Positions 1-25,000 of a stretch of DNA of 25,000 nucleotides are shown piece after piece. A program made the translations under genes and the position numbers. How positions within the stretch are numbered: position 1 is the stretch's first letter; each line of letters opens with the position of its first letter. Origin of the DNA: an uncultured Thermoplasmatales archaeon (GTDB lineage Archaea > Thermoplasmatota > E2 > UBA202 > DSCA01). The stretch is from positions 1 through 25,000 of the forward strand of contig CAZESS010000025.1 of the NCBI GenBank assembly GCA_964514975.1. Reading direction: 5' to 3'. A model generated the notes under the pieces. That model ran no database searches and was not told the DNA's origin. It was given only the letters and a program-made list of their open reading frames with translations.

Positions 1-131
1 GACAGCACATGGCCAGCGTGCTCACCCAGCCGGGGCACCCAGACCTTTTCGCGCAATCCAGCGTTGACAATCGCAAACGGAAAAAACAGAATCCACAGCA
101 GCAGCGCATAGAGCAGCAGCTTTGGTTCCAT
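1..131 (-). CDS. Small membrane protein, N-terminal part only (runs off the left edge of the window)
   Basis: Manual translation from ATG at 131: MEPKLLLYALLLWILFFPFAIVNAGLREKVWVPRLGEHAGHVL..., a hydrophobic helix then an N-x-x-x-RE motif; open to the window edge. Not in the ORF track. Confidence 0.7.
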   Translation of the reverse strand, partial: MEPKLLLYALLLWILFFPFAIVNAGLREKVWVPRLGEHAGHVL

Positions 132-179
132 GCCGCGAAAGACCGGCGGATATTTGAAACTTGCGAGAGGGGTGGGTAT

Positions 180-365
180 CTACAGCCCATTATGGGCATC
201 CGTGCGGAAGGATATCCTGTGTATCAAAATGATATGCTCGTTCCATCGGACCTCATACACCACCGTATATCGCCGATGCGCAGGCGATACAGCGATACAT
301 GTTGTCAAGGCCTTTGAGCTTTGCCACATCCGCCGTCCGGGCGGGCACCGGGATTGGCCTTGAGA
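180..365 (-). pseudogene. Degenerate RelE/ParE-family toxin remnant (5'-truncated, frameshifted)
   Basis: Stitching frames gives LKAN/PVPARTADVAKLKGLDNMYR/LRIGDI/VVYEVRWNEHIILIHRISFRTDAH, matching the RelE pattern 'KLKG..YRLRIGDYRVVY'. Needs three frame changes, including an 8-nt tandem duplication GCGATACA at 284-299. No start codon or N-terminal part seen. Confidence 0.7.
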
Positions 366-415
366 GAAAAAAGAGAGCGCTCAGGATATTTAAAACCTTG
401 TATATAGTCCCCTAT

Positions 416-1621
416 CTATCCCCACAGCACCTCGGGCGCAATCTTCGCCACCTTTTGCCTGGCATGCTCGGGGCAGATGACCATGACACCCCAGTCCGTC
501 ACGCCTCTAAGCTGGAGCGCGTTGACCAGGGGCGTATAGTCGCTCAACGGCGCAATACTGCTATCGTTGATGATGGGGATGTCCATCTGTTTGAGGCGTG
601 GCTCGCTGAGCAAAACGTCGCGGTTGGGCACGTCGACGATGACATACCCCCTGTCAAGATTAGCTCTGTCCGCGATGTGTTTTTCTGCCATGCCGGCATC
701 GAGGTCGGCGAGATGGCGGCGCTGCCCGGCGTCCATGCCTGACAGGTCGATACGGTATGCGCTTTTGAACAAGCGTCGATACTTGATGCGGCGGACGATG
801 TCGTGCTGGAAGTCGCCCTGCTGGCGGAGATGCTGGAGGAGCTCGCCGTCGGTGAGCGGCGAGAAGTCGAGCGGCATCGCGTGTTCGACGGCGCGGAGGA
901 GCATGAGCTCGGCGATGCGCACCGTCTTGTGCAGGTAGACCGAGGAGTACATGAGCGACCGGGCGACCAACATGCTTTCCAGGGCGCTGATGCCTTTTTT
1001 GGTGACCATGACGTGGCCGTCGTGCAGCGCCAGCGTCTGCATGATGCGGTCGAAGTCGATGACGCCGTATGCGACGCCCGTGTAATGTGCATCGCGGCGC
1101 AGGTAGTCTATCTGGTCTGCGTCGATGGAACCGTGGATGATGTCGGAAAGATGGCCGCGCTGGCCGGACAGGATGGCGACGATGTCATCGGGGTCGATGT
1201 CGTGGCGTCGGAGGAGCGCCGGCAATGGCTCCATCCCGGTGTCCTTGAGCGTTCGGGTGCCGGCGATGAGTTCACGGGTGAGCTCGACGTGGTCCTTGCC
1301 CGTTGCCTGGTGCAGCAGCCGTTCGAGCGTGTGGCTGAACGGCCCGTGTCCGATGTCGTGGAGCAGGGCCGCGATGCCGACCATGCGCTGCTCTCTGCTG
1401 TCGAGGCCGAGCATTGTGGCCATCCGCCGGGCGACATGGCAGGTGCCCAGCGAGTGCTCCAGCCTTGTATGGTTTGCCCCTGGGTAGACGAGGTAGGTGA
1501 GGCCGAGCTGCCGGATGCCGTGGAGGCGCTGGAGCTCCGGCCGGTGGAGCAGCTCGAGGAAGAGGTCAGCGACGGGGATGTTGCCGTAGACCGAGTCGCG
1601 GATGATTTTTTCCTCGGTCAT
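416..1621 (-). CDS. HD-domain phosphohydrolase (SAMHD1/YwfO-like putative dNTP triphosphohydrolase)
   Basis: Motifs IRDSVYG, QRLHGIRQLG, YPGANHTRLEHSLG, LLHDIGHGPFSH, DADQIDYLRRD, VYLHKT. Start placed at MTEEK (1621), which overlaps the upstream stop as ATGA. Confidence 0.9.
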   Translation of the reverse strand: MTEEKIIRDSVYGNIPVADLFLELLHRPELQRLHGIRQLGLTYLVYPGANHTRLEHSLGTCHVARRMATMLGLDSREQRMVGIAALLHDIGHGPFSHTLERLLHQATGKDHVELTRELIAGTRTLKDTGMEPLPALLRRHDIDPDDIVAILSGQRGHLSDIIHGSIDADQIDYLRRDAHYTGVAYGVIDFDRIMQTLALHDGHVMVTKKGISALESMLVARSLMYSSVYLHKTVRIAELMLLRAVEHAMPLDFSPLTDGELLQHLRQQGDFQHDIVRRIKYRRLFKSAYRIDLSGMDAGQRRHLADLDAGMAEKHIADRANLDRGYVIVDVPNRDVLLSEPRLKQMDIPIINDSSIAPLSDYTPLVNALQLRGVTDWGVMVICPEHARQKVAKIAPEVLWG

Positions 1622-4600
1622 CGACGGCGCCACACCCCCATCCGGCGCTTCCACATGACAAGGAGGCTGCCGATCGCCGCTATGAGGATGACGAACTCGA
1701 AGCCGGTTGCCTCGTCTTCTTCTTCCACCTCGATGGTCCGGGTGACGTTGGCGGTGGCGCCGTCGTTGTCCCTCACGACCAGTTTGACCTGGTAGGTGCC
1801 CGCGCTGTCGTATTTGTGGTTGAGGAGGTCGCCGTCCTGTTCGGTGGTGCCGTCGCCGTAGTGCCAGGTGGCGTTGACGATGGTGCCGTCGGGGTCGCTG
1901 CTGGTGTCCCGGAAGGAGATATAGGTGCCGGTGCTGGGGTCGTCGGGCTCATAGGTAAACGAGGCGGTGGGGGGCACGTTTGCCACGCTTATGGCACGGG
2001 AATGGCTGTTCGACCGGCCGTCGTTGTCGGTGGCGGTGAGCGTGACCGTGTAGGTGCCGTTGTCGGTGTAGCGATGCGTGGTGTTGCGGCCGTAGCTCGT
2101 GTTCCCGTCGCCATAGCTCCAGGTGTAGTTTGTGACCTCGCCATCTGGGTCGGTGGCGTTGCCGTTGAATGAGATGTTGTCCAGGTCTGATGGCTGCCCG
2201 GGAGCAATGGTGAAGTTGACGATGGGCGGCATGTTGACCACCAGGAGCGGCATGCTGTGTGTGCCCGTCGCTCCGTCATTGTCGGTGACGGTGAGCGTGA
2301 CCGTGTACAGTCCATCGTTTTTGTAGCTGTACGTGGCATCGCGACCGGTGCTGGTGTTGCCGTCGCCGAAGTCCCATTGCCATGCGGTGATGCTGCCGTC
2401 GGGGTCGCTTGCATCGTCTATGAAGGCAACGGTGTCGATGACCGTCGGCTCGCCGGGCTGGTAGCCGAAACGGGAGCGCGGCGGCACGTTGGAGACCTCT
2501 ATCGACCGGGAAATGGTGCCTGTGGCGCCGTCGTCGTCGGTGACGGTCAGGTTGACCGTGTAGATGCCGTTGTCGGGGAAGGTATGCCGGGGGTTTTGCG
2601 CGGTGCTCGTTGCACCGTCGCCGAACTCCCAGCGCCATGCGGTGATGCTGCCGTCCGGGTCGCTGCTGGTGTCGGTGAACTCGACCACGTCGACGTCGCT
2701 GGGCGATGGCGGCTTGTAGGTATAGTTGGCCCGGGGCGGTACGTTCGCGACCGTGATGTTCCGGCTGGCTGTCGCGGTGTCGTTGTCGTCGTCGCGAACC
2801 ATGAGCGTGGCCGTGTAGGTGCCGTTGTCCCGGTAGCGATGTACCGCCATGTTGCCGTAGCCGGTCGTGTTGTCCCCAAACATCCAGGTGTAGTTGACGA
2901 TGCTGCCATCCGGGTCGCTGCTACCGCTGCCGTTGAACACGACCAGGTCGGCTGTGGTAGGCTCAGCGGGGAGGACATCGATGACGGGGGATGGCGGCAT
3001 GTTGCCGACCGGCAGCGATATAGACATGGTGTCGGTTGCGCCGTCGTCGTCGGTGACGGTGAGCGTGACCGTGTAGACGCCGTTGTCCGCATAGCGATGG
3101 GTCACGTTGCGCCCGTAGCCGGTCGTGTTGTCCCCGAAGCTCCAGGTGTAGTTGACGATGCTGCCGTCCGGGTCGCTGCTACCGCTGCCGTTGAACATGA
3201 TATCGTCGACGTCCGTGGGCTCCAAAGGTATCCAGGTCATGTTCGCAGTGGGGGCGGTGTTGAAAATGGTGATGTTTTTGGTGACGCTGCCCGTTTCGTT
3301 GTCGTCGTCGGTGACGGTCAACGTGACGGTATATTCATTGTTGTCGGTGCCGTTATCGGTGTACACGTGCGTGACAGTCTCGTTAGCCGTGGTCACATTG
3401 GTGCCGTCGCCGAATGTCCAGTGTCGCTGCACGATGACGCCGTCGAGATCGATCGAGGTGTCGGTAAAGGACACCTGGGTCATCGTGAACGTGGGAGACG
3501 GAGCCATGGTGAACGAGGGAACCGGCAGCCCCGCCCGGCGAATCAGCGGATGGTTGTCCCTGTTGCCTGGGTGATTAATTTTTTCGAAGAATGGATGGAA
3601 AAAGAGAGAGCCCGCCCATCCGGTTTGATTGGTGGCATTAATGGAATACCATGCAGGACAGTCACCAGCTGCAGAGATAAATATTACGTTGCTTGCAGCC
3701 GGAGAGTTAACCTGTGCATTGAATGTTCCGCTGTAGCAGAAATCAGAGAGGAACGTTACCCGGGAGCAATTGGCGGTAATCCAGCTCAGCCATGTCTGCA
3801 TCTCCCCAGGGGATATTGATTCATTTGTTTCTAATTCAAACGCATCTTCAGTTCCATGGTCAACGAGGTAGAGCACTACATCGGTCTCATTGTCTGTCTC
3901 AGAAGCAATATTCTTGAATTGTTGTTTCAATAATTCTTTATCAATACTTGAATGGTTATAATCAATCTCTGGAGGTTCGTTTGGCCCACCAATCTGTGTG
4001 GGCGGACCTAACAGGTCATTGTGATCACCATAAATACTTACATTGGTCTGATTGTTATGCCACAGCAGAAAAGTGATGTTCTCGTCTGTGTATCCTTTTG
4101 CTTTCAGCGTATAGTACGCCTGCAATCCCTGTGCCGGAAAACCGTCAACATTATAGACAGGTGGAGGAGGAGAATAAAAGTCATTGGTAGATACACAAAT
4201 CAACGCCGACTTATTATTGGATGAAGACAGTTTATAAGTGTCGCTATCCCCGATATTATCGATAATGCGAGGATGTTGTGAAGATACAATCGGTTGCATA
4301 GAGGCATACTGGAATATCTCCTGTAACGTATCTGCATACTTTGTACCAGGGATATCATATGGCACATCCCCGACACCATCATGGTTATTGTCCCTCCCAG
4401 TATAATCACTCCAATAGTTGCCGACAGTGCTATTATCCCATCTATTATATCTATTATCCCACACCTGATTTTCGTTGTCGATGAAATCGTTGAAATAAAA
4501 CAGGTTGCCGGATGAGTCGTCCACGTAGGCACCGTACATGCTGTCGACACATGAGACATGGTGAATGGTGTTGTTCGATGCGTCGGAAAGCTCGAGGGCG

Positions 4601-7089
4601 TACACCGAGTTGTTGTGCACCTCGACATGCGCAAACAGGCCCCCGTGGACATCGTCAAGCATGACGCCCTTGTTGTTGCCGTACACGCTGCAGTTCTCCA
4701 TGACAGGATGGCGGGCATGCTGCCATACGGCGCCCGCATAGGCATTGTAACCGGCCTCGCTGCCATCAACAGATACGTTATCGCCCGTCACCATGAGCCC
4801 GGTGTAGCTGTCGGCAAACACGCAGTCATAGATGCTGACGTTGTCCCCGGATACATACACGGCGGGGTCGTTCCAGCAGCCCTGCACCGTAAACTGGTGG
4901 AGCACCGCCCCGTTTCCGGTCACGGTGAACCCGGAGGCATCGCCGCCCTGAACAATCACCTCGTCGGGAGACTGCCCGGTCACGGTGAGCCCGCGGTCGA
5001 GCGCGACCTGCTCCTGGTAGGTGCCCGTATACACATAGCAGCCGCCATGGTCACGGAGCGCGTCGAGCGCCATCTGAATCGAACGATAATGGTCATGCTC
5101 CCATCCGGGGATAGATGGCGTGAAATCAGGGCTAACCCAGGCAAAAAAGGGCGGGTCGTCAACCGGATAACGGAGCGGATATAGATCGGTTGCCTCGGCT
5201 CCGCCCGGTACCACGTATGCCGTGTCGACGAAGCCATCCCGGCCCGGTCTGCTCTGATTGGCGCCCTTGAAACCGTCGGCGCCCTGATGAGCGCTCCAGT
5301 AGTTGCCCAGCGCCTCGTCGTAGGCGCCGCCCCACTGGTTGTCGACGCAGGCGTCGTAGGCGGTGTTGCCGATGAAATTGTTGTGCCAGAAACGGTTGTC
5401 GGTCGAGTTCTGCACGAGATAGGCGCCATAGTTGCCGTTGTCCGCGATGTGGCAGCTGGCGATGGTATTTCCAGCGGAGACATGGCTCAGCTCAAGGCCG
5501 AAAAAGGTGTTGTCGTAGACATGGCAGCTCTGGATGGTGGACGCCACGGTGCCGAACAGAAAGATGCCCTTCTGGTTGTCGTGGACGGAGAGACCATGGA
5601 GCTGGCATTCGTTGGCGTTGACAAGATACACGCCGAACACCGCCTGGGTTGCGCTGCAGTTGGCGATGGTGACCCATCGGGCGTTTTGTACCTTGATGGC
5701 CGCGTTGCTCGCCGTCACGGTAAAACCGCTGACATGTGCGTTGTTCGCGGTCACCAGGATGCCCTCGGCGGTTCCCCAGACATGGGCGCTGCCGGCGCCG
5801 ACGAGCGAGATGTTTTTATCAACGATGCAGGGCTGATAGCTGCCGTTGTAGACGTAGCAGCCGCCGCCGGGGACAACGGCGTCGATGGCCGCCTGGATCG
5901 TGTCGAAGTGGTCGTGGTTCCAGCCCGGTTTTGCCGGGTTGTAGTCGCTGTCGACCCAGACCCGAGCCGGCGGTGTCTGGATGCGGGCTATGAGCGGATG
6001 GCTGTCCTGGCTGCTGTTGCCCGGCAGGATGTATGGCCTGTCGCCGATACCGTCATGGTCGGTGTCGCTGCCGGTGTAGGTGTCCCAGTAGTTGCCGATG
6101 CTGCTGTTCCATCTGTTGCCGCCGTGGTCGACGGCATTGATACCGTTGGCGACGAAGTTGTTGTGGTGGATGAGGTTGCCATGCGATGTTGCCTCGGCGT
6201 AGATGCCCCGGTCGTTGCCTTGGATCTGGCAGCTGGCAATGGTGTTATTGGAGGATGCATTGAGATAGATGCCGTACCCGAAGTCGGTGCTGACACCGGC
6301 GTTGCCTGTAACGGTGCAGTTCCGGATGCTGTTGCCCGTGGCGCCGGCGTCGAGGATGAGGCCGACCTTGCCGTCGGTGAAGGCGCTGTCTGTCACGTGT
6401 GTGGTCGTGGTGTCGACAAGGCGGAGACCGCAGAACACGTCGGAAGCGGTGACGTTGTCGATGGAGATGTTTGCGCAGCCGTCGACCACGATGGACTTGT
6501 TTTCTATCGAGGTAAATGACGTGTCACGGAGGCTGCAGCGCGCTGTCTCCATGAAGCGGAGTCCCCAGCCCGCCGACGTTATGGTGCAGCCTGATATGGA
6601 GGCGTTGCTGCCCCGTATGTCGACGGCCCAGCTGTCGCTTTTCGGGTTGTCCTGGGTTACCCTGCAGTTTCTGACCGTCAGAAAATCGTATTCGGTGTAC
6701 AACGCCGCATCGTATCCGCCGCGTATGGTGAGGTTCTGGATGGTGACCCCGCTGGCGATGACCTTGACCGCATAGGTCGCGTTGTCGGTGATGGTGACAC
6801 TGCCGGTGGCCTCCCCTGAAATGGTTATGTTGTCCTTGTAAATGTCGACGGAGTCATAGGTGCCCTCGAAGACGGCGATGGTGTCACCGTGTTCTGCATC
6901 GTCGATGCCCTCTTGGAGCGTGTTCCATTTGTGGTTTGGCGGATCGTCGACAAAGTCGTCGTCGACGAAAATTATTTTTCCCGGGGAGGATGTTGCCGCC
7001 GTGTCCTCAGACAGCAGAAAAACGGCTGCTCCCCCTATCATTATTATAATTACAAATAGCAGCAACGCGATCCCGACCCCTCGCTTCAT
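1618..7089 (-). CDS. Large cell-surface protein: signal/TM, 3 NosD/CASH beta-helix modules, inserted clan CD protease domain, 7 PKD domains, PGF-CTERM-like anchor
   Basis: N-terminal hydrophobic stretch; three modules starting with variants of V-x-x-D-[FY]...T-I-Q-x-x-I-D and ending GNYW..Y/H; seven PKD units with W.FGDG...H.Y.DNG.YTVTLTVTDDDG; C-terminal TGFEFVILIAAIGSLLVMWKRR. Confidence 0.9.
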   Translation of the reverse strand: MKRGVGIALLLFVIIIMIGGAAVFLLSEDTAATSSPGKIIFVDDDFVDDPPNHKWNTLQEGIDDAEHGDTIAVFEGTYDSVDIYKDNITISGEATGSVTITDNATYAVKVIASGVTIQNLTIRGGYDAALYTEYDFLTVRNCRVTQDNPKSDSWAVDIRGSNASISGCTITSAGWGLRFMETARCSLRDTSFTSIENKSIVVDGCANISIDNVTASDVFCGLRLVDTTTTHVTDSAFTDGKVGLILDAGATGNSIRNCTVTGNAGVSTDFGYGIYLNASSNNTIASCQIQGNDRGIYAEATSHGNLIHHNNFVANGINAVDHGGNRWNSSIGNYWDTYTGSDTDHDGIGDRPYILPGNSSQDSHPLIARIQTPPARVWVDSDYNPAKPGWNHDHFDTIQAAIDAVVPGGGCYVYNGSYQPCIVDKNISLVGAGSAHVWGTAEGILVTANNAHVSGFTVTASNAAIKVQNARWVTIANCSATQAVFGVYLVNANECQLHGLSVHDNQKGIFLFGTVASTIQSCHVYDNTFFGLELSHVSAGNTIASCHIADNGNYGAYLVQNSTDNRFWHNNFIGNTAYDACVDNQWGGAYDEALGNYWSAHQGADGFKGANQSRPGRDGFVDTAYVVPGGAEATDLYPLRYPVDDPPFFAWVSPDFTPSIPGWEHDHYRSIQMALDALRDHGGCYVYTGTYQEQVALDRGLTVTGQSPDEVIVQGGDASGFTVTGNGAVLHQFTVQGCWNDPAVYVSGDNVSIYDCVFADSYTGLMVTGDNVSVDGSEAGYNAYAGAVWQHARHPVMENCSVYGNNKGVMLDDVHGGLFAHVEVHNNSVYALELSDASNNTIHHVSCVDSMYGAYVDDSSGNLFYFNDFIDNENQVWDNRYNRWDNSTVGNYWSDYTGRDNNHDGVGDVPYDIPGTKYADTLQEIFQYASMQPIVSSQHPRIIDNIGDSDTYKLSSSNNKSALICVSTNDFYSPPPPVYNVDGFPAQGLQAYYTLKAKGYTDENITFLLWHNNQTNVSIYGDHNDLLGPPTQIGGPNEPPEIDYNHSSIDKELLKQQFKNIASETDNETDVVLYLVDHGTEDAFELETNESISPGEMQTWLSWITANCSRVTFLSDFCYSGTFNAQVNSPAASNVIFISAAGDCPAWYSINATNQTGWAGSLFFHPFFEKINHPGNRDNHPLIRRAGLPVPSFTMAPSPTFTMTQVSFTDTSIDLDGVIVQRHWTFGDGTNVTTANETVTHVYTDNGTDNNEYTVTLTVTDDDNETGSVTKNITIFNTAPTANMTWIPLEPTDVDDIMFNGSGSSDPDGSIVNYTWSFGDNTTGYGRNVTHRYADNGVYTVTLTVTDDDGATDTMSISLPVGNMPPSPVIDVLPAEPTTADLVVFNGSGSSDPDGSIVNYTWMFGDNTTGYGNMAVHRYRDNGTYTATLMVRDDDNDTATASRNITVANVPPRANYTYKPPSPSDVDVVEFTDTSSDPDGSITAWRWEFGDGATSTAQNPRHTFPDNGIYTVNLTVTDDDGATGTISRSIEVSNVPPRSRFGYQPGEPTVIDTVAFIDDASDPDGSITAWQWDFGDGNTSTGRDATYSYKNDGLYTVTLTVTDNDGATGTHSMPLLVVNMPPIVNFTIAPGQPSDLDNISFNGNATDPDGEVTNYTWSYGDGNTSYGRNTTHRYTDNGTYTVTLTATDNDGRSNSHSRAISVANVPPTASFTYEPDDPSTGTYISFRDTSSDPDGTIVNATWHYGDGTTEQDGDLLNHKYDSAGTYQVKLVVRDNDGATANVTRTIEVEEEDEATGFEFVILIAAIGSLLVMWKRRMGVWRRR
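1730..3528 (-). repeat. Seven tandem PKD-domain coding repeats (about 255-260 nt period)
   Basis: Repeated S(S)DPDG.I...W.FGD motif. Blocks 2883-2939 and 3141-3197 are identical except one base, 258 nt apart. Outer bounds approximate. Confidence 0.85.
3565..4344 (-). other. AT-rich in-frame insert encoding a peptidase C13/caspase-like (clan CD) domain within the surface protein
   Basis: VVLYLVDHG (His codon 3856-3858) and VTFLSDFCYSG (Cys codon 3736-3738) give the clan CD His-Gly...Cys dyad pattern. Hand-counted GC is 14/60 at 3901-3960 versus 38/60 at 3001-3060. Confidence 0.75.
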
Positions 7090-7120
7090 GCAAACACCTA
7101 TTCAGTAGAAACATGTCCTG

Positions 7121-7200
7121 ACACTTAAACTTTTTTATTTTTTCTGCCATCTGTTCTGGGGGTTCACCGTAACCATCGATACGACAAAGAAAAGTTTATA
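7121..7200. promoter_or_regulatory. Divergent archaeal BRE/TATA promoter pair
   Basis: Minus strand AAAAAAG-TTTAAG (TATA about 7124-7129) ahead of ATG 7089; plus strand GAAAAG-TTTATA (7195-7200) 27 nt before ATG 7228, consistent with a leaderless transcript. Confidence 0.6.
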
Positions 7201-7227
7201 CCATAATAGCTACTTACGGATAAAACG

Positions 7228-8223
7228 ATGGACGATGCACAACGGGAGATGGTCGCTGCCGGTGACCTGGAAAAATATGCATACTGCCCGCTGTCATGGT
7301 GGCTGAGCGAACAGGAAAACGTGGTCGACTCCCATGCGGGCGTCCGCCGGCATGACACCGTGGGCGAGGAGCTGGAGGAGATACGGCGGGACGAGAAAAA
7401 ACGGAAACAGTATACCAACATCATCATCGGGCTCATCGGCGCCGCGTCGCTCCTCGCCGTCGTCGGCCTCACCTTTGCCACCGACATCGGCGCACGGGAG
7501 CACAGCTACCTTTTCGTCGCGCTCGCCCTGCTCTGGCTGCTCTATTCTATATATTTTCTGTACCGGGCGGAAAAAATAGCCATCGACGTTTTGCGGCTCC
7601 GCTACGAAAAAACCATCCTGTTTTCGTCGATGGGCGCAATGATAATCGCGCTCGTCGTCATCCTGTCGGCGCTGCCGGCGAACCGCGACGTCGCCGTCTT
7701 CCTGGAAATCCTGGCGCTGGTGTGGATCGTCGCCGCCAACCTGTATTTTTATCGCTCGCTGAACCTGTCGGAGGGCATGCTGATGCGGAAGATGGAGTAT
7801 GTGTCGCCGCAGGAGGACATCGCCTACGTCGGCATGCAGCAGGAGAGCCCATTGCTGGAGTCCGGGCAGCTGGGCATCCGCGGCCGCCCCGACTACATTA
7901 TCAGGCGCGACAGCAGCTACATCCCCGTCGAGAAAAAGACGGGGCGGACGCCCAAGGGGCCCCTGTTTTCGCATATCGTCCAGCTCATCGCCTACTGCAT
8001 GCTCGTCGGGGAATCGTTTGGCCCGGTGCCCTATGGCATCATCGAATACGAGGAAAAAAAATACAGCATCGACAACAGCGACGAACTGCAGGAGACAGTC
8101 CTGGAGCTCCGCGACAAGCTGCTCCGCGACCGCGAGCGGGACGAGGCGCATCGGAACCACGAGCGCAAGGGCAAATGCATTTATTGCTCCAGGCGTGACG
8201 TCTGCCATGAGCGGCTTGCATAG
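7228..8223 (+). CDS. cas4: Solo Cas4-family (PD-(D/E)XK, 4Fe-4S) nuclease with four inserted transmembrane helices
   Basis: DLEKYAYCP (C20), G-x-x-x-H, GRPDYII, PVEKKT, QLIAY and C317-x2-C320-x5-C326; four hydrophobic segments between about aa 63 and 176. No other cas genes or array in the window. Confidence 0.8.
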   Translation: MDDAQREMVAAGDLEKYAYCPLSWWLSEQENVVDSHAGVRRHDTVGEELEEIRRDEKKRKQYTNIIIGLIGAASLLAVVGLTFATDIGAREHSYLFVALALLWLLYSIYFLYRAEKIAIDVLRLRYEKTILFSSMGAMIIALVVILSALPANRDVAVFLEILALVWIVAANLYFYRSLNLSEGMLMRKMEYVSPQEDIAYVGMQQESPLLESGQLGIRGRPDYIIRRDSSYIPVEKKTGRTPKGPLFSHIVQLIAYCMLVGESFGPVPYGIIEYEEKKYSIDNSDELQETVLELRDKLLRDRERDEAHRNHERKGKCIYCSRRDVCHERLA

Positions 8224-8506
8224 CCCGGGGCAGCATAAAGACAACTCTTTTCAATTGCCCTGGCCCGCTTTCCTTTAAAAAGTTGCTTTCTGTGTCAGCA
8301 TATATTCCGAAGCCGGAGCCGGCCAGCGCCAAATGCCGGGGTAAATTCTAAAAAGTCACCTTCGTTTACGTCGTGGAGTTGAGCGATTTGAGAGGGAAAA
8401 TGGCAAGATGCATACCGGTGCATCTACCTTTTCGCTTGACTTCTATGGGTATACGCCTAGTAAATATCTAGGATGAATGGACACTTAGCAACATGGAAAT
8501 CAAACT

Positions 8507-10762
8507 ATGAATAAGACAAAACTTGATTTGACCGACAATGCGAGGACTGTTTTAGAGAAGCGCTACCTGCAGAAAAACGCCGATGGCGAGGTTATTGAAA
8601 CGGAGGAGGAAATGTTCCGTCGGGTGGCCCGTGACATCGCCGCTGCCGATGAGCAGTATGGCGACGATGTCGAGGCGACCACTGACGCGTTTTATGACCT
8701 GATGGCACGTCTTGATTTTCTGCCGAACTCGCCGACGCTGATGAACGCGGGGACCGAGATACAGCAGCTGTCGGCCTGCTTCGTGCTGCCCGTCGAGGAC
8801 TCGATGGAGGGTATCTTCAATGCCATCAAGAACACCGCCCTTATCCACCAGTCGGGCGGCGGCACCGGGTTTTCGTTTTCGCGTATCCGCCCCGCCGGTG
8901 ACATCGTGCATTCGACGGGCGGCGTCGCCTCGGGCCCGATTTCGTTTATGAAGGTCTTCAACGCCTCGACCGACGTCATCAAGCAGGGCGGCCGTCGTCG
9001 GGGGGCCAACATGGGCATCCTCCGCGTCGACCATCCCGACATCATGGAGTTCATCACGGCCAAGCAGGACCAGCAGGAGCTCACCAATTTCAACATCTCG
9101 GTGGCAGCCACGGGCCGGTTCATGGACGCGGTGGAAGCGAGGGAGCGATATCCATTGGTGAACCCCCGGACCGGGGAGACCGAGGGAGAGCTCGACGCGG
9201 AGCGGGTGTTCGACAAGATCGTCGAGATGAGCTGGGAGAACGGGGAACCGGGTATCATCTTCCTTGACAGGATAAACGAGGGCAATCCGACGCCGCATGT
9301 CGGCGAGATAGAGTCGACGAATCCCTGCGGCGAGCAGCCATTGCTTCCCTACGAGAGCTGCAACCTGGGCTCCATCAACCTCGCACACATGGTCACAGAT
9401 GGCGACATCGACTACGACCGGCTTGGAGAGGTCGTGGACACGGCGGTGCATTTCCTCGACAACGTGGTCGACCGGAACCAGTATCCCCTGGAGGAGATCA
9501 GGGAGCAGACGCTGGCCAACCGCAAGGTCGGGCTCGGGGTGATGGGATTCGCCGACATGCTCATCCAGCTCGGCGTCCCCTACAACAGCGACGAGGCGCT
9601 CGACCTCGCCCGCGAGATCATGTCGTATGTGCAGGAACGGGCGCGGGAAAAATCGGTGGAGCTTGGCAGGAAACGGGGCTCGTTCCCCAACTTCGAGGGC
9701 AGCATCTACGACGGCGACCATGAGGCGATGCGCAACGCCACGGTGACCACTATCGCGCCGACGGGCAGCATCTCCATCATCGCGGGCTGCTCCTCGGGCA
9801 TCGAACCCCTGTTCGCGGTCTCGTTCGTCAGGAACATCCTCGACGAGGAGGACCGGCTCGTCGAGGTCAACCCGTATTTCAAAACGGTGGCCGGGGAGCG
9901 CGGGTTTTACAGCCAGGATGTCATGGAAAAAATCGCGGAGAACCGGGGCTCGGTGCAGGGCGTCGAGGAGGTACCCGGGGACGTGCAGCGGCTGTTTGCG
10001 ACGGCGCTCGACATCACCCCCAAGGAACACATCCGGATGCAGGCCGCCTTCCAGGAATACACGGACAACGCCACCTCGAAGACCGTCAACTTCCGGGAGG
10101 AAGCGTCGCAGGAGGACGTCAGAGAGGTCTACCAGCTGGCCTACGACCTGGGCTGCAAGGGCGTCACCGTCTACCGATATGGCAGCCGGGAGGGACAGGT
10201 GCTCTCGACCGGGGAGGAAAAAAAGGAGGACAAAAAAGACGAGCAGCGGCCCCGGCCCCGACCTGTCGCCGTGCGGGGCGTCACCCGGAAAATCGGCACC
10301 GGCTGCGGCAACCTGTATGTGACGATGAACGAGGACAGCTCCGGCCTGTTCGAGGTGTTCGCCCGGCTGGGCAAGGCCGGCGGATGCGCCGACGCGCAGC
10401 TCGAAGCCATCGGCCGCCTGGTGTCCATCGCCCTGCGCTCGGGCGTCGAACTCAAGTCGATCATCCGCCAGCTCAAGGGCATCCGCTGCCCGTCACCGTT
10501 GCTCGCCCGCGGCGGCCCCATGCTCTCCTGCCCGGACGCCGTCGCCAAGGCGCTGGAGGCCTACATGAAGGGAGAGATGCCGCCTGAGACGGCGAAGCTG
10601 GACATGTTCCAGGAGCACGAGCGCATGGAGCATGAAACGGAGGAGGGCTCTGTGCAGGCACCCATCGGCCCGGTCGGTGTCTGCCCGGACTGCGGCAACC
10701 CCATGGTCTTCGAGGAGGGCTGCAAGGTCTGCAAAAACTGCGGCTACTCGACCTGCGGCTAG
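8507..10762 (+). CDS. nrdJ: Class II (adenosylcobalamin-dependent) ribonucleotide reductase with C-terminal TSCPD and Zn-ribbon domains
   Basis: VLEKRYL, FLPNSPTLMNAG, LSACFV, GGGTGF, QGGRRRGANMG, TNPCGEQPL, CNLGSINL, TIAPTGSIS, KGVTVYR; tail LSCPDA and CPDCG...EGCKVCKNCGYSTC. No N-terminal ATP cone and no intein seen. Confidence 0.95.
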   Translation: MNKTKLDLTDNARTVLEKRYLQKNADGEVIETEEEMFRRVARDIAAADEQYGDDVEATTDAFYDLMARLDFLPNSPTLMNAGTEIQQLSACFVLPVEDSMEGIFNAIKNTALIHQSGGGTGFSFSRIRPAGDIVHSTGGVASGPISFMKVFNASTDVIKQGGRRRGANMGILRVDHPDIMEFITAKQDQQELTNFNISVAATGRFMDAVEARERYPLVNPRTGETEGELDAERVFDKIVEMSWENGEPGIIFLDRINEGNPTPHVGEIESTNPCGEQPLLPYESCNLGSINLAHMVTDGDIDYDRLGEVVDTAVHFLDNVVDRNQYPLEEIREQTLANRKVGLGVMGFADMLIQLGVPYNSDEALDLAREIMSYVQERAREKSVELGRKRGSFPNFEGSIYDGDHEAMRNATVTTIAPTGSISIIAGCSSGIEPLFAVSFVRNILDEEDRLVEVNPYFKTVAGERGFYSQDVMEKIAENRGSVQGVEEVPGDVQRLFATALDITPKEHIRMQAAFQEYTDNATSKTVNFREEASQEDVREVYQLAYDLGCKGVTVYRYGSREGQVLSTGEEKKEDKKDEQRPRPRPVAVRGVTRKIGTGCGNLYVTMNEDSSGLFEVFARLGKAGGCADAQLEAIGRLVSIALRSGVELKSIIRQLKGIRCPSPLLARGGPMLSCPDAVAKALEAYMKGEMPPETAKLDMFQEHERMEHETEEGSVQAPIGPVGVCPDCGNPMVFEEGCKVCKNCGYSTCG

Positions 10763-11220
10763 ATAACCCCGGCGGAGATGTCCTCGATTTCGCGCTCGCA
10801 GTAGAAACATTTGATACGGAGCGGGTCCCGCGATTTGACGATAAACCGGGGCTGAATCGGCTCGTTGCTCGCGTTGGAGATACAGCTCGGGTTGGCGCAT
10901 TCAACGATGCCGACGATGTCGTCGGGGACCGACACGCGGTGCTTGTCCCGTACCTCGTAGTCACGGATGATGTTGATGGTGGCATTGGGCGCGATGAGCG
11001 CTATCTTGTCGACCTCGTGGGCCTTGAGCTCACGGTTCTCGATTTTTACGATGTCCTTTTTTCCCTGGCCGCCCTCGACGTTCATGACCACGCTGATGAT
11101 GGAGCCGCCGTGCGTGTCGCCCGGGATGCGGAGAATTTTGAGAACCTTGAGCGCGCAGCCGGGCGTGATGTGGTCGATGACGGTGCCGTTTGTGATGGGC
11201 TGGACTTTGAGCTCCTTCAT
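10759..11220 (-). CDS. pyrI: Aspartate carbamoyltransferase regulatory chain
   Basis: From MKELKVQPITNGTVIDHI (ATG 11220, ATGA overlap with pyrB); KDIVKIE, IAPNATINII, CANPSCISN...CFYCE zinc site. Confidence 0.95.
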   Translation of the reverse strand: MKELKVQPITNGTVIDHITPGCALKVLKILRIPGDTHGGSIISVVMNVEGGQGKKDIVKIENRELKAHEVDKIALIAPNATINIIRDYEVRDKHRVSVPDDIVGIVECANPSCISNASNEPIQPRFIVKSRDPLRIKCFYCEREIEDISAGVI

Positions 11221-12146
11221 TCGACCACCCCCGCAACGAGCGAGATGAGCGCCATCCTGACCGGGACACCGTTGAACGCCTGCCTGAAGTAGGCAGCGGC
11301 GGGTGTTTCGTCGACATCCGGGGAGATCTCGTAGACCCGGGGGAGCGGATGCATCACGATGGCGTCGCTTTGAGCTCTCTCCAGCAAATCGGTGTCGATG
11401 GTGTAGATACCCGCCACTTTTTTGTATTCCTCGGGGTCGGGGAAGCGCTCCTTCTGGATACGGGTCACATACATGACGTCGACGTCCTCGATGGCGCCGT
11501 TGAGCTCCGTCTCGAACGAGATGCTGGCGCCGAGCTCCTCGCATTCCTCGACCACCTCACGGGACATCTGGAGCTGCTCCGGCGCGATAAAGGTCAGGTC
11601 GGCCTTGAACAATGCCAGTGCATAGGCCAGCGAGTGCACCGTCCGCCCGTATTTGAGATCGCCGATGAGCGCAACCCTGTTGTCGCCGATGTCCCCGCGC
11701 TCTTTCTGGATGGTGAAAAGGTCGAGGAGACACTGTGTGGGATGACGGCCGGCGCCGTCGCCGCCGTTGATGACCGGCACCTCGGCGAACTCGGCGGCCA
11801 TCCGCGCGGAGCCCTCCTGGGGATGCCGCATGACGATGAGGTCGCAGTAGCTTTCAACGGTGCGGATGGTATCCGCCAGCGTTTCCCCTTTTTGCAGCGA
11901 GGTGCCACCCGGCCGTGCGAAGCCGATGACCCGGCCATCCAGCCGTTCCATCGCCGCCGCAAACGACAGCCGCGTCCGCGTCGACGGCTCGAAGAACAGC
12001 GACGCCATGATTTTTCCCGTCATCAGGGTGCTCGTCTCACTGCCCCGGGCCGCCGGCACCATGTCCTCTGCGACGGACAAAATGTGCAGGATTTCCTCCC
12101 GTGTCAAATCCTTGATGGAAACGATGTCTCGACCCGTGAAATGCAT
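11217..12146 (-). CDS. pyrB: Aspartate carbamoyltransferase catalytic chain
   Basis: FFEPSTRTRLSF, KGETLADT, HPTQ, GDLKYGRTVHSL, TRIQKERF, MHPLPR. Start placed at MHFTGRD (12146); ATG 12170 is an alternative. Confidence 0.96.
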   Translation of the reverse strand: MHFTGRDIVSIKDLTREEILHILSVAEDMVPAARGSETSTLMTGKIMASLFFEPSTRTRLSFAAAMERLDGRVIGFARPGGTSLQKGETLADTIRTVESYCDLIVMRHPQEGSARMAAEFAEVPVINGGDGAGRHPTQCLLDLFTIQKERGDIGDNRVALIGDLKYGRTVHSLAYALALFKADLTFIAPEQLQMSREVVEECEELGASISFETELNGAIEDVDVMYVTRIQKERFPDPEEYKKVAGIYTIDTDLLERAQSDAIVMHPLPRVYEISPDVDETPAAAYFRQAFNGVPVRMALISLVAGVVE

Positions 12147-12188
12147 TACAGGTATAATGCCAGACGGCATAAATAAACATTGGTGCAG

Positions 12189-13397
12189 CTACCGCATCCC
12201 GGCGAGGTTTTCCAGCAGCGTCGCCCGTTTACGGGCTGCATTGCGCATAAGCTCGTTGGCGATGGACACGAGCAGCTCGAGATATGCATCGCTGCACAGC
12301 AGCTCGCCGTCCTGCCCCAGTGGAACATCCATTTCTTCGGTGCTGCCGATTTCGACCATCACCGGCTCGCCGATCGACCGTATCGACGACTGCTTGAACC
12401 CGCTTTGCTTCGCCATTGACACGAGCTCCTGCGCCCGCTCGAGCAGGGCGGCGGCAACATGAAAAATCGGCGGCTGCGCGAGCAGCCACAGCTCTCCCTC
12501 AGATGCCTTGCCGAGCGCCATTCGGATGGTCTCCAGGGACACCTCACCGTCCCAGGCACCCAAAAAACGAGCGCCGTGCTTGTCACCGACACCGGGCACC
12601 TCCATGATGACGATGCGGCCCGAGCAGCTGCTCGTGGTATAAAAATCCTCAAGGGCGTTGAGCCGCTCGATGATGGGCACCGCCGGCTGATCGACCTCGC
12701 CATTCTCGAGCGCCTCCTGCAGCCGGGTCATGGCCTGCCCCTTCGCCTCCAGGAACCGCCGGCTCGTGATTTTTTTCGCTTCGCCGCCCAGCGACGTGAT
12801 AAGGTCAGCGAGCTCACCCCGACGGATAGCGATGGTGCCAGCGACCGCGACGATCACGCCGGCGGCGGTGTCATAGACGAGGTCCATCATGGTGTCATCC
12901 AGGCTTTCCTGCGCCTTGGGCGCCCCCACCACCAGCATGTCGCTCACATATTCCCATATCTCCCAGACGACGCCGAGCGCGATGGCAAAGATAGCGATGA
13001 AAAACCCGACCATGAACAGGTCCATCCGGAGGCCATCCCAGTAGACGTCGATGACGTAGACCACGATGAGCGCCAGAAACGCGATGACCGCCACAGAGAT
13101 GAAATGCGCCATCTTGTCGTAAAAGGGAACCGCATCATACAGCCCGAGGACGCCGCCCCATACGTGCAGCGCCAGCGGGATGACGATGAGCAGCTCGAGC
13201 AGCCAGGGCAGCGAAATGTTGAGATTACGCCGGATGAGCACCGGGGACAGCGAGAGAAACAGGGCGAAAAAGCTGGCGAACGCCCAGACGACATCCTGAT
13301 GCCCGACGAGCGCCCATATACCGAGAACCGCGATGAACACCTTGAGGATGGTGGACAGAACGGTGCCGATACGCTGCCGTGTGTTCACAGCACGCAA
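12189..13397 (-). CDS. taw3: Fusion of a DUF2238/YjdF-like integral membrane domain and a tRNA wyosine methyltransferase Taw3/TYW3 domain
   Basis: N-half has about 6 TM segments with H-x-x-G...YDKMAHF...WEIWE...DTMMDL. C-half has GEVD...IERLN...YTTSSCSGRI, QPPIFHV, SGFKQSSI. Single continuous ORF; start TTG 13397 or GTG 13388. Confidence 0.8.
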   Translation of the reverse strand: MRAVNTRQRIGTVLSTILKVFIAVLGIWALVGHQDVVWAFASFFALFLSLSPVLIRRNLNISLPWLLELLIVIPLALHVWGGVLGLYDAVPFYDKMAHFISVAVIAFLALIVVYVIDVYWDGLRMDLFMVGFFIAIFAIALGVVWEIWEYVSDMLVVGAPKAQESLDDTMMDLVYDTAAGVIVAVAGTIAIRRGELADLITSLGGEAKKITSRRFLEAKGQAMTRLQEALENGEVDQPAVPIIERLNALEDFYTTSSCSGRIVIMEVPGVGDKHGARFLGAWDGEVSLETIRMALGKASEGELWLLAQPPIFHVAAALLERAQELVSMAKQSGFKQSSIRSIGEPVMVEIGSTEEMDVPLGQDGELLCSDAYLELLVSIANELMRNAARKRATLLENLAGMR

Positions 13398-13469
13398 GCC
13401 ATACCGGGTATTAAATATTTAAGATAAAAATGAATGGGAAAAGACAGACAGCCAATCCTGCTCTCTTTT

Positions 13470-13745
13470 TTACTTGGTGAGCACGATTTCCATAGAGGAA
13501 ACGTTGCGTGTACCGCCTTCTTCGGATTCGATTTCTTCGGTGTCGATCGAAATGTTTTCGACGGTTACGTCCTCCATGAAACGGTTCCGGGTTATCTCCG
13601 CTGCATCTACGGCCCTGGAGATGGCTCGACCACGAGCCTTCAGGGTCACGCGTTCTGCTCCCTGTTCGAACTCCGTTATCACGGCTATCACATAGCTCAT
13701 TGGCGCTTTGTTGCCGACGTATACGATGTTTTCTTCTTCGTCCAA
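13470..13745 (-). CDS. albA: DNA/RNA-binding chromatin protein Alba
   Basis: [37 protein letters not shown]; TTG start with purine-rich GGGGAAGTGGTGA upstream. Confidence 0.95.
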
Positions 13746-13797
13746 TGTATCACCACTTCCCCCTATTGCCCGTGTTTATTTAAAATTTTTTATAGCG

Positions 13798-14079
13798 CTA
13801 CTCGTACAGCCCGTCCCTGTAGCGGCGGTAGAGGCGCTTGATGCCCTTGTCGTAGCTGCGCCATTGTTTCTCCCATTCCGGGTCATGCGCCCGGAGCTTC
13901 TGGATCACCCGCTGCCGTATCTCGCTGGTCTCGATTTTGTCTCTGTCGATCTGTTCGATGTCACGGGCGATGTTCCGCGCCGTCTCCGGATCGGCACCGC
14001 TTTTCACCGCGGCAGCCACGATTTTCTCCGGGACGAACGGCTCCTCGTCGCCTTCGCGCTTGACGACCTTTTTGGGCAT
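13798..14079 (-). CDS. Stand-alone ATP-cone domain protein
   Basis: VVKREGDEEPFVPEKI...IETSEIRQRVIQKL matches the ATP-cone pattern V-x-KRDG-x-x-E-x-F-x-x-x-KI...I-x-T-x-EI; 93 aa; no Zn ribbon. Confidence 0.85.
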   Translation of the reverse strand: MPKKVVKREGDEEPFVPEKIVAAAVKSGADPETARNIARDIEQIDRDKIETSEIRQRVIQKLRAHDPEWEKQWRSYDKGIKRLYRRYRDGLYE

Positions 14080-14125
14080 ACAGCTACATGCACAAACGAC
14101 TTAAATCAGTTTCCGCTATCCGGCT

Positions 14126-15442
14126 ATGAAGGTAGCATTGACCGCGGGCGGCTCGGATTCGGGCGGCGGCGCCGGCATCCAGGCCGACCTCAAAGCGTTT
14201 CACACCGCCGGGGTCCATGGCGCCGCGGCTATCACGGCGATAACCGCGCAAAACACTCAAGGGGTCGCCGATATCCATCCGCTCCCGCCGGAGATACTCG
14301 CGGCGCAGCTCGACACCGTGCTCGGGGACATGGACATCGGTGCGGCCAAGACCGGCATGCTCTACAGCCCCGAAATCGCGTCCCTCATTGCGGAAAAGCT
14401 CTCCGGGATTCCGCTGGTGGTCGACCCGGTGCTCGTGTCCACCACCCGGCACGCGCTCGCCGAAACCGAGCTGACATCGGTGCTCCGGGACCGGCTGCTG
14501 CCGGTCTGCACGCTGGCGACGCCCAACATCAGCGAAGCGGAGCAGCTCACCGGCCATTCGATACATGGCATGGAGGACATAAGAGAGGCCTGCCGGATGC
14601 TGCACGACATGGGCGCCACATCGGTCGTCGTCACCGGCGGGCATCTCGACGAGCCAGCCGACATGTTTTATGACGGCGACGGCTTTGCGACGCTCACCCT
14701 GCCCCGGCTGGAGCGCAAAGCGCACGGCTCCGGCTGCACGTTTTCCGCCTACGCCGCCGCGTTTCTCGCCCGGGGCGCCACGCCACGGGAGGCGGTCATG
14801 CAGGCGAAGCGCTACACCTGGACGGCGGTCGCCGCAGCTATCACTCCCGGGCAAGGCGTCGACGTAATCTGGCAGCGTCCAGCCCCGCTGCCCATCCTGA
14901 ACCATGACCGGACGGAGATATGGCATGGGCTCCAGCGGGCGGTGGACGACCTCCTCGGTTTTTTGCCCCGGCGGCTGATGCCCGAGGTCGGCGTCAACAT
15001 CGCCTTTGCATCGCCCGATGCCACGACACGCGAGGGCGTTTGCGCCGTTATGGGCCGCATCGCCTACACGGACAGGCCGGTGCAGGTCGGCGAATGCCGT
15101 TTTGGTGCATCGAGGCACATCGCCGGCATCGTGCTCGCCGCCATGCAGCATGATGCATCGATGCGATGCGCAATGAACATCGCCTATTCAGAGCGAGCGG
15201 TGGCAGCCTCCCAAAACGCCGGCCTTGCCACGGGGAGCTTCGACCGGTCCGATGAGCCCCCGGGGCATTCGACGATGGAATGGGGCACCGGCCACGTATC
15301 CGAGCAGCTCGGCAGGATACCCGACGCTATCTGGGATGAGGGTGGCGTGGGCAAAGAAGCGATGATACGCATCATCGGAGAGACGCCCCGGGAGGTCGTC
15401 GACAAGGCACGGCGTATCGCTGCGGCGCTGGAAAAGGATTAA
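14126..15442 (+). CDS. thiDN: Bifunctional HMP/HMP-P kinase and thiamine-phosphate synthase (ThiD-ThiN fusion)
   Basis: GGSDSGGGAGIQADLK, TAQNTQGV, KTGML, VVDPV, TPNISEAE, HGSGCTFS; ThiN part MPEVGVNI, FGASRHIA, FDRSDEP, TMEWG, GGVGKEAMI. Confidence 0.93.
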   Translation: MKVALTAGGSDSGGGAGIQADLKAFHTAGVHGAAAITAITAQNTQGVADIHPLPPEILAAQLDTVLGDMDIGAAKTGMLYSPEIASLIAEKLSGIPLVVDPVLVSTTRHALAETELTSVLRDRLLPVCTLATPNISEAEQLTGHSIHGMEDIREACRMLHDMGATSVVVTGGHLDEPADMFYDGDGFATLTLPRLERKAHGSGCTFSAYAAAFLARGATPREAVMQAKRYTWTAVAAAITPGQGVDVIWQRPAPLPILNHDRTEIWHGLQRAVDDLLGFLPRRLMPEVGVNIAFASPDATTREGVCAVMGRIAYTDRPVQVGECRFGASRHIAGIVLAAMQHDASMRCAMNIAYSERAVAASQNAGLATGSFDRSDEPPGHSTMEWGTGHVSEQLGRIPDAIWDEGGVGKEAMIRIIGETPREVVDKARRIAAALEKD

Positions 15443-15466
15443 ATAGAACGGCTGTCTCACCGACAC

Positions 15467-17725
15467 ATGCGGGCCGTCATCCATGTCAGCGGCGTCGTCC
15501 AGGGGGTCGGGTTCCGCCCGTTCATCTACCGCCTTGCGACAGCACGCGGGCTGAACGGCTACGTGCTCAATAAAGGCGATGCTGGCGTCGAAATCGTCGT
15601 GGAAGGGGAGCACGACGACATCGACGACTTCCTGGAGGTCATGCACCGGGAGGCACCTCCCCTTGCATCTATTGAAACCAGCGACGTCACACGGGAGACC
15701 GGCAAGCGGCATGACGGCTTCGAAATACGCCGGAGCAGCCAGCAGCGCAGCGGCGGTACCTCCATCGTTCCGCCCGACGTGAGCATCTGCGACGACTGCA
15801 TCCAGGAGATGCAGAACCCCGGTGACAGGCGCCACCGGTATTTTTTTACCACCTGCACCAACTGCGGACCCCGCTACACCACGATAACCGGGCTTCCCTA
15901 TGACCGGCCGCAGACCACCATGGACGCGTTCCCGATGTGCGAAAACTGCCGCAAAGAGTACACCGACCCCGGCGACCGGCGCTACCATGCGCAGACCATC
16001 GCCTGCCCCGACTGCGGGCCACAGGTGTCGCTGCTGACCGGGGATGGCACAGCAATGGAGACAGGAGCGGAGGCGATACGGCGCGCCGGGATGCTGCTCA
16101 GGGAGGGAGCCATCATCGCGGTCAAGGGAAATGGCGGGTTTCATCTCGCCTGTAGCGCCGCGATGCCATCGGCAATCGAGCGGCTCCGCGAGGGGCTCGG
16201 CCGCCCCCGGAAGCCTTTTGCGCTCATGGCCGCCGACCTGGACATGGCCCGGGATGTCGCCCATGTCGACGAGCGGGAGCAGGAGCTGCTTGCATCGGCG
16301 GTCAGGCCCATCATGCTGCTGCGCAAGCGGCAGGAACTCCCGGAGGTGTCACCTGGATTGCATACGGTCGGCGTTATGCTTCCCTACACCGGCCTCCATG
16401 TCATGCTGTTCGAGAGCTGCAGCGAGCCGCTGGTGATGACCTCGGCGAACATGCCCGGTGAACCCATCCTGTACCGGAACATGGATGCGCTCGACCGGCT
16501 GGACGGCATCGCCGATTTTTTTGTAACCTACGACCGGGAGATAGCGCATCGCTGCGATGACTCCGTCGTCCGGGTGGTGAACGGCAGCGCGGCGCTCATC
16601 CGGCGCTCCCGGGGATATGTGCCGACGGCCGTTTCCGCTGCCGCGACGTCGCATGACGTGCTGGCGCTGGGCCCGGAGCTCGACGTGACCTCCTGCGTGC
16701 TCTCCGGCGGCAGGGCATTTCTGTCGCCCTACATCGGCAATGTCTCCCGGCCTGCGGCACAGGATTTTCTGGAACGGGAGACGGAGCATCTGCTGGGGCT
16801 CACCGGCGCCACGCCGGAGGCGGTGGCACACGACCTGCACCCCGGGTTTGCGACCACCACAATGGCGGAGCGCTACGCCGATGAACACGACGTGCCCGCC
16901 GTTGCGGTGCAGCATCATCATGCCCATGTGGCGAAGGTGATGGCCGAGAACGACGTCGACGAGGCAATCGGCATCGCCGTCGACGGCATCGGCTACGGCT
17001 CCGACGGCTCTATGTGGGGAGGCGAGGTGCTGCATTGCCGGCTCGACGGCTCTGCGCGGGTCGGCCATCTCGAGATGCAGCCCATGGTTGGCGGTGACCT
17101 TGCCACCCGTTACCCGCTCCGGATGCTCGCCGGCATCCTCCACGGCGGCGACGGCTTCGAGAGCTTTCTGCGGGAGCGCGCCGAGATGTTCCCCCACGGT
17201 ATGCAGGAGATAGAGGTGGTGCTCCGGCAGGCCGCCAACGAGCGAGGCGTGCTGACGAGCAGCTGCGGCCGGGTGCTCGACGCGACGGCGGCGCTCCTCG
17301 ACGTCTGCCACCATCGCCACTATGAGGGCGAGCCGGCGATGCTGCTGGAGAGCCACGCCAGGCAGGGCACCGCTCTCGACATAGCGCCGGAGATATCCTG
17401 GGATGCACCCGCCGTACTGCATACGTCGCCGTTGTTCCGGTGGCTGTGGGAGCATCGCGACGAGGACAGTCATGACCTGGCCAGCACGGCCGAGGCATAT
17501 CTCGCCGGGGGGCTCGCCGACATCGCCGTATCGTATGCACACCAGGAACATGTCGACGTGGTGGCGCTGGCCGGGGGATGCGCCTACAACGAGCATCTTT
17601 CCCGTGTCATCTCTGCATCGCTTGAACGGGCGGGGCTCCGCTGCATCCGCAACCGCCTGGTGCCGGCGGGCGACGGCGGCATCTCCTACGGGCAGGCCGT
17701 GGTCGCCGATGCACGGCTCGGCTGA
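15467..17725 (+). CDS. hypF: [NiFe]-hydrogenase maturation carbamoyltransferase HypF
   Basis: GVVQGVGFRPF acylphosphatase domain; two Zn fingers (CDDC..CTNCGPR, CENC..CPDCGP); KGNGGFHL, VMTSAN, QHHHAH, DGIGYG, SSCGRVLD, GDGGISYGQ. Confidence 0.96.
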   Translation: MRAVIHVSGVVQGVGFRPFIYRLATARGLNGYVLNKGDAGVEIVVEGEHDDIDDFLEVMHREAPPLASIETSDVTRETGKRHDGFEIRRSSQQRSGGTSIVPPDVSICDDCIQEMQNPGDRRHRYFFTTCTNCGPRYTTITGLPYDRPQTTMDAFPMCENCRKEYTDPGDRRYHAQTIACPDCGPQVSLLTGDGTAMETGAEAIRRAGMLLREGAIIAVKGNGGFHLACSAAMPSAIERLREGLGRPRKPFALMAADLDMARDVAHVDEREQELLASAVRPIMLLRKRQELPEVSPGLHTVGVMLPYTGLHVMLFESCSEPLVMTSANMPGEPILYRNMDALDRLDGIADFFVTYDREIAHRCDDSVVRVVNGSAALIRRSRGYVPTAVSAAATSHDVLALGPELDVTSCVLSGGRAFLSPYIGNVSRPAAQDFLERETEHLLGLTGATPEAVAHDLHPGFATTTMAERYADEHDVPAVAVQHHHAHVAKVMAENDVDEAIGIAVDGIGYGSDGSMWGGEVLHCRLDGSARVGHLEMQPMVGGDLATRYPLRMLAGILHGGDGFESFLRERAEMFPHGMQEIEVVLRQAANERGVLTSSCGRVLDATAALLDVCHHRHYEGEPAMLLESHARQGTALDIAPEISWDAPAVLHTSPLFRWLWEHRDEDSHDLASTAEAYLAGGLADIAVSYAHQEHVDVVALAGGCAYNEHLSRVISASLERAGLRCIRNRLVPAGDGGISYGQAVVADARLG

Positions 17726-17763
17726 AAAGAAAATTTTTTACCGCCAACCGGGATATAGATGAT

Positions 17764-18219
17764 GTGAAAATAGACAGCATCAACAAAAAAATCCTGCATC
17801 TGCTGCAGCGGGACGCGCGGATGACCTACAAGGAAATCGCGCAGGAGCTCCAGCGCTCTGAGACCACCATCCGTGACCGCATCAAGGCGATGGAGGATGC
17901 CGGTATCATCCAGGGCTACACGGCATTGATAGACAAGACGGTGCTCGGTCTGACCTTTTTCGCTATGATTCTGGCCAACCCTGCCTCGTTTTCGGCTATC
18001 GACGAGATTACCGAGAAACTCAAGCGGGTGACCAACGTGCTCCGCGTCTACCAGATTTCGGGTGAGCACAAGCTGGCGTTTTTTATCGTGGCTCCTTCCT
18101 ACCAGGATTTGAAGCGGACGCTGCAGCACCGGATCATCCCGCTGGGGATACAGGACGAGGAAATCATCACGGTGCTCGAGGCAGACCGGGAGTTCCTGTC
18201 GCCCCTTGACCTTCCATAA
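17764..18219 (+). CDS. Lrp/AsnC family transcriptional regulator
   Basis: IDSINKKILHLLQRDARMTYKEIAQEL..SETTIRDRIKAMEDAGIIQGY HTH plus a RAM-like C-terminus (VYQISGE); GTG start. Confidence 0.92.
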   Translation: MKIDSINKKILHLLQRDARMTYKEIAQELQRSETTIRDRIKAMEDAGIIQGYTALIDKTVLGLTFFAMILANPASFSAIDEITEKLKRVTNVLRVYQISGEHKLAFFIVAPSYQDLKRTLQHRIIPLGIQDEEIITVLEADREFLSPLDLP

Positions 18220-18382
18220 TGGCCGCAGGATACAGGTCGTGGTTTGCTGCACAAAACCGGGTGTCCTCCCCGGGATACACGATTTTTTCCGGGGATGCAC
18301 CGGATTCCAAGAGCAGCGTTTTTCTACCTGTCGGATGTTATAGCTTCCGGAGGGCGTTTGTATGCGCTCCAGGGTGAATGAA

Positions 18383-18511
18383 ATGGAGAAAAGAAAACAG
18401 AAACACGGGAGAAAAAGAAGTGACGACGATGACTTCGACGATGACACCGGCGTATACGACGATGACGACGACATCTCGCTGAGCGACGATGACGACGATG
18501 ACCGATGGTAA
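18383..18511 (+). CDS. Putative 42-aa micro-protein with basic N-terminus and Asp-rich C-terminus
   Basis: Manual translation MEKRKQKHGRKRSDDDDFDDDTGVYDDDDDISLSDDDDDDRW*; GGGTGA SD-like motif at 18372-18377; GAC/GAT codons all in this frame. Confidence 0.55.
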   Translation: MEKRKQKHGRKRSDDDDFDDDTGVYDDDDDISLSDDDDDDRW

Positions 18512-18566
18512 CGGCACGTGCTCTATGACACACCAGCCCGGAACAGCAAAAAAGGAGGTGGTCGCC

Positions 18567-18617
18567 ATGGCCAGAAAGACGGCTAAAAAAACAAAGACCA
18601 GCAAGAAGAAACAGTAG
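18567..18617 (+). CDS. Putative 16-aa Lys-rich peptide
   Basis: MARKTAKKTKTSKKKQ* preceded by a strong SD AAGGAGGTG at 18552-18560; an in-frame upstream ATG at 18525 would give 30 aa. Confidence 0.5.
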   Translation: MARKTAKKTKTSKKKQ

Positions 18618-18641
18618 TTTCACCGCGGTTTTTCCATGTCC

Positions 18642-18669
18642 GCCGGAGCATGATGCTCCGGCTCTTTTT
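18642..18669 (+). terminator. Hairpin plus T-tract, putative terminator
   Basis: GCCGGAGCA-TGA-TGCTCCGGC (9-bp perfect stem) followed by TCTTTTT, downstream of the micro-ORFs. Confidence 0.55.
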
Positions 18670-18720
18670 CCATCATCTTCCCCGTCTTGTTTTTTTGACG
18701 GGCCGACGGGCCGGCATGCA

Positions 18721-18733
18721 AACGCATTTATAT
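18721..18733 (+). promoter_or_regulatory. TATA box of the citF-like gene
   Basis: TTTATA at 18727-18732, about 30 nt upstream of ATG 18762. Confidence 0.5.
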
Positions 18734-18761
18734 CTGGAGAAATTTCCCAGTCGCTGATAGC

Positions 18762-20336
18762 ATGACCGAGGAGGCATACAGGCTCGTGGAAAACGCGGCC
18801 GGGCGGCTCGTGCCCAGCCACGTCAACGGGCAGCCGGCAACACCGTTCAGGGGTATAAACGCGCATCGGCCCACGGGGAAACAGGCGGCGCCACCGATAC
18901 CGTCATCTGTGGACTATCCGTCGGATGGCAACAAGGTCGTCGGCAGCATCAAATCAGCGCTGCGGCGCTGCGGGCTCCGGGACGGCATGACCATTTCGAC
19001 GCATCATCATTTCCGGAACGGCGACCATGTTGCCAACATGGTGTTCGACCTGGCGGCAGAGATGGACGTGAAAAATCTGCGGTGGTTTCCGAGCGCGTCG
19101 TTTCCCTGCCATGAACCGGTCATCGGGCACATGGAAAACGGCATGGTGCACCATGTCGAGGGAAGCCTGAATGGCCCGCTCGGGGTGTACTGCTCCCGTG
19201 GCCGCATGCGGGGGATGGGCGTGCTGCGCTCCCATGGCGGCCGGTATCGGGCTATACAGGACGGCGACGTGCACATTGACATCGCAGTGATGGCGGCCCC
19301 TGCCGCTGACCGGTATGGCAACGCCAACGGTCTGCACGGCCCCTCGGCGTGCGGCCCGCTGGGATATGCGGAGGCGGACGTGCGGTATGCCGACCATGTG
19401 GTCGTGGTCACCGACAACCTTGTCGAGTTTCCCTGTCATCCCTGGCACATAGATGGCAGCTACGTGGACCATGTGGTGACGGTTGACCGTGTCGGCGACC
19501 CTGAACAGATCGTGTCGGGCACCACTGAGGTCACCGACAACCCGGTGCGGCTGCGGATGGCCGAGCTGGCCGCCCGGTTTGCCGACGCGGCGGGCATCGT
19601 CCGGGATGGCTTCAGCTTTCAGGCCGGTGCCGGCGGCACCTCGCTGGCCTTCGTGCAATATCTGCGTGACATCATGCAACGCAGGGATGTCAGGGCGCGG
19701 GTGATGAACGGGGGGACAACGGGCTACCTGGTCGAGATGCTGGAGGAGGGGCTCGGCGACTACATCCTGGACGGGCAGAGCTTCGACCTGGCGGCTATCG
19801 AAAGCCTCCGGGACAACCCGAACCATGTGCCCTATGGCGTGAACACCTACTACAATTTCCATTCAAAGGGGTCAACGGTGTCGATGACCGATCTCGTGGT
19901 GCTGGGTGCCACCGAGGTCGACGTCGACTTCAACGGCAACGTTGTCACCCATTCCGATGGGATGCTCCTGCACGGCGTCGGCGGCTGGCAGAACAGCCTC
20001 CATGCCGGGTGCGCCATCCTGGTCATTCCCTCCCACCGGGGAGACACGCCGATGATACGGGATGAGGTCACCACGCTTGTGGGACCCGGCGATCTCATCG
20101 ACGTCGTCGTCACCGAGCGGGGCATCGCCGTCAACCCGCGCCGGACCGATCTGGTCGAGGCGACACGGGACAGCGACCTGCCGCTCCGCTCAATCGAGGA
20201 CATCAAAAAAGAGGCGGAGGACATCTGCGGACAGGCGGCACCGCAGCCCGAGCTCGACGATGACGTCGTGGCGGTCGTCGAATGGGTCGACGGCACCCTG
20301 CTCGACAGCATCCGCCGCGTCCCCGAACAGAGTTAG
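18762..20336 (+). CDS. citF: Citrate lyase alpha subunit-like CoA/ACP-transferase (CitF family)
   Basis: GLRDGMTISTHHHFRNGD, LRSHGGR, GNANG..GPSACGPLGY, FSFQAGAGG, LGATEVDVDFNGNVVTHSDG, IDVVVTERGIAVNPRR, VEWVDGTLLD. Substrate uncertain. Confidence 0.85.
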   Translation: MTEEAYRLVENAAGRLVPSHVNGQPATPFRGINAHRPTGKQAAPPIPSSVDYPSDGNKVVGSIKSALRRCGLRDGMTISTHHHFRNGDHVANMVFDLAAEMDVKNLRWFPSASFPCHEPVIGHMENGMVHHVEGSLNGPLGVYCSRGRMRGMGVLRSHGGRYRAIQDGDVHIDIAVMAAPAADRYGNANGLHGPSACGPLGYAEADVRYADHVVVVTDNLVEFPCHPWHIDGSYVDHVVTVDRVGDPEQIVSGTTEVTDNPVRLRMAELAARFADAAGIVRDGFSFQAGAGGTSLAFVQYLRDIMQRRDVRARVMNGGTTGYLVEMLEEGLGDYILDGQSFDLAAIESLRDNPNHVPYGVNTYYNFHSKGSTVSMTDLVVLGATEVDVDFNGNVVTHSDGMLLHGVGGWQNSLHAGCAILVIPSHRGDTPMIRDEVTTLVGPGDLIDVVVTERGIAVNPRRTDLVEATRDSDLPLRSIEDIKKEAEDICGQAAPQPELDDDVVAVVEWVDGTLLDSIRRVPEQS

Positions 20337-21622
20337 GGCGTCAGGCGTTTTTTGTCCCGGGGGAACAGGATGCATTCACGGACGTTGCCACGGTGGAGGA
20401 TTTTCATGAGGTAGCGCTCGATGCCGAAGCCGAAGCCGCCGTGGGGCGGCATCCCGTAGCGGAATGCTTTGAGGTATTCGGCGAAATCGTCGGGGTTGAG
20501 ATCGAGGTCGGCGATGCGTTGTTCGAGCAACGCCGGATCATGGATGCGCTGCGCCCCGGAACATATCTCGGTGCCCCGGCAGGCGAGGTCGAATGCCCGT
20601 GCATGGCTGTCATCTGGCATCGCGTAGAAGGGCTTGGTTTCAAGCGGGAACCTGGTGATGAAGTAGAAGTCGTCGTCGACCTGTTCGCCGAGCAGGTTTT
20701 CCTCGTCGGTGCCCAGGTCGTCGCCCCATTCGATGTCGATGTGCCCGGACAGGATGTCGATAACCTCGTCATAGGGGATGCGCCGGAACGGGGGCTCCGA
20801 CGAGGGCAGCTCGACGTCCAGGAGCTCGAGCTCGTCCCGATGACGTTCATCGATAGCTTCGAGCGACGCGATGACCATGCCCTCGATGACGGCCATGATG
20901 TCGTTTTCGTCGTCGATGAACGCCATTTCGACGTCGATGGCCGTGGACTCGTTGAGATGCTTTGAGGTGTCATGCTCCTCGGCCCGGAAGTACCATGCTA
21001 TCTCGTACACGCGGTCGAGGCCGGTGGCCATCAGCATCTGCTTGTAGAGCTGCGGCGACTGCACGAGATATGCGTCGCGGCCGAAGTAGTCGATGGTGAA
21101 CAGCTCGGTGCCGCCCTCGGGCGACGACACCGTTATCTTGGGTGTGTGCACATGGGTGAAACCCTCGCCAGCCAGATACTGGCAGGTAGCTTCGATGAAC
21201 GTGTGGCGAATGGCGAAGATAGCCTGCACCTCGTCCCGCCGCACGTCGATGAACCGGTTGTCCAGGCGGGTGTCGAAGTCGACGTTGACCTGGTCGGCGA
21301 CGCCCATCGGAAGCGGCGTCTCCGCCTCCGAGAGAACCTCGATGCTGCTCGGTAGCAGCTCCCAGCCGGTTTGCACCTGGTCGTTTTTCTGGCATGTGCC
21401 GGTGGCGGCGATGACGCTTTCCCGGGGGAGCTCGGTCAGCCGGGCGAAGAGGTCGGGCATCTCTTTCTTGATGCAGGTGACCTGCGCCACGCCGGTTTTG
21501 TCGCGCAGCAGGATGAACGCGATGCCGCCCAGGTTCCGGGTTTCCTCTATCCATCCTGCAATGGTGACTGTGTCGCCGTCGTTGTCGGTGCTGACATCTG
21601 CAGCATAGTGGGTGCGAAGCAT
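20333..21622 (-). CDS. aspS: Archaeal-type aspartyl-tRNA synthetase
   Basis: MLRTHY, OB-fold [75 protein letters not shown]. Confidence 0.95.
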
Positions 21623-21645
21623 GCTGCATGTAAAGCATCGTGCAG

Positions 21646-22527
21646 TTAAATGTTTTCTGCCCTGCCGTACCGCTGCTCGTGCTTTTGAAGCAGTTCCGCC
21701 CAGTCGGGCATGCCGTTCTGCGCCCCCCGTGTTTCGACGGTCAATGCGGCCGCGACGTTGCCGAGCTCGCAGGCCGTCGGGAGGTCGACATCGCGCTGCA
21801 ATGCCGCCCAGACCGCCGCACGATGGGCATCGCCGGCGCCGGTCGGGTCGACCATGTCTGCCGGCACGGCGGGTATCTCATGTGTTTCGCTGCCGTCGTA
21901 GACCAGGCAGCCCCGGTCGCCACGGGTGACAACCGCGTCGATGTCCTCGAGCAGCTTTTTTTCCGGCAGGGCAAGCATGTCCGTGATGGTGTCCAGCTCG
22001 GTGGCGTTGCAGAACAGCATGTCCGCCCGCTCGATGACATAGGCGAGCTGCTCGGCGGTGTAGCGCGGCAGGTCCTGCCCGGGCTCGAAGGCCAGGTAGC
22101 GAGCCCGTTCGGCCATCCGGCAGGCAAATCCGGGATGTATGGGCGCGAGGTGGACGACATTGCCGGTCACGTCGGCACCCGGCATGTGCTCGGAGACACC
22201 CCAGGAAAAATAGGTTACCTGGCGATGTTGTTGGTCGTTGAAGATATACGCCGTGGGCATCTCGCCCTGAAACGGGGTGACGGCGAGCTCGACGCCGGTG
22301 TCCTGGAGATATGTCCCGTAGCCGGTGGCGGCGAAGCCATGTGGCACCGCTGCCAGCAGCCTGGCCCGTCCGCCAAGCCGGGCGATACCGGTCGCGATGT
22401 TGGCCGCCCCGCCACCGTAATGGCGTTCATGCCGCCTGATGAAGATGGAATGCTCGGGCGCGGGATGCGACGGGATGCCGAACAGGTGGTCGATGGCGAT
22501 GTGCCCGGCCACCGTGACCGCGTTCAT
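21646..22527 (-). CDS. PfkB/ribokinase family kinase, probably a nucleoside kinase
   Basis: From MNAVTVAGHIAID (ATG 22527, ATGA overlap with upstream gene); YGGGAANIA, FEPGQ, FCNATE, VTRG..G, VDPTGAGDAH. Confidence 0.88.
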   Translation of the reverse strand: MNAVTVAGHIAIDHLFGIPSHPAPEHSIFIRRHERHYGGGAANIATGIARLGGRARLLAAVPHGFAATGYGTYLQDTGVELAVTPFQGEMPTAYIFNDQQHRQVTYFSWGVSEHMPGADVTGNVVHLAPIHPGFACRMAERARYLAFEPGQDLPRYTAEQLAYVIERADMLFCNATELDTITDMLALPEKKLLEDIDAVVTRGDRGCLVYDGSETHEIPAVPADMVDPTGAGDAHRAAVWAALQRDVDLPTACELGNVAAALTVETRGAQNGMPDWAELLQKHEQRYGRAENI

Positions 22528-24545
22528 AGGTTGAAATAGAGAACCTGTATCGAATGCTCGCTGGTGCCGCCGCCCTGGCGATGACCCACGATGGTGAGCG
22601 TCCGGCTGCCAAGGATGCGCTGGTCCCACCGCCAGGTGAATGGTGCCTCGGTTGCGGTGTGCTGGAGCTCGCCGTCGACGTAGAACTCGACGGTGGTGAT
22701 GGTCTCGCTCGTGGTCGCCGATACCTCGACCGGGCCGACCACGATGGTCCTGCCGAGCCAGGTCGACATGACCTCGTTACCATAGAGGTAGAGATGGCCC
22801 TGCCGGGGGGTCCCGATGCTGCAGCCGCCGCGGCCGCCGATGGCCAGCGTTGGGTCGCCGAACAGCGCGAACTCCTGCACCACCTTGTAGCCGATGGCAT
22901 CCAGGTCGCCGTGGTCGTTGAGGTAGTCCGCCTGGGCGTTTGACAGCGCCGCGCCGGCGGTCCCGCGCTCCGCGATGTGCTCGGTGAGATGGACGTCCAT
23001 GTAGCCCGAGAGCCCCTGCACGCAGTATGAACCCAGGTAGCCCCAGGAGAGCGCCGTGGCCGCATAGGTTGCAATGGCTCCCTTGTCGGACGCCCTGACG
23101 AACTGCCAGGCGATGCAGGTGCCGTCTGAGAAGTCGCCGCAGGAGCAGGCGTCGAGCACCACCACGGGGTACGCGCCGTTGTTGGAGAGCAGGGATATGT
23201 CACTGATTTTGAAGCCCGTCCATGTGTCGAAGTCGCCGGGTGGATGTGTCGCCCAGCTGTACCGGTTGCCGTGGCCGGAGAAGTCGACGAAGCCGGCGCC
23301 CTTGCTGATTTCCTGCCTGATTTTCTGGGTGCTCAGGTCTCCCGTCGAGGCATAGAGCCGGGTGATGTCGAAGTCGCCGAGATAGCGGTCTGCATGGTTT
23401 TTGGTGTATTCTCCCTCGAGCACCCCGTCGTCATCGTCGTGGCTGTCGCCGGCGCAGAGGACGGCCCGGTCCATCCATTCCGCCCCGGAGGCCGTTGTCT
23501 CATACTGGATGATCTTGTCGACCACTGTTTCGACGTCTCCCTCGCTGTCGCAGGGCAACCGCCCAAGTTCGACGTCGGGGTAGAGGTCGAGCGTGTCCGA
23601 GTTGCCCCGGTAGTCGATCTCGGCAAAGCGGTCGTTGTCGTTGGTGTCCCATGATGAAAACGAGCCATCCGCGGCGTAGATGTCCGCGTAGTACAGGTCG
23701 GTTATGAACGGCGTGTCATGGCCGTCGTCGGTGTAGGACAGCCTGGCGGGAAGGCGGTCGGCGCTTCCCACTAGCAGGACGCTGGACACGCCGTCGCGCT
23801 CGACCATCCGCTTGATGTAGTATTTGATTTTTTCTGCGTCGTCCCGTCCGCGCACCGCCGCCGTTTCGGAGAGCGTGGCCAGCTCTGTGTCGATGCCCCA
23901 GCCGTTTTTGTGGTCGACCAGTGGCTGCAGCTCGTCGCTAAACGTCTCGGGCGCGATGATGAGCAGGCCGCCGTCCGCAGCCACCGGCAAGGATGACGGC
24001 TCCTCATAGGATACCTCGACGTCGATACGTTCGACATAGCGAAGCACGTCGGCCTGCGGGGCATATCGGGCGGGAAACACCTGCAGGGTAAGAAACATGA
24101 CGTGCTGGCCATTGTGCAATCCGGCGCCGGTGTGCCATCGCAGCCATTCCCCGGGGTAGAGCTCGCTGCTCTCGTAGACGGGGCCAGGTTCCTGCACGGG
24201 GGTGGCAGTCTGCATGTTGAGCGGCATTGGCTCCGGACCGGGGAGTATCATGGTGTCGATGGGTCGCGTGTGCACATCGTGAACGTGAACGTCGACGTCC
24301 GTTATCCTGGTACCCCGGGGAAACGTCACTGTTTTTGTAGCCGAGGGCATTACGGGTTCACCGGCATGCTGCAGCATGGTGGTAGCGTTGTCGACGGACA
24401 ACGACGCATACCCGTCATGTGGCTCCACCGATGGAGGGGAAAAATGAAACGAATAGGCGGCATGTGACGGCGGAGCGCCTGCAACATGAAAAGTTGTTCC
24501 CAGGAGCAATGCAAGGATACAAAGAGAGATAGCAGCCTTTTTCAT
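22524..24545 (-). CDS. Secreted gingipain-like cysteine protease (peptidase C25) with propeptide and C-terminal Ig-like domain
   Basis: Signal peptide; propeptide GEPVMP; LLIIAP, VLLVG, TDLYYAD, PDVELGRLP, FSGHG and LDAC catalytic motifs, LFGDP; C-terminal VEFYVDG...PFTWRW. Confidence 0.9.
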   Translation of the reverse strand: MKKAAISLCILALLLGTTFHVAGAPPSHAAYSFHFSPPSVEPHDGYASLSVDNATTMLQHAGEPVMPSATKTVTFPRGTRITDVDVHVHDVHTRPIDTMILPGPEPMPLNMQTATPVQEPGPVYESSELYPGEWLRWHTGAGLHNGQHVMFLTLQVFPARYAPQADVLRYVERIDVEVSYEEPSSLPVAADGGLLIIAPETFSDELQPLVDHKNGWGIDTELATLSETAAVRGRDDAEKIKYYIKRMVERDGVSSVLLVGSADRLPARLSYTDDGHDTPFITDLYYADIYAADGSFSSWDTNDNDRFAEIDYRGNSDTLDLYPDVELGRLPCDSEGDVETVVDKIIQYETTASGAEWMDRAVLCAGDSHDDDDGVLEGEYTKNHADRYLGDFDITRLYASTGDLSTQKIRQEISKGAGFVDFSGHGNRYSWATHPPGDFDTWTGFKISDISLLSNNGAYPVVVLDACSCGDFSDGTCIAWQFVRASDKGAIATYAATALSWGYLGSYCVQGLSGYMDVHLTEHIAERGTAGAALSNAQADYLNDHGDLDAIGYKVVQEFALFGDPTLAIGGRGGCSIGTPRQGHLYLYGNEVMSTWLGRTIVVGPVEVSATTSETITTVEFYVDGELQHTATEAPFTWRWDQRILGSRTLTIVGHRQGGGTSEHSIQVLYFNL

Positions 24546-24614
24546 GGGGTGTAAAAAAGCCGGGTCTACTTAAAGCTATGGTCATGGAGACACAGGCGGA
24601 TGGATGCCCCTGGA

Positions 24615-24881
24615 CTATCGCAGCCGTGCTTCCATTCTGGCAAGGCGCTGTGCAACGCGCCCGGTGCCAGAATACTTGTCGTGGGAAAACACCTCTGCGA
24701 GCCCCTTACCCAGCACGAAGACGGCTTGTTTGTGGTCATCCTTTGACTTGTGGACGTGGTGCGGCAGGACGTCGAGCGCCTCGTATTCCGCAAAGGATGT
24801 GCCGTCTGCGTGCTCCTGCTCCAGCTCGTTTTTTATCTGAGCGAAGAGGGTATGGAGCTGTATGATTTCCTCTTTCTGCAT
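24615..24881 (-). CDS. UPF0058 family archaeal protein
   Basis: MQKEEIIQLHTLFAQIK...FAEYEALDVLPHHVHKSKDDHKQAVFVLG. Start 24881 or 24887; BRE/TATA-like GCGAAAGG-TTTAAG upstream at about 24918-24931. Confidence 0.88.
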   Translation of the reverse strand: MQKEEIIQLHTLFAQIKNELEQEHADGTSFAEYEALDVLPHHVHKSKDDHKQAVFVLGKGLAEVFSHDKYSGTGRVAQRLARMEARLR

Positions 24882-25000
24882 CCTCATCCCTTCCCATTCC
24901 TTAATGAATCCAGCGCTCTTAAACCTTTCGCTTCGCTTTTTTCTGTGTAGTGTCCTGAAATTATTTAACATCGGGTCATCGCGGTTTCTTTTACTCATGT

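Follow-up and report, generated by a model that had tools for sequence, protein, structure and literature searches.

Soluble nucleases of the Cas4 family are known from CRISPR adaptation and repair. A canonical Cas4 (PF01930/TIGR00372) is a compact, contiguous domain of ~200 residues that combines a PD-(D/E)xK core and a QxxxY motif with four cluster cysteines, one N-terminal and three C-terminal. Solved structures include 7MI4/7MI5 (a Cas4-Cas1 fusion), 8D3L (a type I-C Cas4), 4IC1 (SSO0001) and 4R5Q (Pcal_0546). The PD-(D/E)xK core, together with a cluster pinning an N-terminal segment to C-terminal cysteines, is also found in AddB/AdnA-AdnB, Dna2 and Exo5, which are soluble and often helicase-linked repair enzymes.

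Two described systems come closest to the protein analyzed here. The first is the Solo-Cas4 class, comprising Cas4-family genes located away from cas genes, as defined in Hudaiberdiev et al. 2017 (PMC5704561; PMC13621843). In the main text of the 2017 survey, the word "transmembrane" is absent and "membrane" occurs once in an unrelated context (PMC5704561), while PMC13621843 deals with a different Cas4-like lineage in which DUF2779 is fused to a DEDD nuclease. The abstract on the Methanosarcina mazei Solo-Cas4 describes a protein that is encoded away from cas loci, has four conserved cysteines and lacks an established role, and which was expressed as a SUMO fusion, purified tag-free and found in a complex of ~318 kDa; a membrane anchor does not figure in that abstract (PMC12501428). 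The second is SNIPE, a membrane-bound anti-phage protein of E. coli that is described as cleaving phage DNA during injection. It consists of one N-terminal transmembrane (TM) helix, DUF4041 and GIY-YIG, occurs across many bacterial phyla, and becomes toxic as a nuclease when the TM domain is missing (bioRxiv 10.1101/2025.11.03.685801).

The gene studied here lies in a 25,000-nucleotide stretch of DNA from an uncultured Thermoplasmatales archaeon (hereafter the window). We estimate a probability of about three in four that its product is an Fe-S DNA nuclease that is tethered to the membrane, faces the cytoplasm and is independent of CRISPR, a reading that rests on sequence conservation and structure modeling. 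With M. mazei Solo-Cas4 it would share the location outside cas loci and the four cysteines, but it is a predicted integral membrane protein. With SNIPE, as described in the preprint, it would share the principle that a nuclease sits on the cytoplasmic membrane face and that its location restricts which DNA is cut; SNIPE is nevertheless an unrelated protein, whereas the protein in the window is an archaeal core gene product with a Cas4 fold and an internal insert of two, four or eight helices in its family. A membrane Cas4 of this architecture did not turn up in literature searches, in agreement with the sequence-only reading, which knew of no characterized protein of the kind, and the design is apparently undescribed in print.

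The Cas4-family nuclease domain

The gene occupies positions 7228..8223 on the + strand, stop codon included, as an open frame with an ATG at 7228 that encodes 331 residues and has Pfam and NCBIfam Cas4 matches. A TATA-like TTTATA at 7195..7200 (+), 28-33 nt 5' of the ATG and preceded by an A-rich stretch, is a possible archaeal promoter, which would produce a leaderless or short-leader mRNA. Residues 204-327 match PF12705 PDDEXK_1 (1.2e-10; 42.2 bits against a cut-off of 22), and residues 218-327 match PF01930 Cas_Cas4 at 4.1e-6 with 27.4 bits, above the gathering cut-off of 22.7. The TIGR00372 cas4 model matches residues 166-327 at 1.4e-16, with a score of 60.8 bits that lies below the equivalog cut-off of 65 by which NCBIfam assigns Cas4 membership; this match is limited to profile positions 17-179 of 180 because the insert separates the N-terminal Cys helix from the rest of the domain. 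The top-scoring PADLOC models are all Cas4, and a profile built from the family matches the solved Cas4 proteins 8d3l (2e-6), 4ic1 (1.1e-5) and 4r5q (9e-5). Neither DUF4041 nor GIY-YIG was found in the protein in a Pfam scan at E<=1.

The putative cytoplasmic nuclease core, identified by Pfam, NCBIfam, PADLOC and fold matches, covers residues 177-331 (7756..8220, +). It contains the catalytic residues D222 (nt 7891-7893), within GRPD, and E235 (7930-7932) and K237 (7936-7938), within E235-K236-K237, followed by Q252 (7981-7983) and Y256 (7993-7995) of the QxxxY motif. Further downstream are the cluster cysteines C317 (8176-8178), C320 (8185-8187) and C326 (8203-8205), which form a CxxCx5C motif; this motif is preceded at residues 308-311 by HRNH, a family-specific addition to the canonical Cas4 domain. 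In an alignment of 32 family members, 36-92% identical to the protein in the window, D222, K237, Q252, Y256, C20, C317, C320 and C326 are invariant and E235 is retained in at least 90%. Likewise, GxPD, P[VI][EV]xK and QxxxY are present in 72/72 complete orthologues from species genomes, and HRNH in 70/72. The claim of the sequence-only reading that the PD, ExK and QxxxY motifs and all four cysteines are intact is thus borne out across the alignment. A fifth Cys is located at residue 257.

The N-terminal piece, residues 1-62 (7228..7413, +), is predicted to be cytoplasmic and includes C20 (nt 7285-7287) and a K/R-rich stalk. Here E15, C20, P21, L22, W24, W25, L26 and G38 are invariant, C20 being part of an invariant YCPLSWWL helix, and at least 90% of the 32 members have H42, which may correspond to the His that binds metal in Cas4 motif I. 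At the sequence level, residues 1-62 gave 0 matches against the PDB (phmmer), and the sequence match of the N-terminal part to 8d3l was not significant on its own.

The relationship of this piece to the core was seen in the AlphaFold2 model of the protein (pLDDT, 79.7; pTM, 0.75), a monomer prediction that recovered the Cas4 fold across both sides of the insert. Confidence was high at residues 11-20 (pLDDT, 92) and over residues 190-300 (88-98), and low in the C-terminal Cys region, residues 310-331 (66, 64, and 41). The best Foldseek matches of the model were Cas4 proteins. In structural alignments, the closest was the Cas4-Cas1 fusion 7mi5_A, with a Z score of 18.9 and an rmsd of 2.2 A over 156 residues within model range 2..326, followed by 7mi4_A (Z, 17.9), 8d3l_J (16.6), 4ic1_D (11.9) and Pcal_0546 (9.3). 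Superposition on solved Cas4 over residues 2-326 would place the N-terminal Cys helix where the cluster requires it. The Z scores for AddB/AdnA-AdnB, Dna2 and Exo5 were 11-12.6, but the staple loops of the entries matched carry no membrane insert. The protein departs from the contiguous Cas4 domain by an insert between residues 62 and 177. Collectively, sequence and model make it very probable that this polytopic membrane protein is a single Cas4-family PD-(D/E)xK domain with an Fe-S site into which two duplicated TM hairpins are inserted.

The membrane insert

A Kyte-Doolittle scan revealed four hydrophobic stretches at approximately residues 63-84, 94-113, 129-149 and 156-176, corresponding on the + strand to TM1 (nt 7414-7479), TM2 (7507-7566), TM3 (7612-7674) and TM4 (7693-7755). 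Together they make up an insert of 114 residues (63-176; 7414..7755, +), in line with the ~115 residues and four hydrophobic helices that had been noted between C20 and the core. The AlphaFold2 model contains long helices at residues 36-83, 92-116, 120-148 and 153-188. The helices and their topology are predicted from hydropathy windows, this model and the positive-inside rule. Counts of K+R were 10.9 on the proposed inside and 1.25 outside, with inside exceeding outside in 32/32 aligned members, and by this rule both soluble halves are predicted to be cytoplasmic in all of them. The earlier argument that an even number of helices would keep both halves on the same side therefore gains a direction, as the K+R counts put that side in the cytoplasm. 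We also considered a secreted nuclease, but both the positive-inside rule and the presence of an Fe-S site led us to reject it.

The two hairpins of the insert resemble each other. A comparison of hairpin 1 with hairpin 2 using hhalign gave 98.9% at an E value of 1.2e-17, against 2.7e-3 for a reversed control and 2e-3 to 0.33 for eight shuffles; judged on these sequence profiles, the insert consists of a hairpin of two helices that has been duplicated. Eight-TM forms, one of which was modeled with eight long helices, albeit poorly (pLDDT, 60.1; pTM, 0.44), also match the TM part of the four-TM profile again. As a fold, the TM part found only generic four-helix bundles, with Z scores of at most 9.8, below the helical-bundle bar of ~13, and was assigned to no known membrane fold; a protein atlas search with residues 40-192 gave a top score of 0.80, which was rated as chance level.

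Helix numbers were counted among the 70 of the best 150 cluster representatives in which the N-terminal Cys motif and CxxCx5C are both present. With a hydropathy threshold of 1.5, there were no helices in 2, one in 1, two in 22, four in 31, seven in 1 and eight in 13 representatives, so that odd counts occurred in 2/70; at a threshold of 1.7 they occurred in 6/70. Among the 72 complete orthologues, three helices were counted in 7. Odd counts were taken as missed helices, six sequences having been inspected by eye, two of them closely. Relatives have two, four or eight helices and almost never an odd number. This even-number signature may reflect a hard constraint, met by 2, 4 or 8 helices or by one in each half of a split protein, since segments from both sides of the insert would build the cluster site and probably also the catalytic one.

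These observations point to an arrangement in which the N-terminal piece (C20, G38, H42) and the C-terminal core (D222, E235, K237, Q252, Y256, C317, C320, C326) would re-associate in the cytoplasm into a normal Cas4 fold, suspended beneath the membrane by stalk helices at ~36-62 and 177-188. Hydropathy, model and conservation are all consistent with the proposal of the sequence-only reading that a Cas4-family nuclease is embedded in the membrane through an insertion within the Fe-S "staple". Building a nuclease domain around a membrane insert would be an unusual way to localize an enzyme.

The insert itself is conserved, with G80, W103, W166 and A170 invariant and E127 and E160 present in 30/32 members. 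An invariant mid-helix Trp in each hairpin and the conserved E160 hint at more than a passive anchor and, with a cluster module expected beside the membrane, they would suit a catalytically silent Fe-S protein that senses redox or membrane state and keeps only the Cas4 fold. We regard this as very improbable, as the catalytic residues are all invariant or nearly so, unlike those of an inactivated enzyme. As an active nuclease, the protein would be expected to use Mn2+/Mg2+ for DNA cleavage, like its soluble Cas4 relatives.

Distribution of the family and relation to CRISPR

The family was found at E<=1e-5 in 283/401 sampled Thermoplasmatota genomes, among them 177/262 high-quality ones, a taxonomic survey that shows the gene to be near core for this phylum. 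Matches to the family profile at E<=1e-30 include 234 cluster representatives. Its own genome holds one copy, and orthologues in close relatives are 92-84% identical. Against three orthologues, dN/dS was 0.09-0.15 for the whole gene, 0.05-0.16 for the TM part and 0.06-0.10 for the nuclease, marking this as a real gene under purifying selection as judged from sequence divergence. An assembly or fusion artefact was rejected because hundreds of clusters share this architecture. Resolution of the domain tree is poor, with 76/132 inner branches open.

Relatives of the protein are named "CRISPR-associated protein Cas4" in public records, and it has the fold and motifs of Cas4, raising the alternative that it is a regular Cas4 of CRISPR adaptation whose membrane attachment is incidental. 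However, a CAS-Cas4 is encoded with cas1/cas2 beside a CRISPR array, and the gene in the window is linked to none of these: the 25-kb window contains no cas genes, and its own genome, which is 98.9% complete, has no match to Cas1 (PF01867). The phyletic patterns also differ, Cas1 being found in only 97 of the same 401 genomes. The family is present in 58/58 f30, 17/19 f5 and 10/10 f27 genomes, whereas Cas1 is present in 0/58, 0/19 and 0/10, and within the window's own genus the counts are 4/4 and 0/4. The adaptation reading was dropped because of the absence of Cas1, and we consider it extremely improbable. As a Cas4-family gene away from cas genes, the gene falls within the Solo-Cas4 class, as had been proposed. 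It would be a vertically inherited, single-copy gene in Thermoplasmatota, independent of CRISPR adaptation. At a minimum, this sets right a label that makes CRISPR components look more numerous in these genomes than they are.

A split, two-gene form of the protein also exists. In a one-contig genome, a gene for 89 residues (Cys helix and TM helix) adjoins one for 172 residues (TM helix and nuclease). A further 54 representatives are C-halves of ~175 residues, 46 of which have one N-terminal helix. In a metagenome scan with a narrower family alignment, an open reading frame (ORF) for the N-half lies 5' of the C-half on the same strand in 59/78 loci.

Gene neighborhoods and possible substrates

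The neighbors of the gene in the window are housekeeping genes, and scanning the window for Rfam families and tRNAs gave no matches. Of 101 loci scanned, 95 had a matching ORF (the exceptions being L065, L070, L081, L089, L095 and L102), and no universal operon partner was found among them; duplicate contigs were present in the set (L012 and L041; L013 and L056). Neighborhoods are lineage-specific and give no clear functional clue.

The sequence-only reading had the protein acting on DNA that enters the cell. DNA crossing the membrane, taken up or invading, is the substrate that we tentatively prefer, at something short of an even chance. The tether would limit the enzyme to DNA, most likely ends, arriving at the inner membrane face, and this confinement would spare the bulk of the chromosome. 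In its most specific form, the protein would be an entry-point nuclease whose active site is kept immediately beneath the membrane by the hairpins and the two stalk helices; DNA ends of viral, conjugative or taken-up origin would be threaded and cut there as they emerge through the membrane, while the chromosome stays out of reach; we think this rather unlikely as stated. If true, it would amount to constitutive, sequence-independent handling of incoming DNA by a core gene across an archaeal phylum, and would imply an as yet unfound DNA translocation route in these archaea. Neither an uptake channel nor a conserved partner was found among the loci scanned, and the near-universal, single-copy occurrence of the gene and its housekeeping context fit a core function better than that of a typical mobile defence gene.

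The same considerations bear on a narrower version of the incoming-DNA reading, a constitutive defence nuclease that cuts entering viral or plasmid DNA and tells self from foreign by place at the membrane instead of by sequence. A membrane tether joined to a cytoplasmic nuclease follows the logic of SNIPE in its published description, and the topology predicted here agrees with SNIPE-type geometry. Defence genes are usually patchy and borne on islands. The family, in contrast, is near-universal and single-copy in stable housekeeping neighborhoods, purifying selection is strong with no diversified region, and PADLOC returns only generic Cas4 and DruK nuclease models, all of which make a defence role an unlikely one. 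A search of viral contigs yielded 28 pattern matches, none of which was confirmed as a relative; this absence carries little weight for or against defence.

Two neighborhoods suggest cytoplasmic end-processing in DNA uptake, either for natural transformation or for nucleotide scavenging, in which the enzyme would trim or degrade incoming DNA. In 12 loci of four-TM relatives, a gene for a secreted-type protein of ~900 residues (two PLDc_2, two LTD and PKD domains) immediately precedes the nuclease gene on the same strand, at most 25 nt away, and in three additional loci this PLD/LTD/PKD gene is 1-2 kb away. Within the window's order, three distinct genomes have the nuclease gene flanked by type IV pilus-like T2SSE/T2SSF and prepilin-peptidase genes (five such loci were found, two of them duplicates of others). 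However, both links are lineage-specific and missing from the window, the PLD-family protein is only putatively a nuclease, and the gene is retained where the PLD and pilus neighbors are missing. In the loci scanned, the gene has no link to a DNA channel or to machinery for uptake, and uptake processing appears to us a doubtful explanation.

The main rival to incoming DNA as a substrate is membrane-proximal chromosomal DNA, on which the enzyme would serve housekeeping repair or maintenance at membrane-held ends or intermediates, for example during segregation or division. This reading is in line with the core-gene distribution, and several neighborhoods point in its direction: class II ribonucleotide reductase adjoins the gene in 9 loci, the window's included; FtsZ is nearby in one locus (L025); RadB-like, FEN1-like and SMC genes surround the split pair in a Thermoplasmatales-type genome (L029); and in the 78 metagenomic split-form loci, NAD kinase follows in 18, with RecN-like genes in 6 and SSB in 7. 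The pair nadK-recN is a common one in any case. These syntenies are all weak and lineage-bound, the metagenomic loci are possibly close kin, and the reading leaves the requirement for a membrane tether without an explanation; we give it a minor share of the probability, and it is not the reading we would choose. DNA uptake, virus entry and membrane-linked repair are poorly known in archaea, and an enzyme that handles DNA at the membrane would offer a testable route into one of them.

A TRAX-like gene that neighbors the split form was considered as a general partner and rejected, as it adjoins the gene in 0/101 archaeal loci scanned. It is present in 0/58 f30, 0/19 f5 and 0/10 f27 genomes, against 41/48 in f9, and does not co-occur with the membrane Cas4 family in Thermoplasmatota. 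One split-form representative from the metagenomic loci is labeled Anaerolineae.

A Cas4-family nuclease interrupted by duplicated transmembrane hairpins

Computation shows that the membrane Cas4, encoded by the forward-strand ORF at 7228-8223 (331 codons, ATG at 7228), is a Cas4-family nuclease domain with its catalytic and cluster signature intact, interrupted by two duplicated transmembrane (TM) hairpins; a TTTATA 28-33 nt 5' of the ATG is a candidate promoter. In a Pfam scan, PDDEXK_1 matched residues 204-327 (1.2e-10) and Cas_Cas4 matched residues 218-327 (27.4 bits; cut-off, 22.7), and the top-scoring PADLOC models were all Cas4. The NCBIfam cas4 equivalog TIGR00372 aligned residues 166-327 with positions 17-179 of its 180 (1.4e-16), scoring 60.8 bits, below the cut-off of 65. 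As the sequence-only reading had stated, the catalytic motifs (D222 within GRPD, E235-K236-K237, and Q252...Y256) and all four cluster cysteines (C20, C317, C320, and C326) are present; a fifth cysteine lies at residue 257. Its further claim of four hydrophobic helices between C20 and the nuclease core was borne out by a Kyte-Doolittle scan, with four stretches at approximately 63-84, 94-113, 129-149, and 156-176, and by the helices of an AlphaFold2 model (36-83, 92-116, 120-148, and 153-188, with an alpha/beta core after them).

This kind of nuclease is already known, while the membrane-interrupted architecture is new. The main text of a 2017 Cas4 phylogenomics survey (PMC5704561) contains no occurrence of "transmembrane." According to the abstract describing it, the Solo-Cas4 of M. 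mazei was purified tag-free and forms a complex of ~318 kDa; this abstract makes no mention of a membrane anchor, in contrast to the TM insert predicted here (PMC12501428). No description of a membrane Cas4 was found in full-text literature whose coverage of subscription journals is limited, so one may have been published.

As a protein, the membrane Cas4 is both real and conserved. Among 5.8 billion clustered proteins, 680 matched it at E<=1e-3, the best 120 of which are 305-357 aa long and cover 97-100% of the query; where named, these come from Thermoplasmata, Thermoplasmatales, or "Methanobacteriota" metagenome-assembled genomes (MAGs) and bear the label Cas4 or "Dna2/Cas4 domain-containing." When 1.84 billion cluster representatives were searched with a profile, 2588 proteins matched at E<=1e-3, of which 1130 reached 1e-10 and 234 reached 1e-30. 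In a 32-member alignment drawn from the best matches (36-92% identity to the window's protein), the invariant residues were E15, C20, P21, L22, W24, W25, L26, and G38 in the N-terminal part; G80, W103, W166, and A170 in the TM part; Y200, G219, P221, D222, P233, K237, P245, H249, Q252, Y256, G270, and Y274 in the core; and H308, R309, N310, H311, K316, C317, C320, C326, and E328 at the C terminus. H42, E127, E160, and E235 were retained in at least 90% of rows, and H42 is probably the motif-I histidine. Against three orthologues of 84-88% identity, dN/dS was 0.09-0.15 overall, 0.05-0.16 for the TM part, and 0.06-0.10 for the nuclease part.

The AlphaFold2 model, built from the same 32 rows (mean pLDDT, 79.7; pTM, 0.75), reached a pLDDT of 88-98 over residues 190-300 and just 66, 64, and 41 across the last 30 residues, where three cluster cysteines lie. 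Its top Foldseek matches in the PDB were Cas4 proteins. With VIA-align, it superposed on 7mi5_A (Cas4-Cas1) over 156 residues (Z, 18.9; rmsd, 2.2 A; model range, 2..326) and on the Cas4 structures 7mi4_A (Z, 17.9), 8d3l_J (Z, 16.6), and 4ic1_D (Z, 11.9); AdnA/AdnB, MGME1, Exo5, and Dna2 gave a Z of 11-12.6. The TM part alone matched generic four-helix bundles only (Z<=9.8, under the tool's bar for helical proteins). Because the structural alignments start at model residue 2, the N-terminal cysteine helix is modeled at its canonical position beside the C-terminal cysteines, as the cluster requires.

An Fe-S enzyme needs cytoplasmic placement. The positive-inside rule, a rule of thumb as opposed to a trained predictor, assigns both soluble parts to the cytoplasm: across the 32 rows, the pre-TM1 flank, TM2-TM3 loop, and post-TM4 flank together hold a mean of 10.9 Lys+Arg, against 1.25 for the TM1-TM2 and TM3-TM4 loops. 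The excess is on the inside in 32/32 rows, and the predicted topology is in keeping with the earlier idea that an even TM number places both halves on one side.

A profile-to-profile alignment of hairpin 1 (residues 55-120) with hairpin 2 (118-185) gave 98.9% probability and an E value of 1.2e-17 over 62 columns, against 2.7e-3 for a column-reversed control and 2e-3 to 0.33 for eight column shuffles. The insert of four helices is thus a two-helix hairpin duplicated in tandem. One invariant tryptophan sits in the middle of the second helix of each hairpin (W103 and W166); an alignment of 8-TM relatives likewise has one per hairpin (W110, W196, W266, and W366), and TM4 of the membrane Cas4 begins with a conserved glutamate (E160, 30/32 rows). 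Conservation of these tryptophans and of E160 appears to exceed the needs of a passive anchor.

Even helix number and two-gene forms

The number of helices appears to be even throughout the family. Of the 150 best representatives from the profile search of 1.84 billion, parity was counted in the 70 that were complete, having an N-terminal Cys motif as well as CxxCx5C; 80 were set aside beforehand, namely 54 C-halves and 26 fragments lacking one motif. Between the two motifs, a hydropathy threshold of 1.5 gave 0 helices in 2 sequences, 1 in 1, 2 in 22, 4 in 31, 7 in 1, and 8 in 13. At 1.7, the counts were 0 in 2, 1 in 3, 2 in 20, 3 in 1, 4 in 30, 7 in 2, and 8 in 12, and at 1.3 they were 0 in 2, 2 in 23, 4 in 31, 7 in 1, 8 in 12, and 9 in 1. 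Odd counts shift with the threshold, and in two closely inspected sequences (representatives P0182 and P0224) helices seem to have been missed. Of 80 loci taken from species genomes, 74 had an ORF match and 72 of these were complete, with 4 helices in 65 and 3 in 7.

The 8-helix forms match the TM segments of the 4-TM profile repeatedly. In a quick nuclease-domain tree (135 rows by 138 columns, with no resolution at 76 of 132 inner branches), a branch with an SH-aLRT of 95 divides a group of 56 rows, mainly split forms along with some 2-TM forms and the two soluble proteins, from a group of 79 rows in which 2-, 4-, and 8-TM forms are interleaved. This suggests that hairpin number changed repeatedly, in a tree too weak to count the changes.

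The 54 C-halves are ~175 aa long, with a Met start in 50 and a single N-terminal helix in 46. In a one-contig genome of the phylum, the split pair consists of adjoining ORFs of 89 aa (Cys helix, G..H motif, and one TM helix) and 172 aa (one TM helix, nuclease, and CxxCx5C); a Cuniculiplasma MAG is among its relatives. A metagenome scan with the C-half profile confirmed 550 of 599 pattern matches, and a C-half ORF is present in 78 of the 80 loci retained. In 59 of these 78, it is preceded on its own strand by an N-half ORF of 80-95 aa; the contig end is too near in 9, and no N-half was found in 10. One split-form representative bears the label "Anaerolineae bacterium," and Chloroflexota is the label of the nearest soluble cluster. 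Another one-contig genome, from the window's class (L003 ~1220-2020, equal to L030:6041-6837), has the N-half and C-half of a 2-TM form in separate frames divided by a TAG, and the sole standard start codon of the second frame would shorten its TM helix; this may be a true split, a frameshift, or a sequencing error. Both the even-helix rule and the split points, exactly between two helices, may hold because the N-terminal piece, with the first cluster cysteine and probably the motif-I histidine (H42), would have to return to the core.

Distribution across the phylum

The membrane Cas4 is conserved as a single-copy gene across most of a phylum and is unlinked to CRISPR, as computation shows. 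The source assembly (1.96 Mb, 98.9% complete) carries one copy, and no Cas1 was found in it. The profile matched 283 of 401 sampled Thermoplasmatota genomes (E<=1e-5), including 177 of the 262 of high quality; Cas1 is present in 97 of the 401. In family-level groups, the two occur in 58/58 and 0/58 genomes (f30), 17/19 and 0/19 (f5), 10/10 and 0/10 (f27), and 2/48 and 22/48 (f9), respectively; in the window's own genus they occur in 4/4 and 0/4. A single end-to-end match to the 4-TM profile was seen in 50 of the 283, and most of the remainder have an N-terminal and a C-terminal piece flanking a different insert; examples of other forms that were checked include one with 4 TM helices and a long loop, and one with 2 TM helices that is not split. 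By hand count, the scores of ~15 of the 283 are weaker than 1e-30. When one genome per species was scanned with a pattern, 232 of 239 matches were confirmed as relatives, and the titles of the 80 retained name Thermoplasmata/Thermoplasmatota MAGs, DHVE2/Aciduliprofundum, Methanomassiliicoccales MAGs, Ca. Haladaptatiplasma, Ca. Saliniplasma, and one "Aenigmatarchaeota" MAG. None was found in the viral contigs scanned.

For many Thermoplasmatota Cas1 matches, the surrounding open frame measures 550-580 aa, roughly double a plain Cas1 (e.g., G188:C1:1564903-1565748 and G071:C106:688-1533). These may be Cas4-Cas1 fusions, in which case those genomes carry a soluble CRISPR Cas4 in addition to the membrane form.

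Gene neighbors and DNA at the membrane

A TM tether would restrict the enzyme to DNA at the inner membrane face. We tentatively favor DNA crossing the membrane as what it meets, with defense and uptake taken jointly (roughly one chance in three), because of the analogy with SNIPE. In the preprint describing it, SNIPE is anchored in the membrane, has a GIY-YIG nuclease domain, cleaves phage DNA while this is being injected, and turns toxic once its TM helix is removed (bioRxiv 10.1101/2025.11.03.685801).

Around the membrane Cas4, the window encodes an HD-domain protein, a class II ribonucleotide reductase, pyrI, pyrB, TYW3, ThiD-ThiN, HypF, CitF, AspRS, a PfkB kinase, a C25 peptidase, and a surface protein; no cas or known defense gene was found in the 25 kb. 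Such housekeeping contexts, together with the core-gene distribution and purifying selection, argue against a classical defense gene, a possibility that is part of the membrane-crossing reading and shares its joint figure with uptake. The same three features fit repair or chromosome maintenance at the membrane, a role specifically supported by weak syntenies only, which we consider unlikely. The reductase gene (barrel and TSCPD domain; 8507-10762, forward strand) starts 283 nt downstream, an adjacency seen in 9 loci of the closest relatives, the window included; no Rfam element was found in the spacer. Divergent from the Cas4 gene, the predicted surface protein (1618-7089, reverse strand; 1823 aa) has four NosD/right-handed beta-helix stretches, seven PKD domains, and a hydrophobic C-terminal tail, and similar giant proteins lie near the Cas4 gene in 7 loci, adjacent in 3. 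The longest ORF at pyrI (10759-11544, reverse strand; 261 aa) overlaps pyrB (11217-12170) and carries PyrI domains over residues 112-254 only; the true start is probably an internal Met.

In a survey of 95 loci with an ORF match (two pairs being duplicates), neighbors were lineage-specific, with no general partner. GlmS adjoined the Cas4 gene in 17 loci, and a TPD-motif protein (PF14811) did so in 14; a 143-aa protein was a neighbor in 17 and IF-2B in 12. Action on membrane-crossing DNA is also indicated by two kinds of neighbor in some lineages. A ~900-aa protein with two PLDc_2 domains, two lamin-tail (LTD) domains, and one PKD domain is encoded within four ORFs of the Cas4 gene in 15 of the 95 loci. 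In 12 of the loci (L078, L079, L083, L088, L096, L098, L101, L104, L105, L106, L109, and L110) its gene is directly upstream of and co-directional with a 4-TM Cas4 gene, with a gap of <=25 nt or an overlap (e.g., L101:3266-5992 and L101:5992-6990), and in L014, L064, and L071 it lies 1-2 kb away. This protein, which might cut DNA, may form an outside/inside phosphodiesterase pair with Cas4. Type IV pilus-like ATPase and platform genes flank the Cas4 gene in 3 distinct genomes.

In 27 of 78 metagenomic loci (e.g., L162:5053-5706), the split form is closely preceded by the gene for a ~215-aa protein. By profile comparison with archaeal TRAX homologues (AfTRAX 3zc1, 1e-35; NEQ131 5jr9, 3e-17), this protein is a Translin/TRAX family member; its nearest NCBIfam models, under their cut-offs, are "haloacid dehalogenase superfamily protein." It was rejected as a general Cas4 partner: its gene occurs in 223 of 401 Thermoplasmatota genomes with a different phyletic pattern, and was beside the membrane Cas4 gene in none of the archaeal loci scanned. 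The source assembly carries its copy away from the membrane Cas4 (G000:C9:56246-56872, locus L192). Among the same 78 split-form loci, NAD kinase follows in 18, a RecN-like protein in 6, and SSB in 7.
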